The position numbers and the translations under genes were made by a program. The notes under the pieces are model-generated. The model had not been told where the DNA came from, did no database searches, and worked only from the letters and a program-made list of their open reading frames with translations. This document shows positions 1-64,000 of a DNA stretch of 64,000 nucleotides, in pieces (position 1 is the first letter of the stretch; the number at the start of each line of letters is the position of its first letter). Source of the stretch: an uncultured Acidobacteriota bacterium (lineage in GTDB: Bacteria; Acidobacteriota; Thermoanaerobaculia; Gp7-AA8); contig CAWGHO010000003.1 of NCBI GenBank assembly GCA_963822445.1, forward strand, positions 640,001-704,000, in the 5' to 3' direction.

Positions 1-699
1 CTCCGCCTTCACACGGAAAACGAGGGGTTGGCGTTGCTCGATGCCATCCGGCGCATCAGCCCGCGCTCCCGCGTCGTCACGCTGACCGGGTTCAGCACGT
101 CGGAGCTCGACGAGGAAGTGCTCCGTCGCGGCGCGGTGATGGTGATTCGCAAGCCAGCCGAAGGTTTCCAGATTGTCGAAGCCATCCGCCGGTTGCTCGA
201 GGAAGTCGAGCGACTCGCGATGAGCCAGGAGACGCTCGACTTCGAGGCGCTGTACCTCGGCCTCAGAAAGCTGCTGCACTCGATTCCGCGCAAGCGGTAC
301 GGGCTGACCAACGAAGAGGCGGAGGAAGTCGTCCAGCAGGCGTGGCTGCTCTTTCTCGAGAACCGCGAGGTGATTCGAATGGCCCGGCCGTGGCTCATGG
401 GAACCGTCGCGAACCTCTGCAAGCATCGGATCGGACTGGCTTATCGCCGCCGCGAGACGTTTGTGGGAGAGGAGGAGCTGGCCGAGATCCCATGCACTCG
501 CGTGCAGAACGACAGCGAGATCGCCCTGGCCCAGGCGATGGCAGTGCTGGACGGCCAATCGCGGGACCTCTGCCACCTCATCGCCATCGAAGGCTACGCG
601 TACGACGAGGTGAGCGCGAAATTGAACCTTCCTCTCGGCTCGATCGGCCCGATGTACATCCGAGCCAAATCGAAAATGCGCATGAAGATGGCGGCATGA
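1..699 (+). CDS. Response-regulator receiver domain fused to an ECF-type sigma-70 factor (5' partial)
   Basis: Frame is open from base 1. The receiver C-half (GLALLDAIR..VVTLTG..GAVMVIRKP) continues in frame into sigma region 2 (AEEVVQQAWL..PWLMGTVANLC) and region 4 (IEGYAYDEVSAKLNLPLGSI). Confidence 0.75.
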   Translation, partial: LRLHTENEGLALLDAIRRISPRSRVVTLTGFSTSELDEEVLRRGAVMVIRKPAEGFQIVEAIRRLLEEVERLAMSQETLDFEALYLGLRKLLHSIPRKRYGLTNEEAEEVVQQAWLLFLENREVIRMARPWLMGTVANLCKHRIGLAYRRRETFVGEEELAEIPCTRVQNDSEIALAQAMAVLDGQSRDLCHLIAIEGYAYDEVSAKLNLPLGSIGPMYIRAKSKMRMKMAA

Positions 700-717
700 G
701 ACACCGTTCCAGCGGCG

Positions 718-807
718 GAATTGAAAATTGAAAATGCAGAATTGAAAACGGACGCGGTTTTCACTCATTTTCAGTTTTCAGTTTTCAGTTTCCCAAGTTT
801 CAATTTC
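718..807. repeat. Imperfect inverted repeat of 7-nt tandem units (TTGAAAA)n ... (TTTTCAG)n; possible bidirectional terminator
   Basis: AT-rich island between convergent genes. Left arm 718-748, right arm 758-807. Confidence 0.75.
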
Positions 808-821
808 GGCATCGCCGATCC

Positions 822-839
822 GTCCCCATCGTCTAGGAC
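822..839 (+). other. tRNA-Glu-like 5' fragment
   Basis: GTCCCCATCGTCTAGGAC resembles the 5' end of bacterial tRNA-Glu. GTCCCCA pairs 6/7 with TGAGGAC at 3215-3221. Confidence 0.45.
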
Positions 840-851
840 TGGTGACGACCA

Positions 852-3053
852 TCACCTCACCGCCCGCCGTCGCACCGGAGCGGCCTGCCGTACGAACAGT
901 CGCGAGATCCCGCCGACCCCCGGCGCGTCGTCGACCTGCGTGTGCATGACCACCGGAGTCGTGCCGACGGCCGTCGCGGCGATACTCACATCGTGATCGG
1001 CGACCGGGAATGGTGGGGTCGTGTAAACGTCGCCCTGCGACTCCAGCGCCGGGGAAAGGCGCTCGTGCCGGATCGTCGCCGTCTGATAGTCCCCCTTCCA
1101 CCAGTAGACGTCTACCTCGCCGTTCGCCAGCGGGGCGATGTCGCCGAGTGCGCCGCGGACCAGCGGAGCGGAGGGAGCGAGCGGTCCCGCGCCGGTGTAG
1201 CGCGCGAGGCGAGTCTCGATCGCGAGGTCGAACCGGGCCTGGGTCCAGGCCAGGATCACGCCCTGCGGTGAGGCCTCGGCTTTCAGATCGCGGCTGGAAT
1301 TGTCCGTGACATGGAGCTCGACCGGGGAGGCCTCGACCGGCTCCCCGGCGGAGGTCACATGGAGCGCGCGGATCGGGGCGGGAACCGCCATCGGAGGATC
1401 GATCATCTCGAAGACGTTGTAGCGCCAGGCCACGAAGAACCGTTCACCATCCCACACCGCCACGGCCGAGTCTTCGCTCCCCTCGGTTTCCCCGGAGATG
1501 GCCAGCTCGCGCATCGTGCCGTCAGCGCGAAGGACGGTGGCCAGGAGATCCCCGTCGTAGCGATCGCGCGGCGCCGTGCTCCAGACCACGGCCAGTGCGC
1601 CATCTCCCGCGGCACCGGCGACCGCGCGCGAAGCACCCGCGGGCGGATCGAATGTGAGCGGCTCGGCCTCGATCGGTATCAGAGCCCCGGTGTAGCGGCG
1701 CACGCCGAGTTTTCCGTTGCCTGCCCAGACCACCCACAGCGTGCTGCCGTCGTACGCGAGATCCAGCCACTGCGCATCCGTGTTCGGCGCGACCAGCAAC
1801 GGCGCCGCCCCCGGGCGCGCGAGCCGGACATCGCTGGTCCCGATCGAACGGTCGAGCCACGCCGTGACCGCCTGGCCGTCCACGCGCTCCACCGCGGGCA
1901 GCAACTGTTCGTGGGCGCCGCTGGCCGCGTCGATGATCGTGTGGAATGGAGTGGCAGTGTCGATCGACGCACTGCCGAAGAGGCCCACACGTACCGACCA
2001 CTTCTCATCGAGCCAGGCCGCGGCGCCGCTGCCGTCGCTCTTCACGGCGATGTTCGGCCAGTCGGGGCGAATGTTCTTCGCCACCAGCGTCGGCGTCCCC
2101 ATCTGCGCACCGGTCGGGTCGAGTCGCGCGAGGAACAACTCCCGCGGCAGGTCATAACCGCCGCGCATGTACATCATCACGTAACCGCCGCCGCGCCAGG
2201 CGACCGCCGGTGAGTAGAGCGCGCGATCAGGGTGGGGAAGACCGGCGTCCGCGGTGCCGACGGTGCGCGGCTCGCCGGAGCTTTCGTCCTGCGCGATCAC
2301 GCGGCCGACGATGTTGCTCCGCTCGCGCCACACCGCCAGGGATTCATTGCCGTTCGCGGCGATGTCGATGCTGTCCGCCCCCAGCGAGCCGGTCACCGTC
2401 TTCGCGGCCTGCAGGGTTTGCGCGGCGTCGACAGTCTGCGTCACCACCGGGTACGGAAGCTCGCGCGAGGCCACGGCGATCCGATAGGCGTCACCGATCG
2501 CGGTGACAGCCAGTCCGCCGACGGTCCACATCCTCGTGGCGAGTTGCATCTGCTTCAGGACGCGGAGCTCACGGTCGAGCAGGAAGAGGTCGCGCCCGCA
2601 CGTCGCCACCAGAATCGTGTTGCCGTTGCTGGCGATCTTCGCGCCGCCGCATTCGGAATTCAGCGGGGCGATGCGCTTGATCCGCAGTCGCTCGTCCGCG
2701 TACGTCGCGGCGTAGTAACCGTCGTATGCGTGCCACGCCAGCGCGTAGCCGTGGCCTGTCGCGACGACGGTGGGATCGTTGCCGAGGCCGAACGGAATGC
2801 CGGCCGGATCGAGAACGTGTCCGTCCGCGGAAAGGCGCGTGCCATAGATGTGGTCCACGACCGACCGGCGCCGGTCGCCCCAGACCACAAAGTACGAATC
2901 GCCGTCCGTGGCGATGCGGGACATCCTCTTCTCCGAGAGCGTCGGTCCGTATTCAGGAACAGAGACCGGAACCGCAGGTCCGAGACGGGGAGTGGCGGCA
3001 AGGGCGGATGTCGTGAGGGCCCCGCAAAGGATCGTGACGATGGCGAGACGCAT
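852..3053 (-). CDS. Secreted repeat (beta-propeller-like) protein with C-terminal RRRAVR tail
   Basis: 733-aa ORF with a signal peptide, repeated 'DG..YxVVW' blade motifs, and the ending QAAPVRRRAVR. Confidence 0.75.
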   Translation of the reverse strand: MRLAIVTILCGALTTSALAATPRLGPAVPVSVPEYGPTLSEKRMSRIATDGDSYFVVWGDRRRSVVDHIYGTRLSADGHVLDPAGIPFGLGNDPTVVATGHGYALAWHAYDGYYAATYADERLRIKRIAPLNSECGGAKIASNGNTILVATCGRDLFLLDRELRVLKQMQLATRMWTVGGLAVTAIGDAYRIAVASRELPYPVVTQTVDAAQTLQAAKTVTGSLGADSIDIAANGNESLAVWRERSNIVGRVIAQDESSGEPRTVGTADAGLPHPDRALYSPAVAWRGGGYVMMYMRGGYDLPRELFLARLDPTGAQMGTPTLVAKNIRPDWPNIAVKSDGSGAAAWLDEKWSVRVGLFGSASIDTATPFHTIIDAASGAHEQLLPAVERVDGQAVTAWLDRSIGTSDVRLARPGAAPLLVAPNTDAQWLDLAYDGSTLWVVWAGNGKLGVRRYTGALIPIEAEPLTFDPPAGASRAVAGAAGDGALAVVWSTAPRDRYDGDLLATVLRADGTMRELAISGETEGSEDSAVAVWDGERFFVAWRYNVFEMIDPPMAVPAPIRALHVTSAGEPVEASPVELHVTDNSSRDLKAEASPQGVILAWTQARFDLAIETRLARYTGAGPLAPSAPLVRGALGDIAPLANGEVDVYWWKGDYQTATIRHERLSPALESQGDVYTTPPFPVADHDVSIAATAVGTTPVVMHTQVDDAPGVGGISRLFVRQAAPVRRRAVR

Positions 3054-3196
3054 GTGGTTTCTCCAGAGAACAATATGCTACAAAAGCATAAGGAAAGCGA
3101 GGGTCGGGCCCCGCTCGAAATGGGGCACGCGGCGACCGTCGGCTACCGCATCGATGACGAATCACGGCAGCAGTTCGGATCGTCGGGCCCACGGGT

Positions 3197-3225
3197 CACG
3201 GGTTCGAATCCCGTTGAGGACGCCA
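3197..3225 (+). pseudogene. tRNA 3' fragment (T-arm + acceptor strand + CCA), tRNA-Glu-like; att-like scar
   Basis: ACGGG-TTCGAAT-CCCGT T-arm followed by TGAGGAC-G-CCA. No pairing 5' half lies immediately upstream. Confidence 0.65.
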
Positions 3226-3250
3226 CTGGCGCCGACCCCCTCGACCTACC

Positions 3251-3274
3251 TTACCCCGCAGGAACCCTGCGGTA
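3251..3274 (+). terminator. Hairpin downstream of the tRNA fragment
   Basis: CCGCAGG-AAC-CCTGCGG stem flanked by TTA/TAA; no clear U-tract. Confidence 0.35.
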
Positions 3275-3354
3275 ACTCCGGGCGGGCGTGGCCCACCCAT
3301 TATTATTTGCAACACGAATTCGTCCGCGTACACTGTCGCGTGGTCCGTTTGCTT

Positions 3355-6068
3355 ATGCGCTTCCGACAGCTGCTCCTTGCCGGGGTTCTCCTTCTCGCGG
3401 CCGCTCCGATGGACGCCGCGGTGCAGGTGAGCATCACCAAACCACAGCCGTCGGAGCTTAGCGGCGATCTGCTGACAGTCAACGCATCGGTGACGTCGAC
3501 GTATCAGTTGCAGAGCGTCACGGCGACCGTGGCCGACCGCTCCACGAGCCTCACCTTCGACTCGTCGTTCGGTCGCTGGACCTGCACGCTCGATCTGACC
3601 GGATTGCCGCGAGGGCCGCTCCAGCTCACCGTCGCCGCGCAGGACGTCTTCGGTAGCACCGACTCGGAACAGGTGACGTTCATCCATGATCGCAAGCCGG
3701 TCATCACGATCGTCGCACCTCTGTCCGAGACCGTGGCCAGGCCGCTCATCCGCATCACCGCCTCCTGTTCGGACGACGATGCCGCCGGCTGTTCCTCGAT
3801 CCGCGTCCGTCCTGGCGCCAACGATGCCGTCACCCTGGCTTCGGGCGTCTCCTCGATCGATCAGGACGTATCGCTGGACGCGTTCGAGGGCCAGACCCTC
3901 GCCCTCGTGTTCGTCGCGACCGACTCTGCACAGCAGGTCACGACTGCCCTACGCTTCGTCCACGTCGACTCCAGCGCGCGCCTGCATGAGTTTCAGGAAG
4001 TGACCGGCCGCATCGTCGATGCGCAGCCGGACCGGATTCTCTTCCTCGATCAGTCCGGAACGTTTCTCAAGATCCGCGACATCGCCACCGCCGCTGACAC
4101 GGATCTCCCCGCCACCCCCGGGAAGAAGCCGGGGAAGAGCTTTCTGACGCCGCGTGGCGCGATCTTCTCCGCGTTCGGCGCGACTGTGGTCGATTCGACC
4201 GTCTATGAGTGGCAGGACGGGAACCTGCTGACGCACACGCATCCAGACTCCGAGTCTTCCCTGGAGGTGACGGGCGCCTACGCGATCTGGACCGGCCCGC
4301 GCGAAACGGACCGGACCGGCCCCACCTACCTTTTCCGCCGCGACATCCTGGCCGGCACGACCACGGAAGTGCCGTTCGTTGAAGTCGGCAACAACTCGAA
4401 CGACGTCGACGAGGACGGTACGGTGGCGTTCTGGAGCAGCAATCCGTACAACATCCACCGGTACAACGGCGGACTGCAGCAGGTGACGAATTCGAACGGG
4501 TCGCTGTGGTACACCTACCCGCTTCTGGACGGCTCGAGCACGCTCTATCGCAAGCACTCGCCGTGCTGCGGCGGCCAGATGTGGGCGATCGCGCATCACG
4601 ATGGCACCAGCGAGACCGAGATCTCACCGTTCAGTTCAACGGAGGTGGCGCAGGACGCCGACTACCAGATCCGCAATGGCTGGATCGCCGTCACTCGCCC
4701 GGGGACGGCCGGCGAACGGCAGGTCTGGCGGCTGGCACCCGACGATTCTTCTCCACCTCGAGCAGGATCGACCTTCTCGGTTCCAACGGCGAGCTGACAT
4801 TCATCAATTACTACCCGAACCGGCAGCGATTCCTCAGCACGCTTTCGGACACGAGCGCCGTCAATTCAGTCCTCGGTAGCGCGTATCACCTCGACGGCGA
4901 GTGGTACGTCGCCATCGGCCGCACGCTCTTCTCCATCGGCGACGCCGGGACGGCCACCACGACGACCGTGACCTCGTCTCCGAATCCGTCCGTGGCCGGT
5001 GAGCCGGTGACGCTCACGGCGACGGTCTCCGGCACCGGTGCCACCGGCATGGTGGCATTCAAGGACTGGCACACCACGATCGGAGCGGCGCCGCTTTCCG
5101 GCGGAACGGCTACGTTCTCCACCTCGTCCCTCTCCCTCGGCTGGCACACGATCTACGCGGTGTACGCCGGCGACGCGAACTTTGCGCCGAGCACTTCTCC
5201 CTCGCACGCGCATCAGGTGAGAACGGCCAGTACCACCACCCTCACCTCCGCGCCCAATCCATCCGACATCGGAACCAGCGTCACTCTGACCGCCACGGTG
5301 ACGGGAAGCGGTGCAACCGGCGAGGTGACGTTCTACGACGGCGCGACCACGCTCGGCACGGCCGCTCTGTCGGGCGGCACGGCCAGCATCTCGCGCACGT
5401 TCCTCGACGTGGGCTTCCACGAGCTCACCGCCACATACAGCGGCGACGCGACGTACGGCGCCAGCACGTCGCCCGTGCACATGCACTCCGTGCGGCCACC
5501 GTTCGGGACACCGTCAGGCCTCACGGCAACGCCGACCGCCCCGAATGAGGTGACCGTGACCTGGAACGGAGTCTCCGGAGCAACTGAATACGAGGTCGCA
5601 CGCGGAACGAATACCACCAATTTCGAGACCATCGGGTCCGTCACCGGCACGTCGTTCAACGACACGACCGTCTCGAGCAACACCACCTACCTCTACATTG
5701 TCCGCGCGATCGGATCCTCCGGCGCCTCGGACTACAGCAGTCTCGACGCGGCGACGACGGTCGTGTTCACGAACGATCCGCTGACGCCGGGCGTCCCCGT
5801 TTTTGCAGTGCACGTGACCCAGCTGCGTGTGGCTGTGAGTGCGATGCGCAGCGCCGCCGGCCTGCCGCCCGCGGCCTTCACCGACCACGTGCTTCCGGCC
5901 GGCAGCCCCATCAAAGCCCTGCACATCCAGCAGCTGCGCGATGCCCTCTCGGCGGCGCGTTCGGCGCTGGGCCTGCCGCCGCTCGCGCTGACCGATCCGA
6001 CGCTGACGCCCGGCGCGACGCCCCTCAAAGCCGCGCACTTGCAGGAGCTGCGCGACGGCTGCAAGTGA
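3355..6068 (+). pseudogene. Frameshifted large secreted protein (Ig-like domains, propeller-like region, two bacterial Ig repeats, FN3, C-terminal tri-repeat domain)
   Basis: ATG 3355 with a signal peptide. The reading frame switches near 4745 from ORF 2848..4797 to ORF 4506..6068. The downstream part has TTTTVTSSPNPS Big-like repeats and FN3. Confidence 0.7.
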
Positions 6069-6165
6069 TAGCTCGCCGTTCGCAGCTCTCTACGGATTAC
6101 GATTCGACTTTCGGGGGGGACGCTAGCGACGACCGCGGCTGTGATGGTTGGCCCAGCGCCCGCGT

Positions 6166-8547
6166 TCAACGCACCCCGTCGCGAAGCTCGTTGATCTCCA
6201 CCCCCCGCACCGGCGAGACGCTTGGCTGCAACACGGGATGCGCGGGCACGATCGCGGACAGGCCGAGCGAGGCGCGAGCGGCAGCGAGCGCAGAGCGAAG
6301 CTCCGTGATGTGCACGGCGCGGATCGGGACGCCAACGAGCGCTGGGTCAGACCACGTCGCGGCCGAAAGGCCGGCGAGAGTGCGCACGGCGTTCACCGCG
6401 TTGCGGAGTTCACTCACGTGGACCGCTTGAACGACGGTGGCCATGGACACGATCGGGTCGTTCGTGAACGTCATCGCGGTCATCAGGTCAGCGGCGCTCC
6501 ATGCCGAGGGGAGCGTGCCGCTCCGTGTGGCTCGGGCGCGATAGGTGTATGCCGATCCGGGCGTGACTGATGCGTCGGTCGTGGCCAGTGACGGCGTCGA
6601 GATCGTGACGCCGTCGTTGCGGGTCACTTCGTAGCCGGTAGCTCCCGGGACGGCGTTCCAGGCGATTGCGGCCGCGGATCCGTTGTAGTGAGCAGTGACG
6701 TTCGCGGGGGCGGCCAACGGTTCGTAGTACGGATTCACGCCGAGTTGCGCGAAGACGTTCCACGACGTGGCCCCGGTATGCAGTCTTCCGAAGTACTCGA
6801 AGCCGAACCCGGTCGAGAGGCCATCGTGACTCGCGGCGACGATCCCTTCGCCGTCGCCGTTCGTCGCCGTCTGTTGTGCGGAGCGGAGAGTCTGACGGTA
6901 CGTATCGGCTTTTACCGCGTCGCCGGCCACGGCATAGGCGACGGTCATCTGCGCCGTCCCTTCAAACCAGACCCCGTCGCGGTCTTCATTGAAGTCGAAC
7001 CCGCTGAATCCATCGGCGGTCGTCGCGTGGTTCGCTTCGGCGCAGCCGAGGATCGTTGGATGGGCCGCGAGCGCGTTCGGCAGCGAGAGCACCGCCCACG
7101 CCTGCGCGTCGAGCGGAAGCATCCCGGACGCGGTGTTGCGCGTCTCCGGGTCGTTCGTTCCGGTCAGATAACAGCCGCCGTTCCACATGGCCTCGACGAA
7201 GTCGCGCGCGTGTGCGGCGCCGGTCTGCCAGCGCGTCTCGCCCGTAACCGCGTACAGGCGCGAGAACACGGCATTCACGTCGAGATTGTGCTCCGTGCTG
7301 GCGAACGCCCGCGTGATCGTCGATCCGCCGGGATATTCGAGACCGCCGAGGAAGCCGCGATAGGTGCCGGAGTCATTGCGGAACGCGTCAATGAGGTTGC
7401 CGAGCTTGCACGCGGCGTCGAGATACTTCGTCTCGAGCGTCCGCTGGTGCAGCGCGAGCAGCGCGAGTGCGGCCCAGGCGTTGTTCCCGACGTCCACAGT
7501 CTGCGCGCCGGCAAGGGGCACGGTGCCGGAGCGGCCGTGCGGCGTCCAACCCGGCGGCAGTGCGATGTCCCCCGACGCGTACGAACTGCGAAGACGCGCG
7601 CCATCGACGGTCTGCGGGTCGATCGCGACAGCACACGATCGGTTGTCATTGAAGACCACGTCGTGCTCCATGGCCTCGATGAACGCGTCACCGATCAGCT
7701 TCGCCCGCCTCACGCTGTCGCTCGAGCCGTCAGCGAGAAACGCCAGGGCCACCAGGGCGTTGTCGTAAGTGAAGGAGATCCTGCGCAGCGCGAGATCGAC
7801 GCCGCTGTTCAGCGCGAGCGTCGTGTAACTGCGGAGAAACCGCGGCTCGTTGAGCCGCGCTTCGGTCTGTGCCGGACCGAGCGTGTATTCGATGTCGTCG
7901 AGGTAGAACGTCGCTCCGCCCGGATTGTGCAACGTCTCGGCGAGCCAGCCGAACCCGCCGATCACATACGAGAGATTCATTCCGGTGAGATCGATCGAGT
8001 ACTGCTGCCAGGCATTGGTGAGCGTCGTTCGCGTTCCCGCTGCCGGCCGCCGCGATGCCGAGTCGCCGTAAGGTCCGCCGACACCGGCGAGGAAAAATTC
8101 GACTTGTTCGCCGCCGCTCTCGCCGCGTGCCCAGAACGTCAGCGTCGTCGCTCCGGCGAGCGCTGTGATTCCTGCGTTGGGGACCGTTCCCCAGTTCGGT
8201 GCCGGCGTGGTGTCGGTTCCGGTGAGCGTGCCGTTCAGGAAATACCACCCGGCCCATCCAGATGCCGAGGCCGCGTCGTAATGGCAACGGATCGCAGTCG
8301 CTCCCGTGTGCCGGGTCGCGGTCCACGAAGCGTCGAGTGAGGTCACTCCATCCGCCGGCATTTTGTCGTAGGCCACGAAGTGATTGCCCGGCGATTCGTC
8401 GTCGTCATAGACGAAGAAGCGGCTGTGGTCATGGTCCATGACCTTCTTCAGATACTCGATGCTGGCCGACACGGATTGCTGCGCCGGTTGCGCGAAGGCC
8501 GGCGTTCCCGCCAGCAGCAGAACGAGGCAGAACCGGCCAGATCGCAT
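6166..8547 (-). CDS. Secreted protein: carbohydrate-binding-like domain + (alpha/alpha)6 glycoside-hydrolase-like domain + FN3 + C-terminal tri-repeat domain
   Basis: Signal peptide; LTFWARG..FYLDDI beta-sandwich; YDNAL / STEHNLD / VWFEGT motifs. Confidence 0.7.
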   Translation of the reverse strand: MRSGRFCLVLLLAGTPAFAQPAQQSVSASIEYLKKVMDHDHSRFFVYDDDESPGNHFVAYDKMPADGVTSLDASWTATRHTGATAIRCHYDAASASGWAGWYFLNGTLTGTDTTPAPNWGTVPNAGITALAGATTLTFWARGESGGEQVEFFLAGVGGPYGDSASRRPAAGTRTTLTNAWQQYSIDLTGMNLSYVIGGFGWLAETLHNPGGATFYLDDIEYTLGPAQTEARLNEPRFLRSYTTLALNSGVDLALRRISFTYDNALVALAFLADGSSDSVRRAKLIGDAFIEAMEHDVVFNDNRSCAVAIDPQTVDGARLRSSYASGDIALPPGWTPHGRSGTVPLAGAQTVDVGNNAWAALALLALHQRTLETKYLDAACKLGNLIDAFRNDSGTYRGFLGGLEYPGGSTITRAFASTEHNLDVNAVFSRLYAVTGETRWQTGAAHARDFVEAMWNGGCYLTGTNDPETRNTASGMLPLDAQAWAVLSLPNALAAHPTILGCAEANHATTADGFSGFDFNEDRDGVWFEGTAQMTVAYAVAGDAVKADTYRQTLRSAQQTATNGDGEGIVAASHDGLSTGFGFEYFGRLHTGATSWNVFAQLGVNPYYEPLAAPANVTAHYNGSAAAIAWNAVPGATGYEVTRNDGVTISTPSLATTDASVTPGSAYTYRARATRSGTLPSAWSAADLMTAMTFTNDPIVSMATVVQAVHVSELRNAVNAVRTLAGLSAATWSDPALVGVPIRAVHITELRSALAAARASLGLSAIVPAHPVLQPSVSPVRGVEINELRDGVR

Positions 8548-8588
8548 GCAACGGCCAACGAGCGGTGATGAGGTTTCCTTCCGAAAAC

Positions 8589-8673
8589 GTTGTCGGGTTG
8601 TCGAGTTGTCAGGTTGTCAGGTGAAGCCGTAGCGAGGGCGCTTGCCAACCTGACAACCCGACAACCTGACAAC
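8589..8673. repeat. Inverted repeat of 8-nt tandem units (GTTGTCRR)x4 ... (CYGACAAC-like)x4
   Basis: Units at 8589-8620 and 8642-8673, in the spacer between divergent genes. Confidence 0.85.
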
Positions 8674-8715
8674 AAGAACGTTGCCCGTCGATACACGCTC
8701 GACCATACTTCAGCG

Positions 8716-9531
8716 ATGCCTTCAACTTCGCAGCGCGCGGCCCGGGGTGAGCTCTATCCGTTCTTCCTGCTGGCCGCGATGGTCCTCGTGCTTTCGGTGG
8801 ACGTCATCGGTCTCCTCGGTGTCGGGGATCCGAAAGTCTCGGCGATCCACGTGGCATCCGCCAGGGCCAATGCGTGGAAGGAGCTCGATGCCGAGGGGCG
8901 GCAACTGCTCGAGAAGGAGTATGAGAAGGTCGTGTCCGAGATCAGCATGCGGATCGAGCAGGAGCATCAGCTCTTTTCGCTGAAGTTCGGCCTGGTCGGC
9001 GCGATCCTGTGGGCCTTTCTGCAGACGCCCTCCAAGACGGGCGCGCGGGTCGACACCACACCATTCGCGGCCCTGGCCGCATGGGCGGCGGTCATCGCGG
9101 CGGCGATCGTGGACCTGCGGGTGATGACGAATCAGAGCTTTCTGATCACGCTGGGCGGTTGGACGCGCCAGTACGAGGAGCTCGCGCTTGGTGCAACCGG
9201 TGCGGCGCTGGGGTGGGAAGCGTTCCTGGCGGATAACCTTCTGAGCGCAACGTATTACCCCGCTCTTCGCGTGAGCGGCCAGATTCTGACGGCGCTGCTC
9301 TTCTGCGTCACGACGGTGCTCTTTCTGATCCGGCCCGCGGAAACGAGCGACCCCAGAATGGCGCGGATCAGTGGCGCGGGGGCGATCGTTTCCATCTTCA
9401 TCATGACGTTGGCGGCGATCAGCATGAGGCATGACCACTACGCCATTCTTCTCTACACCGTGACCGGCCTCGTGGCCGCTGGAATGGCGGCGTTCCTGGT
9501 GCGCAGGTCCCGTGAAAGCAATGGCGGCTAA
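8716..9531 (+). CDS. Hypothetical polytopic membrane protein
   Basis: About six hydrophobic segments. ATG 8716 is in frame with ORF 8590..9531. Confidence 0.65.
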   Translation: MPSTSQRAARGELYPFFLLAAMVLVLSVDVIGLLGVGDPKVSAIHVASARANAWKELDAEGRQLLEKEYEKVVSEISMRIEQEHQLFSLKFGLVGAILWAFLQTPSKTGARVDTTPFAALAAWAAVIAAAIVDLRVMTNQSFLITLGGWTRQYEELALGATGAALGWEAFLADNLLSATYYPALRVSGQILTALLFCVTTVLFLIRPAETSDPRMARISGAGAIVSIFIMTLAAISMRHDHYAILLYTVTGLVAAGMAAFLVRRSRESNGG

Positions 9532-9537
9532 CCTTCC

Positions 9538-10179
9538 TCAGCGCAACCACTTCATCGAAACCCCCGCCTCCCCCCGAATCGCCACGGCGCCGCGGTAACC
9601 GCCGTCGAGCTCGAACGCGTGAACGCTGAGGCCCTGCAGCAACGCGAGCTCGGATTGGACGGGCACGAACCGGCCGACTTCCGGACGGACGACGAACGAG
9701 TCGAGGGCGTGCGCGAGTCCACGGCCGGTGGCTTTGATGACCGCTTCCTTCGCCGTCCAGATGGCGAGGAAGGTGGCCGGCACATCCTCCGCGATCTCCA
9801 CCGTGCGCCGTTCCTCGGGAGCGAAGAAGCGGTGGGCGAGCTCGCGCGCGTCCGAAACGGCTCGCGGGCCTTCGATGTCGACGCCGACCGGTTGCTGCGA
9901 AACGGCGAGCACGACGAGTTGGCCGGAGTGGCTGATGTTGAACTCCAGACCGCCGCCGGCGAGCGCGGGTTTCCCTTCGTCAGCGCGCGTGAAGCGCAGG
10001 TCACGCGGATCGTGCGATGAGTACTTCGCCAGCACTACCCGGCGGAGGTAACGGCTCATGGCCGCGCGTTTGCGGTCGTCCTCGAAGCGATAACGCGCCA
10101 CTTCCGCCGCTTCCTCGTCGTCGAGGAGCGAACCGTCGATGCGTGTGCCGATGTCGGCGAGCCAGAGATCGAGCATCAT
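9538..10179 (-). CDS. sfp: 4'-phosphopantetheinyl transferase, Sfp family
   Basis: GKP, FNISHSG, VGVDIE and WTAKEAVIKATGRGL motifs. Confidence 0.9.
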   Translation of the reverse strand: MMLDLWLADIGTRIDGSLLDDEEAAEVARYRFEDDRKRAAMSRYLRRVVLAKYSSHDPRDLRFTRADEGKPALAGGGLEFNISHSGQLVVLAVSQQPVGVDIEGPRAVSDARELAHRFFAPEERRTVEIAEDVPATFLAIWTAKEAVIKATGRGLAHALDSFVVRPEVGRFVPVQSELALLQGLSVHAFELDGGYRGAVAIRGEAGVSMKWLR

Positions 10180-10186
10180 TGCCAGT

Positions 10187-11266
10187 ATGAAACAAGCGCT
10201 GATCCTCCTGGTGCTCGTGGCCCTGGCGGTCTGGGTCGCGTCGTGGTTCTGGGCGGGGGACCAGGTCGACGCCGCGGCCGCACGGCCGTGGCCTCATGGA
10301 CTGGGAACGCTCGCCCGGGTTCCCGATCGGTATCCGCCGCAGCAAGAGAATGAAGCTGCGCGGAAGCTCACGAGTCTCACCGGCTCAATCGCCGAAAACG
10401 ACGCCGTCACCACGTACGTGCGAAAGGAGATCGCGAGCGGCGAGCTGACCATCGCCGAGCCGCCGGCGATCCCCGACCTCTCCGCGATCCGCGACCTGCT
10501 GCTGCGCGAGCCGATCGTCTGGAAGCGGCAGATCTCCGTCCAGCACGGCGGTCTTCTGGTGCGAGTCCCGATGTTCCTTTCGCTGACGCGAGCTCTGATC
10601 GCAAACGCGCTGGGCCGCGCGCGCCAGAACGACATCGCCGCGTGGGACGACCTGCACGCGGCGTGGAATCTGACGAAGTCGCTCGACGGACATCCGCATA
10701 TCGTGCTGCGCGTCGTCGCGATGGCGATGACCCGCACGATCAACGCCGTGGCGTGGAAGATGCCCCTTCCTGCGCCGGCGTGGTTCGCCGAGTTGCAGGA
10801 GCGCGAGCTCGTGCGGCCGCTGTTGGAGACGCTGCAGTTCGAGAACTGGCGGCAGTGGAAACATCATGTGTTCGCGCTGAAGCCGTTCGCGGAGCGGATC
10901 GAGCGCGAGCGCGCGCTCACCGCCGAGTTGGGGCGGATGACTGAATGCGAGTTCAAGCGCGTGACCGAGACCGGCGATCGCGGTGATCCTCTCTCCAGGC
11001 TCGACATCGGGTGGCGGCGATCCTTTCGCTACCGCGCCGAACGCGAGGCCACGGCGAACGCACTGCGCGCACGTGCCGGGCAGCCGATCGAAGCAGGCTC
11101 GCGCTGCAGCGACGGCACCTGGAGCTTCGACGGAAAGACGCTCCGGTTCGCGAAGCCGATCGCGTTACCGGAGAAGATCGACACGTCGATGCCGCTGACG
11201 TTGCAGGTGGGAGACGCCGTTCAGCGCGCCGTTCCTCCAACTGCGCGACTCCCGAAGCGGAGATAG
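10187..11266 (+). CDS. Hypothetical protein with N-terminal membrane anchor
   Basis: ATG 10187 followed by a hydrophobic N-terminus. The 3' end overlaps the convergent czcA-like gene. Confidence 0.6.
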   Translation: MKQALILLVLVALAVWVASWFWAGDQVDAAAARPWPHGLGTLARVPDRYPPQQENEAARKLTSLTGSIAENDAVTTYVRKEIASGELTIAEPPAIPDLSAIRDLLLREPIVWKRQISVQHGGLLVRVPMFLSLTRALIANALGRARQNDIAAWDDLHAAWNLTKSLDGHPHIVLRVVAMAMTRTINAVAWKMPLPAPAWFAELQERELVRPLLETLQFENWRQWKHHVFALKPFAERIERERALTAELGRMTECEFKRVTETGDRGDPLSRLDIGWRRSFRYRAEREATANALRARAGQPIEAGSRCSDGTWSFDGKTLRFAKPIALPEKIDTSMPLTLQVGDAVQRAVPPTARLPKRR

Positions 11267-14200
11267 AGCGCCGGCACGACGAACATGTTCAGGGCCGTCG
11301 AGGTCAACAGGCCGCAGAGGATGACGATGGCCATCGGCGTCTGAATCTCGCTGCCCGGCTTGCCGATCGCCAGCGCCAGCGGGATCAGTGCAAGTCCGGC
11401 CGAGAGCGCCGTCATCAGGATCGGCGAGAGCCGCTCCATAGCGCCCCGCTGCACTGCCTCGCGCACGTCCGTCACGCCTTCGTGGGTCATGAGGTGATGC
11501 GTGTGCGAGATGAGCATCAGGCCGTTGCGCGTGGCGATGCCGAAGAGGGTGATGAAGCCGATGATCGACGCGACGGAGAGCGTTCCTCCCGCGACGTAGA
11601 CGCCGGCGACGCCGCCGATCAGCGCGAGCGGCAGGTTGACCATGACCAGCGCCGCATCGCGCAGCGAGTCGAGCGCGATGTAGAGCAGCAGCAGGATTCC
11701 GGCGATGACGACGATGCCGAGGAGCACGAGACGGCGCGACGCTTCCGCTGCGCTCTCGAACTGGCCGCCGTATTCGATGTGATAGCCGGCCGGCAGCTTC
11801 ACCGTCGCCGCGACCTGATCGCGGATGTCCTCGACGACGCTGGAGAGATCGCGGCCGGCGACGTTCGACATGACGACCGCCTTCCGCTCGACGTTCTCGC
11901 GGCTGATCGTGTTCGGTCCCCGATCCTTCCGAACCTCGGCCAGCGCGGAAAGCGGAATCTGTGCGCCGCCTGGCGTGGCGATGCGCGTGGCGCGGATCGT
12001 CTCGAGATCGCCGGTCGCCGCCGCTTCGTAGCGCACGACGAGATCGAATGCGGCGCGTCCTTCGAGGATGCGCGAGACCTCGTGCCCGGCGAAGGCCGTC
12101 TCGATCGCTTCGGCAACGTCGGTGATCTGCAACCCGTACCGGGCGATGGCCGCGCGATCGAACTTCACGGTGAGGAAGGGGATGTCCGGCTGCTGTTCGA
12201 GCGACACGTCGGCCGCGCCTTCGACCGCCGTCACGACGTTCTTCACCTGCTCGCCGAGCTTGCGCAGCGTCGCCAGATCGTCGCCGAAGATCTTCACGGC
12301 GATGTTCGCGCGCGTGCCGGAGAGCATGTGGTCGATGCGATGCGAGATCGGCTGGCCGATGGTGATGTTCGTTCCCGGCACGGCCGACAGCTTGCGCCGC
12401 AGATCGGCCAGAAATTCGTCCTTGCCGCGATCCTTCATCTTCAGGCTGACCTCCATTTCGGAGGCGTTGACGTCCTGCGCGTGCTCGTCGAGCTCCGCAC
12501 GGCCGGTGCGCCGGGCCGTGGCCACGACTTCCGGCTCGCCGAGGAGGATTTCCTCGGTCATTCGTCCGAGGCGGTCTGAGGTTTCGAGCGACGTTCCGGG
12601 AAGGGTGACGAGGTTGATGGTGAGCGTGCCTTCGTTGAAGTCGGGGAGGAACGCGCGGCCCGCGAACGCGAGCGCGACGCCGGCGATCGCGAGCGCGGAG
12701 ACGGAGACAGCCGTGATCAGCTTCCAGCGATGCAGCACGCGGCCGAGCAGCGGCGCGTAGCGCGATTTCAGCCAGTGCACGACACGGCTTTCCTCCGGCA
12801 GCGCGCGCGGCAGGAGAAGCGAGCAGAGCGCCGGCGTGACCGTCAGCGCGACGACGAGCGACGCGGCGAGCGACACGATGTAGGCGAAGCCGAGCGGCCG
12901 AAGCAGGCGGCCTTCGATGCCGGTGAGGAAAAACAGGGGCAGGAAGACGAGCACGATGATGACCGTCGCAAAGACGATCGACCCCCGCACTTCGCGGCTC
13001 GCTTCAAACACGACCTCGAGAACATTTCTGCTTTCTGCCTTCTGCTTTCTGCTTTCGCGCAGCCGGCGCACGACGTTCTCGACGTCGATGATCGCGTCGT
13101 CCACGAGCGCGCCGACGGCGATGGCCATGCCGCCGAGGGTCATCGTGTTGATGGTGATGCCGAACAGCTTCATGGCCAGGATGGCCGTCACCAGCGACAG
13201 CGGGATGGCGAGCACGGTGATCCCGGTCGCGCGCGCGCTCATGAGGAAGATGAAGACGATGGCAATGACGAGGATCGCGCCGTCGCGCAGTGCGGCGACG
13301 ACGTTCCGTACGGCGATCTCGATGAAGTCCGACTGCCGGAAGATGTGGCTGTTGATCTTCATGCCGGCCGGCAACGACTTCTGGATGTCGGCCATCACCA
13401 CGTCGAGCTGCCGCGTGAGCTGGAGCGTGTTCGCGGCCGGTTGCTTCTGGATGCCGAGAATGACCGCGGGCTTGGCGTTGTGCGAACCCTCGCCTCGTTT
13501 CAGAGCAGCGCCGATCTGCACGGTTGCCACATCGCGGACGAGGATCGGCTGGCCGCCGCGCTCGACGATGACGGTCGCGCCGATGTCGTCGGGAGTGGTG
13601 ATGCGGCCCACGCCATGAATCAGATACTCCTGACCGCCTTCGCGGTAGAAGCCTGCCGATGTGTTCTCGTTGCTCTCGCGAAGCGCGCGGATCACGTCAT
13701 CCACGCCGAGCGTGAATGCGGCCAGACGGTCGGGCCGCACGATCACCTGGTACTGCTTCGTCTCGCCGCCGGTGGGGATGACCTGAGACACGCCCGGCAC
13801 CGCGAGCAGGCGGCGACGCACGGTCCAGTCGGCGACCGTTTTCAGCTCCATCGGCGTGTGCTGGTTCGAGGTGAGGGCGATGAACATGATCTCGCCCATG
13901 ATCGAAGAGACCGGCGCGAGCACGGGCGGCGGCATGTCCGGCGGCAGCGTCGATTGCGCGAGCTGGAGTTTCTCGCTCACGACCTGGCGGGCCTGGTAGA
14001 TGTCCGTGCCCCATTCGAACTCGACCCAGATCACGGCGATGCCGACGCCCGTGGACGAGCGCACGCGCCGGACGCCCGATGCCCCATTCAGCGCCGTCTC
14101 GACGGGAAAGGTGATCTGCGTCTCGACTTCCTGCGGCGCCATGCCATGCGCTTCGGCGACGACGGTCACCGTTGGCGCGGTGAGATCGGGGAACACGTCC

Positions 14201-14307
14201 ACCGGCATCTTCACCGCTTCGTACGTACCCCACGCCAGGAGCAGCGCCGCCGTGACGATCACGATGAGACGGTTGTTGAGAGACCACTGGATGATGTTGT
14301 CGATCAT
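11221..14307 (-). CDS. czcA: Heavy-metal efflux RND permease, CusA/CzcA family
   Basis: 1028 aa; DVFPDL, GALVDDAIIDVEN and ERLSPILMTAL motifs. Confidence 0.93.
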   Translation of the reverse strand: MIDNIIQWSLNNRLIVIVTAALLLAWGTYEAVKMPVDVFPDLTAPTVTVVAEAHGMAPQEVETQITFPVETALNGASGVRRVRSSTGVGIAVIWVEFEWGTDIYQARQVVSEKLQLAQSTLPPDMPPPVLAPVSSIMGEIMFIALTSNQHTPMELKTVADWTVRRRLLAVPGVSQVIPTGGETKQYQVIVRPDRLAAFTLGVDDVIRALRESNENTSAGFYREGGQEYLIHGVGRITTPDDIGATVIVERGGQPILVRDVATVQIGAALKRGEGSHNAKPAVILGIQKQPAANTLQLTRQLDVVMADIQKSLPAGMKINSHIFRQSDFIEIAVRNVVAALRDGAILVIAIVFIFLMSARATGITVLAIPLSLVTAILAMKLFGITINTMTLGGMAIAVGALVDDAIIDVENVVRRLRESRKQKAESRNVLEVVFEASREVRGSIVFATVIIVLVFLPLFFLTGIEGRLLRPLGFAYIVSLAASLVVALTVTPALCSLLLPRALPEESRVVHWLKSRYAPLLGRVLHRWKLITAVSVSALAIAGVALAFAGRAFLPDFNEGTLTINLVTLPGTSLETSDRLGRMTEEILLGEPEVVATARRTGRAELDEHAQDVNASEMEVSLKMKDRGKDEFLADLRRKLSAVPGTNITIGQPISHRIDHMLSGTRANIAVKIFGDDLATLRKLGEQVKNVVTAVEGAADVSLEQQPDIPFLTVKFDRAAIARYGLQITDVAEAIETAFAGHEVSRILEGRAAFDLVVRYEAAATGDLETIRATRIATPGGAQIPLSALAEVRKDRGPNTISRENVERKAVVMSNVAGRDLSSVVEDIRDQVAATVKLPAGYHIEYGGQFESAAEASRRLVLLGIVVIAGILLLLYIALDSLRDAALVMVNLPLALIGGVAGVYVAGGTLSVASIIGFITLFGIATRNGLMLISHTHHLMTHEGVTDVREAVQRGAMERLSPILMTALSAGLALIPLALAIGKPGSEIQTPMAIVILCGLLTSTALNMFVVPALYLRFGSRAVGGTAR
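13025..13056. repeat. (YTTCTGC)x4.5 heptamer tract inside czcA
   Basis: Encodes ESRKQKAESR in the loop after VENVVRRLR. Confidence 0.9.
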
Positions 14308-14309
14308 TT

Positions 14310-14341
14310 GAAGGCAGAAAGCAGAAGGCAGAAGGCAGAAG
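14310..14341. repeat. (GCAGAAR)n heptamer arm of the inverted repeat around the four-helix-bundle gene
   Basis: 14310-14340 is the exact reverse complement of 14706-14736 (31 bp). Confidence 0.95.
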
Positions 14342-14358
14342 TGCCTTTTGCCAGACGG

Positions 14359-14703
14359 CTACTGCCTCCTCCATTTCTTGATGAGTGTTACGAAGATCGC
14401 AATCAGCTCTTCGGTCTCGCGCATCAGCGGCTCGATGCGGTCGGTCGGGAAAACGTCAGCCCCAATGAGCAACTCCAGCCAATAGAGCGTCTCCTCGAGT
14501 TCCATCAGGCCGCTGTTGAGTTTCGCGACGTACTCCGCTTTCGAGCGGGCACGCAGCGCCTCGCGAAAATGCGCGCCGGGTGATGTTCCAGATCGGAGCA
14601 ACTGCTTACCGATGACCGCCGCGACCTGGTCGCGCGGCAGTGCCGAGTACAGCCTGATGATCCGCAGCGAATACTCCCGAGTCCGATCCACAAGCGTGCT
14701 CAT
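14359..14703 (-). CDS. Four-helix-bundle protein (23S rRNA intervening-sequence protein family, TIGR02436-like)
   Basis: 114 aa; KQLLRSGTSPGAHFREA..RSKAEY..ELEETLYWLELL signature. Confidence 0.9.
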   Translation of the reverse strand: MSTLVDRTREYSLRIIRLYSALPRDQVAAVIGKQLLRSGTSPGAHFREALRARSKAEYVAKLNSGLMELEETLYWLELLIGADVFPTDRIEPLMRETEELIAIFVTLIKKWRRQ

Positions 14704-14704
14704 A

Positions 14705-14742
14705 TTTCTGCCTTCTGCCTTCTGCTTTCTGCCTTCTGCCTT
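14705..14742. repeat. (YTTCTGC)x5 heptamer arm of the inverted repeat around the four-helix-bundle gene
   Basis: Fills the space between the czcB stop codon and the four-helix-bundle ATG. Confidence 0.95.
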
Positions 14743-16325
14743 TAATGCGCGTGTCCATGCGCAGGCACAGCCCCCGATGCCGCCTGCAGACGGATGTTGT
14801 AGGCGCCGCGCGTCACGACGCGATCGCCAGGTTTGAGTCCTTCGACGATCTGCACGCGATCGCCCTGGCGCGTGCCGAGCTTCAGCGGGCGGCGCTCGAA
14901 CAGCTCGCCTTCCAGCTCGACGTAGGCGACCGGTTGGCCGTCCTCATCGACGACCGCGGACAGGGGAATGACGATGCCGCGGACCGTCGTCGCGGTGAAG
15001 ACCTGCGCGCGCACGAACATGCCCGACTTGAGCTGCCGCGACGCATTCAGCACTTCGAAAATGAGCGCGACCGTGCGGGTCTGCGGGTTCACCACGCCGC
15101 CTGTTCCGATGACGCGGCCGCCGCCGCGCGGGCTCACTTCAAACGGAGTGGGGAAGCCTTCCGGCTGGAACCAGACGCTGTCGGAGCTCTGCACCTGACC
15201 GATCTGTCCTTCCGGGATCTGCAGCTCGAGCCAGAGGCGCGAGAGATCGACGACATGGAACAGCTCGCGCCCTTCCTCGATGAACTCGCCCGGAGCAACG
15301 GTCACGGCCACGATCGTTCCGGCGACCGGCGAGCGCACCTCGAACCGTCCGGCCGATTGGCCGCCGGTCGCGCTCTGCGTGCCGCGGTACTGAGCGAGCC
15401 GGCTCTGCGCGGCCCGCAGGTCCGCGCGCGCCGCTTCCTCCTGCCGCCGCGCATCGAGGACGCGACGCTCCGGCACCGCTTCCTGCGCGAAGAGTCCTTC
15501 GAGCCGCTTTCGCTCCGCTTCTGCCTGCCGGACGGCGATCTCCGCGCGCTGCGCGTCGAGGTTGAGCGATGCCGGATCGACGTCGCTGGGAACGCGCGGC
15601 GCGATCACGCCGAGGACCTGATTGCGTGCGACGTTCATCCCGACCTGTGGATACGTGCCGCGGGCGAGGAACCGGCCGCCCGCGGGCGCTCCCACGCGCG
15701 CCTCGCCATCCGGCCGCGGACGAAGCACGCCATTCGCCGCGACGGAGCCGCGCACTTCGCCTTCCACGACGGGCGCGGTGGCGAACTCCGTCTTCCACTG
15801 TTGTTCTTTGAGGTAGACGATCCCGCCGGATTCCTCTTCCGATTTCGGCGCCGCTGCGATCGCCGCCTGCTCGGACTCGAAGACGGTCACCAGGCCGAGG
15901 TCGTGGCGCGAGACCGCGCCGTCGAAAGCGATCTCGAAGACGAGCCGCCGCTGCCCCGCATGCTGCGGTTTCGCGATCGGCCGGAAGATGCCGGGAACGC
16001 TCGGCGCGTTCGCGCTGAATCGTTCCTCGGCCGCGCCGCCTTCGCTGAGGATCGCCGTCACCGTTCCCGTTGCGAGCGGCTTGAAGTCGGACAGGCGCGT
16101 GACGTGCGCGGCGAACGGCGACTCCGCACCCTTCGCCAAGGCGTCAAACTCCACGAACAGCTCCGTTTTGTCCGTGAAGTGCGTGTAGGTGAGGGCCTCG
16201 CGTTCGGGGGCTTCGGCGCGTTCTTCGTGGCGGCACGCCGCGGAAAGCAGAAGGCAACACGAAAGCAGAAGGCAGAAGGCAGAAAGCAGAAGTGCTCCGC
16301 CGGCTGCACGCTTAGTTCGTTTCAT
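14742..16325 (-). CDS. czcB: RND efflux periplasmic adaptor (CzcB-like membrane fusion protein), probable lipoprotein
   Basis: VRSPVAGTI, LKSGMFV and VEGLKPGDRVV motifs; His-rich tail AHGHAH; LSAAC lipobox-like motif. Start ATG 16325 inferred. Confidence 0.88.
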   Translation of the reverse strand: MKRTKRAAGGALLLSAFCLLLSCCLLLSAACRHEERAEAPEREALTYTHFTDKTELFVEFDALAKGAESPFAAHVTRLSDFKPLATGTVTAILSEGGAAEERFSANAPSVPGIFRPIAKPQHAGQRRLVFEIAFDGAVSRHDLGLVTVFESEQAAIAAAPKSEEESGGIVYLKEQQWKTEFATAPVVEGEVRGSVAANGVLRPRPDGEARVGAPAGGRFLARGTYPQVGMNVARNQVLGVIAPRVPSDVDPASLNLDAQRAEIAVRQAEAERKRLEGLFAQEAVPERRVLDARRQEEAARADLRAAQSRLAQYRGTQSATGGQSAGRFEVRSPVAGTIVAVTVAPGEFIEEGRELFHVVDLSRLWLELQIPEGQIGQVQSSDSVWFQPEGFPTPFEVSPRGGGRVIGTGGVVNPQTRTVALIFEVLNASRQLKSGMFVRAQVFTATTVRGIVIPLSAVVDEDGQPVAYVELEGELFERRPLKLGTRQGDRVQIVEGLKPGDRVVTRGAYNIRLQAASGAVPAHGHAH

Positions 16326-16370
16326 GATCCGGTCCCCCATTTCTGCTTTCTGCCTTCTGCATTCTGATTT
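16243..16370. repeat. Heptamer inverted repeat spanning the czcC/czcB junction
   Basis: GCAGAAR tract at 16243-16292 and YTTCTGC tract at 16340-16370. 16272-16291 is the exact reverse complement of 16341-16360. Confidence 0.9.
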
Positions 16371-17565
16371 CCGGCGCGGCCAACGCACGGAATAGCTCGA
16401 TTTCGGCAGCGCGCGCGCGGCCTTCGAGATCGGCGGCTTCAAGCTCCGCATCCAGCGCCGTCCGGTGGGCGTCGAGCAGTTCGAGGATGCCGACCTCGCC
16501 CGCGCGATAGGCCGCTTCGGCAGTGCCAGTCAGACGTTCAGAGGTGGGCAGGGCCTGCTCGCGGAAGAGGCGCGCGGCATGGCGCAACTCGCGCGCTTCC
16601 GCCGCGAGGGCGCCGGCTTCGGCGCGTGCACGCGTGACGAGGAGCGTGCGTTGCGCGGTCAGGATCGCCAGCTCCGCGTTCGCGCGCAGCAGCTCGTCCT
16701 GATTGCGATTGAAGATCGGCAGACTGAGGCTCGCGCCGAGAATCGCGCCGCTTGCCGCATCGGTGTTCTTCATGCCGGCCGTCAGATCGAAGAGCGGCAC
16801 GCGCCAGCGCTGGGCGGCCTGCTGGTCGAGCGTCGCCGCTTCGATCCGTTTGGCGATGGCCGCGACGTCGGGGCGCTGTTCGATGCGCGCGGTCAGCTCC
16901 GCGTCCGTCGGAATCTCCGGTGCGTCCGGTCGCTGCAACGTCACACCTTCCAGCCGTTCGATGCCGAGAAGTCCGGCGAGTCTTCGTTGGGCCGCGACGA
17001 GCGCGCCGCGCTCCGCCGCAAGGCGCGCTTCCGCACCGATGCGCTCGCGTTCGAGACGGCGGCGGTCGTATCCCGAGACCTCGCCGCCGGCTTGCAGACG
17101 CGCCACAGTTTCCGCCGCTGCGCCGATCTTGGTCGACCATTCCGTCAGCGCGCGCACCAGTTCCTGTTGATTCGCCGCGCGGCTGAATTCCGATCGGACG
17201 ACGTGTGCCAGGTCGAGTTGTTGCCCGGCGACCTCCTGCTGCACTGCCTCGACGCGCAGCTCGGCTGCGCGTCGCCGCAACGCCCGGCGGCCGGAGACGT
17301 CGAACGACTGCGAGAGCGTCAGAAACTGTTCGGTCTCGCCGGCGCTTTCGCGCGTGTAGTCGAGCGTCGGATTCGGCCAGCGGCGTTCGCGCCCCACGTC
17401 ACTGCGCGCGAGATCGAGCTGCGCCGTGCTGAGTGCAACGACGCTCTGCGCGCCGCTGGCAATGCGCACGGCATCGTCTTCGGTGAGTACGTTCGGGATC
17501 GTCTGCGCGCGTGCTGCCGTCGCGGAAACCAGCAGGCCGATGATGAGGAATCGTTGAAAACGCAA
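16312..17565 (-). CDS. czcC: TolC-family outer-membrane factor (CzcC-like)
   Basis: WPNP, SLPIFNRNQ and AYRAGEVGILELLDA motifs; TTG start with AGGAG upstream. Confidence 0.88.
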   Translation of the reverse strand: MRFQRFLIIGLLVSATAARAQTIPNVLTEDDAVRIASGAQSVVALSTAQLDLARSDVGRERRWPNPTLDYTRESAGETEQFLTLSQSFDVSGRRALRRRAAELRVEAVQQEVAGQQLDLAHVVRSEFSRAANQQELVRALTEWSTKIGAAAETVARLQAGGEVSGYDRRRLERERIGAEARLAAERGALVAAQRRLAGLLGIERLEGVTLQRPDAPEIPTDAELTARIEQRPDVAAIAKRIEAATLDQQAAQRWRVPLFDLTAGMKNTDAASGAILGASLSLPIFNRNQDELLRANAELAILTAQRTLLVTRARAEAGALAAEARELRHAARLFREQALPTSERLTGTAEAAYRAGEVGILELLDAHRTALDAELEAADLEGRARAAEIELFRALAAPEIRMQKAESRNGGPDHETN

Positions 17566-17619
17566 AGTCCACTCCTGTCGCGGAAACGCGGATCGTGAGA
17601 ACGCGTTGCGAGGAGCGGC

Positions 17620-17970
17620 TTAGATCAAGAAGGTCGCGAGAAGAGGTTGCAGGCCGACGTCGTCATCGATGCGAAGCGCGCCGTGCGCGAGGACGTTGCG
17701 CTCGCCGGCCACGATCGCCGGCGAGATGGTTGCCTGCGGTGCCGTCGCCGCGACGACCGGAAGAGCCGCGCGCACGACTCGCAGTGCAGCAGGCGAGGAG
17801 GCACCGACGATCGGGTGCTCGTGATCGGCGTGCTCGCTCTCGACCATCGCAATGTCGGCGTGATTGTCGTGATGACCGTGCAGGTCGTGCAGAACGACGT
17901 GCATCGCCACCGGCGCGCCCAGGAGGGCCAGGACGATGACGGCGAAGAAGCGTGTGGTCGAGCGAGGCAT
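17620..17970 (-). CDS. Small secreted His-rich protein upstream of czcC
   Basis: Hydrophobic N-terminus followed by HVVLHDLHGHHDNH..EHADHEH. Confidence 0.6.
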   Translation of the reverse strand: MPRSTTRFFAVIVLALLGAPVAMHVVLHDLHGHHDNHADIAMVESEHADHEHPIVGASSPAALRVVRAALPVVAATAPQATISPAIVAGERNVLAHGALRIDDDVGLQPLLATFLI

Positions 17971-18005
17971 CGAAAGCGGTCGGCCGTGGGAGTATATCCG
18001 GCGCC

Positions 18006-19700
18006 ATGCGAACGCTCGCCATCCTCCTCTTCACCGCCCTCAGCGCGGCCGCTGCCAAGCCGCTCACCGACTTCACGGCCAGCAGTGGCGCGCCGCGAAC
18101 CGCCGAGCAGATGGCCATGGTCTTCGAGCTGGCCGACCTCCAGCTTCGCGTCGACCCGCGGCGGCGAGCGATCGAGGGAGATGCGGCGCTCACGTTTCGC
18201 GCGACATCGTCGTTGAATCGTCTGGCCGTCGAGCTCGATCGGAACCTGAACATCCGCTCGATCGAGGTCGACGGCGTTGCCCTCGCTTCGGGAACCTGGA
18301 GCAACCCCGACGGCCGGTTGTTCATCCCGCTCCCGAAACCGCTTGCCGCCGGTGAGACGACGACAGTCCGCATCCGCTACCGAGGAAAACCTCACGTCGC
18401 GAAACGCGCTCCTTGGGATGGCGGGTTCGTCTGGGCGAAGACTCCCGACAAACAGCCGTGGATCGCAACCGCGGTTCAGGGCGAAGGATGCGATCTCTTC
18501 TGGCCCTGCATCGATCATCCTCTCGCGGAGCCGAAACAGGTCGATCTGCACATCACCGTGCCGGCGCCGCTCGTCGCGGCATCGAACGGCGTCCCGATGG
18601 GAATGGAGGAGAAGGGCGGCTGGCGCACGTACCACTGGCGCGCGCGCAGCCCGAATACGTACGCGATCGCGCTCAACATCGCGCCGTACGGCCTGATCTC
18701 GGCTGAATACAAGAGCCGTTTCGGCAACACGATCCCGCTCCGCTTCTATCACCTGAAAGGAAACGAGGCAAAAGCGCGGGAGCTGTTCGCCGAGCTCACG
18801 CCGATGCTCGATTTTTTCGAGAGCATGGTCGGGCCTTACCCGTTCGCCGACGAAAAGCTCGGCATCGCCGAGACCCCCCATCTCGGCATGGAGCACCAGA
18901 CCATCAACGCCTACGGCAACAAGTTCGCGAAGGCGGCCGAGGGATACGACTGGCTGCTGCATCACGAGCTGTCGCATGAATGGTTCGGCAACCAGATGAG
19001 CAACGCCGACTGGGACGACATGTGGCTGCACGAGGGATTCGGCAGCTACATGCAGCCGCTCTACGGGCAGTACCTGTACGGCGATGGTCAGTACCTGGCG
19101 ACGCTGTATCGCAGCCGTCCCGGCATCCGCAATTCCGCGCCGCTGGTCTCAGGAAAAACGCGAACTGAAGGCGATGTCTATCGCTCGGATCGCGGTGGCC
19201 CCGGCGGAGACATCTACACCAAAGGTGCGCACCTCCTGCACTCGCTGCGCAGCCTCATCGGCGACCGCGCCTTTTTCGAATCGGTGCGCCGGCTGGTGTA
19301 TGGCACCTCCGATCCGCGTCCCGGCAATTTCGCGCCGCGCTACAGCTCCAGTCGCGAATTCATGCAGATCGTCAACGAGGTCACCGGCCGCGATTACGGA
19401 TGGTTTTTCGACGTCTATCTGTACACCGCGGCGTTGCCGGAACTGCAAACCACGCGAGACGCCACCGGCTTGACACTTGTCTGGAAGACCGCGAATGACA
19501 AGCCGTTTCCGATGCCCGTGGATGTTCGAGTCGGCGATCGCGTGGAGACGCTGCCGATGACCGACGGCCGCGGACACATCGCCTTGCCTGAAGGCGCGTC
19601 GTTCACGATCGATCCCGGTGCGAAGATCCTCCGGCGCCTTCCGCACATCGAGGCATTCCAGAAATACGAGGCGGAGCAGAGGAGGGCGGCGAGGAGGTAG
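18006..19700 (+). CDS. M1-family aminopeptidase, secreted
   Basis: GMEH exopeptidase motif; HELSH zinc motif with downstream LHEG; ATG 18006 with a signal peptide. Confidence 0.9.
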   Translation: MRTLAILLFTALSAAAAKPLTDFTASSGAPRTAEQMAMVFELADLQLRVDPRRRAIEGDAALTFRATSSLNRLAVELDRNLNIRSIEVDGVALASGTWSNPDGRLFIPLPKPLAAGETTTVRIRYRGKPHVAKRAPWDGGFVWAKTPDKQPWIATAVQGEGCDLFWPCIDHPLAEPKQVDLHITVPAPLVAASNGVPMGMEEKGGWRTYHWRARSPNTYAIALNIAPYGLISAEYKSRFGNTIPLRFYHLKGNEAKARELFAELTPMLDFFESMVGPYPFADEKLGIAETPHLGMEHQTINAYGNKFAKAAEGYDWLLHHELSHEWFGNQMSNADWDDMWLHEGFGSYMQPLYGQYLYGDGQYLATLYRSRPGIRNSAPLVSGKTRTEGDVYRSDRGGPGGDIYTKGAHLLHSLRSLIGDRAFFESVRRLVYGTSDPRPGNFAPRYSSSREFMQIVNEVTGRDYGWFFDVYLYTAALPELQTTRDATGLTLVWKTANDKPFPMPVDVRVGDRVETLPMTDGRGHIALPEGASFTIDPGAKILRRLPHIEAFQKYEAEQRRAARR

Positions 19701-19743
19701 GCGTTTCCTGTGGCAGAGTAGTCGTCGAAAGGTCCCCACACAC

Positions 19744-20634
19744 ATGCGACGACTCTTCCTCGTGCTTGCCGTCTGCCTCGGCTCCGCCTCATCCGTGTTC
19801 GCCGGGTTTACCGCCACCGATCTGATCGTGCCCGCGGCGGGCCGTGTCGAAGGCGCCGGCGGTTCGCAGTTCTACACGACGCTGTACATCTCGAATCCCG
19901 GCGAACAGGCGGCGGATGTCGTGATTCAACTGTTGCTGGCGGGGCAGAGCAACGCGGCGCCGGCGCGGTTCAACGACACGATTCCAGCCGGCGCGACGAA
20001 GGTTTACGAAAATCCCGTCGAACGGCTGTTCGCGATGAAAAGCGCGCTCGGAGCGTTGCGCGTCGTCTGATCGAAACCGGTTCTCGTGTCGGCGCGGGTC
20101 TTCAACCAGCAGCAATCATCTGGCGGCGCGCAGGGTCTTGCGGTCACGGGTGTCCCGCCGGCGTTCGGCATCGGCAAGGACGAGTCGGCGCTGCTGCAGG
20201 GCGTACGGCAGAACGCGGATTTCCGCTACAACATCTTCCTCGTCGAAACGACCGGGAAGCCTGTGGCTCTCGAGTTGACGGTCAGCGACGGGAGCGTCGA
20301 GGTCGCCCGCGCTTCGTACATTCTTCAGGCGTACGAGCATCAACTGTTGTCGGTGGGCTCGCTCGCGCCAGGGGCGACGATCGCGGACGGGGTCGTGCGG
20401 TTACGCGCGACGACGGGCGAGGGCAAGGCCGTCGCCCTCGGATCGCTGATCGCCGCCTCGAGCCAGGACAGCACGAGGTTCGAGATGTCCTTCAGCGCCA
20501 CGGTTGCTTACGCTTCGCAGAAAGAAACGAACGGCGTCTGTCAATCGTTCACCCCGGTCACGGCGACGCTTTACGCCGTCGAGGGAAGCGAGCCATTGCG
20601 CGCGTTCACGCCGCCGTTCCGGCTTGCGGAGTAA
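19744..20634 (+). pseudogene. Secreted beta-sandwich protein interrupted by an in-frame TGA at 20068-20070
   Basis: ORFs 19618..20070 and 20086..20634 share one frame and read LRVV*SKPVLVSARVFN across the stop. Confidence 0.65.
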
Positions 20635-20639
20635 GTCGC

Positions 20640-23213
20640 CTACTCCAACCGCGTCCTCAGCTCCTGCACGTGCACGGCCTTGACGGCGAGGCCTTGCGGT
20701 GCGGCATCGGTATAGCCGCCGGTCGAAAGGGCCAGCGCGGAGCGCGCGGCGTCGAGCGCCGAGCGGAGTTCGGTCAGGTGCAGTGCTTTGATCAGCGTGC
20801 CCGCAGCCGCGGTGTCGGTGAAGGTCGTGGCCGTGAGTGCCGCCAGCAGGCGGACGGCATTGACCGCCGAGCGGAGCTGAGTGATGTGCGCCGATTGCAC
20901 GATCACTCCTGACGCGAGCGGGTGATTCGTGAAGACGACGGTCGTCGCGAGATCGACATTGCTGTTGCCCGACGTTCCCGATCCGTTCACCGCGCGGACA
21001 CGGTAGAGGTGCGCGGTTGCAGCGGCCAGTCCGTCATCGGAGTACGCGTTGCCGATCGAGGTGTCGATCTGCACGTAATCGCCGCCGGCGGACTTGCGGT
21101 CGATCTGGTACGAATCGGCGCCGGCGACGGCGGTCCAGGTGAGATCGATCGTCGACGAGTTCGCGGCCGTGGCCACGAGTCCCGTCGGCGCCGACGGTGC
21201 GCCGCCCGCGGCGGCGATGATCTCGAGGCGATTCGTGGCGCCGGTCAGATCGCGGTTCAGCGTGATCCACAGCTCGCTCGCGGCCGCGCGCAGCGACGGG
21301 TAGTAGTCCGTGTCGGAAACGAGGGTCGCGCCGGCGAGCTTCACCGTCGGATACGAGCCGCTGGTGAAGCCGCGGATGACGATCAGAGGCTTCTTCAGCG
21401 TTCCCGCACCGACGGCGATGTTCGCGTCGACGGCGTTGCTGCTCGCGGAGAAGGTGAGCGCGCCGTAGACGTGGTCGTAACCGGCGGGCGTGTACGTCGC
21501 CGTGTCGGAGCGTCCCGCGCCGGCGGGGCCGCTCGTGGCGACGCTTCCGATCGTCGTGCTGAGCGTGAGCGTCTGCATCGTCTCGATCTGCGTCACCTGC
21601 GCTTCGACCGGCGTCGTGGTGTGCTTGCCGAAGACGATGTGCGTCGAATAGCTCTTGCGCGGCCAGCCCGGCGCGGTCGCGTTCGCGAGCGGACCGCCGT
21701 AGTAGTTGCTGCCGTGCACGAAGTACTCGTTCTGGCCGAGGAAGCCGAAGTTCGTGCCCCAGGCCAGGCGGGTGTTGCGCGTCTGGCCGCCGTAGATCGA
21801 GTACTGAATCGACTGGTAAGGCCAGTTGTAGTCGCACGGCATCATGTGGCCGGCACAGCCCTGGTTCGCAGGTCCGCTCACCGTGCCCCAGTCGGCGGTG
21901 CCGTAGTAGCCGCCGGCATCCTGCTGCGTGATCGGCTGGGTCTGCACGGTGCCCATCGTCGCGTCGACGGCGGTGGTCCAGAGTTTCACGTACGGGATCG
22001 TGTTCGCGACGTTCCAGGTCCAGTCGCTGGCGTACGTCACCGGATTGGTCGTCGAGGCGAATTTGTAGCGGTCGCCCCAGCCCACGCCGGCGATGTGGCT
22101 GTGCGTGCCTTCGCTCGCGGCGCCGTCGAAGAGCAGCTCGCCGTACGGCCCGCGGGCGTCGTCGAGGAGCGTGTTCACGTCGATGTCGTTCATGTCCCAG
22201 GTCACAGCCCAGAGCGGATGGTCGTGGCCGGTGGCGAACATCCAGTCGATGGTGACAGGGAGGTTGATCGGTGCGCCGGGAGCGACGCCGCCGGTCTGGC
22301 AGTAGCGCGGATACGACTGGGTGAAGCGGAAGATGGCGTGATGGCGTCCTTCGAAGACGCGCGTGAAGGTGCCGGTCCAGAAATGGCCGAGGGAGGAGCT
22401 GTCGTAGAGGTTGGGGTCCATGCAGGCGGTGTCGTCATGCGCGTGCGCCACGACGTAGCCGAAGCCCGCGGCGCCCGCTGACGATGCGGCGACTGTGCGC
22501 GTGGCGTTGTCGACCTGATAGCGGAACTCGCGGAGCTCGCCGCCGCGCGTTCCGCCGGGGCCGACCTGACCGGTGTTGTGGGCCAGCACCGCCACCCGCG
22601 GCTGGTTGTTGCTGTCCTGCCAGGTGAAGCGGTCGCTGACCATCGCCCCGACGGTGACGTCGCGCTCGATCTGCATCGTTCCCGCCGGCTGCGACACCGG
22701 AGCCTGCAAGACGATGTCGTCGATGTAGAACGTCGCCTGCACGCCGGCGCTGTCGCTGCCGATGTGGATGCGATCGAACGAGCCGGCGTAGGGAAGCTGG
22801 GCGAGGGGGACGGTCACCTCGCGCCACGCGTTCGCGACGAGCGCACCGCCGCTGATGAACGCGTCGAGCTCCGCGCTCGCCACGTCGACGTTGTTCAGCT
22901 CCAGTCCGAAGTACACCTGCTGGCCGCCGGTGGTGCCGCCGTGAATCCAGAAATGAATCGTCGGATAGCCCGCCGCGGTGTAGTCGATCGTCGGATGCCG
23001 CAGAGAAATGGCGTTGTAGTTGTTGCCGGTGAGGGCGAACGACTTCGTGCCGGTGTATGCCTGGGCCGTGCTGGCCGGATCCGATCCGCCGCCGTACGAC
23101 GCGTCGAGAAATCCGTTCTGCAGCGCGTCGTCGTAAACCGTGACGTCCTGCGCGGCAAGGGGGATGGCGAGAAAACATGGGGCGAGCAGCAGCGCGGGCA
23201 ACAGGTTTTTCAA
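20640..23213 (-). CDS. Secreted protein: CBM-like N-domain, unknown core, FN3, C-terminal tri-repeat domain
   Basis: Signal peptide; IHFWIHGG..FYIDDI; FN3 (APTGLVAT..YRVRAVN). Confidence 0.75.
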   Translation of the reverse strand: MKNLLPALLLAPCFLAIPLAAQDVTVYDDALQNGFLDASYGGGSDPASTAQAYTGTKSFALTGNNYNAISLRHPTIDYTAAGYPTIHFWIHGGTTGGQQVYFGLELNNVDVASAELDAFISGGALVANAWREVTVPLAQLPYAGSFDRIHIGSDSAGVQATFYIDDIVLQAPVSQPAGTMQIERDVTVGAMVSDRFTWQDSNNQPRVAVLAHNTGQVGPGGTRGGELREFRYQVDNATRTVAASSAGAAGFGYVVAHAHDDTACMDPNLYDSSSLGHFWTGTFTRVFEGRHHAIFRFTQSYPRYCQTGGVAPGAPINLPVTIDWMFATGHDHPLWAVTWDMNDIDVNTLLDDARGPYGELLFDGAASEGTHSHIAGVGWGDRYKFASTTNPVTYASDWTWNVANTIPYVKLWTTAVDATMGTVQTQPITQQDAGGYYGTADWGTVSGPANQGCAGHMMPCDYNWPYQSIQYSIYGGQTRNTRLAWGTNFGFLGQNEYFVHGSNYYGGPLANATAPGWPRKSYSTHIVFGKHTTTPVEAQVTQIETMQTLTLSTTIGSVATSGPAGAGRSDTATYTPAGYDHVYGALTFSASSNAVDANIAVGAGTLKKPLIVIRGFTSGSYPTVKLAGATLVSDTDYYPSLRAAASELWITLNRDLTGATNRLEIIAAAGGAPSAPTGLVATAANSSTIDLTWTAVAGADSYQIDRKSAGGDYVQIDTSIGNAYSDDGLAAATAHLYRVRAVNGSGTSGNSNVDLATTVVFTNHPLASGVIVQSAHITQLRSAVNAVRLLAALTATTFTDTAAAGTLIKALHLTELRSALDAARSALALSTGGYTDAAPQGLAVKAVHVQELRTRLE

Positions 23214-23350
23214 GGTGTCGCGATCTTAACCCCTGCGTTGACACCGAGGCTCTGCGGTTGGTAAAAGCCTACCGGCAATCCAACCTCACAACACGCAGAT
23301 CAATGGACGGCGCAGCCCAACGGCTGCGCCGTTTCGTTTTGGGAGAGAGA

Positions 23351-23815
23351 ATGAAACTCTGGCTCGCAGTGGCTGTAATTCTCGTTGCACCGGCCGCCCT
23401 CGCACAGTGTCCAGTCGTGTTGGTGACCGAGCCGGTGGCACCTTCCGCGGAACGGCCGACGATCATCCGGCTGCAGGACTGGCGGCAGCATCCCACCGGT
23501 TCCACGCCGATCGTCGTCTCGATGGGCACAGGCAGCATCACCGTGGAACAGGCGGTCAACAACATCGCCCCTCCTCCCGCCCTCCCGAACATGCCCTGCG
23601 GCGTTTCCCCGGCTGTGAATCTCGGCCAGCTCGCTCCCGGTCGCTATGACGTCGTCTGGCGGTACCGCGACCCGAACACAACCGCGGTGTTCGAGACCTT
23701 TGCGCGTTCCTTCCACGTCAACGAGCCGACGATCCCCACGCTCAGTCAACCTTTGCTGATGATGCTGATGGCACTCGTTGCGGTCGCCGGTATGCTCATG
23801 CTTCGAACGCGATGA
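23351..23815 (+). CDS. IPTL-CTERM sorting-domain protein
   Basis: Signal peptide; ends with IPTLS, a transmembrane segment and RTR. Confidence 0.8.
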   Translation: MKLWLAVAVILVAPAALAQCPVVLVTEPVAPSAERPTIIRLQDWRQHPTGSTPIVVSMGTGSITVEQAVNNIAPPPALPNMPCGVSPAVNLGQLAPGRYDVVWRYRDPNTTAVFETFARSFHVNEPTIPTLSQPLLMMLMALVAVAGMLMLRTR

Positions 23816-24735
23816 GATGCGCGATTCTGCTGTTGACGCTTGCGGCGGCGTGTCATCGGGACCAGCCGAAACTTCCGGAACAGGCGTTCCTGCAGCCCTA
23901 TCCCGGAAGTAACGCAACGCTCTCCCCGCAACGCGAGGAGGCGGCGGGGATCGAATACGAGATCTCCGTTCCTTATCCCGCTGAGCCGGTGCTCCGGTTC
24001 ATCAGCTCTCGGATTCCGCCCGAGTTCAAGCCGCGCGAGGAAGACTTCATGAATCCCGGCATTCCCACCGCGCATAAACGGGGCTGGACCGACTACGGTG
24101 ACTCGACCACTCGGCCGCCCACCTGGGTCCATCACTGGGGCGGTGAGTGGGAGGATGCGGCGGGCAACATCATCACCTACGACCTGTTGTATCGCTCTCC
24201 GGCCGCGAACCGCGTTCCGCAACCGACTTCCACGCTGTTGCGCGTGGTCGGGCAGTACCTGGCGCGCGAGCTCGTCGACGAAATGAAAGCGTCCATCCCG
24301 CCGCAGGAAAAACCTGTTCCTTCCACTGCTCCGGCAGTCGCGGCTCCCAATCCGCAATACCTGGTCGTGAGACCGATGAGCGCGGAGCGATTTCCCGGCG
24401 CACGCGAAGCGGTGGCGTATGACCGTCCGCTGTATTTCTCCGAGACCGAAGTCATCGTCGATCTGTCGGACATGCAGTTCCAGACCGCCGAAGCGTCGGA
24501 AGGCTCCGGAGGGACGCACGTCATCTTCGTGAACACCAACGCTGCCGGCGACGAGAAACTGAGAACCTGGACCACGGCGAACGTCGGCAAAACCCTCGGC
24601 ATCTTCCTGGATGGCCGCCTGATCTCGGCTCCGACGATCGAGACGCCGATCTCCGGCACGATCATCCTCGAGGGCGGATTTTCGGCAGAGCAGGCCAGGC
24701 AGGTCGTGGAACGGATCCGGCGCGGCGGCACCTGA
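23812..24735 (+). CDS. Lipoprotein with C-terminal SecD/SecF P1-head-like domain
   Basis: LAAAC lipobox; TTANVGKTLGIFLDGRLISAPTI..GGFSAEQA. Confidence 0.7.
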   Translation: MRCAILLLTLAAACHRDQPKLPEQAFLQPYPGSNATLSPQREEAAGIEYEISVPYPAEPVLRFISSRIPPEFKPREEDFMNPGIPTAHKRGWTDYGDSTTRPPTWVHHWGGEWEDAAGNIITYDLLYRSPAANRVPQPTSTLLRVVGQYLARELVDEMKASIPPQEKPVPSTAPAVAAPNPQYLVVRPMSAERFPGAREAVAYDRPLYFSETEVIVDLSDMQFQTAEASEGSGGTHVIFVNTNAAGDEKLRTWTTANVGKTLGIFLDGRLISAPTIETPISGTIILEGGFSAEQARQVVERIRRGGT

Positions 24736-24767
24736 TGGCATGACCTTCGCCATTCTGCTCGGCGTTC

Positions 24768-25901
24768 ATGGCCCCTCGCTCCCTGCTCCCCCTCATCGGC
24801 TTGCTCCTGCTCCCGGCCTGCGCATCCGCGCCGCCGCCCCCGACCGCCGCACCGGCGCGCGAGTATCGAATCGTCGGCTACGTCACCGACCGCGCGAAGT
24901 TCGAGAGCATCGACGTCACGAAAGTCACCCATCTGAACTACGCCTTCGCCAAGGTTCGCGGGGATGACGTCGTCTACTTCGAGGACTCCGGCGCGCGCGA
25001 GGACCTGGCGCGGCTGCGAGCGCTCAAATCCGTCAATCCGCGGCTGAAGATCATCCTCTCCATCGGCGGCTGGGGAGCAGAGTGGTTTTCAGACGCGGCG
25101 CTGACCGCGGACTCGCGATGCCGCTTCGCGTCGAGCGCCATCGATCTGGTGAAGACCCACGACCTCGACGGTCTCGATGTCGATTGGGAGTATCCCGGGC
25201 AGCGCGGCGCGGGGAACCGGTTTCGTGCCGAGGACAGGCAGAACTTCACGGAGCTCATCGCGCTCCTGCGGCACGAGCTCGATCTCCTTCGTAAGATAAA
25301 TGACGAACATCACACGCTGACCATCGCCTCGAGTGCCAACCGCTATTTCGAAACGACGGAAATGGATCGCCTTCATCCGCTGGTCGACTGGTTCAACGTC
25401 ATGACCTACGACATGGCCGGCGGGTGGAGCGGGACGACCGCGCATCACGCGCCGCTGCGGCATCCGTCAGCTAAGGCCAGCTCCACGGCGTCGTTCGTGC
25501 GGCAGTATCTCGACGCAGGGGTGCCGCCGGAAAAGATCGTGATCGGCGTGCCGTTTTACGCGCGGGAGTGGAAGTGGGTGGTGAACCGCAAGAGCCCGAG
25601 CGGTCTCGGCGAGCCGTTCGATTTCTTCGCCGGCGACGTTGCCGCCTACAAACTGCGCCGCGATTACATCGCCGCGGGCGGCTTCTCGCGCGGCTGGGAC
25701 AACACCGCGCGCGCGCCGTATCTCTGGAATCCGGAGATCGGCACGTTCATCTCGTATGAGGACGAGCAATCGCTCATCGAGAAGGCCCGTTTCGTCCGCG
25801 ATCAATCCCTCGGCGGGATCATGTACTGGGAGCACAGCCACGATCCCGAGCAGACCCTGCTCGCGACGATCGCCTCCGAGCTTCGGCGCCCGTCGCGCTG
25901 A
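24768..25901 (+). CDS. Glycoside hydrolase family 18 (chitinase-like) lipoprotein
   Basis: THLNYAF, SIGGW, catalytic DGLDVDWEYP, MTYD and GGIMYW motifs. Confidence 0.92.
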   Translation: MAPRSLLPLIGLLLLPACASAPPPPTAAPAREYRIVGYVTDRAKFESIDVTKVTHLNYAFAKVRGDDVVYFEDSGAREDLARLRALKSVNPRLKIILSIGGWGAEWFSDAALTADSRCRFASSAIDLVKTHDLDGLDVDWEYPGQRGAGNRFRAEDRQNFTELIALLRHELDLLRKINDEHHTLTIASSANRYFETTEMDRLHPLVDWFNVMTYDMAGGWSGTTAHHAPLRHPSAKASSTASFVRQYLDAGVPPEKIVIGVPFYAREWKWVVNRKSPSGLGEPFDFFAGDVAAYKLRRDYIAAGGFSRGWDNTARAPYLWNPEIGTFISYEDEQSLIEKARFVRDQSLGGIMYWEHSHDPEQTLLATIASELRRPSR

Positions 25902-25919
25902 GGCTATTCTTCGCGGCAG

Positions 25920-26744
25920 ATGCGCCGCCGGGTCCGCTGGATCGTCCTGCTCGTGGCCCTGGTCACGGTGCTCCCTTTTCTCCTCGCACGATTCCGCACG
26001 CCGTCGAACGAGCGCGATTGGACTCCGTCGCACCGCCTTGCTCCGCGGGTCACGATTCGTGGTGATCTCGTGGAGATCCGCAACGTCCGCGAGTTCGTGT
26101 ATCGGACCGAGAACGACTTCGACGCGCAGTACGCGACGCGGGTCTATGACCTCCGCAAGCTCGACTCGGTCTGGTACGCGGTCAGCCGTTTCAGCGCGGT
26201 GCCGGGGATGGCCCACGCGTTCCTCACCTTCGGTTTCGGCGACGAGTACGTGGCCATCTCCGTCGAGGCGCGGCGCGAGAAGAACGAGAGTTACGGTCCG
26301 ATTCGCGGGATGCTCCGCGAATACGAGCTGCTGTACGTGATCGGCGCGGAGAGCGATGTGATCGGACTGCGCACGAACATCTGGAAGGAGGGCGTGAGCC
26401 TTTATCCGATCCGCACGACGCCGGAGAAGATGCGCAAGGCTTTCCTTGAAATGGCAATGCGCGCCGAGGGGCTGGCCAGGCGGCCGGAGTTCTACAACAC
26501 GCTCACGAATTCGTGCATCAGCAACATCGTCAGCCACGTGAACGCCGTCGCACCTGATCGGGTCCCGTTCGGCGTTGGCAACGTCCTGCCGGGCTTCTCC
26601 GATCGGCTGGCCTACGAGCAGGGGCTGATCGACACCGATCTGCCGTTCGACCAGGTCGAGAAAGCCTTCCGCATCGATGCCGCCGCACAGCGCCACGGAC
26701 TCCGGCCGGGATTCTCGAAAGCGATCCGCGAGCCGCTGCCGTAA
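25920..26744 (+). CDS. DUF4105 / Lnb N-terminal-domain protein
   Basis: AHAFLTFGF, ISVEARRE and FYNTLTNSC motifs. Confidence 0.8.
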   Translation: MRRRVRWIVLLVALVTVLPFLLARFRTPSNERDWTPSHRLAPRVTIRGDLVEIRNVREFVYRTENDFDAQYATRVYDLRKLDSVWYAVSRFSAVPGMAHAFLTFGFGDEYVAISVEARREKNESYGPIRGMLREYELLYVIGAESDVIGLRTNIWKEGVSLYPIRTTPEKMRKAFLEMAMRAEGLARRPEFYNTLTNSCISNIVSHVNAVAPDRVPFGVGNVLPGFSDRLAYEQGLIDTDLPFDQVEKAFRIDAAAQRHGLRPGFSKAIREPLP

Positions 26745-26749
26745 CGGAG

Positions 26750-26860
26750 GCGCAGGCGCGGGACGCCTGCGCACCAGCCGGCGCGGACGCCGGCGCTCCA
26801 ACGACGCGTGCTAATGGAGCGCCGCCGGCTCGGCGGCTGGCCCGCCGGCGTCCCGCCGGC
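26750..26860. repeat. Inverted pair of REP-like GC-rich palindromic units
   Basis: Units 26750-26800 and 26815-26860 end and start with GCGCTCCA/TGGAGCGC. They lie between convergent genes and belong to the same family as 34692-34738. Confidence 0.75.
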
Positions 26861-29800
26861 CTACTCGACGCGCGTCCGCAGTTCCTGTAGATGCACGGCT
26901 TTGACCGGCACGCCCGTAGGAGCCGCATCGGTGTAGCCGCCCGCCGCGAAGCCGAGTGTCGAGCGCGCCGCATCGAGCGCGCCCCGGAGCTCGGTCAGAT
27001 GCACGGCGTTGATGATCGTTCCCGGCAGGGCCGTGCCGGTGAACACGAACGCGTTTTGTCCTGCGAGCGCGCGAACGGCGTTCACGGCCGTGCGGAGCTG
27101 GGTGACGTGGACAGACTTGATCGCGATTCCGGCGACGAGCGGGCTGTCGGTGAAGATCGTCGTCGTGGCCAGATCGGAGACGCTGTTGCCCGAGGCGATG
27201 GCGAGGTTTGCGGCGCGGACGCGGTAGAGGAATGAGGTGTTCACCGGACGGCTCGTATCGGAGAACGCGGTCGAGGATGGCGTGGCGATGTGCGTGAATC
27301 CGCCATTCGCTTCCATGCGATCGACCTGATACGACGTCGCGCCGCTGACCGCGTTCCAGGTGAGATCGACCTGCGACGGAGTCACGGCGCGGGCGTTCAA
27401 TCCTGCCGGCGCCGCGAGCGCAACAACCGTGTAGGTGTAGCCGCTCGTCGACGTCCCGCTGCCGCCGGCCGTGGTGACGACGACGTCGACCGCTCCCGCC
27501 GCGTGTGCCGGAGTGATGACGACGATGGACGTGGCCGTATTCGCTGTCATCGGTGCGGGCAACCCGCCGAAGGTCACGGAGGTCGCGTTCGACAGATTCG
27601 TGCCGGTGATGGTGACGCTCTGGCCGCCGGCCGTCGTGCCGGACGAAGCGAGGATCGAGGTGATCACCGGCGCGCTGATGTAGCGATACGCGCCGGTGAG
27701 GGTGAGGCTGCCCGCAGAGGTCGTAACCACGACGTTGACCGTTCCCGCGGCCGCCGCGGGCGTCATGACCGTAATCGCCGTCGCGGTGTTCGAGCTAATG
27801 GTTCCCGCCGAACCGCCGAACGTGACCGACGTCGCACCGGCGAGATCGGTTCCGCTGACGATCACGCTCTGCCCGCCGGCCGCCGGTCCCGCGCTCGCGG
27901 AAAGCGAGGAGACGGTCAGCGCATTCTTCGAGGTCAGCTTGAAGCCGGTCAGGCTCGTGTGGTGGCCGCTGAACTGCGCGCCGAACGCGTAGATGCGGAA
28001 GGTGACGGTCGCGTTGATGGAAGCGAAACTCGCCGGCAGGATGACCACGTGCTCGTTCTCGTCGAAGTTGTCCTTCGATACGAGGTCGCTCGTGTAAATC
28101 GCCGAGGCGAACCCGTCGAGGCTCGAAAACAGCGCGTAGCCGCGCGGCGAGTGGTAGTCGATGCGGCGCGTCGAGAAGCGCACTTCACCGCCGTTGAGAT
28201 TGAGCGGCGGCGTCGCGGGCGTGACCGTGGCGGTGAGGAGCTCGTTGTCGGTGATGGCGCCGGCGAGCGTCGAGTCCTGCGCTTCCGACCCATCGCCGGA
28301 GGGGCCCGCGACGCTGAACACGAAGGCGTCGTTCACCGTTTGCGGCGACACGCCCGCGCCGATGTTCCATCCGCCCCAGGTCACCTTCGAGGTGTCGAGG
28401 ACGAAGGTCTGCGTGAACGGCCGGTTCTGCGCGGGCGCGGTGCCGGTGAAGTTGCTCTGAATCAGCGTGCCCGGTCCGCCGAAGGTCTGCAGGGTGAACG
28501 TGCGCCAGGCCGGGTCGCCATCCGCATCCTGCACGCGCGCGAGGATGTAGTTCTTCCGGCTGGTGATCGGCGTACCGCTGATCTCCAGCGTGTCCGCGGA
28601 CGGATTGCTGATCGACAACCCGGCGTCGAGGTGTGAGCCGACGACCACCAGCGAGCGCGATCCCGTTCCGCCGGTCGTGGTGATGGTGGTGGTGTAGCTC
28701 TGCCCGGCGATGCCCGCGGGAAGGGTCGCGCTGGTGGCGAACGAAGGCACGCCGCCGGCGGCCGCATCGATGTGGCGGAGAGTCGAGTAGAGCGTGAAGT
28801 GCTCGAGCATCAGCGCGTACTTCGGCGACTCGGCCGGCTCCTGCTCGAGCAGCTCGAGATGGCCCCACTGCCCGAAGCGGGTCCACTGGCTTGTGTCGGT
28901 GTAGGGGTTGTGCGTCCACAAGCCTTTGCTCTTCGCCAGGTCGAGATGGATGCGGTAGACCTCGGCGATGCGCGGATCGCGATTCATCGCCTCCATGAAG
29001 ATCGTGACGCCGTCATCGGTCGTCGTTCCACCGGAGTCGAGCGAATCGGTGAAGATCGACGGACCGCCCTCGTACGCGATCAGTGGCAGGCAGGGCGGCG
29101 CGTCGGCTGCCTGCGAGCAGTACGTGGTCAGCGTCTCTCTGGCGAGATCGCGAAGGCTGGCGTCGAAGCCGCCGCTGGTTCCCGTCGCATCCGGTCCGCT
29201 GCCCGCCACCGAATCGCCGGCGAGAATCCGCCGCTTCCATTCCTCGAAGGCGAGGTGCATGTGCGTGTCGAAGAGATCGCTCTGCCAGTAGGGATCGTTG
29301 AACGGCTTCCCGGTGGTGAAGTCCTGGTCGTCGACGAAGCCCTGAATGTCGTTGCCGAAGTACGTCGTCAGCGCGAGCACGTCAGGGCGAACCTGCGGAC
29401 TGAGCGACTGTCCGTACGTGCCGATCTCGGTCAGGAAGGGACGCGAGTACGCATCGAGCGCGGTGAAGATTGCCGCCACCCGCACCAGCCGTGAGGTGTC
29501 GCCGCTGAAGATAGTCTGGAAGATCTTCCAGCTGTCGCAGAACTTCCGCGCCGTGAATTTCGCCTTCGCCGCGGTGTCCGACCCCAGCCCGGCGATCGCG
29601 GCCTGTTCCTGCGCCCAGTTGCCCTGAGGAAAAGCGAAGCCGCTGGACCAGATCTCGTTCGAGAACTCGACGTACACCTTGAGATGGGAGTTGAGCGGAG
29701 CGAAGACCGGACTGGGATTCGTGCTCGTGTACGGATTCACCCCATCGCTGCCGAAGCGGATCAGTTGCGCGAGCCTGGTGATGTAGTCGGCCGTGGCCAG

Positions 29801-30700
29801 GTGGGGGATGTTGATCCAGAGGTCTTTGCTGGTCTGGTTGCTCAGCGCCACCATGTGCTCCCAGGCCACGCCGGTCTCGCGATTGCCGTCCGACGTCGCC
29901 GACGGCGCGCGCGCGTTGAGGATGCCCGCCTGAAACACGTGATTGGGGACGCGCCGGTCCACCCAGTCCTGCTGCGGGCTGGCGTTGGTCTTTCCCCAGT
30001 CCATGAAACGGATGAAGCTCCAGTTCGCATCGGCGATCCGCTCGAGAAACAGCGGATGGAAGAGCTCGCCCTCCAGCGAATCGGTGAAGGCCTCGTTCAC
30101 CGCGGGCGTGGCCGGATCGTCGACCGCCGGCAGCCACACCTTGATGTCGGTGATGGGCGTGGCCATCCCGCGGATCTCGAGCGATTCGGGGATGGTGTTG
30201 CCGATGTACACGCGCCGGCCGTTGAGCAGATTGCCGGTCGCGGCGCCGGACGACTCGCCCGCCTGGAACGTGCCGGTCTTGAGGCGGATGTCGGCATTGC
30301 CCTGCCAGGTGAGGACGTACTTCCCTTTGGCCAGAGTGTCGCGCGCCGGCCAGCCGGCAGGCCGGACATGGGTGTTGTTGATATTCAACCCGAAGAGCAG
30401 CGCGCGAAGATTCGGGCCACGCGGCGACAGCGACTGCGGATACCCGTTCACGAACTGCGCGGCGTTCGCAGGGGCGCTGAAATCGACCCTCGTTCCGAAC
30501 TGGAAATCGCTGAACTCGTACCACTCGCCGCCCAGAGCCATGGAGTTGGCGAGGTAGGGAGTGTTGAAGTAGGCGACGTCGCTGGGGTGATATCCGACCG
30601 GGCGGAGGATCGACGGGTCGATCTGCGCCGCGAGAGGCAAAGCGAGGCAAACCAGGCTCGCGGCGATCCAGATGCGTGAGTTGTGAGCGTTGTCCGACAT
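26861..30700 (-). CDS. Large secreted protein: putative glycan-active core, two IPT/TIG domains, FN3, C-terminal tri-repeat domain
   Basis: 1279 aa; IRFMDW, WINIPH, VEFSNEIW and AYEGG motifs; two GGQSV..GTxL..ATSVTFGG TIG repeats. Confidence 0.78.
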   Translation of the reverse strand: MSDNAHNSRIWIAASLVCLALPLAAQIDPSILRPVGYHPSDVAYFNTPYLANSMALGGEWYEFSDFQFGTRVDFSAPANAAQFVNGYPQSLSPRGPNLRALLFGLNINNTHVRPAGWPARDTLAKGKYVLTWQGNADIRLKTGTFQAGESSGAATGNLLNGRRVYIGNTIPESLEIRGMATPITDIKVWLPAVDDPATPAVNEAFTDSLEGELFHPLFLERIADANWSFIRFMDWGKTNASPQQDWVDRRVPNHVFQAGILNARAPSATSDGNRETGVAWEHMVALSNQTSKDLWINIPHLATADYITRLAQLIRFGSDGVNPYTSTNPSPVFAPLNSHLKVYVEFSNEIWSSGFAFPQGNWAQEQAAIAGLGSDTAAKAKFTARKFCDSWKIFQTIFSGDTSRLVRVAAIFTALDAYSRPFLTEIGTYGQSLSPQVRPDVLALTTYFGNDIQGFVDDQDFTTGKPFNDPYWQSDLFDTHMHLAFEEWKRRILAGDSVAGSGPDATGTSGGFDASLRDLARETLTTYCSQAADAPPCLPLIAYEGGPSIFTDSLDSGGTTTDDGVTIFMEAMNRDPRIAEVYRIHLDLAKSKGLWTHNPYTDTSQWTRFGQWGHLELLEQEPAESPKYALMLEHFTLYSTLRHIDAAAGGVPSFATSATLPAGIAGQSYTTTITTTGGTGSRSLVVVGSHLDAGLSISNPSADTLEISGTPITSRKNYILARVQDADGDPAWRTFTLQTFGGPGTLIQSNFTGTAPAQNRPFTQTFVLDTSKVTWGGWNIGAGVSPQTVNDAFVFSVAGPSGDGSEAQDSTLAGAITDNELLTATVTPATPPLNLNGGEVRFSTRRIDYHSPRGYALFSSLDGFASAIYTSDLVSKDNFDENEHVVILPASFASINATVTFRIYAFGAQFSGHHTSLTGFKLTSKNALTVSSLSASAGPAAGGQSVIVSGTDLAGATSVTFGGSAGTISSNTATAITVMTPAAAAGTVNVVVTTSAGSLTLTGAYRYISAPVITSILASSGTTAGGQSVTITGTNLSNATSVTFGGLPAPMTANTATSIVVITPAHAAGAVDVVVTTAGGSGTSTSGYTYTVVALAAPAGLNARAVTPSQVDLTWNAVSGATSYQVDRMEANGGFTHIATPSSTAFSDTSRPVNTSFLYRVRAANLAIASGNSVSDLATTTIFTDSPLVAGIAIKSVHVTQLRTAVNAVRALAGQNAFVFTGTALPGTIINAVHLTELRGALDAARSTLGFAAGGYTDAAPTGVPVKAVHLQELRTRVE

Positions 30701-31775
30701 CGATCGCGTTATTCTGCTCGCAGTGTTTCGTGCGATTTCACTGGTTCCGGCGTGCCTTTTTTTCGCCTTCGCAATCCATGCGCAAACAATTCAGTGGAGC
30801 GGGTTTGCGCTGCTGCGGGGCGACGTGGCCAGTGAATCGAATGCGCACGATGAATTGTCCTCGCAAGTGCAGGTCGGAGTCGACTTCCAGGCCTCGCCGA
30901 TGCTCGGCGCGCACGTGCACCTGCTCGCCCGCACCGGCAACGAAGGCAGGCGCGACGCGTTCGGAATCCCCGAGGCTTACCTCGAGCTGAATCTGCATCC
31001 GGGCAATGACCGCCTGCGCATCCGCGGCGGCGCGTTTTTTCTGCCGACGTCGCGCGAGAACGTCGACGCCCTCTGGGAGAACCCATACGCGATCACCTCC
31101 TCCGCGCTGAACAGCTGGCTCGGCGAGGAGCTCCGCCCGATCGGAATCGACGCGTCGTACTTTCGCCCGCGATTCTTTGCCGGCGCGACGATCTTCCGCG
31201 GAAACGACACGCTCGGCTCGCTCCCCGTCGCCCGCGGCTGGACGCTCGACGATCACTGGACGCTCCTCGGCGAATGGGTTCCCGTCGACGACGAATACTT
31301 CACCTCCGTTTCCGCCGAGAACGACGGCCGCTTGGGATGGTCGGGCAGGGGAGGGTGGCGCGGCGATCATCTCTTCGTGCAGCTCACCCACCTCGACAAC
31401 CGCGCCGACGGCCTTGAGTACGGGCGGCTCTTCAACTGGGGAACGCGCTTCGACATCGCCAGCGCCGAGTACACCGTGAATGACTGGACGTTTGCGGCCG
31501 AGGCGGGGTGGGGGCCGACGTTTCTGGTGGTGGAGGGGATGACGTTCACCAACAAGCTCGATGCCGGCTACATCATGGCATCGCGGCGGTGGGGACGCTC
31601 GCGCGGGACGATTCGCGTCGATGCCTTCCGCGTCGACGATGAGCGCGACCGCGCCGTCACGCTGGCCTGGTTCTGGACGGGCATCCCCCGATTGCGCCTC
31701 GGCGCCGAGGTCTCGACATCCGCCGGTAACGAGCGCGTCCTCGTCGACGTCCGGTATCACTTCTCCGGAAGGTAA
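30690..31775 (+). CDS. Putative outer-membrane beta-barrel protein (start uncertain)
   Basis: Signal-like N-terminus, alternating beta-strand pattern, C-terminal VRYHF. Confidence 0.65.
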   Translation: MSDIDRVILLAVFRAISLVPACLFFAFAIHAQTIQWSGFALLRGDVASESNAHDELSSQVQVGVDFQASPMLGAHVHLLARTGNEGRRDAFGIPEAYLELNLHPGNDRLRIRGGAFFLPTSRENVDALWENPYAITSSALNSWLGEELRPIGIDASYFRPRFFAGATIFRGNDTLGSLPVARGWTLDDHWTLLGEWVPVDDEYFTSVSAENDGRLGWSGRGGWRGDHLFVQLTHLDNRADGLEYGRLFNWGTRFDIASAEYTVNDWTFAAEAGWGPTFLVVEGMTFTNKLDAGYIMASRRWGRSRGTIRVDAFRVDDERDRAVTLAWFWTGIPRLRLGAEVSTSAGNERVLVDVRYHFSGR

Positions 31776-31820
31776 CAACCCCGCGACGTTCCGCGCGTAT
31801 TATTTGCTGCGGGTTACGCG

Positions 31821-32399
31821 GTGCTTCGAACCTTTCTCCTGATCCTGATTGTCTGTGCTTCGTCTCTCGTGGCGAGCGCGGCCACGCTCACCGTCGACGT
31901 GCGCAATGCGCGCGGCGCCACGCTCGAGCACGCCGTGGTGTACGCGACGCGCGAAGGCACGAACTACCCGCCGGCGAGGCGGACCGCGGTCATGGACCAG
32001 AAGAACCGCACCTTCCTCCCGCACGTCCTGCCCATCCAGACCGGAACGGCGGTGCAGTTTCCGAACAGCGACGACATCCGCCATCAGGTCTATTCGTTCT
32101 CGACCGCGAAGACCTTCCAGCTGCCGCTCTACAGCGGCACGCCGTCGAAGCCGATCGTGTTCGACAAGGCCGGCGTGGCCTCGCTGGGCTGCAACATCCA
32201 CGACCGGATGAGCGCGTACATCGTCGTGGTCGACACGCCGCATTTCGCCGCGACCGGCAAGAGCGGCCGCGTCACGCTGTCCGATCTGCCGGCCGGCAAG
32301 TACGTCGTGCAGATCTGGCATCCGCAGCTGCGCGCGGACGCCGCGCCGATCACGCTCACGGCCAGCCAACAGGCACAACTCGTGTTCGCCTTGCGTTAG
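31821..32399 (+). CDS. Secreted cupredoxin-like ('methylamine utilization'-annotated) protein
   Basis: FPNSDDIRHQVYSFS and CNIHDRMSAYI motifs. Confidence 0.8.
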   Translation: MLRTFLLILIVCASSLVASAATLTVDVRNARGATLEHAVVYATREGTNYPPARRTAVMDQKNRTFLPHVLPIQTGTAVQFPNSDDIRHQVYSFSTAKTFQLPLYSGTPSKPIVFDKAGVASLGCNIHDRMSAYIVVVDTPHFAATGKSGRVTLSDLPAGKYVVQIWHPQLRADAAPITLTASQQAQLVFALR

Positions 32400-32406
32400 G
32401 GGCCTC

Positions 32407-34689
32407 ATGCCCATCCGCAGCTTTCAGGCAAAGCTCCTCTACCTGATGGTCGCCGTCCTGATCCTGCTTCAGGCTGCGACGCTGATCGCCGTGCATGTGG
32501 CCGGGCAGAAGACGATGTTCGCGAGCATCGACGACGAGCTCCGCGTCGGCACGCGCATCGTCGACCAGATTCTGGCGAAGCAGGGCGAGCAGCTCTCCCA
32601 GACCGTTCGCGTGCTCGCCTCCGATTTCGCGTTCCGCGAAGCCATTGCGCTCGGTGAAAGACCGACGATCACCTCCGCGCTCGCGAACCATGGCTCGCGC
32701 ATCTCGGCCGACGTCGGATTTCTGATCTCGCTCGAGGGCGTGGTCATCGCCGATACCGTCGGCGGCCGCGTGGTCGGTCATGGCTTTCCCCGTTCCGCGC
32801 TCGTTCAGGAAGCGCAGACACGTGGTGAGTCGTCGGGGATCGTCTCGCTCGATGGTCATCCGTACCAGCTGGTCGTAGTTCCGGTCCTCGGCCCGCAGCC
32901 GATTGCCTGGGTCTGCATGGGATTCGAGATCGATTCGGCGATGCTGAACGAAGTCCGGCGTCTGACCGGTCTCGACGTGTCCCTTTTGAACGCCGCGGCC
33001 GGCGCCAAGCCGCTGTCGATCTCCACGCTCCCGCCGGACCAGATCGGCGCCGACGGCTATCGCTCGCGTTCCCATCCGCTGACCACCGCGGACAACTCGC
33101 GGATCAACACGCTGCTGCAGCGCTCGATCGAAGAAGCGTCCCATCCGTATCGCCAACTCGAACTGCGGATCGCCGGGCTGTCGACGATGGCCCTGATCGT
33201 CGCGCTGATCGCGGCGAGTCTCTTCGCGCGCGGCGTCAGCCGTCCGCTGGAACAGCTCGCGGAAGGGGCGGCGCGCATCGAGCGAGGCGACTACGCGGAG
33301 CCGGTGGACATCCGCCAGCGCGACGAGATCGGACGGCTGGCCACTGCCTTCGACAAGATGCGCACTGGTATCGCGGAGCGCGAGGAGCAGATCCGTTATC
33401 AGGCCCTGCACGACGCGCTGACCGGCCTTCCCAATCGCGTGCTGTTCATGGAGCGATTGCACGAGGCGGTGATCCGCGCGAAGCGCTCGCAGCAGATGGT
33501 GGCGATCATCATCATGGATCTCGATCGCTTCAAGGAGATCAACGACACGCTCGGCCATCACTTCGGCGACGAGTTGCTGAAGGAGATCGGCCAGCGGCTG
33601 CTCGACCTGCTGCGCGATACCGAAACGGTGGCGCGTCTCGGCGGCGACGAGTTCGCGGTGACGTTCTACGTGAGCGAGGCCGCCCGTGCCGCGGACATGG
33701 CCCGCCGGGTGTGCGACGCGCTCGAAGCGCCGTTCGTGCTCGCCGGCGTGTCCATCGAAGTTGCGGCGAGCATGGGCATTGCCGTCTGTCCGCTGCACGC
33801 CGACGATGCGGAGACGCTGATGAAGCGCGCCGACGTGGCGATGTACGACGCGAAGGAGACCCACAGTGCATACGCCATGTACGCGCCGGGTCGCGACGAG
33901 CATTCACTGCGCAGGCTGGCGATGCTGTCCGAGTTGCGTAACGCCATCGCCCGCGATGAATTGACGCTTCACTATCAGCCCAAGGTTGGCGTGAGTGACG
34001 AGAGCGTGCATGCCGAGGCGCTGGTGCGGTGGCGGCATCCGGTGCATGGGATCATGCGGCCGGATGAATTCATCCCGTTGGCCGAGCAATCGGGCAACAT
34101 CGGGATGATCACGAAATGGGTGCTGCGCAAGGCCATCACGGATTGCGGAGCGTGGAACGCGGCCGGACTGGATATCAGCGTCGCCGTGAATCTCTCGGCG
34201 CTCGATCTGTTCGACACGAAACTGCCGACCTACATCGATGGCCTGCTGACCGAGGCCGCGCTTCCGCCGTCGAAGGTGGTGCTGGAGATCACCGAGAGCG
34301 CGGTCATGAAGGATCCCGTGCACGCGGCGAAGATCCTCCGCGATCTGAAACGCCGCGGGGTGAAGCTGGCCATCGATGATTACGGCACGGGCTACTCGTC
34401 GCTCGCGCACCTGAAGCGGCTGCCGGTCGACGAGCTGAAGATCGACAAGTCGTTCGTAATGCATCTGCGGAATGCCTCGACGCAGGACCTCCTCATCATC
34501 CGCTCGACGATCGACCTCGGCCACAACATGGGCCTGAAGGTGATCGCGGAAGGGGTGGAGGATGCCGAGGCGTTGCAGATCCTGCGGGAGCTCGGGTGCG
34601 ACATGGCCCAGGGTTACTACATCAGCCCGCCGCTGCCGATTGCGGAGCTGCAGGAGTGGTTCAAGACGTTCGCGCTGGCGCGGGTGTGA
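32407..34689 (+). CDS. Membrane-bound diguanylate cyclase/phosphodiesterase (periplasmic sensor-HAMP-GGDEF-EAL)
   Basis: Two TM helices; HAMP (DEIGRLA); intact GGDEF; EALVRW, DDYGTGYSSL and KIDKSFV. Confidence 0.93.
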   Translation: MPIRSFQAKLLYLMVAVLILLQAATLIAVHVAGQKTMFASIDDELRVGTRIVDQILAKQGEQLSQTVRVLASDFAFREAIALGERPTITSALANHGSRISADVGFLISLEGVVIADTVGGRVVGHGFPRSALVQEAQTRGESSGIVSLDGHPYQLVVVPVLGPQPIAWVCMGFEIDSAMLNEVRRLTGLDVSLLNAAAGAKPLSISTLPPDQIGADGYRSRSHPLTTADNSRINTLLQRSIEEASHPYRQLELRIAGLSTMALIVALIAASLFARGVSRPLEQLAEGAARIERGDYAEPVDIRQRDEIGRLATAFDKMRTGIAEREEQIRYQALHDALTGLPNRVLFMERLHEAVIRAKRSQQMVAIIIMDLDRFKEINDTLGHHFGDELLKEIGQRLLDLLRDTETVARLGGDEFAVTFYVSEAARAADMARRVCDALEAPFVLAGVSIEVAASMGIAVCPLHADDAETLMKRADVAMYDAKETHSAYAMYAPGRDEHSLRRLAMLSELRNAIARDELTLHYQPKVGVSDESVHAEALVRWRHPVHGIMRPDEFIPLAEQSGNIGMITKWVLRKAITDCGAWNAAGLDISVAVNLSALDLFDTKLPTYIDGLLTEAALPPSKVVLEITESAVMKDPVHAAKILRDLKRRGVKLAIDDYGTGYSSLAHLKRLPVDELKIDKSFVMHLRNASTQDLLIIRSTIDLGHNMGLKVIAEGVEDAEALQILRELGCDMAQGYYISPPLPIAELQEWFKTFALARV

Positions 34690-34691
34690 GA

Positions 34692-34738
34692 GCCGGCGGG
34701 ACGCCGGCGGACCAGCCGGCGAGGACGCCAGCGCTCCA
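34692..34738. repeat. REP-like palindromic unit
   Basis: GCCGGCGGGACGCCGGC..CCAGCCGGCG..CGCTCCA closely matches the reverse complement of 26815-26860; lies between convergent genes. Confidence 0.75.
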
Positions 34739-34749
34739 AAACGCCGGCT

Positions 34750-35760
34750 CTACCGCAGCCTTCCGCCCACACTCACGATCACCGTCGGCCCCTGCGTGAA
34801 CGCATCGCCTTCGGTCAGCGTGCGCTGCGAAATCGGATGACGAACATCCGCGCTAAGTGAGAACGCCTCGAGGTTGAGCGTCACACCCGCGGCAACACTC
34901 GTCGCAACGAGCCCCGTATTCTCATCGCGCAGGTCATCCCAGTACCCATACCCCTGGGCAAAGGCCGTCCCCTCCGCGCGGATCCGCACGCGATCGGACA
35001 CGCGCTGCGACACGTGCACGCTCAGCGCGCCGTCGGGTGGCGCACGAAAGCCGCGGCGATTTTCGTAAATCGGCAGGCGCGCGTTCATCGATGCACCGGC
35101 GGTGAGGCGATCGGTGATCGGCGTCGAGTAGCTTGCCTCGAAGAGCGGATCAATGGTGCCGGTGCCGAACTGGATGTGCAGATGCTCGCGGCCTTGTTCG
35201 CCGAGGAGGTAGGGGTTTTCGACGGTGGCGCCGGTGGGGAGCGTGGCGCCGAGCGAGACATTCAGCCTCGTCCAGCGCCGGCGGGCGAGGAACATCAGAT
35301 CGCTGATGCCGCGCAGCGTCGCCGTGCGGTGATGCAGATCGATGTTCCGTTGCATCGCGGCCTGGTCTTCGGCAGATGCCGCATCGACGACGCCCAGTCC
35401 GGAGCGTTGTTCCTTCTGCTCCCACGGAACGCGCGCGATCAGGTCCCACTCCGGCGTCAGCGTGTATTGCAGGCCGAGCTCGACGCGCAGGTAATCCAGC
35501 GAGGTCTCGTGGCGATACAGCGGCACCGGTACCGGCGCGCCGGAAGACGTGTTCCCGGTTCGCGAGAAATGCCCTCCCTTGAAATCACTTCCGTAAAGCG
35601 TGGTCAGGGAGAACCGGATTGCGCCTGGAGCCAACCCGGGCTCCAACCCGCGATCGCCGCCGCGCGGGATCGCAGGATTGCTTCAGGCCGGTCACGTCTG
35701 GCCGGTCGCGGCGGGCGTGATGACGAAGATCGCCAGCGCCGCCAGCAACACCCGGATCAC
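34750..35760 (-). CDS. Secreted barrel-like protein with two in-frame TGA codons (candidate UxxU selenoprotein, 336 aa)
   Basis: GTG 35760 overlaps the upstream stop (GTGA). A 20-aa signal peptide is followed by Q-T-TGA-P-A-TGA-S-N-P, in frame with ORF 34750..35646. Confidence 0.75.
35647..35676 (-). promoter_or_regulatory. Candidate bacterial SECIS stem-loop
   Basis: mRNA CCUGCGAUC-CCGC-GCG-GCGG-C-GAUCGCGGG begins 6 nt after the second UGA. Confidence 0.55.
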
Positions 35761-36410
35761 CGAGTGCGCCTCGCGATGAGCGCTTTGATCTTGTCGATGT
35801 CGTTGCCGACGACCTCGCCGATGAACTTTCCATCCGGGCCGTACACGCGAACGTAGGGAAGGGCGGCGAGCTTGAATTCCTTCGTGGCCTGTTTCGCCGC
35901 CGCCGATTCCCAGTTCTGCAGATCGATCGTCCGCAAGGCGACGTTGGCGTTGTCCTTTACCAGATGCTCGATCTTCGGCGTGAGCACGTGGCAGGGACCG
36001 CACCATTCCGCCCAGAAATCGACGATCGTGAACTTGCCGCGGACGAGATGGTCGCGCAGGACGAAGGCCTCGCCATTCGAGGCGACCTTGATGTCCAGCG
36101 CGGCGCGCTCCTGCGGCGTGAGGCGGGCGCGGACGACGTCACCCGCGAAGGTAGCTTCGAATCCGAATTTGCCGAGCGCGGCGCGGATCTCCGCGGGAGC
36201 GACGAGTCGCGTCGATTCGACGCGGCCGCGTTTCATCGCGTAGGTCACGTCGACGTTCGTCACGCCGGGAAGCTTCTTGAGTGCGTCGGATGCCGTAGCC
36301 GAGCATCCATCGCAGGAGAGTCCGGCCACGTCGAACTCCGAGACGAACGTCTGCGCGCCGGCGGTCAGAGCCGTCAGCGTGAGAAAGGCGATCGTTGCCA
36401 GGGTTCGCAT
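35757..36410 (-). CDS. Secreted heavy-metal-associated (HMA) domain-thioredoxin fusion
   Basis: Signal peptide; GLSCDGC HMA motif; VDFWAEWCGPC thioredoxin motif; ATG 36410. Confidence 0.85.
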   Translation of the reverse strand: MRTLATIAFLTLTALTAGAQTFVSEFDVAGLSCDGCSATASDALKKLPGVTNVDVTYAMKRGRVESTRLVAPAEIRAALGKFGFEATFAGDVVRARLTPQERAALDIKVASNGEAFVLRDHLVRGKFTIVDFWAEWCGPCHVLTPKIEHLVKDNANVALRTIDLQNWESAAAKQATKEFKLAALPYVRVYGPDGKFIGEVVGNDIDKIKALIARRTR

Positions 36411-36455
36411 GCTCCCGGCGTAACCGGTGCGGATGCCACTTAGTATTCCCGGCGC

Positions 36456-38819
36456 ATGGCGTTGCTCCTCTACCTCGCGACCGCGCTGGTGATCCTCTGG
36501 CTCGCGCACCGGTTCATCAGGCCGATCTCTCGCGCGGCCGCGATGGTGCTGCTCGCACTGCCGTTCGCGATCGCGGGCTACGCGCTCATCACCAGCGGCG
36601 TGTACGGCCCCGTCGATCATCCATATCAATACCCGCCGCTCTCCGCGCTCGCGGAGGAGCACGGCATCGGACCGGCCCGAAACGCCTCGGCCATCGACAT
36701 CTGGAGCGAGTTCTATCCCTGGCGGCTGGCGGTGAAGGAGTCGCTGGCGCGCGGGGAGTGGCCGCTGTGGAACGCGTACAACCTGGCCGGTCATCCGCTC
36801 GCGGCCGAAGCGCAGTCGGCGCCGTTCTCGCCGTTCACGCTGCTCGCCTGTCTGCTGCCGGCGATGCTGAGCTGGACCTACTCGCTGGCCATCGTCCTCT
36901 TCATCGCCGCCCTCGGCGCATTCCTCTTCGCGCGCGAGCTCGGATGCGGCGAAGGGGCCTCGCTCGTCGCCGCGATCGGCTGGGGCCTGGCCTCCTGCAC
37001 CGGCTCGCGACTGACGGCGATGGGTTTTTCGACCGCGTACGCCCCCATGCTCCTCGCGGCCGTCCGCCGTGTAGTGTGGGCCTCCGGCCTACCTTCTTCG
37101 GTTTCTTCCGGCGCGTTCCTGACCGTGACCCTCACCCTCACTCTCCTCGAAGGCCACCCCGAGTCCCTCTTCCTCAACGTTCTCGTCGGCTCTGCTTACG
37201 CACTCTTCGAACTAATCCGCCGCCGCGCCGCCCCCTGGCGCGCGATCGCAACAGCCGTTGCCGCAGGCGCAATCACCCTGCTCCTCTGCGCGATTGCCTT
37301 GCTGCCGCTCCTCGAAGCGATTCCCCAGTCGCACGAGTACCTGGTGAAGAGCGATGCTCTCGCCGACGTCCCGCGCGGTCTGCCGAATCGCCACGTTGCG
37401 GCGGCGCTGGCCACGAATCTCTTTCCCTATCTCCAGGTCCGTCACTGGCTGAAGCCGGACGCCGGCTACGTCGCGCCGGAAACGACGCCGGTGGGCAGCA
37501 TCATCCTCGCGCTGTCGATCTACGCGGTCTGGCGCAGACGATCACCGGAAACGTGGTTCTTCGCCGGTCTGGCCGTGTTCTGCCTGCTGACCGGAGCGCG
37601 CTGGGCGCCGATCGCGGACACGCTGCACAAGCTCCCGCTGCTGAACATCACCTTTCATGACCGTCTCGCTTTTCACGGCGCAATCTGCCTGATCGTGCTG
37701 GCCGCGCTCGGCGTCGAGCATTGCCTGCGAACGAACGACCGCCGCGCGGTGATGTTCACCATGCTGGCGACACTCGCTTTCGTCATCGCCGGCACGTTCT
37801 GGCTGCAAACCAACACCATCCTCGCCACCACCGCCGCCGACTACGGCCGCTATCGCATCCTCGGCGAAATCGTCTTTCTCGCAGCGGCGACGTTGTTGCT
37901 CGCGTCGCGATCGCGCGTGTTGCTGCCGGCGCTGCTGGCGCTGCTGGTCGGCCAGCGCGCGCTCTCCGAGATCGACACGTTCGGGAACTTTCCGCTCAAA
38001 GCCGCTTATCCGCCGGTCGTGATGCTCGAGCCGCTGAAGCAGATTCGCGAGCCGTTCCGCATCGTGGGAGCTGGCCTTGCGCTGCCACCGGCGGTGAACA
38101 CGTTCTACGGCGTGGAAGACGTGCGCGGCTACGAGGCGCTCACGCTCGATCAGTTCGTCACGACCTGGAAGCTGTGGTGCCGGCGGCATGGGATCTGGTT
38201 CAACCGCGTCGACGATCTGACTTCGCCATTCCTGTCGCTGATGAACGTGCGCTTCGCCATTCAGTCGGACGATCTCCCGGTGCCGGTGGGCTGGCGAGTC
38301 GTTGGAAAGCAGCCAGGGGCGATGCTGCTGGAGAACGCGAACGTCATCGATCGCATCTTCGTGCCGTCGCGAGTCGTGCTTTCCGGCGCGCTTCCCGAGG
38401 AGATCGTCGACCGCATGGCGCCCGTTCGCGACTTTCGCGAGATCGCCTGGATCACCTCCCGCTCCGCCCAGCCCGAACAGCCGAACGGTCCCGGCAAAAT
38501 CACCCTGCGCTCCCGCAGCCGCGGCGGCGAATACGTCTTCGATGCGGCGATGGAGAACGACGGGTACGTGGTGATCAGCGACGCCGCATGGAAAGGCTGG
38601 CGCGCTTACGTCGACGGGCGCCGCGTTTCGCTCAATCGCGCGAACGCCGCGTTTCTGTCGGTGCTGGTGCCGAAAGGGCGGCACACGGTTCGGGTGGTGT
38701 ACATGCCTGGATCGTTCGTGCGCGGCCGGGCGATCAGCATCAGTACGCTGATGCTGATCGCCGGCGTGGCCCTGATTCGCCGTTACGGCAAAGACACGTT
38801 GTTCAGAGCGAGGGGATAG
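36456..38819 (+). CDS. YfhO-like polytopic membrane protein (putative GT-C glycosyltransferase)
   Basis: GEWPLWNAY, GHPE and GWRAYVDG..VPKGRHTV motifs; many TM helices. Confidence 0.8.
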   Translation: MALLLYLATALVILWLAHRFIRPISRAAAMVLLALPFAIAGYALITSGVYGPVDHPYQYPPLSALAEEHGIGPARNASAIDIWSEFYPWRLAVKESLARGEWPLWNAYNLAGHPLAAEAQSAPFSPFTLLACLLPAMLSWTYSLAIVLFIAALGAFLFARELGCGEGASLVAAIGWGLASCTGSRLTAMGFSTAYAPMLLAAVRRVVWASGLPSSVSSGAFLTVTLTLTLLEGHPESLFLNVLVGSAYALFELIRRRAAPWRAIATAVAAGAITLLLCAIALLPLLEAIPQSHEYLVKSDALADVPRGLPNRHVAAALATNLFPYLQVRHWLKPDAGYVAPETTPVGSIILALSIYAVWRRRSPETWFFAGLAVFCLLTGARWAPIADTLHKLPLLNITFHDRLAFHGAICLIVLAALGVEHCLRTNDRRAVMFTMLATLAFVIAGTFWLQTNTILATTAADYGRYRILGEIVFLAAATLLLASRSRVLLPALLALLVGQRALSEIDTFGNFPLKAAYPPVVMLEPLKQIREPFRIVGAGLALPPAVNTFYGVEDVRGYEALTLDQFVTTWKLWCRRHGIWFNRVDDLTSPFLSLMNVRFAIQSDDLPVPVGWRVVGKQPGAMLLENANVIDRIFVPSRVVLSGALPEEIVDRMAPVRDFREIAWITSRSAQPEQPNGPGKITLRSRSRGGEYVFDAAMENDGYVVISDAAWKGWRAYVDGRRVSLNRANAAFLSVLVPKGRHTVRVVYMPGSFVRGRAISISTLMLIAGVALIRRYGKDTLFRARG

Positions 38820-39625
38820 CGCACCAGGTTCTTCGAAGTGCGCATGCTCACCCGCAGTTTCCAGTCGGGCTGGGGCTTGCCCGCCCACGTCGAAAGCTTG
38901 GTCATCCCTTCATCGTCGATGACCGACACCATCTGCACTTCGCCGGCGCCGTCGATGTAGCTGATGTCCTGGATGCGCTTGTTCGGATCCTTGATCCGGA
39001 CCATGACGTCGTTCTCGGACGCGCCCATGAACATGCCTTCGAGGAACTGCTTGAGCATGTTCGCCAGGTCTTCGCCTTCGAATCCCATCTCCGCGTACTC
39101 TTTTTTCTTCTCGTCGGAGCGTTTCTTCTTCTCAGCCTCGAGCTGCGCGGGCGTCACGAGGGAGATCTCCACGCCGTTCGCCTTGAGGGCCTTGTGAGCG
39201 AGCGGCTTCCCGGACTGCGGAAGGAACTTCGCAACTTCGGCAATGCTGTTCGGATCCTTCGCCGGCATGAACAGCTCGATCTCGCCGCGCACTTCTTTGA
39301 TGCTCATCGCTTTGCGATCGGGATTCTTGAGCGTGACCGACACCGCGGCCGGACGGTCCGGCTGTCCACCACGGTTCGTCTCGAACTGAGGCTCCTTCGC
39401 CTCGGGATCGAGAAGATCGCGGCCGGTCTCATCGACGGCCTTCGTCAGAAGGACACGCGACGCCGCGACGTCCGACGATTTGATCTTCGGCATCTCCACG
39501 GAGATGGCCAGCTGGGCGAAGAAGCCGTTGGTCCGGCGATCGTTGACCTGGCGCACGACGAGCGATTCCTGCGCGGCGACGGCCGTACTGGAGAGAACGA
39601 GAGTGAGAGCGATCAGCGTCTTCAT
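38783..39625 (-). CDS. Secreted hypothetical protein, paralog of 39622..40518
   Basis: Signal peptide; shares AxDxxGxxLL, PxRKA and ELxxPxKDPN motifs with its neighbour. Confidence 0.7.
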   Translation of the reverse strand: MKTLIALTLVLSSTAVAAQESLVVRQVNDRRTNGFFAQLAISVEMPKIKSSDVAASRVLLTKAVDETGRDLLDPEAKEPQFETNRGGQPDRPAAVSVTLKNPDRKAMSIKEVRGEIELFMPAKDPNSIAEVAKFLPQSGKPLAHKALKANGVEISLVTPAQLEAEKKKRSDEKKKEYAEMGFEGEDLANMLKQFLEGMFMGASENDVMVRIKDPNKRIQDISYIDGAGEVQMVSVIDDEGMTKLSTWAGKPQPDWKLRVSMRTSKNLVRYPLALNNVSLP

Positions 39626-40518
39626 GGCAATTGCACCTTCAGGTCGAACGGAAAGGAGGCCCTGGCCTTGTCGGTGACCATCTGGATCTCCAGCCTGGCG
39701 TCGGCAGGGATGGGCTCGGAGAGATTGAGGGTCATCAGCGCGGACTCGCCGCGCGTGCTCGTGGAACGGCCGGAGGTGTTCATCGGCTTGCCGTCGCTGC
39801 CGAGGACCTCGATGCGGAAGATGCGGTCGAAGTCGGCTTTCTTGCCGGAGAGGACCACCGCCCCTTCCGGATAGCCGCTGTCCATCGACTCGAAGGCCTT
39901 GGCCATTTCGATGGCCAGCTCGATCTCCTTCGCATCGACGCCGCGCGCTTTTCCTTCGGCGCGGATCTTCTCGATGTCTTCCGCGGTGATCGTCCGCGCT
40001 TTCTTCGCAGCCTCGTAACCCTCACGCGAAAGCGGCGTGATCTCCAGCTTCGCCGCCTTGAGCGCCTTCGAGGAAAACGGCACGTCGAGCTTCGCGAGAG
40101 GCTTGTCTATTTTCACACTGGCGTTCGGATCCTTGCCGGGAACGTAAAGCTCGACGGTTCCTTTCAAGCGAACCGACGTGGCCTTGCGCTCCGGCTGGCC
40201 GACCGACATCTGCAACGTCCCGCTGTTGTAGTCGCGTGGCATGAAGTCGGGGATGTCCGGATTGGCTTTGAGAAGGTTCTTGCCGCTGTCGTCTTTGGCT
40301 TCCTTGACGATCACGCGCGCGGCTGTGGCTTTGTCGAGTCCGGAGCCGGTGAGCTTGACCCGCAGATCGAGGCCGCCGGCCATCTGAAATCCGCCCGTGT
40401 CGCTGGACGACACGCGGTTGTCGACGACATCGTCGACTTCCACGCCTACGCCGGATTGTCCGTGCGCGGCCGTGGTGAGAAGGAGAAGGAGCCCGAGAAC
40501 GAAGGTTGCCCGCATCAA
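39622..40518 (-). CDS. Secreted hypothetical protein, paralog of 38783..39625
   Basis: Signal peptide, GAGGTG SD, ATGA overlap with the next gene. Confidence 0.7.
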   Translation of the reverse strand: MMRATFVLGLLLLLTTAAHGQSGVGVEVDDVVDNRVSSSDTGGFQMAGGLDLRVKLTGSGLDKATAARVIVKEAKDDSGKNLLKANPDIPDFMPRDYNSGTLQMSVGQPERKATSVRLKGTVELYVPGKDPNASVKIDKPLAKLDVPFSSKALKAAKLEITPLSREGYEAAKKARTITAEDIEKIRAEGKARGVDAKEIELAIEMAKAFESMDSGYPEGAVVLSGKKADFDRIFRIEVLGSDGKPMNTSGRSTSTRGESALMTLNLSEPIPADARLEIQMVTDKARASFPFDLKVQLP

Positions 40519-40584
40519 TCACCTCTTTTGTTGAGGAGGGGAAGATACGACCTGGACGGCTGCGCGACCGTGCGTGGGGTCACA

Positions 40585-40741
40585 AGGGGACGACGAGGGG
40601 CCTCCGGCGGGCCGGCACGGCCGGCAGCGCTGATGTTCGCGTGAACGCGACTCGCGCTAACTACCGCGAGCGCGGCAGAAGGCACAACCAGCGCCTGCCG
40701 GCCCGTGGCCGGCCCGCCGGAGGCCTCCCGGTCGTATCCCT
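40585..40741. repeat. About 157-bp palindromic element with long terminal inverted repeats (copy 1)
   Basis: GGCCTCCGGCGGGCCGGC ... GCCGGCCCGCCGGAGGCC; homologous to 47977-48136 in the opposite orientation. Confidence 0.85.
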
Positions 40742-40757
40742 GGTGCAAAATGCGCGG

Positions 40758-41978
40758 ATGCGCCGATCAGTCCTCATTCTTCTCTCCGTCCTCACGTTGC
40801 TGTCCCCCGTGGCCGAAGCGGCGCGGCGCCGTTCGGTCGGTACGGCCGAGATCGTGGTCATCGGCGGTCTCTTTTCCCTCACCGGCGACGGCGCAACCCT
40901 CGGCCGGGCCAGTCAGGCCGCGCTGGAGATCGCCGCGGACGACATCAACGACGAGCTCGCGGCGCTTCGCCTCCCGTATCGCGTGCAGCCGTTGATCGTC
41001 GACACGCAGCTCAAGGCCAGCGTTGCCCAGGAGAAGATCGCCGAGTTGCACGAGGCCGGCGCGAGGTACGTCATCGGACCGCAATCGAGTGCCGAGGCGG
41101 GGGCGATTCTGTCGTTTGCGAACCAGTACGGCATCGTCCTGATCAGCCAGGGCAGCACCGCGTTCTCGCTGGCGATCCCGGACGACTACCTCTTTCGCCT
41201 CGCGCCGAACGATCGATTGGAAGGGGCGGCCATGTCCGCCGTCATGCGCGCTGATGGAATCGAGGTGGTCGTGCCCATCTGGCGCAACGACACCGGCAAC
41301 ACCGGCCTTCGCGACGGGGCGATGCAGTTTTTCGTGGCCGGCGGCGGCATCGTTCACGGCGGGGTTCCCTACGATCCGACGACTACCGATTTCACCGTGA
41401 CCGTCAACGCGCTCGGCGATGCCGTGCGCGCCGCGAAGAATGCAAACCCCGGCAAGCGTGTCGGCGTTTACATCGCCGCGTTCGAGGAAGGTGCGTCGAT
41501 CTTCGACCGCGCCCGACTCGATGCTGACCTGAGTGGTGCGCGCTGGTACGGTGGCGATGGATTGACGCAGAGTCAGGCTCTGCTTGCGAATCCGGCGGTG
41601 GCCGCGTTTGCCGCGGCGACGTCGTTCACGGCGCCGGCGGTCGGTCTCGGCGAGACGACTCGCGATCGGTGGGAGCCGCTGAGCGAAGCGATCGAAGCGC
41701 GCGTCGGATTTCTGCCTGACGCTTTCTCGCTGTCGGTCTACGACGCGGCCTGGGTGGCGATCCTGTCGCACATCGAAAGCCGCGGCCGTTCCGATCTGCG
41801 CCGCGAGTCCTTCGTCCGCAACGTGCAGCGTTACTGGGGCGTGACCGGCCCGACAGCGCTCGACGCCGCGGGCGACCGGAAGAACGCCGACTTTGATTTG
41901 TGGACCGTGCAGGAGACGGGGACGAAGATCGACTGGGTCCGCACCGCGCAGTACGTGAGCGGACGGCTGGTGCGCTGA
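40758..41978 (+). CDS. Periplasmic binding protein, type 1 (LivJ-like)
   Basis: IGGLFSLTG, VIGPQSS, LFRLAPND and YDAAW motifs; signal peptide. Confidence 0.85.
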   Translation: MRRSVLILLSVLTLLSPVAEAARRRSVGTAEIVVIGGLFSLTGDGATLGRASQAALEIAADDINDELAALRLPYRVQPLIVDTQLKASVAQEKIAELHEAGARYVIGPQSSAEAGAILSFANQYGIVLISQGSTAFSLAIPDDYLFRLAPNDRLEGAAMSAVMRADGIEVVVPIWRNDTGNTGLRDGAMQFFVAGGGIVHGGVPYDPTTTDFTVTVNALGDAVRAAKNANPGKRVGVYIAAFEEGASIFDRARLDADLSGARWYGGDGLTQSQALLANPAVAAFAAATSFTAPAVGLGETTRDRWEPLSEAIEARVGFLPDAFSLSVYDAAWVAILSHIESRGRSDLRRESFVRNVQRYWGVTGPTALDAAGDRKNADFDLWTVQETGTKIDWVRTAQYVSGRLVR

Positions 41979-41989
41979 GGGAGGTCCGC

Positions 41990-42883
41990 ATGAAAACGAT
42001 CGCTTTGCTGATTGCGTTGCTCGCGTTGCCGCTGTCCGGCCAGGCCTCGCGCGGCAATCCGGACATGTCGTTCGGCGGCGAGACGGTCGACGCGATGATC
42101 GCCGCGTTCATGAAAGAGCACGACGTGGCCGGGATGGCTGTGGCGATCGTGCAGGCGCCGTACATCACTCGCGTCACGGGCTTCGGCGTCGCCGACAAGG
42201 ACCGCCGCACGCTCGTCGCTGACAACACCGTGTTCGATGTCGGGCAGATGAAGAACGCCTACACCGCGGTGGCGGTGATGCAGCTCGTGGAGATGGGCAA
42301 GTTGAAGCTCGAGGACGTCCGCGAGCCGCTTCGCACCGCCGACGCGTCGCTCGAACGGCTCGTGGAAAAAGCGAGCGGCATGACCTACGAGGACTTCGTC
42401 CGCAGGGAACAGTTCGAACGGATCGGGTTGAAGCACACGTTCTTCGGCGCCGATCTCGCTCGCGTACCTCGCGACCCGGCGAAGAAGTTCCTGAGCGAGC
42501 CGCGTTTCATCGATCCGACCGAAGCTGCCACCGGCTACGGCAAGAGCGTGAACGTGGAGCCGCGCGCGATCTACTCATCGGCGCGCGACATCAGCTTCTG
42601 GGACATCGCCCTGGCCGGCGAGATCCTGATCAAGGATCCAGCGCTGCGGAAGGTCCTCTACGTTCCCGGCGAGGCCAAGCGGGTGGGCGCGTGGAACTTT
42701 CCCGGACATCCCGGCCTGATGATCACCACCGGCAGCGGCAACGGGTTCTCGTCGCTCCTGAGCCGCTACACGGACCCGAGTGAGCTGGTGTGTGTGACGC
42801 TGCTGGCGAATCGCGAAGGTCTGGACCTTCACGCGCTTGCGCAGAAAATCGCTGCCGCGCACAACGGGAGACTGAAGCCTTAG
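41990..42883 (+). CDS. Beta-lactamase/serine-hydrolase-fold protein lacking the SxxK motif
   Basis: VAGMAVAIV..GFGVAD..TVFDVGQMKNAYTAVAVMQLVEMGKL; GAGG SD. Confidence 0.7.
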   Translation: MKTIALLIALLALPLSGQASRGNPDMSFGGETVDAMIAAFMKEHDVAGMAVAIVQAPYITRVTGFGVADKDRRTLVADNTVFDVGQMKNAYTAVAVMQLVEMGKLKLEDVREPLRTADASLERLVEKASGMTYEDFVRREQFERIGLKHTFFGADLARVPRDPAKKFLSEPRFIDPTEAATGYGKSVNVEPRAIYSSARDISFWDIALAGEILIKDPALRKVLYVPGEAKRVGAWNFPGHPGLMITTGSGNGFSSLLSRYTDPSELVCVTLLANREGLDLHALAQKIAAAHNGRLKP

Positions 42884-42982
42884 TACGGCGGCCGTCCCGG
42901 CCGCATCCTGCCGGGCGTCTCGCCCGGCAGTCCAGCGCGGGGCGATACGCCCCGCGCGTCGCGGGCGGGACGCCCGCCGTAC
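42883..42982. repeat. REP/BIME-like cluster of four short palindromes
   Basis: Terminal units GTACGGCGGCCGTCCCGGCCGC and GCGGGCGGGACGCCCGCCGTAC (20/22 inverted match) enclose two internal hairpins; lies between convergent genes. Confidence 0.75.
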
Positions 42983-42984
42983 GT

Positions 42985-44406
42985 TCACACCCGCACGTAT
43001 TCGTAATCCACCGGCATGTTGTTGATGCCGCGATCGGGCGGTGCGATCCAGCTCGCCACCTTCCCCGGCTCGAGCACCGCGTGCATCACCGACGCGACGA
43101 AGTTCTGGTCCTCGGGCGTCGGAATCCAGTTCGGCAGGCCCGCAGCGAATGCTTCCGGTGCGATCGGATTGCCGGCCGGATCGGTAGGCACGTTCGCCCA
43201 CGCGCCGACGGTGCGGCGGAAGCGCGGAGAGGGAAGGCGCAGCTCGAAATCAATGCCGGCCTTTTCGATGATCTTGTTCCAGCGCTTCACGCCGTTCTCG
43301 CAATCGCGGACGTACGCGACGCGCAGGATCTCGTTCATGGCATTGCGCTGAGAGACCGTCTCCGTCTTCACGCCGCCTTTGCCGTCCGGCACGTCCAGCG
43401 AGTAGTCGCCGTTCGCGATGTGATCGTCGTACAGCGATTCGTCGGGACGGCCCTTCAAGCCGTTCGCGAAGTAGCTCGCGGCATTCGACGAGATCTCCGA
43501 GCCGAACAGATCGAGCGCGGAGCTGAACCAGAAGTTCATGTACTTCTGAATCGTCGGCAGGTCGATTGCGCCGCCGGCGCGCACTTTCCGCGGATCGTCG
43601 GTCTTCAACTCGTTCATCACTTCGACCGAACGGCGCACCACCCGTCCGATGCCCGTGTCGCCCACGAACATGTGATGCGCTTCCTCGGTGAGCATGAACT
43701 GGCAGGTCCGCGCGAGCGGATCGAAGCCGCTCTCGGCCAGGGCCTTGAGCTGGAACTTGCCGTCGCGATCGGTGAAGTACGCGAACATGTAGAACGAGAG
43801 CCAGTCGTTGATCGGCTCGTTGAACGTCGAGAGGATGCGCGGCTTGTCCGCGTCGCCGGAGTGGCGCTCGAGCAGCCCTTCCGCTTCCTCGCGGCCGTCG
43901 CGGCCGAAGTAGGCATGGAGGAGGTAGACCATCGCCCAGAGGTGGCGGCCTTCCTCGACGTTGACCTGAAAGAGATTGCGGAGGTCGTACAGCGACGGCG
44001 CGCTCTGTCCGAGGGCTCGTTGCTGCTCGACGGATGCGGGCTCTGTGTCGCCCTGCGTGACGATGAGCCGCCGCAGCGTGGAGCGATGCTCGCCCGGCAC
44101 GACCTGCCAGGCCGGCTGGCCGATGTTGTCGCCGAAGCCGATGGTGCGGTCCTGCTTCTGATCGGCGAGGAAGATGCCCCAGCGGTACTCGGGCATCTTC
44201 ACCATCCCGAACGTCGCCCAGCCTTCCTTGTCCACCGAGGTTGCGGTGCGGAGATAGACGTCGTTGTTCTGGAAGATCGCGGGTCCGAGGTCCTTCCACC
44301 AGTCGAGAAAGCGCGGCTGCCAGTGCTCGAGGGCGCGCTGCAGCGTTTTGTTCGTCGAGAGATCGACGTTGTTGGGGATTTTGTCGTCGTAGTTGATTGC
44401 GGCCAT
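42985..44406 (-). CDS. boxB: Benzoyl-CoA 2,3-epoxidase subunit B
   Basis: KIPNNVDL, QGDTEPASVEQ, and diiron motifs VEEGRH and TEEAHH. Confidence 0.95.
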   Translation of the reverse strand: MAAINYDDKIPNNVDLSTNKTLQRALEHWQPRFLDWWKDLGPAIFQNNDVYLRTATSVDKEGWATFGMVKMPEYRWGIFLADQKQDRTIGFGDNIGQPAWQVVPGEHRSTLRRLIVTQGDTEPASVEQQRALGQSAPSLYDLRNLFQVNVEEGRHLWAMVYLLHAYFGRDGREEAEGLLERHSGDADKPRILSTFNEPINDWLSFYMFAYFTDRDGKFQLKALAESGFDPLARTCQFMLTEEAHHMFVGDTGIGRVVRRSVEVMNELKTDDPRKVRAGGAIDLPTIQKYMNFWFSSALDLFGSEISSNAASYFANGLKGRPDESLYDDHIANGDYSLDVPDGKGGVKTETVSQRNAMNEILRVAYVRDCENGVKRWNKIIEKAGIDFELRLPSPRFRRTVGAWANVPTDPAGNPIAPEAFAAGLPNWIPTPEDQNFVASVMHAVLEPGKVASWIAPPDRGINNMPVDYEYVRV

Positions 44407-44409
44407 CGG

Positions 44410-46050
44410 TCAGACCCTTTCCCATCCAAACTTCGGTTTCGTCCCACTGCCGAACAGCTTCAGCGCGCCCTGCTCGCCGACGGCGTTCGGGCGGATGAAG
44501 ATCCAGTTCTGCCACGCCGAAAGACGGCCGAAGATCTTCGTGGCCACCGTCTCGCGTCCAGCGAAGCGGAGGCTCGCTTCCATTCCGGTCAGCGCGTCCG
44601 GCGAGAGACTCGCGCGCTCTTCGATTGCCAGGCGCAGCTCGTCTTCCCAATCCAGCTCGTCGGGAGCAAAGGTGATGAGCCCCCGCTCGATCGCCTCCTC
44701 GGCATCGAACGGCGTCTCTTTTCCGACTTCAGATGCGCCGCCGAAACGCGTCTCCAATCGCGTGACACCGTTGACCATCTTGTACGGCCCGAAGCCTGTG
44801 GTGAGCGAAGTCGAACCATTCATCGCGCTCAGCGCGACGCGCGGTCCGTTCTCTTCGGCGAGCAGCATGTACGAGCGATCCGCGGCCAGCGCGAGCTCAA
44901 ACAGCGTGCCGGCGAAACAGGAACCCTGATCGATGACTGCGTAAATGCTGCGGGAGGAAACGTCGAGTCTAGCGAAGGTGCGGCGAATGAAGCCGATCGT
45001 CTCGCGCACGAACCAGTGTTCCTTGTGCTGCTCGAGCGCGCGATCGATGCGCAGGACGTCGTCGATCTCGCCCTTCGTTTTCACGATCCAGATCCCGGCT
45101 TCACGCACGTTCGTGCGGAGGTGCAGGATGGCGTCGTCGAGCTCACGGGCCAGGGCCAGCGGCCACCACTGCGCGCCGCGGGCGACGATCGCGTCGATGT
45201 CGACCGCTTCATCGGCGGCCGGTGCGTTGACGGTGATGGTGATCGTCCGCGCCTCGGCATCGATCGCGACGTCGACATGCTCGTAATGCAGACCCGCTTC
45301 ATCGACGGTGCGCTTCAGCGGCGTCAAGGCGATGCCCTTCGCGTCTTTCGGGCGATCGGTCGAAGCTGCGAGTGCCTGCGCGCGCTCCTGGACTTTCTCG
45401 ACGAAGGAGCGCGGCGGCACGACTTCATCGACGAGACCCCAGGTCTTCGCTTTCGCTCCGCCGAATCCTTCCGCGGTCGTGCAGAAGACGTCGGCGAGAT
45501 CGCGGCGCACTTTGCGTTTGTCGACGAGCCGCGTCAGTCCACCCGTCCCGGGCAACACCGCCAGCAGCGGCACCTCGGGGAAGCTGACTGTCGACGAACG
45601 GTCATCGACTAGGACGATCTCGTCGCATGCGAGCGCGAGCTCGTATCCGCCGCCCGCCGCTGTGCCGTTGACCGCCGCGAGGAACTTCAAACCCGAGCTC
45701 TCGCTCGAATCCTCGATTCCGTTGCGGGTCTCGTTGGTGAACTTGCAGAAGTTCACCTTCGTGGCGTGGGAGGCCTTGCCGAGCATGTAGATGTTCGCGC
45801 CGGCGCAGAACATCCGCTCCTTCGCGCTCGCGAGCACGACCGCCCCGACCTCGGGATGCTCGAAGCGGATGCGGTCGAGCGCGTCGCGGAGCTCGATGTC
45901 CACGCCGAGGTCGTAGGAGTTGAGCTTCAGCTTGTAGCCTTCGTCGATGCCGCCGTCCTCGTTGACGTCGAGGGCGATGGTGGCCACGGGGCCGTCAAAG
46001 GTGAGCCGCCAGTGCTGGTAAGTGGCCGGGTCACGGTCGAATGTGATCAT
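44410..46050 (-). CDS. boxC: 2,3-epoxybenzoyl-CoA dihydrolase
   Basis: LKLNSYDLGVDIEL, KVNFCKFTNETRN and AWQNWIFIRPNAVG; ATG 46050 with GAGGTG SD. Confidence 0.95.
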   Translation of the reverse strand: MITFDRDPATYQHWRLTFDGPVATIALDVNEDGGIDEGYKLKLNSYDLGVDIELRDALDRIRFEHPEVGAVVLASAKERMFCAGANIYMLGKASHATKVNFCKFTNETRNGIEDSSESSGLKFLAAVNGTAAGGGYELALACDEIVLVDDRSSTVSFPEVPLLAVLPGTGGLTRLVDKRKVRRDLADVFCTTAEGFGGAKAKTWGLVDEVVPPRSFVEKVQERAQALAASTDRPKDAKGIALTPLKRTVDEAGLHYEHVDVAIDAEARTITITVNAPAADEAVDIDAIVARGAQWWPLALARELDDAILHLRTNVREAGIWIVKTKGEIDDVLRIDRALEQHKEHWFVRETIGFIRRTFARLDVSSRSIYAVIDQGSCFAGTLFELALAADRSYMLLAEENGPRVALSAMNGSTSLTTGFGPYKMVNGVTRLETRFGGASEVGKETPFDAEEAIERGLITFAPDELDWEDELRLAIEERASLSPDALTGMEASLRFAGRETVATKIFGRLSAWQNWIFIRPNAVGEQGALKLFGSGTKPKFGWERV

Positions 46051-46071
46051 TGGCACCTCAAAAACAAGACT

Positions 46072-46087
46072 CGGAACTATAATTCCG
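46072..46087. promoter_or_regulatory. Candidate BoxR operator upstream of boxC
   Basis: Near-perfect palindrome CGGAACTATAATTCCG; second copy at 46909-46924. Confidence 0.6.
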
Positions 46088-46904
46088 GTTTCCGTTCGAG
46101 CAACTCTCGGACCGACTCTTCGATCCGCTTTCCTGTCGTTTCCAGGGTGATGTCCGCCCGGCCGTAGAGCTCGCTGCGCTCGTCGAGGATGCGGCGGAGG
46201 TCGTCCATGGCCTGTTGGGATCCGGCCATCGGCCTGAGATCTCCCTGATCCAGAACCCGTTGCATGTGTTCCTCGGGCGTCGTCCGGACCCAGACCGTGA
46301 AGCAGCTGCGGAGCAGTAATTCATAGGTGGCGGTCTCAGAGACAAGACTGCCGCCGGTGGCGACGATGAAGCGAGGTTGCGACGCGAGCAGCTCCTGCAG
46401 GGCCTGCAATTCGTAGCGGCGGTAGGCCTGCTGGCCGTAGAGCTCGATGATCGAGCCGAGGGAGGTGCCGGAGAGGCGCTCGATCTCTTTGTCCAGCTCG
46501 AAAAAGGGGATTTCTAGCTCGTTCGCGGCCGCGGCGCCGATCGTGGTTTTGCCCGCGCCGCGGAGGCCGACCAGGGCGATGCGAGCGGCACGGCTCGGTT
46601 GGGCGACGCCCGAGGACGCCGCCGCGATCGCGGCGTGCGCTTCCTTCCATTGCTCGGGAGTCAGCCGCGCCAGAAACTCCTGCACCGTTTCCTCGGCGAC
46701 GAGCCGGCTCAGTGGAAGCCCGAGCGCGGCGGCGATGTGCCGGAGCAGGAGCAGGGAGACGTTGCCTTTTCCCGACTCGAGTTGGGTGAGATAGCGCTCG
46801 GAAATGCCAGCGTGATGGGCGAGGAGCTTCCGGCTCATCCCCCGGCGGGCGCGCTCGCCGCGGATGCGCTCACCGAATGCGCGGAGGAAGTCGGGATCCT
46901 GCAA
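46077..46904 (-). CDS. boxR: XRE-HTH / shikimate-kinase-like transcriptional regulator (BoxR/BzdR family)
   Basis: SERYLTQLESGKGNVS HTH plus GLRGAGKTT P-loop; adjacent to boxCB. Confidence 0.9.
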   Translation of the reverse strand: MQDPDFLRAFGERIRGERARRGMSRKLLAHHAGISERYLTQLESGKGNVSLLLLRHIAAALGLPLSRLVAEETVQEFLARLTPEQWKEAHAAIAAASSGVAQPSRAARIALVGLRGAGKTTIGAAAANELEIPFFELDKEIERLSGTSLGSIIELYGQQAYRRYELQALQELLASQPRFIVATGGSLVSETATYELLLRSCFTVWVRTTPEEHMQRVLDQGDLRPMAGSQQAMDDLRRILDERSELYGRADITLETTGKRIEESVRELLERKPEL

Positions 46905-46908
46905 GATG

Positions 46909-46924
46909 CGGAATTATAGTTCGG
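46909..46924. promoter_or_regulatory. Candidate BoxR operator overlapping the boxR -10 box
   Basis: CGGAATTATAGTTCGG is 15/16 identical to the reverse complement of 46072-46087. It contains TATAAT on the minus strand, 8 nt before the TTG start. Confidence 0.6.
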
Positions 46925-46950
46925 GCGCGGTGTGGTGCCTGCACCACACG

Positions 46951-47220
46951 TTACTTCGAGACGATCGTCCAGATGCCGATGGCGATGAACCCGACCCCGG
47001 CGATGGTCTTGAGCGCGCGGGGGGAGATCACCCGCTCGATCACGCCGCCGAGGAGGACGCCGAGGGCGGCGGCGAGGACGAGGGCAAGCGAGGCGGCGAG
47101 AAAGATCAGCCACTTGCTGGTGTCGCCCTTCGCGGCGAAGAGCATGGTGGCCAGCTGGGTCTTGTCGCCGATCTCGGCCAGGAAGACGGTGGTGAGGACG
47201 GTGAAGAAGGTGCGCCACAT
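46951..47220 (-). CDS. UPF0016 / GDT1-TMEM165 family protein (single-repeat form)
   Basis: FLAEIGDKTQLAT signature; three TM helices. Confidence 0.88.
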   Translation of the reverse strand: MWRTFFTVLTTVFLAEIGDKTQLATMLFAAKGDTSKWLIFLAASLALVLAAALGVLLGGVIERVISPRALKTIAGVGFIAIGIWTIVSK

Positions 47221-47285
47221 GAGGGGCGCAGCATGTCATGAAGATGCGAGCGGCGGCACCGCCGGCCGCCGCTCGCACATCGCGG

Positions 47286-47843
47286 CTAGAGGCTCGCGCT
47301 CCAGAGCACAGTGCCGCTGTTGCTGATGGCGACCAGCGACCGGGTCGGCGGGGCGTCGTCAGTCGCCGCCGGAGTGACGACCACGGCGTACGTGCCGCCG
47401 CTGTACGGCTCGAGGTCGGTGATGCGGCCGGTGATGTTCAACGTCCAGGCAGTCGCGCCGGAGGCCGTCGAGATCGCGGTGATCGTCGACGAGGCCGCGG
47501 CGTCGGTGCTGGAGTCGGACACGGACAGCAGGTTGCTGCCCGAGAGAACCAGCCGTCCGCGCCGGTTGGACAGCGTGGAAGTCCACAGCGTCGCACCGGT
47601 CGTGCTGATGGCCTTGATCTCCATGCTCGGTGACGGAGCCTGCAGGTCGCCCGGATCATCGGCGACCGCGAACACGGTGCCGTTGTCGGCTACGATCACG
47701 TTTCCACCCGGTCCGCGCTCCTCACCACCACCACCAGGACCACCCTGACCGGGCCGGCGTCCGCCACCCGGTGCGCCACCCTGCGCGAAGGCAGCGCCGG
47801 CAATCATCATCACTGCGAGAAAAGCAATCAGAACTCGTTTCAT
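47286..47843 (-). CDS. Small secreted protein with Gly-rich linker and PQQ-like propeller blades
   Basis: AGGAG SD, ATG 47843, signal peptide, repeated AIS..G..xW motifs. Confidence 0.7.
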   Translation of the reverse strand: MKRVLIAFLAVMMIAGAAFAQGGAPGGGRRPGQGGPGGGGEERGPGGNVIVADNGTVFAVADDPGDLQAPSPSMEIKAISTTGATLWTSTLSNRRGRLVLSGSNLLSVSDSSTDAAASSTITAISTASGATAWTLNITGRITDLEPYSGGTYAVVVTPAATDDAPPTRSLVAISNSGTVLWSASL

Positions 47844-47880
47844 TTTGTGTGTTTCTCCTTTCAACGGGGAGATCACATAG

Positions 47881-47895
47881 ACAAGCGAGGTGCCA
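47881..47895 (-). promoter_or_regulatory. Candidate sigma-54 (-24/-12) promoter
   Basis: Minus strand reads TGGCAC-CTCGC-TTGT, against the consensus TGGCAC-N5-TTGC. Confidence 0.6.
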
Positions 47896-47976
47896 CGCAT
47901 GCCGCAGAGAGGAGCCGCGTCCGCGCCGCGTCGAAATGACGCGGCTGCGCGTGTCGCGATGACTCGGCGTGGGCAA

Positions 47977-48136
47977 CAGGGGACGACCAAGGGCCTCCGG
48001 CGGGCCGGCCACGGGCCGGCAGGCGCTGGTTGTGCCTTCTGCCAAACTCGCGGTAGCTGGCGCGGATCGCGTTCACGCCAACATCAGCGCCTGCCGGCCC
48101 GCGGCCGGCCCGCCGGAGGCCTCCCGTCGTTCCCTG
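47977..48136. repeat. About 160-bp palindromic element with long terminal inverted repeats (copy 2)
   Basis: Same termini and core as 40585-40741, inverted. Confidence 0.85.
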
Positions 48137-48142
48137 TCGCGT

Positions 48143-48799
48143 CTAGCCGGGCCGTCGCTGCGGCGGCTTCGGAGGCGGCGGCGTGTCGCGAGGCTCGCGG
48201 CGCGCGTCGTCATCGCGATCCTTGCCGCGACGATCCTCCTCGCCGCGATCGCGCGTCGGGTCCTCGCGGCGGCGATGCTCCGGCATCGGGCGCGTCGTGG
48301 GCGGTCGGCGCGGGCCGTGCGTCGATTCCTCGCCGGCGCGCACGAAGATCGGCTGCATCTGCAGCGGCGACTGGAGCTCCACGACACCCTCGTAGACATC
48401 GACTGTCGTGTTGCCGTTTGCATCGACGCGGACGTCGAATTGCGTGCCGCGCACGGCGAGCAAGGCTCCGGGCGTTTTGACCACTCGCGGTTCCGTGCCG
48501 GTGATCTTGTCGAAGGCGGCGCGGATCCGGCCCCGCTCGACGGAGAGGATCACGCCGGGTGTTCCATCGGCGAGCTTCACTTCCGTCGACCCGTAGATCT
48601 CGAACTTCGCGGCGTGATTCTCCGTGGCGATGCGGGCGTACGAAAACCAGCCCGTCTCCACCGAGTCGCCGCCCTTCGCGTGATCCCCTTTCGAGATCTG
48701 CGCGTCGTTCAGCTTCACCGTTCGCTTGATCTCATCGAACCGGTAGTCCTGCGCGAGGACGGGAAGCGCGAACAGCAATGCGATGAGCGTTGTCTTCAT
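48143..48799 (-). CDS. FecR-domain secreted protein
   Basis: VKTPGALLAVRGTQFDV..VDVYEGVV motif. Confidence 0.82.
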   Translation of the reverse strand: MKTTLIALLFALPVLAQDYRFDEIKRTVKLNDAQISKGDHAKGGDSVETGWFSYARIATENHAAKFEIYGSTEVKLADGTPGVILSVERGRIRAAFDKITGTEPRVVKTPGALLAVRGTQFDVRVDANGNTTVDVYEGVVELQSPLQMQPIFVRAGEESTHGPRRPPTTRPMPEHRRREDPTRDRGEEDRRGKDRDDDARREPRDTPPPPKPPQRRPG

Positions 48800-48806
48800 G
48801 GGAGCC

Positions 48807-50162
48807 TCATTCGTCCAGTGAGATGTTCAACCGTTTGATCTTGCGGGCCAGCGTCTTCCGCTCGATGCCCAGAATGAATGCGGCCTGGGTCTGATTCCCG
48901 CCTGTTGCGCGGAGCACTGCCGCGATGTGCTTTTTCTCCGCGTCGTCGAGCGACGTCAGCTCGGCGGGTGGCGTAGCGGATTGAGGAACTGCGGCACCGT
49001 CTTCGCGCGGCGTCATCGCTCGCAGCGTGGCGGCCGCGGCGTCGGCGTCGGTCAAACCGCCGGAGTCGATGATCGTGCGGCGGATGACCTGCTCGAGCTG
49101 GCGCACGTTGCCTGGCCAGGATTGTGAGCCGAAGAGATCGAGCACTGCCTGCGACGGGCCGGGCACCGTGTCGCGCTTCAGCTCCGTGACCATGCGGCGC
49201 CGGAAGTGCTCGACGAGCATCGGAATGTCGGACCTTCGTTCGCGCAGCGGCGGAACGGGGATCTCGTAGCCGGCCAGCCGGTAGTAGAGATCCTCGCGAA
49301 ACGACCCCGCGGCGACCATGGCCTTCACGTCGCGATGCGTGGCGGCGATGAGCCTCACCGACACGCGATGGCTCCTTTCCGATCCGAGCGGCGTGACCGT
49401 GCCGTCCTGCAGAAAGCGCAGGAGCTTCACCTGAAAGGCGGGGGAGATGTCGCCGATCTCATCGAGGAACAGCGTGCCGCCGTCCGCGCGCGAGAGCGCT
49501 CCGCGGCGATCGGCGCGCGCATCGGTGAACGCGCCGCGCGTCGATCCGAAAAGCTCGCTTTCGAGCAGCGTGTCCGGAATCGCACCGCAGTTGATGGCCA
49601 CGAACGGGCCGGCGGCTCGGTCGCCGAGGTCGTGGATCGATTGGGCGACCAGTTCCTTGCCGCTGCCGCTCTCGCCGAGGATGAGCACGGGGACGTTGAG
49701 CGAGGCCACGCGCATCACCGCCTTGTACATCTCGATCATCGACGGATGCGTGCCGATCATGCGCGAATCGGGCGGCGCCTCGATCTCCACGTTCCGCGGC
49801 GCAGCCTTGCGCGATGCGGCGGCGACGCGCTCGATGAGCTCCGCCAGATCGAACGGCTTGGCGAGGTAGTCGAAGGCGCCGAAGCGTTGCGCCAGCGCCG
49901 TCGTTTCGATGCTGCCCCGCGCGGTCATGAGGATCACGCGCGGCGGGTCGTTGCGCTCGGAGATGGCCTTGAGCAGCGTCAGGCCGTCTTCGCCGGGCAT
50001 GTAGATGTCGCTGACGACGACGTCGACGCGATGCTCGCGCAACACGCGCAAAGCGCTCACCGCGTCGCCGGCGCGCAGCAGGCGATGGCCCACTTTTTCG
50101 AGCGCCATCGCCGCGCTTTCGCGAATCCCCTCGTCGTCATCGACGACCAGCACCGTCGCCAT
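48807..50162 (-). CDS. Sigma-54-dependent response regulator (NtrC family)
   Basis: Receiver domain; GESGSGKE, GAFTDA, LFLDEIG and WPGNVRQL; Fis-type HTH. ATG overlaps the kinase stop (TGATG). Confidence 0.93.
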   Translation of the reverse strand: MATVLVVDDDEGIRESAAMALEKVGHRLLRAGDAVSALRVLREHRVDVVVSDIYMPGEDGLTLLKAISERNDPPRVILMTARGSIETTALAQRFGAFDYLAKPFDLAELIERVAAASRKAAPRNVEIEAPPDSRMIGTHPSMIEMYKAVMRVASLNVPVLILGESGSGKELVAQSIHDLGDRAAGPFVAINCGAIPDTLLESELFGSTRGAFTDARADRRGALSRADGGTLFLDEIGDISPAFQVKLLRFLQDGTVTPLGSERSHRVSVRLIAATHRDVKAMVAAGSFREDLYYRLAGYEIPVPPLRERRSDIPMLVEHFRRRMVTELKRDTVPGPSQAVLDLFGSQSWPGNVRQLEQVIRRTIIDSGGLTDADAAAATLRAMTPREDGAAVPQSATPPAELTSLDDAEKKHIAAVLRATGGNQTQAAFILGIERKTLARKIKRLNISLDE

Positions 50163-51913
50163 CAGGCGGTCTCCGTCACGAGCGGGAGTATGAAGCGAAA
50201 TCGCGAGCCTCCGCCGCTCCCGCTTTCCAGCGAGACCGTTCCGCCATGCCATCGGGCGACTTCTGACACGAGAGAAAGTCCGAGTCCCAATCCTTCCGTT
50301 CCGGCCGCCGACGAGCCGCGAACGAACCGTTGAAAGATCCGCTCGCGATCCTTCGCCGCGATTCCCGGACCCTGGTCTTGGACTTCCACGACCGCGTCGC
50401 CGTTTACGCGGCGCACCTCGACCCGTACGTCGCCGTCGGTGTACTTGAGGGCGTTGCCGACGAGGTTGTCGACGACCCGTTCGATCAGCATCGCGTCTCC
50501 GCGGACCATCACGCCGCTTCCGGCAGTCGCCTCCACGCGATCGTTGCCGCTTCCCAGAAGCTCCGCCCGCGCGCCGACCAGGTTGCCGAGATCGAAGACG
50601 GCGGAGGAGGATTGAAAGTCGCGCAAGGGAAGCCTTTCGAGATCGAGCAGCGCGCCGACCATCGACTGCAGTTTGCCCGCTTCGGCTTCGAGCAGTTTCG
50701 CGACGCGGCGGCGTTCTGCGTCGTTGAGATCGAAGCCGCTCAGAAGCTGGGTCAGGCCGCGCATGGATGCCAGCGGCGTTTTCAGCTCGTGGGCGAGGAC
50801 GCGTTTGGATTCGATCTCCTGCGCGCGCTCCTCGGCCATGCGCGTGGCCACTTCTTCGAGGCGGATGCCGAGGTCCTGCGTCGATGCGGCCATGGCTCGC
50901 GCTTCGACTGTCGCTCCGGTGATGACGATGGCGAGGACCAGCATGCCGAATGGGGCGGCGGTGCCGAATGAGGCGAGCAGCGCGTAGCCGCCGAAGGTCG
51001 CGGCGAGCAGCAGGATCGCCATCGACGTGAGCCGGGTCGCGCGCGAGCGTCGTCGCAGTTGCACGATCGTGCCGGCGGCAAGTCCGGCGAGCAATCCGCC
51101 GGCAAGCGGGGAGAGCACGCGAATGCGCTCGCCTCGCAAGAGCGACTCCGTTGCCGCGGCATGCACGGTGACGCCGGGATCGGGCGCGAGCGGGGACGAT
51201 ACGGGTGTGAGCACGCGGTCGCCGAGGCCGAGGGCGGTGGGGCCGATGAAGACCAGCTTGTTGCGGAGCTTCGTCGTGTCGGCGCGGCCGCGCAGCAGAT
51301 CGAGCGCGCTGATCTGCGGAATCGCGCGCGGAGGCGTGCGGAACATCGGCGCAACCGTGCGGCCGATGGGGACCGATTCTGAGCGGACCATCGACGCGGC
51401 CACGTACGACAGCGCGGTGTAGGGCCGGTCCTCGCTCTGTTTGGTCGTGGCGAAGCGGCGAAGAATGCCGTCGCGATCGAGCTCGAAATTGCCGTGGGCG
51501 ACCGTGCCGGCTTCGCGAATCAAGGGCGCGGGCACGAGCCACTGCTCGTTCTCGACGAGCACCGAGACCGCCGCGCTTGGAATCCGTTTCATCGCCGCCG
51601 CGAGGACGTCATCGCCGGTGCGCGGATCGGCGAGGAGGATGTCGAGGATCGCGCCTTTCGCTTCGGCATCGGCGGCGCGCGACACGATCTGCGCGAGCAC
51701 GTCCCGCGGCCAGGGCCACGGTCCGATCTCGCGCAACGAGCGCTCGTCGATCGTCACGACGACCGACACCGCGGCCGCTCGCGATGGCAACGCGCGCACG
51801 GCGATGTCGCGCAGCGGCAGCTCCAGTGTCTCGACGAAGCCGAAGGCCAGCAGAAGCGTCACGGCGATCGCGGTGACGGCGCCGATCCACAGTGCCGCGC
51901 CCGGCCGAGTCAT
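50162..51913 (-). CDS. CHASE2-domain sensor histidine kinase
   Basis: IDERSL..GPWPWPR CHASE2 motif; AHELKTPL H-box; NALKY; GLGLGL. Confidence 0.92.
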   Translation of the reverse strand: MTRPGAALWIGAVTAIAVTLLLAFGFVETLELPLRDIAVRALPSRAAAVSVVVTIDERSLREIGPWPWPRDVLAQIVSRAADAEAKGAILDILLADPRTGDDVLAAAMKRIPSAAVSVLVENEQWLVPAPLIREAGTVAHGNFELDRDGILRRFATTKQSEDRPYTALSYVAASMVRSESVPIGRTVAPMFRTPPRAIPQISALDLLRGRADTTKLRNKLVFIGPTALGLGDRVLTPVSSPLAPDPGVTVHAAATESLLRGERIRVLSPLAGGLLAGLAAGTIVQLRRRSRATRLTSMAILLLAATFGGYALLASFGTAAPFGMLVLAIVITGATVEARAMAASTQDLGIRLEEVATRMAEERAQEIESKRVLAHELKTPLASMRGLTQLLSGFDLNDAERRRVAKLLEAEAGKLQSMVGALLDLERLPLRDFQSSSAVFDLGNLVGARAELLGSGNDRVEATAGSGVMVRGDAMLIERVVDNLVGNALKYTDGDVRVEVRRVNGDAVVEVQDQGPGIAAKDRERIFQRFVRGSSAAGTEGLGLGLSLVSEVARWHGGTVSLESGSGGGSRFRFILPLVTETA

Positions 51914-51960
51914 CGCGGCATGGTAGCGCGTCGTCTCCACCTGCTAATCTCCGTCGCCGC

Positions 51961-54294
51961 GTGGCCTTCGTCCTCTACGCGGCAACCGCGGCGTCGATTC
52001 TCTGGCTGGTGCACCGCTTCGTGCGGCCGATCTCGCTCGCCTCGATGATCGTCATCGCCGTGCTGCCACTGGGCATCACCGGCTACGCGCTGATCACCGA
52101 CTCCGTGTACGGCCCGATCGACTTCGCCTATCAATCCGAGCCGCTTTCCGCGCTCAAGGCGCAATACGGAATCGGCTACGCGCACAACGTCACCGCGACC
52201 GACATCTCTGCGCAATTCCTGCCGTGGCGACGCGCGGTGCAGCTCTCATTGCAGCGTGGCGAGTGGCCGCTCTGGAATCCGTACAACCACTGCGGTCACC
52301 TGATGGCGGCGTCGCTGCAGTCCGCGCCGTTCTCGCCGTTCACGCTGCTCGCGCTGCTCCTTCCCGCGGCGGTCAGCTTCTCCTACACCGCCGCCATCTC
52401 CCTCTTCATCGCCACCCTCGGCGCATTCCTGTTCGCGCGCGAGCTCGATTGCGGCGAAGGCGCGTCGCTCGTCGCGGCGGCGGGGTGGGGGTTGGCGGCG
52501 ATCACCGTTCTGTACTCGCTGACGCCGATGGGATTTGCGACTTCCTTCGCGCCGCTGATCCTCCTGGCCACACGCCGTGTCGTGTGGGTGCCCGGCGTCG
52601 CATCGGCGGCCTTGCTGACCATCGTCCTCGCGCTGTCGCTCTTCATCGGACATCCGGAATCGCTTTTTCTGAATGTCGTCGTCGCCATTGCCTACGCGGT
52701 GTTCGAGCTGATTCGACGCCGCGTCGCGCCGTGGCGATCGATTGCCACCGCGTTCGCGGCGGGGGCGGTGGCGTTGCTGATCTGCGCGATTCAGCTCCTG
52801 CCGTTCTTCGAGGCGATGCCCCAATCCGGGGAGTACGAATTCAAAGAACAGATCTGGGCGGCCTCGGAGCGTGCCTTGCCGGCCGATCGCGCTGCCGCGT
52901 CACTGGCGACTGATCTTTTTCCACATCTGCATGTGCGCCGCTGGGTCAAACCGGCCTTCGGATTGACCGGCGCGGAGACCGCCGCCGCGGGCAGCATCAT
53001 CCTGGCGTTGGCGATTTACGCGGTGTGGCGGCGGCGAACTGCGGAGACGTGGTTCTTCGCGATCGTGGCGCTTTGCTGCATCGCCGCTGGGAATCGCTGG
53101 TCGTTCGTCGTCGACGTGCTGCAGTCGATTCCCATCTTCGACATCGTCCATCACGAGCGGCTGAACTTTCACGGCGCGCTGTCGCTGGTCGTGCTCGCGG
53201 CGCTCGGCGTCGATCACATGATTCGCCGCGACGATTTCCGTGCTGCGGCGGCGACCCTGATCGGCGTGTTCGCGTTTCTGGCGATCGGCACGTTCGCGGT
53301 TACGCGCACCGTCGTCCTGGCGAACGATCCCGCCGATTGGGGCCGGTACAAGATCGTCGCGGAGCTCGGTGGTCTAGCGCTGGCGAGTGTCGTGTTGATA
53401 GCGAAGCGGCGCGTGTTGCCGGTGCTCCTCGCACTTCTCGTTACCCAACGCATCGCTTCGGAAGCAGGCACCTTCAAGACCTATCCCGCGAAGGCAGCCT
53501 ATCCGAAGATCGCCCTCCTCGAGCCGCTGCAGACCATCAAGGAGCCGTTCCGTGTCGTCGGTGCGTCCTTCGCCCTGCTGCCCGCGGCGAACATCTACTA
53601 CGGCCTCGAAGATCCCCGCGGATTCGAAGCCCTCACCCTCGGCGGCCTCGTGCACACCTGGAAGTTGTGGTGCCAACACCAGCCGATCTGGTTCAACCGT
53701 GTCGACGATCTCTCGCGGCCTTTTCTGTCGGTCATGAACGTCCGCTTCGCCATCCAGGCGCAGGGCGCGCCGATCGCGGAAGGCTGGCGTCCGATCGGTG
53801 CTCAGGGCAATGCGGTGCTGCTCGAAAACGAGCGCGTCATCGAGCGGATCTTCATTCCGCGGCGCGTGCGCGTCGCCGACGAAACGCCGGCGCAAGTCGC
53901 CGATCGCATGGTCGCGGCGACTGACTTCCGCGAAATGGCCTGGATCACCGATCGCGGCGTAAACACGCACGAGCGCGACAACGGTCCGGGCTCCCTCACG
54001 CTGCGCGAGCGGCGGATGGGCGGTGAGTATCGCTTCGATGCAGACATGCAACGCGACGGGTGGGTCGTCATCTCCGACGGCGCGTGGGATGGCTGGCGCG
54101 CGTACGTCGACGGCCGCCGCGTGCGCATGCAGCGCGCGAACGCGGCGTTTCTGGCGGTGTACGTTCCCGCAGGACGGCACGACGTGCGCGTCGTGTACTG
54201 GCCGGAATCATTCGTCCGCGGACGGGCCATCACCTTCATCACGCTGATCGCCATCGGTCTTTTTGCGCTGATCCGCCGCGTTCGACTACGCTGA
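51961..54294 (+). CDS. YfhO-like polytopic membrane protein (paralog of 36456..38819)
   Basis: Same motif series as the paralog. GTG 51961 aligns with the paralog start. Confidence 0.8.
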   Translation: MAFVLYAATAASILWLVHRFVRPISLASMIVIAVLPLGITGYALITDSVYGPIDFAYQSEPLSALKAQYGIGYAHNVTATDISAQFLPWRRAVQLSLQRGEWPLWNPYNHCGHLMAASLQSAPFSPFTLLALLLPAAVSFSYTAAISLFIATLGAFLFARELDCGEGASLVAAAGWGLAAITVLYSLTPMGFATSFAPLILLATRRVVWVPGVASAALLTIVLALSLFIGHPESLFLNVVVAIAYAVFELIRRRVAPWRSIATAFAAGAVALLICAIQLLPFFEAMPQSGEYEFKEQIWAASERALPADRAAASLATDLFPHLHVRRWVKPAFGLTGAETAAAGSIILALAIYAVWRRRTAETWFFAIVALCCIAAGNRWSFVVDVLQSIPIFDIVHHERLNFHGALSLVVLAALGVDHMIRRDDFRAAAATLIGVFAFLAIGTFAVTRTVVLANDPADWGRYKIVAELGGLALASVVLIAKRRVLPVLLALLVTQRIASEAGTFKTYPAKAAYPKIALLEPLQTIKEPFRVVGASFALLPAANIYYGLEDPRGFEALTLGGLVHTWKLWCQHQPIWFNRVDDLSRPFLSVMNVRFAIQAQGAPIAEGWRPIGAQGNAVLLENERVIERIFIPRRVRVADETPAQVADRMVAATDFREMAWITDRGVNTHERDNGPGSLTLRERRMGGEYRFDADMQRDGWVVISDGAWDGWRAYVDGRRVRMQRANAAFLAVYVPAGRHDVRVVYWPESFVRGRAITFITLIAIGLFALIRRVRLR

Positions 54295-54306
54295 CGCTCA
54301 CACACA

Positions 54307-55656
54307 ATGTCGAGTCTGGCGCGCTCCTGCCTTCGCGTGCTCCTGATGTACGTCCTCGCGGCGATTGCCGTCGGCATCGTCGTCTACCACCGGTTGCCGA
54401 TCGTCACGGTCGCGATCTGGTCCGGCCTCATCGCCGGCTTCTTCCTCTTCCTGGCCATCGCTTATCTCTTCGCCATCCCGAGAGCCTTCGTCGACTGGTG
54501 GCGCATGCGCCCCGGCGCGAAACCGCGCGACGGAAAGCGAAGCGCGATCATCGGCACGGTCCGACATTCCGGCGCGTCGCTCCATTCGCCATTCACGCGG
54601 CAACCGTGCGTCGCCTATCACTACAAGATCGTGTCGATGGCGGGCGAACAGCCCAAGAACGACTACGAGGGATTCGCGCTCGTGTCTTCGTACATCGCGA
54701 CGGAAGACGGCCAGGTCCGCGTGATGGCGTATCCGGAGCTCGACATTCCCTGGGAGCGCGTGAAAGGGGAGGAGGCCAAACAGCGGGCCCGCGCCTTCAT
54801 CGAGTCGACGACGTTCACCGACATGCGCTCGAAAGGCATCAAGGGCGCGATGGCCGAGCTGAGCGATCTCATGGCCGACGACGATGGCCTGGTCCATTAC
54901 GACCATCGCATCGAACCGGTCACCGAGGATCTGGGGAAATGCATGCTCGAAGAGCGGGTGCTGCTCTCCGGCGACAGCGTCTGCGCCATCGGCAGGTACT
55001 CGGAGGAGAAACGCGCGCTGGTTCCCAATCCGGACGGGATCGTTCAACCGCTGACGATCAAGAAAGGCACGCCGGCGTCGTTCCGCCGCGGACAGATTCG
55101 CAAGGCCATCGGCAGCGCGATCGGCGTCGTGATCCTGCTCGCTCTCCTCACCGTCGCGGCGGGAGTCTTTCTCACCAGCGTTCCCATGGACGCCGCCGAG
55201 CAGCAGAAACCCGATCGCAGATTTTTCTGGGAAGAGGTGAAGCTCGAGCGCTGGATCGAGCGCGAGTACCGGAAGACGCCCGACTCCGGGCCGATGTACT
55301 TCCTCGAGCTCTGCGATCACTGCGCGACCGGCCGGCTGGAAGCGGGAGGACGCGCGATCGAGCTGAAGCACGCCGGGGGTTGGGAGGATGCAACCCAGCG
55401 CGTGGTGCATCTCGCCGCGGCGGAGGGGGAAGCCGACGGCGTGACCATGACTTACGACAAGAAAAAGCGCGGCGGCAAGGTGGCGATCATCATCAACGGC
55501 AGGGAGTTCGTCGTCCCCGACGATTGGCTGTTGCCTTCCGATGTCCAGACCTCGCTGCACACGAACGAGACCCTGGACGGGCGGGTGCGGGTGATGGCCC
55601 CGAACGACTCGATCCGGCTGAGAGCTTCGTTCCGGGCGCCGCTGGAGCAGCGGTGA
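54307..55656 (+). CDS. Membrane protein with GIDE-like domain (hypothetical)
   Basis: N-terminal TM helices; SPFTRQPCVAY and EERVLLSGDSVCAIG motifs. Confidence 0.55.
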   Translation: MSSLARSCLRVLLMYVLAAIAVGIVVYHRLPIVTVAIWSGLIAGFFLFLAIAYLFAIPRAFVDWWRMRPGAKPRDGKRSAIIGTVRHSGASLHSPFTRQPCVAYHYKIVSMAGEQPKNDYEGFALVSSYIATEDGQVRVMAYPELDIPWERVKGEEAKQRARAFIESTTFTDMRSKGIKGAMAELSDLMADDDGLVHYDHRIEPVTEDLGKCMLEERVLLSGDSVCAIGRYSEEKRALVPNPDGIVQPLTIKKGTPASFRRGQIRKAIGSAIGVVILLALLTVAAGVFLTSVPMDAAEQQKPDRRFFWEEVKLERWIEREYRKTPDSGPMYFLELCDHCATGRLEAGGRAIELKHAGGWEDATQRVVHLAAAEGEADGVTMTYDKKKRGGKVAIIINGREFVVPDDWLLPSDVQTSLHTNETLDGRVRVMAPNDSIRLRASFRAPLEQR

Positions 55657-55811
55657 ACGTCAAATAATAGTTGCCCCCTCTCGCACTTTCCTGTACCTTT
55701 GACGGTCATCTGACGTCCATTCAACGAGTTGCGCGCCAGAATTCCGCGTGAAGATCCGCCGTCCCGGGTCTTCAGCGGAGTAATCGGGTCCAAGCAAGAG
55801 GGAGCTACAGC

Positions 55812-58800
55812 GTGAAAAGTCACTCGACGGCCGAGGTATCGGTCCGCCTGCGCTTTGCGGTATCGGTTGTGATTCTGGCGACGCTCGCATTCGCGGGTCA
55901 GGCCGCCGCGCAGGTCATCCCGTACTGGGACAACGGCAACGGATCGGCGATCAACTTCGATCCCGCGCCCTGGCCCTCGACCCCGCAATGGATCGCGTAC
56001 ACGCGAACCAACGACTCCATCAACGACCAGCGCACGCAGGATCCGTCGAACGGCGGCACCAGCCCGCAGGCGTACGTCAACGTCTCCTCCGGTTGCACCG
56101 ACCAAGCCCTGCCCTCGGTTTACTACTACTACGACGCCGCGCGGCAGGTCATCTTCTACCGCTGGCGCGTCGAGAACGCTCCGAACAACTACGCCACCGG
56201 TCCCGCGCCTGGCGCGTTCAGCTCCACCAATCCCTGGCAGTCCGCGCAGTGGACCGTGCTCTTCGACACGAACGGTGACGGCTTCCGCGACTTCGCCGCG
56301 CATCTGAACGGCTCCACCGGATCGCCCTCGGCCCCGATCGACATGATGAATGCGATCTGGAGCCCGACCCTCTCCAACACCCTCGACTACCTCGGCGATC
56401 CGGCCAACGTTCACCTCATCTCGTCGAACCCGACCGCCTTCATCCAGGGCACGTCCGGCAACACCAACAACCAGATTCTCCAGTTCAACGGCAGCGCCGT
56501 GCCGACCGTCGTGCAGTGGCCGAACGGCTCGAGCGAAACCGTTTGGGACTACGGCACGACCCGCGCGACCGACGTCTCCACCAGCACCTGCCGCGAGTAC
56601 TTCGTCGACTACCAGATTCCGCTGGGCATGCTCGACGCGACCGCGTTCGGCGGACCGGCCCTCACCCCGGACACGCCGTTCTCGTTCATGTTCGCAACGG
56701 CGAACAGCCTTCAGAACCCCTTCCAGAAAGACATCGTCCTCAACGGCGACTACACCTGCAACGCCACCGCGCCGGCGCCGTTCGGCGATCCGCTGACGCT
56801 CAGCGGCGGCATCATCGAGCACCCCATCGCGACGTCCGTTGCAGTGGGATCCGGATCGTGTGCGTCCGTGCCCTTGTCGGCGCAGATCCTGGACACGCTC
56901 GAAGTCGAAGAGTGCGAGACCGTCTCGACGCTGTCGAGCGCCACGAAGTTCGTCTACTACTACGACATCAACGGCGACGGCCTCGACAACGACGGCGGCG
57001 TCTGGACCGACGTGGCCGCGCCGGCGACGCGCGACGGAACGATCGTCCGCGCGAACTGGGACACCAGCTCGCTCGTGCAGGGGCAGTACCTCATCGCGGT
57101 CGAGCTGATCGACACCGCCACGCCTGTCCCGCACACGACCCGCACCTGGCTGTCGTCGGCGACGCCTCCGATCTACACGAACTTCCCCACGGCCGGCATC
57201 AGCCCGGCGACGCTCGGCGTCAACTACGCGAAGACCATCATCGCCGGAGCGTGCGGCGCGCTGCCGCCGTCGATGACCAAAGTGGCCAGCACCGCGAACG
57301 TGCAGGCCGGCGGTGCGATGAGCTACACGCTCACGATCACCAACAACGCCGCCACGCCGATCACCCTCTCGACCATCACCGACACGCTGCCCGCGGGCTT
57401 CGCGTACGTCAGCAACGATCCAGGCAATCCCATCACCCCCTCTTCTTCGCCGGCGCCTGGCGCGACCGGCACGATCAGTTGGACATTTCCCGGCGGAACC
57501 ACGGTCCCGGGTAGCGGCTCACAGACTTTCTCCTTCAATGTGACCGCAGGCTCGACGCCGGGAAGTTTTTTCAACACAGCGACCGCGGTGACCAGCGCGG
57601 GCACCGTCTCCGCGGCTGACAACACCGGCATCACCGTGCAGACCGCGGCGATGGCCGTGAGCAAGATCGCCGCGTTCTCCTCGGCACCGACCACGCCGAT
57701 CACCACAGTCGATCGCAACGCCGCCTTCCAGTACACCGTCAACTACTCGAACATCTCCGACACGATCACGAACGGAGTCGTCGTCACGGACACGCTGCCG
57801 TCCGGCGTGACGTTCGTCAGCGCCGTCCCGGTCCCCACGTCGGTCGCGGGAAGCGTCCTGACCTGGAACATCGGCAACGTCGCCGCGAACAGCGGTCCGT
57901 TCACGATCACGATCAACGTCACGGCCACGACGCCGGGATCGCAGACCAACTACGTCGAGCTGACGTCGACGAATGCCGCGACGGAATCAGCGACGGCCAC
58001 CGTGCTCGTCTCCGGTCCCGCGCTGACGATCACCAAGACGGCCACGGCCAGCGCGGTCTCCCCGCCGGCGACCGTCGACTACACCATTACCTACTCGAAC
58101 GTCGGCGACGCGGCGGCGAGCATCACCACCGTCACCGACACCGTGCCGGCCGGCTTCCTGCTCGTGACCGGCGCGCCGACCACCGCGGGCTGCACGCAGG
58201 CTGGCGGCATCGGCACGCAGGTGACCTGCACCGTCAACGCGTCTCTCGCGGCCGGCGCCAGCCAGACCCGCACGCTTCGTTTCTCCGTCACCACCGCGGC
58301 GCCGGATCCCTCGGTCAACACGGCCACGGTCAACGCCAGCAACGCCGCGTCGGCATCGGCGAACTACTCCCTCGGCATCTTCAACAACAGCTGCGGCACC
58401 AGCACGATCCTCGGCGTGCCGAACGTGACCGGCACCGCCTACTTCTTCGACAACGTTCAGACCGACGTCACCACCGGCACGGCCGAGCAGGTCGGCTACA
58501 CCCGCATGACCGCGATCGGTGCCGGGTACGGCGTGGGTACGACGGTGACGTTCTCGGCGCCTCCCGCGGGAACGACAGCCACCGGTACCGCCGTGATCAA
58601 CGGCGGACGGGTCGTCGGCATCACCCTGACCAATCCCGGCTCCGGCTACACCACCGCGCCGACGGTCACCATCACCGGCGGCGGCGGGGCCGGAGCGACC
58701 GCGCAGGCGTTCCTGACCAGCACGCAATACACGACCGCGTTCCCGACGCCGGCCGGTGCGGCCACGACCACGCCGCTGACCATCGTTCCGACGACGCCGA

Positions 58801-61800
58801 TCGAGCTGGCCCGCTTCTACTCGCCCGTGCTGTCCGCCACCGACGCGATGGCCATCACCAACATCAACGACGGCCTGGCCGTGGTGCAGCTCTACATCGA
58901 CAAAAACGGCGCGCCGCAGGTCCAGGCCCGGGTCACGCTTTACGACTTCGACCCGGCCACTCTGACCAGCACCCAGATCGGCCAGGGATTCTCGACGATC
59001 GTCAATGGAAACAAGAACAACGAGCCCCACGCGGTGCTCAACCTGAACATCGCCGCGGGCACGGTCCTCCCGGCCGGCCACCGCCTGCTCTGGACCATCG
59101 AGTACATCAGCAACAACCAGGAAAACGACATCACTCTCCGCTGGGACGGCGCGGCATCCCCGTCCCTCGCCCGCATCTGCGCGGCGCCGATCCGTCCGTC
59201 CATCACCAAGACCGTGGACAAGGCCACGGCCATCCCCGGCGTCGATCAGCTGGTCTACACCATCACCTACAGCAATCCCGGTGGCGGGGCGATCCCGAAC
59301 GTGGTGATCAGCGATCCGCTTCCGGCCGGACTGACCTACGTTTCCGCATCGCCTGCGCCGACGTCCGCCCCCGCGGTCGGAGCCAACGGCACCGTCACCT
59401 GGAGCCTGGGCACGCTCGCCGCGGGCGCTTCGGGAACGCTGACGCTCACCGTCAACACGACCAACGGCATGACCGCATCGTCGGTGACCAACACCGCGAC
59501 GCTGACGAACAACGTCACTGCCCCGGTCAGCGCGTCGGCGACGACGCAACTCCGCAAGCCGGCGGTGTCGATCTCCAAGCGGGTCAATGACGCCGCCCTC
59601 GCGCCCGGCGATACGTTCGCTTACACCATCGACGTCGTGAACGCTGGCAACGCGCCGGCGAGCAGCGTCGTCGTCACCGATTTCCTGCCCAGCTTCATCA
59701 CCTCGACCAACTACACCGGTACGACCAACACCGTGGCCACGGTCACGATGACCGCGCCGGGCAGCGGCTACACCAGCACGCCCACGGTCTCGTTCAGCGG
59801 CGGCGGCGGAACCGGCGCGGCCGGTACGGCCATCGTCTCCGGCAACACCGTGGTCGGCATCAGCATCACCAGCGGCGGCACGGGCTACACCTCCGCGCCG
59901 GCGATTCTCATCAGCGGCGGTGGGGGAGCGGGTGCGACGGCGACGGCGACTCTGGCCGGTGTGACCGTGGCCGGCTCGACGATCACCTTCAACGTCGGAT
60001 CGCTCGCGGTCGGCGCAACGGCGACGTTCGTCATCAACGCCCAGGTCGCGACCTCCGGCATTCCCGCCGGCGACACCACGCTCACGAACACCGCGCAGGT
60101 CGTCGACAGCTACAACACCACGCCGCGGACCTCGACCGCCGACGTCATCGTCAGCGCCGCGCCCGTGCTCACGCTGACCGAGACGGCCACGCCTTCCGCG
60201 AACCGCGTGGTGTACGTGAACGTGACCGCGGGCGGCACCTACACCGACATCCCCACGGTCAGCTTCACCGGCGGCGGCTGCACCGGCGTCACCGGCACAG
60301 TCAGCGTGACCGGCACACCCGGCAACTACACCGTCACCGGCGTGACCATCACCAATCCCGGCAGCGGGTGTACCAGCAACCCGACGGTGGTCTTCACCGG
60401 CGCGGGACCGGGCGGCGCGACCGCGACGCCGACGGTCGGTCCGGCACCCGGCGACACGATCACGTACGTCCTCACCGCGACGAACATCGGCAACGCCACC
60501 GCCACCGGCGTGGTGCTCTTCGACGAGATCCCGAACTACACCAACTACCTCTCCGGCGGCACGTTCTCCATCGACACGGTCTACTCGACCGCGACGAACG
60601 TTGCGCCGGGCGCATCGACGCAGCTCACCTACACGGTCACGGTCGGCGCCTCGCTGCCGAAGGGGCAGACCTCGCTCGTCACGAACGGCGGCCTGACCTC
60701 GACCAACACTCCGCCGCCGGCACCGGTCACCACGACCGTCCTCACCGGCGCGGCACCGGCGTACTCGATCGACAAATCGCCGGACGATCAGTTGAAGCCT
60801 TTCCCGGTGGCCACGCTCACCGCGAACGCGGTCGCCACGACCACGGTCACCGTCGCCTCGACGCGCCTCGTGGAGACCGGCAGCTACGTCGTGATCGGCA
60901 CGACCGCCGCGCAGGTGGTCAGCAAGACCACGACGACGATCACCCTCGACACCGCCGTGACCGCGACCTCGGGCACGAACGTCCTGCAGGCCATCGAGTA
61001 CGTCCTCAGCTACGAGAACGACGGCAATGCTACCGGCACGAACGTCGTCGTCAGTGACGTGCTCCCGGCCGGTCTCGCGTACGGCGGCATTCCCACCGGC
61101 GCGACCGCCCCCAACTCCGCACCGGCCATCGGCGCGAGCGGCACCATCACCTGGAACATCGGCACGCTCGTCAACGGCGACAGCGGCATCCGACGCTTCC
61201 TCGCGTACGCCACGATCGCCGGCACCTACACGAACACGGCCACGATCTCCGACGGCAACACCCTCAACACGTACAACGACTCCGATTCGGCCACGGCCAC
61301 GTTCGGCGCGCTCGATCCGCAGAAGACCACTTCCACGCCGTCGATCATCAATCAGGTCCCGACCAACGTCGCCACCTACACCATCACCGTGAACAACCCG
61401 CTGGCCACCCCGGCCACGAGCGTGCACGTGATCGACAACCTGTCGACCGGCTTCACCTATCGCCCCGGCAGCACGATCATCAACGGCGTGCCGTCGGCCG
61501 ATCCGACCTCGGAGTACGTGGCCGGCATCGCTCTGACCAACGGCGGCTCGGGCTACACCTCCGCGCCGACGGTCACCATCTCCGGCGGCGGCGGAACCGG
61601 CGCCACGGCCAAAGCGACGATCTCCGGCGGCGTGGTCACGGGCATCATCATCACCAACCCCGGCTCGGGCTTTACCTCCGCTCCGACGGTCTCCTTCAGC
61701 GGCGGCGCGGGAGCGGGGGCCGCGGCCACGGCCTTCCTCTCCGACAACACCACCAGCCCACAGTGGGCCGGCCTGACCATCCCCGGCGGCGGCACGCTGA

Positions 61801-64000
61801 CCATCACCTTCAGCGCCGATCTCGCCTCGACAGTCCCGCCGGGTCTGTATCAGAACGAGGTCCTGACCTACGGCAGCATCCCCGCGCTCTACTTCGACTA
61901 CCTCGGCACGACCCAGGAAGACGTGCAGGTCTGCGTGCCTCCGCCGATCGTCTCCGCGCCTCCGGCCTGCGGCAGCTCGGCCGGAAACGTGGCCTCGATC
62001 CTCAATCAGCCGGGATCGACAGTGACCTGGTCGATCACCAACGGCAACGGCACGATCACCACCGCCTCGACCGGCACCATCCACCAGGTGGCCCTCGGCA
62101 GCGGCGGCTCCGGCTACTCCATCGCTCCGGCGGTCTCCTTCACCGGCGGCGGAGGAACGGGTGCGGCCGCGATCGCGACAGTCTCCGGTGGCGTGATCAC
62201 CGCCATCACCATCACCAACCCCGGCAGCGGCTACACCTCCGTGCCGACGGTGGTCATCACCCCGAACGGCAGCGGTTCCGGCGCGACCGCGGCCGCGGTT
62301 CTCGGCACGGGCATCATCTACACCGCCGGTGCGAGCGGCACGGTCAACCTCCAGGTCACCGTGACCCGCGAGTTCAGCAACGACATCCCGGCCTGCAACG
62401 TCGTCTCGAACGAGTCCGTCGCGATCGATCCCTCACCGGCGATCACCGTCGCGCCGGGCGACATCACCGTCTGCCCGAACACCCTGGCGACGTTCACCGT
62501 CACCGCCACCAACGCCACCGCGTATCAGTGGCAGGTCTCGACGAACGGCGGCGGCATCTGGAACAACGTCGTCGGTGCGACTGCTTCGACGTACGCCTTC
62601 ACGGCCACGCTCGCCGAGAACGGCAACCTCTATCGCGTCATCGCCAGCCGCGGCCCGTCCTGCACCATCACCTCCGCGCCGGCGCTGCTCACCGTCTCCT
62701 GCGGACCGGACCTCGCGGTCATCCTCAACGCCGACACGCCCGACCCGGTCATCGCCGGCGAGAACATCACCTACAACCAGCAGGTCCGCAACATCAGCCC
62801 GACCGCGGCCACCGCTCCGAGCTTCACCCAGACCACCCCGGCCGGAACGACGTTCGTCTCCATGACCCCGCCCGCCGGCTGGAGCTGCACCACGCCCGCG
62901 GTCGGCGCGACCGGCGCGATCACCTGCACCGCGGACGCGAACACGCTCGCCGCGAACACGACCACCGGCAACTTCGTGCTCGTCCTCGCCACCAGCGGAA
63001 CGCTCGCCCACGGCGCGACCATCGCCCTTCCGGCGAGCGTTTCCATGCAGGAAGTCGATCCCTCGCCGAGCAACAACACCCTCACCGCGAACACCGGCGT
63101 GATCCGCCGCGTCGACAACGCCGTCGTGAAGACGAACAGCTCGAACGCCCCGCCGTACGGCCCCGGCTATCTCTACAGCCCGCCGTCGCAGCCGGTTCCG
63201 CTGCACTGGACGATCGTCGTCACGAACAACGGCCCGTCGCGCGCCGAGAACACGACCGTCACCGACACGCTCCCCGCGGAGTTCGTCTACGACCACACCA
63301 ATGCTCCCGCGACCTCGACGCAGGGCAGCTGCGCTTACAACTCCGGCACGCGCGTGCTCACCTGCACCATCGGCACGCTGAACAACGGCGACACGGCGAC
63401 GATCACCGTCCCCGGCTTCGTCGACGGCGCGTACGACGACTTCTCCAACACGGCCACGGTCACCCAGACCGAGACCGATCGCGATCTGTCGAACAACAGC
63501 TCCACGAGCAACATCATCCTGCTCGCCCCGACGGCGATCGAGATGCTCGAGCTCGACGCCGTCCAGACGCCGAAGGGCGTGACCGTGCTCTGGCAGACGT
63601 CGCTCGAGACGGACAACATCGGCTTCAACGTCTACCGCAGCGCGGCCGGCGGCCCGATGGAGCAGGTCAACGAGCACCTCATCCACGGCTCCGCGCTGGT
63701 GAAGGGCCGCGGCCACAACGGCCGCAACTACCGCTTCAAGGACATCAAGGTTCCCGCGGGCTTCGTGCAGTACTACGTCGAAGACATCGACATCCACGGC
63801 GTCACGACCATGCACGGGCCGGTCACGCCGCGCATCGGTGAGGACGACGAAGCTGCCGGCTCGCCGACTGATCCCGATCCGGGCATCGGCTCGACGGGCG
63901 GCGTGATCGAGACGGGCAAAGGCATGGGCGTTCCGTTCGCCGAGAAGACCATGCCGGTCGATCAGCGCATGAACCAGCAGTGGCACATCGTCTCCGGCGC
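55812..64000 (+). CDS. Giant secreted DUF11-repeat surface protein (3' partial, >2700 aa)
   Basis: GGAG SD and GTG 55812, then a signal peptide (..FAGQAAAQ). Repeated 'TK....PG..xTYTI...N.G......V.D.LP' domains. The frame is absent from the ORF track, consistent with no stop before the window end. Confidence 0.85.
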   Translation, partial: MKSHSTAEVSVRLRFAVSVVILATLAFAGQAAAQVIPYWDNGNGSAINFDPAPWPSTPQWIAYTRTNDSINDQRTQDPSNGGTSPQAYVNVSSGCTDQALPSVYYYYDAARQVIFYRWRVENAPNNYATGPAPGAFSSTNPWQSAQWTVLFDTNGDGFRDFAAHLNGSTGSPSAPIDMMNAIWSPTLSNTLDYLGDPANVHLISSNPTAFIQGTSGNTNNQILQFNGSAVPTVVQWPNGSSETVWDYGTTRATDVSTSTCREYFVDYQIPLGMLDATAFGGPALTPDTPFSFMFATANSLQNPFQKDIVLNGDYTCNATAPAPFGDPLTLSGGIIEHPIATSVAVGSGSCASVPLSAQILDTLEVEECETVSTLSSATKFVYYYDINGDGLDNDGGVWTDVAAPATRDGTIVRANWDTSSLVQGQYLIAVELIDTATPVPHTTRTWLSSATPPIYTNFPTAGISPATLGVNYAKTIIAGACGALPPSMTKVASTANVQAGGAMSYTLTITNNAATPITLSTITDTLPAGFAYVSNDPGNPITPSSSPAPGATGTISWTFPGGTTVPGSGSQTFSFNVTAGSTPGSFFNTATAVTSAGTVSAADNTGITVQTAAMAVSKIAAFSSAPTTPITTVDRNAAFQYTVNYSNISDTITNGVVVTDTLPSGVTFVSAVPVPTSVAGSVLTWNIGNVAANSGPFTITINVTATTPGSQTNYVELTSTNAATESATATVLVSGPALTITKTATASAVSPPATVDYTITYSNVGDAAASITTVTDTVPAGFLLVTGAPTTAGCTQAGGIGTQVTCTVNASLAAGASQTRTLRFSVTTAAPDPSVNTATVNASNAASASANYSLGIFNNSCGTSTILGVPNVTGTAYFFDNVQTDVTTGTAEQVGYTRMTAIGAGYGVGTTVTFSAPPAGTTATGTAVINGGRVVGITLTNPGSGYTTAPTVTITGGGGAGATAQAFLTSTQYTTAFPTPAGAATTTPLTIVPTTPIELARFYSPVLSATDAMAITNINDGLAVVQLYIDKNGAPQVQARVTLYDFDPATLTSTQIGQGFSTIVNGNKNNEPHAVLNLNIAAGTVLPAGHRLLWTIEYISNNQENDITLRWDGAASPSLARICAAPIRPSITKTVDKATAIPGVDQLVYTITYSNPGGGAIPNVVISDPLPAGLTYVSASPAPTSAPAVGANGTVTWSLGTLAAGASGTLTLTVNTTNGMTASSVTNTATLTNNVTAPVSASATTQLRKPAVSISKRVNDAALAPGDTFAYTIDVVNAGNAPASSVVVTDFLPSFITSTNYTGTTNTVATVTMTAPGSGYTSTPTVSFSGGGGTGAAGTAIVSGNTVVGISITSGGTGYTSAPAILISGGGGAGATATATLAGVTVAGSTITFNVGSLAVGATATFVINAQVATSGIPAGDTTLTNTAQVVDSYNTTPRTSTADVIVSAAPVLTLTETATPSANRVVYVNVTAGGTYTDIPTVSFTGGGCTGVTGTVSVTGTPGNYTVTGVTITNPGSGCTSNPTVVFTGAGPGGATATPTVGPAPGDTITYVLTATNIGNATATGVVLFDEIPNYTNYLSGGTFSIDTVYSTATNVAPGASTQLTYTVTVGASLPKGQTSLVTNGGLTSTNTPPPAPVTTTVLTGAAPAYSIDKSPDDQLKPFPVATLTANAVATTTVTVASTRLVETGSYVVIGTTAAQVVSKTTTTITLDTAVTATSGTNVLQAIEYVLSYENDGNATGTNVVVSDVLPAGLAYGGIPTGATAPNSAPAIGASGTITWNIGTLVNGDSGIRRFLAYATIAGTYTNTATISDGNTLNTYNDSDSATATFGALDPQKTTSTPSIINQVPTNVATYTITVNNPLATPATSVHVIDNLSTGFTYRPGSTIINGVPSADPTSEYVAGIALTNGGSGYTSAPTVTISGGGGTGATAKATISGGVVTGIIITNPGSGFTSAPTVSFSGGAGAGAAATAFLSDNTTSPQWAGLTIPGGGTLTITFSADLASTVPPGLYQNEVLTYGSIPALYFDYLGTTQEDVQVCVPPPIVSAPPACGSSAGNVASILNQPGSTVTWSITNGNGTITTASTGTIHQVALGSGGSGYSIAPAVSFTGGGGTGAAAIATVSGGVITAITITNPGSGYTSVPTVVITPNGSGSGATAAAVLGTGIIYTAGASGTVNLQVTVTREFSNDIPACNVVSNESVAIDPSPAITVAPGDITVCPNTLATFTVTATNATAYQWQVSTNGGGIWNNVVGATASTYAFTATLAENGNLYRVIASRGPSCTITSAPALLTVSCGPDLAVILNADTPDPVIAGENITYNQQVRNISPTAATAPSFTQTTPAGTTFVSMTPPAGWSCTTPAVGATGAITCTADANTLAANTTTGNFVLVLATSGTLAHGATIALPASVSMQEVDPSPSNNTLTANTGVIRRVDNAVVKTNSSNAPPYGPGYLYSPPSQPVPLHWTIVVTNNGPSRAENTTVTDTLPAEFVYDHTNAPATSTQGSCAYNSGTRVLTCTIGTLNNGDTATITVPGFVDGAYDDFSNTATVTQTETDRDLSNNSSTSNIILLAPTAIEMLELDAVQTPKGVTVLWQTSLETDNIGFNVYRSAAGGPMEQVNEHLIHGSALVKGRGHNGRNYRFKDIKVPAGFVQYYVEDIDIHGVTTMHGPVTPRIGEDDEAAGSPTDPDPGIGSTGGVIETGKGMGVPFAEKTMPVDQRMNQQWHIVSG

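Follow-up and report, generated by a model that had tools for sequence, protein, structure and literature searches.

Bacterial intergenic DNA has long been noted to contain an excess of heptamer repeats, and we know of no explanation for the origin of the hairpins built from them. Likewise, the S23p proteins encoded in intervening sequences (IVSs) have had no known function since the 1990s, to our knowledge. In the REPIN-RAYT system, a single-copy gene is flanked by its own inverted repeats and the genome additionally holds tens to hundreds of gene-less inverted doublets; the RAYT gene encodes a Y1 (HUH) transposase, and the REPIN repeat is one imperfect palindrome. Short phased repeats are also read by TRAP, the trp RNA-binding attenuation protein, whose ring of 11 subunits recognizes GAG/UAG cores between spacers. 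The IVS in the 23S rRNA of Coxiella burnetii is described as having a 28-bp stem, heptamer repeats and an S23p ORF, and as being cut by RNase III; IVSs with an ORF also occur in the 23S rRNA of Leptospira and others (PMC4990558). A Xanthomonas homologue of the encoded protein has been reported to be a homopentameric toroid (cited in PMC4990558). The corresponding family, PF05635, is described as the Avd-like family that most often adjoins the reverse transcriptases of diversity-generating retroelements, or DGRs (PMC10053308). Last, inverted pairs of tandem heptamers or octamers have been described in Xanthomonas (GGGAATC; PMC4692102) and in Geobacter metallireducens (GTTGCTYN x4 and MTYCTGA x5; PMC2700814).

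The window analysed here is a stretch of 64,000 nucleotides from the genome of an uncultured Acidobacteriota bacterium of the Thermoanaerobaculia (G000; 6.0 Mb, 94.7% complete). It contains a czc operon on the minus strand, and all features of this operon given below are on that strand, which is also the mRNA strand. An outer-membrane factor gene lies upstream of czcB, which encodes an RND periplasmic adaptor (14742..16325; TIGR01730, 137 bits). We took the ATG at 16323-16325 as the czcB start, and this codon lies within the loop of an upstream hairpin at the czcC-czcB junction. Downstream follows czcA, encoding a CusA/CzcA RND pump (11221..14307; full-length match, TIGR00914, 865 bits). Between czcB and czcA lies a 31-nt inverted repeat (14310-14340 and 14706-14736), whose arms are 100% complementary and 365 nt apart, and which encloses a 114-aa ORF for a four-helix-bundle (4HB) protein (14359..14703). 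TRF resolved both arms as period-7 arrays, GAAGGCA x4.6 at 14310-14341 and TTCTGCC x5.3 at 14706-14742. The perfect heptamer-built arms that the initial annotation had placed around this ORF were therefore recovered by the inverted-repeat search and by TRF alike.

Read along the mRNA, czcB ends in CAT TAA, with the stop codon at 14742..14744. It is followed by the purine-rich 5' arm, A(GGCAGAA)nAT, with 5.3 units (14706..14742, the perfect repeat spanning 14706-14736), and then by the ATG of the 114-aa ORF. Beyond the TAG of the ORF come an 18-nt spacer (14341..14358; 15/18 identical in the relative G035), the pyrimidine-rich 3' arm, (TTCTGCC)nTTC (14310..14340), the dinucleotide AA, and the ATG of czcA (14305..14307), 2 nt past the arm. 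If mismatches are allowed, the inverted repeat lengthens to 34 nt (91%) and also takes in the czcB stop codon, which pairs into the base of the extended stem. The 5' arm provides AAGG 8-11 nt ahead of the start of the 4HB ORF. The last 20 nt upstream of the czcA ATG are pyrimidine-rich and hold no GGAG-like run, whereas orthologous empty junctions have GGGAG; czcA does lack a Shine-Dalgarno motif and has only the pyrimidine arm, as had been noted earlier. A search of 13800-16600 against Rfam returned no rRNA, and a sub-threshold match of a neighbouring hairpin to a microRNA family was treated as chance. The arms themselves are not a product of chance, because the best inverted repeat in shuffled flanks scored at most 14 at all 127 loci with complete flanks (20 shuffles per locus, scored as for the real flanks) compared with 31 at the czc cassette.

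The 114-aa protein matches PF05635 with 53.7 bits (cut-off 33.8) and TIGR02436 with 74.3 bits (cut-off 24). Its closest solved relative is PDB 2rld_A (E = 2.4e-22, residues 4-111), an entry of five chains, and we consider it likely from this entry and the reported Xanthomonas pentamer that the 114-aa protein is pentameric. All six TIGR02436 proteins of G000 are basic, with pI values of 8.1-9.8, the window's being 9.45. Compared with the copy in G008 (84/114 residues identical; dS 1.4) the gene has a dN/dS of 0.13, and compared with the copy in G024 (69/114 identical; dS 2.0) a dN/dS of 0.16. These ratios indicate that the 4HB gene is maintained by purifying selection and argue that it is functional. 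Synonymous sites are saturated in both comparisons, yet the arms still keep the GAARGCA unit.

The initial annotation had read the element as a small selfish cassette inserted at an operon junction, and the comparison of filled and empty junctions supports this. Orthologous czcB-czcA junctions were recovered in nine relatives, and empty sites are present among them. In six (G013, G033, G028, G001, G032 and G023), a TAA or TGA stop codon is followed by an 11-nt spacer, cgggagccacg or a near variant that holds the GGGAG Shine-Dalgarno motif, and then by ATG. A seventh relative, G030, has TAG-agatctcaa-ATG and no cassette, and G034 carries an unrelated 131-nt palindromic insert at the same position. 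In G035, which belongs to another genus of the same family, the identical site holds the same cassette; its 3' arm is 31/31 identical, its 5' arm is one unit shorter, and its 4HB gene lacks about 170 nt internally. These alignments show a cassette that was inserted whole, after the czcB stop and ahead of the czcA start. It took the place of the ribosome-binding spacer of czcA, the 11-nt GGGAG spacer that relatives have there, and no target duplication was seen when the filled and empty czc junctions were compared. As G035 retains the arms around an internally deleted gene, the arms outlast the gene. Selection keeps the gene while the cassette also decays, as the internal deletion at the same site in G035 illustrates.

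The earlier comparison of this locus with an rRNA IVS proved apt. In the Coxiella IVS and the czc cassette alike, a long terminal stem (28 bp and 31 bp, respectively) has an S23p/PF05635 ORF in its loop. According to the published description, the Coxiella element has tandem heptamers upstream of its ORF, their copy number varies between strains, and one strain has a 176-bp ORF deletion (PMC4990558), which resembles the deletion of about 170 nt in G035. As far as that description goes, the Coxiella IVS has no transposase. The same holds for the czc cassette, in line with what the initial annotation had stated. The two differ in several respects. IVSs lie in helix 25 or 45 of 23S rRNA, whereas the cassette lies in a protein-coding operon and supplants a ribosome-binding spacer. 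The Coxiella ORF is described as decaying and untranslated (PMC4990558), while the gene of the czc cassette is under purifying selection. RNase III cleavage has been shown for the Coxiella IVS (PMC4990558), and we infer it for the czc cassette. Additionally, the cassette coexists with hundreds of gene-less hairpins. In our analysis, the cassette would thus work like an rRNA intervening sequence but without the defining 23S rRNA location.

The czc cassette is one of many. G000 has six TIGR02436 genes, and a scan of their flanks showed that all six carry arms; the other five are flanked by inverted repeats of 31-37 nt made of tandem 7- or 8-mers, with a different unit at each gene. TIGR02436 genes are found in 54 of 61 Thermoanaerobaculia genomes. 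Our sample of relatives comprised 136 loci with 139 gene hits, loci from unpublished genomes being left out, and 127 genes in it have complete flanks. At 110 of these 127 genes the flanks contain an inverted repeat with a score of 16 or more, the shuffled maximum being 14. The period of these 110 cassettes is 7 in 79, 8 in 21, 9-10 in eight and 6 in two. Their arms have a median of 4.4 units, with 145/212 arms within 3.5-5.4 units; the other 67 fall outside this range, and some reach 17. In other phyla, 55 of 76 genes are armed at the same score threshold, all with period 7, in a sample that was gathered with three closer proteins and takes in only the protein subtype of loci L004-L006. Flanking inverted tandem repeats are therefore found in other members of the family, as the initial annotation anticipated, and arms are the normal state of the 4HB gene family in G000, its relatives and other phyla. 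A regulator specific to czc, by contrast, is not what these data show, since cassettes occur elsewhere in G000, in relatives and in other phyla. A literature search found no paper linking 4HB/S23p genes to heptamer-armed cassettes outside rRNA.

Cassettes of the window's clade occur in four contexts: the czcBA junction of G000 and G035; another adaptor-pump (cusBA-like) junction of G035, with a frameshifted gene; a response regulator/DUF3108-IspH context in G008; and an Ig-domain protein/aldolase context in G024. This distribution suggests that the cassette moves as a unit, gene together with arms. Other cassettes have been inherited at fixed junctions; for instance, one at an ABC ATPase/permease junction is found in nine genomes and the L006 site is filled in six. 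At both of these junctions, the two arms changed their unit together over time. Some sites that are filled in relatives are empty in G000, such as the TGATG stop/start overlap at C2:1776114. No target duplication was visible between filled and empty sites there or at C1:990185, and target bases were replaced instead.

We found that G000 also contains a large population of similar hairpins that hold no gene. A TRF census (period 7 or 8, at least 3 copies) gave 768 arrays, merged to 747, and 264 inverted pairs. Five pairs with loops of 364-385 nt are 4HB genes; the sixth 4HB gene has 8-mer arms and was found by the flank analysis, not among these five. Nine pairs are adjacent hairpins that cross-pair, and 250 have loops of 0-83 nt without a gene. 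The initial annotation missed these roughly 250 gene-less hairpins, and they change what needs explaining. The 264 pairs fall into 49 unit classes, the largest being AATGCAG (30), AACCCCGT (27) and AACGACT (26), and it is the units of these three classes that also flank resident 4HB genes. The hairpin arms have a median of 4.4 copies, and their modal length is 31 nt for 7-mers and 34-35 nt for 8-mers. This median and the uniform unit number suggest that an arm corresponds to five phased cores.

The pairs described in Xanthomonas and Geobacter resemble this population. They too have four to five tandem 7-8-mers per arm, on opposite strands and at variable distance (PMC4692102, PMC2700814), are arranged in a 'convergent' orientation with the G-rich strands inward, and lie mostly between co-directional genes. 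They differ in that the published accounts interpret them as G-quadruplex motifs or as sites bound by regulators and, in their passages on these repeats, draw no link to a 4HB gene (PMC4692102, PMC2700814).

Gene-less hairpins could be what remains when a cassette loses its gene. The loops of 141 hairpins were compared with the interiors of cassettes scoring at least 16, and 23 matches against 15 in the shuffled control were obtained at 24 bits or more; at 28 bits or more there were 4 real and 2 shuffled matches, at low power. Since this similarity is close to that of the shuffled control, it does not demonstrate that the hairpins derive from cassettes by deletion. The loops have a short inner foot in common and are otherwise mutually unrelated. 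The hairpins of G000 at C3:429818 and C2:753182 were considered as deletion products of the cassettes that relatives have at the same sites, and this was rejected because their unit is unlike that of the relatives' cassettes; the difference points to repeated independent insertion rather than simple decay. At a third hairpin, C1:134309, no empty site was found, and its two flanks are non-adjacent in relatives (a synteny break). Within a family, two unit variants are combined into mosaic arms in many different orders. Loops unlike cassette interiors, two-variant mosaic arms and the lack of target duplication are constraints on how arm pairs form.

The arms and the genes that they flank vary together. 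In the protein tree, the unit sequence, the period (7, 8 or 9-10) and the site all follow the clades. In the protein subtype of the window's cassette, a GAA core is present in 37/55 cross-phylum units and 26/32 relatives' units, compared with maxima of 28 and 21, respectively, in 500 letter shuffles, and the other four unit positions vary. In the other protein subtype GAA is present in 3/47 units and no triplet is prominent. Individual families have also expanded in particular lineages. Matches to AGTCGTT x3 number 106 in G000, the sole sampled genome with an AGTCGTT-armed gene, compared with 0-1 in each of 34 congeners and 23 in a single genome from another family. For GAAGGCA x3, the counts are 568, 559, 278 and 250 in G024, G027, G011 and G008, each of which carries an intact GAAGGCA-armed gene; there are 29 hits in G000 and none in 40 of the 61 genomes. 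There are exceptions. G030 has 150 GAAGGCA x3 hits and only a 41-aa gene fragment, G035 has 173 hits and degraded gene copies, and no gene of G000 matches its 20 AAAGGCTC hairpin pairs. With these exceptions, arm families appear to be lineage-specific expansions that co-occur with a matching gene. The genomes compared are kin and not independent samples, so the counts of expansions and genes overstate independence, and the co-variation of gene and arm could be plain co-inheritance. Arms and genes can also reassort, because GAAGGCA arms flank genes that are just 37-39% identical to the window's gene.

These features bring the 4HB system close to REPIN-RAYT. In both, a gene lies between its own inverted repeats, gene-less inverted doublets are dispersed in the genome, relatives inherit the gene at loci that stay fixed, and lineage-specific repeat families occur with a matching gene. 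The differences are that the 4HB protein has no nuclease or transposase fold, that its repeats are tandem 7-10-mers, and that the doublet loops are mutually unrelated. We believe that the czc element is best read as a portable, self-recognizing cassette, comparable to a RAYT gene with its REPINs, and we would put the probability of this reading at about one half.

It is also conceivable that the arms are the terminal inverted repeats of a MITE-like element that is moved in trans by an ordinary transposase, for example of the Y1/RAYT type, with the 4HB gene as a passenger whose own role has nothing to do with the arms. G000 has four Y1_Tnp matches, which lie elsewhere in the genome, and there are about 250 gene-less copies to 6 that bear a gene. 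The persistence of hairpin families without an intact matching gene in G030 and G035, and the reassortment of arms and genes, would likewise be expected of such an element. However, finding the same cargo family between arms at 110/127 and 55/76 genes is far more regular than a passenger would lead one to expect, and the unit core tracks the protein subtype. Features of TIR transposons or MITEs were looked for in these copies: the filled/empty comparisons revealed no target-site duplication, and the interiors of gene-less copies are mutually unrelated, with no conserved interior. We therefore regard a MITE-like origin as unlikely.

The positions of these elements suggest where new copies land. 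Among 92 cassettes with a callable upstream gene strand, 71 are co-oriented with the upstream gene, and the 5' arm of a cassette starts a median of 1 nt past the stop codon of that gene. The 250 gene-less hairpins include 159 between co-directional, 42 between divergent and 39 between convergent genes. They too abut stop codons, with 141/240 gene ends within -15 to +5 nt of an arm. A promoter-gap hot spot, GAGTTTA^TATACTT, is occupied in different ways: G000 has an AGTCGTT hairpin there, G018 and G005 have GAACGCA hairpins, G020 has a solo AATTCTC array and G019 another insert, and four genomes have no insert at all. The presence of different families at this site implies independent hits on the same AT-rich points.

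Coding DNA is affected as well. A solo array of the cassette's unit family lies within czcA at 13025..13056, where it is read in frame (RESRKQKAESRN), as found by TRF and by comparison with relatives. It is common to G000 and G030 and stands in place of 36 nt that are present in seven relatives, and it alters the length of czcA by no more than one codon. A gene-less hairpin of the same unit family is located at the czcC-czcB junction (16243..16371), where both of its arms are translated. These alignments indicate that arrays can overwrite coding DNA, namely a loop of CzcA, the tail of CzcC and the signal peptide of CzcB.

Most hairpins share one handedness. The 5' arm has more G than C in 238 of the 250 gene-less hairpins of G000 (3 opposite, 9 equal), in 101 of the 110 relatives' cassettes (4 opposite, 5 equal) and in 48 of the 55 cross-phylum cassettes (6 opposite, 1 equal). 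The handedness of a palindrome is identical on both strands and is thus independent of gene orientation. It follows that the enclosed gene always has a purine-rich, Shine-Dalgarno-like arm upstream, and that the next host gene has a pyrimidine-rich arm ahead of it, as czcA does.

At the level of RNA, the predicted minimum free energy fold contains the 31-bp stem (-206.6 kcal/mol, z = -6.4; 0/100 shuffles as stable). The inverted repeat and this fold agree with the earlier proposal that the stem would set the czcB stop beside the czcA start. Among the sequencing runs searched, no RNA run with the locus was listed, and no run contained more than 0.09 of the sampled words. A 31-bp duplex is a classic RNase III substrate, and G000 has an RNase III gene. 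Since the duplex and the enzyme gene are present and rRNA counterparts are cut, RNase III cleavage is reasonable to expect, and the stem in the czc mRNA is probably an RNase III site.

One could go further and regard the element as mainly an RNA-level device. The stem would then be a site at which RNase III processes the transcript or starts its decay, uncoupling expression of czcA from that of czcCB. The 4HB protein would be an RNA chaperone or autoregulator, and the hairpins of the genome would be regulatory or terminator-like RNA that is not copied. A perfect 31-bp stem that joins stop and start codons, the co-orientation of cassettes with the upstream gene (71/92) and their position just past its stop codon, and the RNase III gene all fit this reading, for which rRNA intervening sequences offer a precedent (PMC4990558). 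Against it, arm mismatches in the relatives' cassettes showed no G-U excess in a wobble test (GT 63 compared with AC 69), so RNA-level selection on stem pairing is not visible. The idea in the initial annotation that the cassette hides itself through RNA pairing thus gains no support from this test. The handedness is strand-symmetric, and hairpins also lie between divergent (42/250) and convergent (39/250) genes. Furthermore, 8 of 10 orthologous czc operons work without a cassette, and arm families are copied within the genome with shared unit variants. For these reasons, a device acting chiefly through RNA seems to us improbable.

A remnant or satellite of a DGR, in which the 4HB protein would be an Avd-type accessory of a reverse transcriptase that writes the arrays, is suggested by PF05635 being the Avd-like family most often beside DGR reverse transcriptases and by the shared structural superfamily of Avd and the 4HB protein (PMC10053308), as well as by the solo array that overwrote 36 nt of czcA, but we rejected it as very improbable because G000 (94.7% complete) has no PF00078 reverse transcriptase match anywhere, while controls matched in 3/14 genomes, and the locus has no template/variable repeat pair; a retroelement mechanism is therefore unlikely.

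Returning to the self-recognizing cassette, we propose a model that addresses how the arms are recognized, what happens on the czc transcript, and how new copies arise. The 4HB protein, whose solved relatives have five chains and are reported as a pentameric ring, may bind the five phased cores of an arm, which would be GAA in this subtype. The gene and its arms would then form a self-recognizing unit around a non-enzymatic protein. A ring that reads repeats is suggested because five subunits would face five phased cores per arm. This proposed logic resembles that of TRAP, in which a ring-shaped homo-oligomer reads phased short cores (GAA, putatively, for the 4HB protein), although the fold of TRAP is unrelated and it has 11 subunits. 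The match between ring and repeat is imperfect, as the arms of some taxa have up to 17 units.

The second part of our model concerns the czcCBA transcript. We propose that the 31-bp stem forms and that RNase III cuts it, as in 23S rRNA intervening sequences. The cut would free the mRNA of the 4HB gene, and czcA would then be translated behind a short pyrimidine-rich leader that lacks a Shine-Dalgarno motif. The final part of our model involves the spread of the element. New copies may arise at AT-rich junctions, such as stop codons and promoter gaps, through a DNA process that depends on the host and does not duplicate the target. A broader and more tentative hypothesis, which we hold to be possible but doubtful, is that 4HB proteins in general are sequence-specific readers of phased 7-10-nt repeats, with a pentamer ring on five cores, and that each clade maintains and spreads its own arm pairs to AT-rich gene junctions without encoding a nuclease or polymerase.

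In sum, G000 ties S23p proteins to heptamer hairpins, as every 4HB gene in it lies inside such a hairpin, and a single site is available in filled, empty and decaying form for direct comparison. The main result is a population of genes and repeats, with its handedness, a core that tracks the protein subtype, hot spots at gene junctions, and arrays that overwrite coding DNA; in the literature searched, no description of the origin and function of such a gene-plus-hairpin population was found. These elements reshape operons, in that a ribosome-binding site was lost, a signal peptide replaced and a protein loop rewritten. If our hypothesis is true, one mechanism would lie behind the IVSs of 23S rRNA, the excess of intergenic heptamers, and the 'regulator sites' of Geobacter and Xanthomonas. 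It would also mean that a symbiosis of repeat and gene like that of REPIN-RAYT can be built on a non-enzymatic protein.

The czcCBA operon carries repeats of the GAARGCA family, the repeat unit of the cassette arms, at sites other than the czcB-czcA junction. At the czcC-czcB junction we found a gene-less hairpin of this family (window 16243-16371, minus strand), and both of its arms are translated. The 5' arm encodes the tail of CzcC (..RMQKAESRN..), and the loop holds the czcC stop (16312-16314, minus strand) and a new czcB ATG (16323-16325, minus strand). Translation of the C-rich 3' arm gives LLLSAFCLLLSCCLLLSAAC, the hydrophobic core of the signal peptide of CzcB. The hairpin is common to this genome (G000) and its relative G030. 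In four other relatives (G013, G033, G001 and G035) there is no hairpin: the two genes simply overlap at an ATGA, GGAGG is present, and the CzcB signal peptide differs from the G000 form.

Within czcA, the same unit family occurs as a solo array that is read in frame (window 13025-13056). The array stands in place of 36 nt within a variable segment of CzcA, so that RENRNLPPEQQRG becomes RESRKQKAESRN. The czcA gene of G030 has a more degenerate version of this array, and the ancestral sequence is kept in seven other relatives.

Where G000 has its cassette, the czcB-czcA junction of G034 (L010) contains a 131-nt nested palindrome that is not built of heptamers. Relatives hold 4HB cassettes at two further junctions, at which G000 has other small genes (C3:1119340-1120220 and C3:848230-849000). 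Judged by eye from the translations, one of the two has a nucleotidyltransferase-like ORF, together with a solo octamer array, and the other a Doc/Fic-type toxin-antitoxin-like pair. A second cassette of the same clade as the window cassette, now frameshifted, is found in G035 (C114, locus L175). Its neighbours are an RND pump and a CusB-like adaptor that carries a heavy-metal-binding domain; this is the same kind of junction as czcB-czcA, in a paralogous operon.

Elsewhere in G000, the divergent promoter gap at C1:990185-990305 (L190) and its orthologous sites (L204-L211) form an insertion hot spot. Hairpins of different families occupy this position in G000, G018 and G005, a solo array is present in G020, and G019 has an insert that is not of the heptamer type; four genomes have nothing there. 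G000 also has a perfect AGTCGTT hairpin (C1:134309-134392, L189) at a break in synteny, and its two flanks map to separate contigs or places in relatives.

The window holds two further gene-less hairpins, one with AATTGAA/TTTTCAG arms and a loop of about 19 nt (719-791) and one with octamer arms, GTTGTCAG/CAACCTGA, and a loop of about 23 nt (8589-8673). Genome-wide, G000 has an octamer family of the GTTGCTGG type, with 11 pairs in class AACCCAGC. In a study of Geobacter metallireducens, GTTGCTYN is described as 'class 1 regulator sites' (PMC2700814), and the unit consensus given there is the same as that of the G000 octamer family.

What the first reader, a model, noticed from the sequence alone, without database searches (positions are those of the whole stretch)
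34750..35760. Candidate double-selenocysteine (U-P-A-U) secreted barrel-like protein
Seen: a GTG start overlaps the upstream stop (GTGA coupling). It begins a clean 20-aa signal peptide, and the mature N-terminus reads Q-T-TGA-P-A-TGA-S-N-P. The frame then stays open for about 310 more codons. The two TGAs (35692-35694, 35683-35685) are spaced exactly as a CxxC motif, and a GC-rich stem-loop starts 6 nt after the second. Known: bacterial Sec insertion uses UGA plus a 3'-adjacent SECIS, and UxxU motifs are rare (e.g. selenoprotein L). Inference: this is an exported di-Sec metal-binding or redox protein. Gene callers would truncate it and lose both the signal peptide and the motif.
Basis: partly seen in the sequence, partly recalled or inferred. 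Interest (0 to 1): 0.9.

Follow-up and report, generated by a model that had tools for sequence, protein, structure and literature searches.

The report
Outer-membrane barrel with two selenocysteines
This gene very probably encodes an exported outer-membrane barrel protein that starts with two selenocysteines, belongs to a widespread family that gene callers truncate, and sits beside metal-handling genes.

Summary
A GTG at 35760 overlaps the upstream TGA stop. It opens a signal peptide, then Q-T-TGA-P-A-TGA-S-N-P, then 310 open codons.

Both TGAs recur at the same aligned positions in relatives from Acidobacteriota, Poribacteria, Planctomycetota, Gemmatimonadota and Eisenbacteria. Bacteroidota relatives carry C-P-A-C there. 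C-x-x-U and U-x-x-C forms also exist: 89 distinct proteins, 47 UU, 23 CU, 1 UC, 18 CC.

The genome has tRNA-Sec, selA, selB and a Sec-containing selD. Conserved hairpins follow the TGAs.

AlphaFold2 gives a confident 12-stranded barrel closest to the COG4313 outer-membrane channel. No Pfam or NCBIfam model matches it. It is not in the 119-family catalogue of a 2026 review.

The upstream partner is an exported HMA-thioredoxin protein. It is adjacent in 45 of 97 loci and fused to the barrel in three proteins. Relatives lie next to MerA, a copper P-type ATPase, CsoR-like repressors and CDF genes.

Verdict: a real, undescribed di-selenocysteine protein family. A role in handling thiophilic metals is inferred, not shown.

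The parts
34750..35760 (-). Whole coding sequence of the di-Sec protein: 336 codons plus TAG stop at 34750-34752, with Sec at codons 23 and 26
   Evidence: Translation with TGA=U. Homologues with the same architecture.
35758..35760 (-). GTG start codon overlapping the TGA stop (35757-35759) of the upstream gene, a GTGA coupling
   Evidence: Sequence. It aligns with the M-R start of homologues. In the 41 loci where a script found the partner ORF, it ends 47-187 nt before the first U/C codon, and 47-106 nt in 39 of them. That places it at or just before the signal peptide.
35695..35757 (-). Signal peptide (residues 2-22). The likely signal-peptidase site is A-T-G | Q-T-U.
   Evidence: Hydrophobic leader seen in all 17 loci examined. 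It forms helix 2-14 in the model. The cleavage site is inferred by eye from the -3/-1 small-residue rule.
35692..35694 (-). First in-frame TGA, read as Sec23
   Evidence: The column is TGA or TGY in the homologues that have the motif, and Thr in P0115/P0116. At least 4 changes on the tree.
35683..35685 (-). Second in-frame TGA, read as Sec26
   Evidence: The column is invariant as U/C in alignment A1. At least 2 changes on the tree.
35644..35680 (-). Hairpin 1, the SECIS candidate. Long GC-rich stem with apical loop GCG at 35661-35663, 19 nt after TGA2 and 28 nt after TGA1.
   Evidence: strand folding. It meets the four bSECIS constraints quoted in PMC13188914 section 5. Comparable hairpins occur in other Sec forms.
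35628..35643 (-). Hairpin 2: GGAGC / CGGGUU loop / GGCUC. Its loop starts 44 nt after TGA2.
   Evidence: This helix is conserved across phyla: 99.2% of cells paired, and 4 of 6 pairs show compensatory changes in 60 sequences.
34756..35619 (-). 12-stranded beta-barrel domain (residues 48-335)
   Evidence: AlphaFold2 mean pLDDT 89.8, pTM 0.85. Foldseek top hit is 4rl8, the COG4313 channel.
35329..35334 (-). Conserved His143-His144 (D-L-H-H-R), directly after helix 130-143 in the long loop between strands 3 and 4
   Evidence: Nearly invariant columns. Secondary structure.
35176..35184 (-). Conserved His193-x-His195 of the H-x-H-I-Q-F-G-T-G-T motif, in the long loop between strands 5 and 6
   Evidence: This motif served as the scan pattern.
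35757..36374 (-). Upstream partner gene: exported HMA (G-L-S-C-D-G-C) plus thioredoxin (W-C-G-P-C) fusion, 205 aa
   Evidence: Pfam Thioredoxin 1.2e-12 and HMA 2e-10. Adjacent on the same strand in 45 of 97 loci. Fused to the barrel in L039, P0115 and P0116.

Best explanation
Window 35760-34750 (minus strand) is a genuine selenoprotein gene.

Decoding. Both UGA codons are read as selenocysteine by SelB and tRNA-Sec, directed by RNA hairpins immediately downstream.

Product. The protein is exported by a signal peptide. It forms a 12-stranded outer-membrane beta-barrel of the COG4313/FapF fold type. Its first mature residues are Q-T-U-P-A-U-S-N-P, on a tail of about 25 residues ahead of strand 1.

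Geometry (inferred). With 12 strands, both ends face the periplasm. In the solved COG4313 channel the N-terminal segment lies inside the barrel lumen. By analogy, the Sec pair would sit at the periplasmic mouth or inside the lumen, below a conserved His cluster (H64, H84, HH143-144, HxH193-195).

Function (inferred). The Sec/Cys pair binds a thiophilic metal such as Hg(II) or Cu(I) that crosses the outer membrane through the barrel. It exchanges that metal with the HMA domain of the co-translated periplasmic partner. The partner's thioredoxin domain keeps the pair reduced.

What is shown and what is not. Shown by computation: the Sec/Cys pairing, the Sec machinery, the conserved hairpins, the predicted fold and the gene linkage. 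Inferred: metal binding, which metal, the direction of transport and which hairpin acts as SECIS. I put about 0.9 on 'real di-Sec protein' and about 0.45 on the metal hand-off function. The confidence below weights the first.
For: 1. Conservation of both TGAs. All 11 same-genus homologues at 30-64% identity read signal peptide, then *PA*[AS]NP. Ten have both TGAs inside the match. The eleventh, L030, has them upstream of a frameshift. In a phylum draw of 401 genomes, 9 had a match including the window's own genome. Six of the 8 others carried two TGAs and 2 carried one.

2. Sec/Cys pairs.
- 10 of 16 fetched database proteins read C-P-A-C-S-N-P.
- The scan of one genome per species found 390 relatives. 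78 of the best 80 show the motif as UxxU, CxxU or CxxC.
- L040 reads C-A-G-U and L041 reads U-S-G-C.
- On a tree of 89 distinct proteins built without the motif columns, position 1 changes at least 4 times and position 2 at least 2 times.

3. Sec machinery in the genome (bit score, then the family's cut-off): tRNA-Sec 71.1 bits (47) and ARAGORN SeC(tca); selA 488.6 (267.9); selB 368.6 (242.25); selD 371 (125) with one in-frame TGA. selA was found in 2 of 2 Poribacteria genomes that carry TGA forms, and in 0 of 3 Bacteroidota genomes that carry CPAC forms.

4. RNA.
- The window's hairpin 1 meets the published bSECIS constraints for both UGAs.
- Hairpin 2 is 99.2% paired with compensatory changes at 4 of 6 pairs in 60 sequences. 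No slid control exceeded 52% paired.
- Mean fold z-scores are -1.9 (UxxU, n=49), -3.1 (CxxU, n=21) and -0.9 (CxxC, n=18).

5. Fold. AlphaFold2 mean pLDDT 89.8, 12 strands. Foldseek top hit 4rl8, the COG4313 channel, E 4e-12, TM 0.59/0.73. Its paper reports an N-terminal segment occluding the lumen (PMC4493636).

6. Partner and context.
- The HMA-thioredoxin gene lies directly upstream on the same strand in 45 of 97 loci.
- A thioredoxin domain is fused to the C-terminus of the barrel in L039, P0115 and P0116.
- MerA scores 514 and 503 bits (cut-off 454) in L061 and L073. Full or near-full tblastn matches lie beside the pair in L060, L061, L064 and L073.
- CsoR/RcnR-like repressors occur in 8 loci, a copper P1B ATPase in L054, CDF genes in 5 loci, YtkA-like genes in 6 loci and a metal-type ABC system in L056.
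Against: - No experiment shows selenium in this protein.
- The window's own hairpin is not significantly more stable than shuffles (z = -1.61).
- The best-conserved helix, hairpin 2, has a G(G/U)U-type loop in many Sec forms. But it lies 33-45 nt after TGA2 and 42-54 nt after TGA1. For TGA1 that is always outside the 16-37 nt range given for most bacterial SECIS elements. For TGA2 it is outside in most sequences.
- Hairpin 1 changes register between lineages. In the covariance-model alignment it pairs only 65-92%.
- The model alignment was fitted to the structure, which favours pairing.
- The N-terminal tail has low confidence in the model (pLDDT 46-64). Its position relative to the lumen and the His cluster is unknown.
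- In the window there are no metal genes beside the two-gene operon. The genome has no MerA above the family cut-off; the best match scores 322.8 against 454.
- Poribacteria and most Planctomycetota loci lack the HMA-thioredoxin partner within 3 kb. The partner is therefore not obligatory.
- The neighbouring metal genes are heterogeneous (Hg, Cu, Zn-type), so the metal is not defined.
Confidence: 0.85

Rival explanations
1. It is a real di-Sec outer-membrane barrel, but the UxxU/CxxC pair is a redox element and not a metal ligand. It would act as a diselenide/disulfide switch that locks or opens the N-terminal plug. Or it would be a catalytic pair that detoxifies oxidants at the envelope. In either case the thioredoxin domain of the partner recycles it. 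The metal genes nearby would reflect general envelope stress islands.
For: - The partner carries a canonical thioredoxin W-C-G-P-C site in every locus where a script found it. 38 of 41 read WCGPC, 2 read WCAPC and 1 reads WCKPC.
- Thioredoxin alone, without HMA, is what is fused to the barrel in L039, P0115 and P0116.
- A script that searched the partner ORF for a G-[MLIV]-x-C-x-x-C motif did not find it in 9 of 41 loci, for example L048 and L111.
- The review states that most uncharacterised selenoproteins with UxxC/CxxU motifs are likely redox proteins (PMC13188914 section 7).
Against: - The HMA domain with G-[MLI]-x-C-x-x-C was found in 32 of 41 partners.
- P0115 and P0116 keep only one Cys of the pair (A-T-C-S-N-P). 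That does not fit an obligatory intramolecular disulfide.
- The neighbours are specifically metal genes: MerA, CopA-type ATPase, CsoR-like repressors, CDF.
- The conserved His cluster in the barrel suggests metal coordination.
Confidence: 0.25
2. The TGAs are ordinary stops. The real protein starts downstream, for example at TTG 35646 as gene callers assume, or the gene is a decaying pseudogene. On this view the upstream leader is a chance open frame of a GC-rich genome.
For: - Gene callers annotate the truncated form in most of the 115 database entries.
- GC-rich genomes have many long spurious frames.
- The window's hairpin alone is not significant.
Against: - A beta-barrel outer-membrane protein needs a signal peptide, and the truncated form has none.
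- The leader, both TGAs and the S/A-N-P continuation are conserved in frame in 71 distinct TGA-bearing sequences from several phyla.
- Cys-form genes are continuous from signal peptide through C-P-A-C into the barrel.
- The downstream protein is under clear purifying selection: 30-66% identity with invariant motifs.
Confidence: 0.03
3. The UGAs are read through, but not as selenocysteine. For example, near-cognate Trp or Cys could be inserted, or the lineage could use a reassigned code.
For: UGA read-through by Trp or Cys tRNAs is known in bacteria (general knowledge, not tested here). No selenium measurement exists.
Against: - TGA is used as a normal stop by the gene immediately upstream.
- Homologues carry Cys, the standard Sec counterpart, never Trp at these columns.
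- TGA forms coincide with selA presence and Cys forms with its absence in the 5 genomes tested.
- Structured hairpins follow the TGAs only in TGA forms. In the model search, Cys forms scored at most 25.9 bits and Sec forms 47-89 bits. The model was built from Sec forms, so this is only a weak control.
Confidence: 0.03

Closest known systems
COG4313 / Pfam PF13557 (Phenol_MetA_deg) outer-membrane channels, e.g. Pput2725 of Pseudomonas putida F1 (PDB 4rl8)
   Same: Predicted 12-stranded barrel. 4rl8 is the best Foldseek match (E 4e-12, TM 0.59/0.73). It has an N-terminal segment ahead of strand 1, which in 4rl8 occludes the lumen from the periplasmic side (PMC4493636, abstract and passages). 4 of the 115 sequence relatives carry a precomputed PF13557 hit.
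   Different: - The window protein gives no PF13557 hit at E <= 1. Sequence identity to 4rl8 is 11%.
- COG4313 channels are implicated in uptake of hydrophobic molecules.
- They have no U/C-x-x-U/C motif, no HMA-thioredoxin partner and none of the His motifs seen here.
- That paper also reports no inward-folding extracellular loops. Here two long loops carry the conserved His residues.
NCBIfam NF041115 'UxxU_metal_bind' metal-binding (seleno)protein, listed in the 2026 review as 'putative mercuric reductase', UxxU, 2 Sec
   Same: A bacterial protein with two selenocysteines spaced as CxxC. It is thought to bind soft metals and has Cys-form homologues (Table 1 of PMC13188914).
   Different: That family is a small HMA-fold protein. 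Here the UxxU sits at the mature N-terminus of an outer-membrane barrel with no HMA fold. Only the partner's HMA domain touches NF041115, at 35.6 bits against a cut-off of 95, and the partner uses Cys.
MerP / MerT mercury transport proteins and their selenoprotein relatives (PF02411 'putative mercuric transport protein', NF045683 MerT/CopZ fusion-like selenoprotein)
   Same: Paired Cys/Sec ligands pass a thiophilic metal between envelope proteins. The partner's HMA domain resembles MerP/CopZ. MerA lies beside the pair in 4 Bacteroidota loci.
   Different: MerT is an inner-membrane helical protein and MerP is a free periplasmic HMA protein. No outer-membrane component appeared in the passages on these terms that I read in one mer-operon survey (PMC8261052, passages only). 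The window's genome has no MerA above the cut-off.
Outer-membrane selenoproteins already catalogued: TonB-dependent receptor of FCYXU motif type (NF049945) and the GSU2204 / MtrB-PioB family barrel (NF041027)
   Same: They are outer-membrane beta-barrel proteins with an in-frame Sec (Table 1 of PMC13188914).
   Different: Each has one Sec. They are much larger barrels of other families, and neither NCBIfam model matches the window protein. I saw only the table rows for these families, not their sequences.
Selenoprotein L
   Same: Two Sec residues spaced U-x-x-U.
   Different: SelL is described as a Prx-like, thioredoxin-fold protein of eukaryotes (mention in PMC2398784). Here there is no thioredoxin fold, Sec insertion uses an in-ORF bacterial hairpin, and the protein is a membrane barrel.

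Membership tests
Bacterial selenoprotein (UGA-Sec with in-ORF SECIS) | In-frame TGA conserved among homologues, with an open frame on both sides | tested here: met
   Both TGAs are present in 11 of 11 same-genus homologues. TGA at one or both positions occurs in 71 of 89 distinct sequences from several phyla.
Bacterial selenoprotein (UGA-Sec with in-ORF SECIS) | Homologues with Cys aligned to each TGA | tested here: met
   C-P-A-C in 10 of 16 fetched proteins and in 18 distinct loci. C-x-x-U in 23 distinct proteins and U-x-x-C in 1.
Bacterial selenoprotein (UGA-Sec with in-ORF SECIS) | bSECIS-type hairpin: loop of 3-9 nt, stem of 4-16 bp, G in the first two loop positions, 16-37 nt from the UGA, MFE <= -7.5 kcal/mol (PMC13188914, Fig. 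2 legend) | tested here: met
   In the window, hairpin 1 has loop GCG, 16 paired positions, and lies 19 nt from UGA2 and 28 nt from UGA1. The 54-nt segment after TGA2, which holds both hairpins, folds at -28.6 kcal/mol; hairpin 1 was not folded on its own. No bSECISearch program was available, so I checked the constraints by hand. Which hairpin binds SelB was not determined.
Bacterial selenoprotein (UGA-Sec with in-ORF SECIS) | Sec machinery in the same genome (tRNA-Sec, SelA, SelB, SelD) | tested here: met
   All four score above their curated cut-offs.
Bacterial selenoprotein (UGA-Sec with in-ORF SECIS) | Selenium demonstrated in the protein | not testable with these tools
   Needs 75Se labelling or mass spectrometry.
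COG4313 / PF13557 outer-membrane channel | Match to the Pfam PF13557 profile | tested here: not met
   No Pfam family at E <= 1 for the read-through protein. Only 4 of 115 relatives carry a precomputed PF13557 hit.
COG4313 / PF13557 outer-membrane channel | Monomeric 12-stranded beta-barrel | tested here: met
   12 long strands in a model with pLDDT 89.8. 4rl8 is the top Foldseek hit. This is a predicted structure, not a solved one.
COG4313 / PF13557 outer-membrane channel | N-terminal segment inserted in the barrel lumen | tested here: inconclusive
   Residues 1-45 have pLDDT 46-64. No coordinates were available to see where the tail lies.
NF041115 UxxU metal-binding (seleno)protein | HMA fold carrying the UxxU motif, with a score above 95 bits | tested here: not met
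   The barrel protein has no hit. The partner's HMA domain scores 35.6 bits and carries Cys.
mer operon component | Genetic linkage to MerA | tested here: inconclusive
   MerA lies beside the pair in L060, L061, L064 and L073, that is 4 of 19 CxxC loci (18 distinct). L061 and L073 score above the TIGR02053 cut-off. There is no MerA above the cut-off in the window's genome and none beside the Sec-form loci held.

The most novel reading that the evidence does not exclude
This family is a dedicated outer-membrane gate for thiophilic metals (Hg, Cu, Ag). It would be the missing outer-membrane partner of mer- and cop-type systems. Its first mature residues, a diselenolate or dithiolate claw on an N-terminal plug, take the metal from a His-lined barrel. 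They hand it to a periplasmic MerP-like HMA domain, while a fused thioredoxin keeps the claw reduced. In the Sec forms, two neighbouring UGAs are decoded with the help of a tandem pair of hairpins. The more conserved of the two lies beyond the usual SECIS distance, which would be an unusual recoding arrangement.
Probability: 0.3. Interest if true: 0.8.

Novelty: new variant of a known kind. Interest (0 to 1): 0.68.

Why it matters
- It adds a widespread selenoprotein family that current annotation cuts off. A scan of one genome per species found 390 loci, and the best 80 span at least six phyla. The truncated calls lose the signal peptide and the only obvious functional motif. As a result, selenoproteome counts for Acidobacteriota, Poribacteria and Planctomycetota are underestimates.
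- It is one of the few bacterial proteins with two selenocysteines. As far as my searches show, it is the first with a UxxU pair at the very start of an outer-membrane barrel.
- All four states (UU, CU, UC, CC) occur in nature. That gives a natural series for asking what selenium adds at each position.
- The gene linkage to HMA-thioredoxin, MerA, CopA-type ATPases and CsoR-like repressors makes a concrete hypothesis testable: bacteria may have a specific outer-membrane step for mercury or copper traffic.
- The tandem hairpins offer a test case for how two UGAs nine bases apart are both recoded.

Tried and rejected
- **Complex prediction.** I ran complex prediction on the Cys-form barrel of L054 (alignment A7) with its HMA-thioredoxin partner (A8). 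The verdict was 'no answer', score 0.00, and the controls were not run. This is not evidence either way.
- **Sequencing runs.** The look-up of sequencing runs listed only three small-share DNA holders and no RNA holder.
- **Laid contigs.** Read laying placed contigs of relatives. One 1280-nt contig with 128 differences spans 34759-36019, and one 96-nt contig spans 35635-35721. No differing letter at the TGAs appears in the listed rows, but 179 rows were not shown, so I draw nothing from it.
- **Rfam.** No family matched 35400-35900 at E <= 10. Bacterial SECIS elements are not well represented there.
- **Promoter and terminator scan.** Nothing found in 34600-36600.
- **Single covariance model.** One model for both hairpins captured hairpin 2 well. 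Hairpin 1 fitted poorly, because its register and length differ between lineages.
- **The single-hairpin Acidobacteriota loci and three distant relatives.** I analysed these 12 sequences separately. All three compensatory changes come from one sequence, L041, so support there is thin.
- **Lipoprotein reading, rejected.** The residues before the first U/C (A-Y-A, G-Q-T, Q-E-S, G-Q-A) do not form a lipobox. This was judged by eye.
- **Conserved neighbours in Poribacteria.** The vWA and LRR-type neighbours of L066 recur only in close relatives and were dropped.
- **Window context.** It holds GGDEF-EAL, YfhO-like, TIG and other unrelated genes, with no metal genes.
- **Literature.** Searches found no paper describing this family.
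  - Table 1 of PMC13188914, read in full in section 7 parts 1-2, lists 119 families and none corresponds.
  - 'Hypothetical protein GOS_A' of PMC2398784 has 2 Sec sequences, 155 Cys homologues and no domain. It cannot be excluded as the same family, because its sequences are in a figure and a supplement that I could not see.
  - Supplementary files were not consulted for any paper.
Full report
**1. The observation**

On the minus strand the upstream ORF ends ...CGG TGA at 35759-35757. A GTG at 35760-35758 overlaps that stop. Translated with TGA=U, the frame gives 336 residues: V-I-R-V-L-L-A-A-L-A-I-F-V-I-T-P-A-A-T-G-Q-T-U-P-A-U-S-N-P-A-I-P-R-G-G... It runs to a TAG at 34752-34750. The two TGAs are at 35694-35692 and 35685-35683.

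Under table 11 the longest ORF is only the 298-aa TTG-started piece 34750..35646. Its main stem starts 7 nt after TGA2. On its own it is no more stable than expected for this composition: z = -1.61, with 15 of 200 shuffles as good.

**2. Is it recoding?**

*Machinery.* The assembly has 3 contigs, 6.0 Mb and is 94.7% complete. It holds:
- a tRNA-Sec (71.1 bits, gathering score 47; ARAGORN calls SeC, anticodon tca);
- selA (488.6 bits, cut-off 267.9);
- selB (368.6 bits, cut-off 242.25);
- selD (371 bits, cut-off 125), which itself has one in-frame TGA.

*Close relatives.* I searched 41 genomes (the window's own and 40 relatives) with the read-through protein. This gave matches in 11 of 24 other genomes of the genus and in 0 of 16 outside it. 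Ten of the 11 had '2 TGA' inside the match, at 30-64% identity.

Reading the loci shows the same design each time. There is a start codon, a signal peptide, then *-P-A-*-[AS]-N-P. The eleventh locus, L030, also has both TGAs, followed by a frameshift about 50 codons later.

*Wider in the phylum.* A draw of 401 genomes gave 9 with a match, including the window's own genome. Among them were new motif variants: U-A-G-U (L039), C-A-G-U (L040) and U-S-G-C (L041).

*Cys forms.* The protein database search returned 115 hits. Most are 297-310 aa and cover 84-89% of the query, so they are truncated gene calls. One is an NCBI 'hypothetical protein' of 298 aa. The full-length hits from Bacteroidota read Q-[AG]-C-P-A-C-S-N-P-A-L; 10 of the 16 proteins I fetched do so.

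*Across species.* A scan of one genome per species found 390 relatives. Of the best 80, 78 show the motif. One of the other two is masked and one is cut by a contig end.
- UxxU: Thermoanaerobaculia and other Acidobacteriota, Planctomycetota, Gemmatimonadota, Eisenbacteria and many Poribacteria.
- CxxU: a Poribacteria clade.
- CxxC: Bacteroidota.

*Independent switches.* I built a tree of 89 distinct proteins from the part after the motif. Eight rows were dropped: 5 duplicates, 2 short sequences and 1 with X. The states are 47 UU, 23 CU, 18 CC and 1 UC. The tree needs at least 4 changes at position 1 and at least 2 at position 2. So each TGA has been exchanged with a Cys codon more than once.

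*Machinery follows the motif.* selA was found in 2 of 2 Poribacteria genomes that carry TGA forms. It was found in 0 of 3 Bacteroidota genomes that carry CPAC forms.

Together these meet the standard computational criteria for a selenoprotein at both positions.

**3. The RNA**

The review's bSECIS model asks for four things (PMC13188914, section 5):
- an apical loop of 3-9 nt on a stem of 4-16 bp;
- a G in the first two loop positions;
- 16-37 nt between the UGA and the loop;
- an MFE of -7.5 kcal/mol or lower.

The window's hairpin 1 has a GCG loop, 19 nt after UGA2 and 28 nt after UGA1. It fits the model for both codons.

Most Sec forms have two hairpins:
- Hairpin 1 has its loop 11-20 nt after TGA2.
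- Hairpin 2 has a loop that is G(G/U)U-type in many of them, 33-45 nt after TGA2.

I built a covariance model from 59 of the 71 distinct Sec-type sequences. The other 12 were set aside. They are nine Acidobacteriota loci that have a single hairpin, plus L039, L040 and L041. Aligned to the model, 60 matches give these results for hairpin 2:
- 99.2% of cells are paired;
- 4 of 6 pairs show changes on both sides;
- no slid control exceeds 52% paired;
- no shuffle reaches the observed covariation score.

The alignment was fitted to the model, which favours pairing. Hairpin 1 is less consistent, at 65-92% paired, because its register differs among lineages.

The 12 sequences set aside have a single hairpin 17-18 nt after TGA2. 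It reads CCUCUCC-GGC-GGAGNGG or CCUGCC-GGUC-GGCAGG. It shows three compensatory pairs, all contributed by L041.

Mean fold z-scores against mononucleotide shuffles are -1.9 (UxxU, 49 sequences), -3.1 (CxxU, 21) and -0.9 (CxxC, 18). Which hairpin binds SelB, and whether one element serves both UGAs, remains open.

**4. The protein**

No Pfam family matches at E <= 1. The best NCBIfam hit has E = 0.088.

With an 80-row alignment, AlphaFold2 gives mean pLDDT 89.8 and pTM 0.85. The model has 12 long strands between residues 48 and 335. There are helices at 130-143 and 183-188 inside two long loops. The N-terminal 45 residues have low confidence.

Foldseek's best solved match is the COG4313 channel Pput2725 (4rl8; E 4e-12, TM 0.59/0.73). 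FapF comes next. The 4rl8 paper describes a 12-stranded barrel whose N-terminal segment occludes the lumen from the periplasmic side (PMC4493636, abstract and passages).

Conserved columns are:
- U/C26, N28 and P29;
- H64 and H84;
- H143-H144-R145;
- H193-x-H195-I-Q-F-G-x-G.

By the usual barrel topology, which I infer, both termini are periplasmic and the His motifs lie in long extracellular-side loops.

**5. The partner and the neighbourhood**

The upstream gene encodes a signal peptide, an HMA domain (G-L-S-C-D-G-C) and a thioredoxin domain (W-C-G-P-C).

- A homologue lies directly upstream on the same strand in 45 of 97 loci that show the motif.
- This covers nearly all Acidobacteriota, Bacteroidota, Gemmatimonadota and Eisenbacteria loci.
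- It does not cover Poribacteria or most Planctomycetota loci.
- In the 41 loci where a script found the partner ORF, it ends 47-187 nt before the first U/C codon, and 47-106 nt in 39 of them. That is at or just before the barrel's signal peptide. In these 41 partners the thioredoxin site is always Cys. So is the HMA motif, where the script found one (32 of 41).
- In L039, P0115 and P0116 a thioredoxin domain is fused to the C-terminus of the barrel. This fusion links the two proteins functionally.

Neighbours of relatives are metal genes:
- MerA in L060, L061, L064 and L073. L061 and L073 score 514 and 503 bits on TIGR02053, against a cut-off of 454.
- CsoR/RcnR-like repressors in 8 Bacteroidota loci.
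- A copper-type P1B ATPase in L054, with a relative in L031.
- CDF genes in L057, L065, L084, L087 and L099.
- YtkA-like genes in 6 Poribacteria loci.
- A metal-type ABC system upstream in L056.

In the window itself the pair stands alone between a GGDEF-EAL gene and a YfhO-like gene. The genome has no MerA above the cut-off.

**6. How it most likely works**

Shown by computation:
- two recoded UGAs with Cys counterparts;
- the Sec machinery;
- conserved downstream RNA structure;
- an exported 12-stranded barrel;
- tight genetic and fusion linkage to a periplasmic HMA-thioredoxin protein;
- recurrent placement in Hg, Cu and other metal clusters.

Inferred: the N-terminal U/C pair is a ligand for thiophilic metals, placed at the periplasmic mouth or inside the lumen. 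It exchanges metal with the HMA domain. The thioredoxin domain keeps it reduced in the oxidising periplasm. The direction of transport (uptake towards MerA, or export after a CopA-type pump) and the metal itself are unknown.

The main rival is a purely redox role for the pair. That the TGAs are real stops, or are read as some other residue, is very unlikely.

**7. Comparison and novelty**

UxxU selenoproteins are known: a Prx-like family, the HMA-type NF041115 family and the FmdB family. Outer-membrane selenoproteins are also known: an FCYXU-type TonB-dependent receptor and a GSU2204-type barrel. All are listed in Table 1 of PMC13188914, which I read in full.

None of the 119 listed families matches this one. 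No NCBIfam or Pfam model recognises it either. My literature searches found no description of it. One old candidate, 'GOS_A', could not be checked.

I therefore rate it a new variant of a known kind. Sec insertion itself is ordinary. What is new is a family and architecture not yet described: a COG4313-like barrel with a di-Sec mature N-terminus and an HMA-thioredoxin partner.

Noticed in passing
G000:C2:1710833-1711771 (locus L018): The genome's selD carries one in-frame TGA, so selenophosphate synthetase is itself a selenoprotein here.
   Followed up: no
L030 (G003:C2, reverse strand), about 50 codons after the motif: The same-genus homologue keeps the signal peptide and both TGAs (A-Y-A-*-P-A-*-G-N-P). 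It then shifts frame after ...E-C-A-T-M. This is either a pseudogene or an indel error in a 4-contig assembly.
   Followed up: partly
L038, L042, L043 (G280:C12:780779-786343): One Acidobacteriota copy is split into three pieces spread over about 5.6 kb. The first piece stops 111 codons after the motif. It looks interrupted, perhaps by inserted DNA.
   Followed up: no
L065:3040-4000 and L065:5611-6650: A Poribacteria chromosome has two paralogues, one C-A-A-U and one U-G-A-U, flanking a short CDF-like gene (4668-5333). In L084, L087 and L099 a CDF-like gene also lies upstream of the barrel gene, directly upstream in L099.
   Followed up: partly
L039:1468-2973; proteins P0115 and P0116: These are natural fusions of the barrel with a C-terminal thioredoxin domain (W-C-[IA]-P-C). 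P0115 and P0116 keep only the second Cys of the N-terminal pair (A-T-C-S-N-P).
   Followed up: partly
window 35982-36037: Laid metagenome contigs pile up here, with summed depth 410-630 against about 5 elsewhere. This stretch encodes the thioredoxin active site (F-W-A-E-W-C-G-P-C). The pile-up is almost certainly many unrelated thioredoxin genes matching a conserved motif.
   Followed up: no
L051:641-2035: A DDE transposase (PF13701, 503 bits) lies just upstream of the HMA-thioredoxin and barrel pair in one Acidobacteriota genome. This hints that the pair can be mobile.
   Followed up: no
G000:C3:1788692-1790052: A pyridine-nucleotide disulfide oxidoreductase-like region matches the MerA profile in three successive pieces. 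One short piece holds 3 TGAs. It could be a frameshifted gene or overlapping frames.
   Followed up: no
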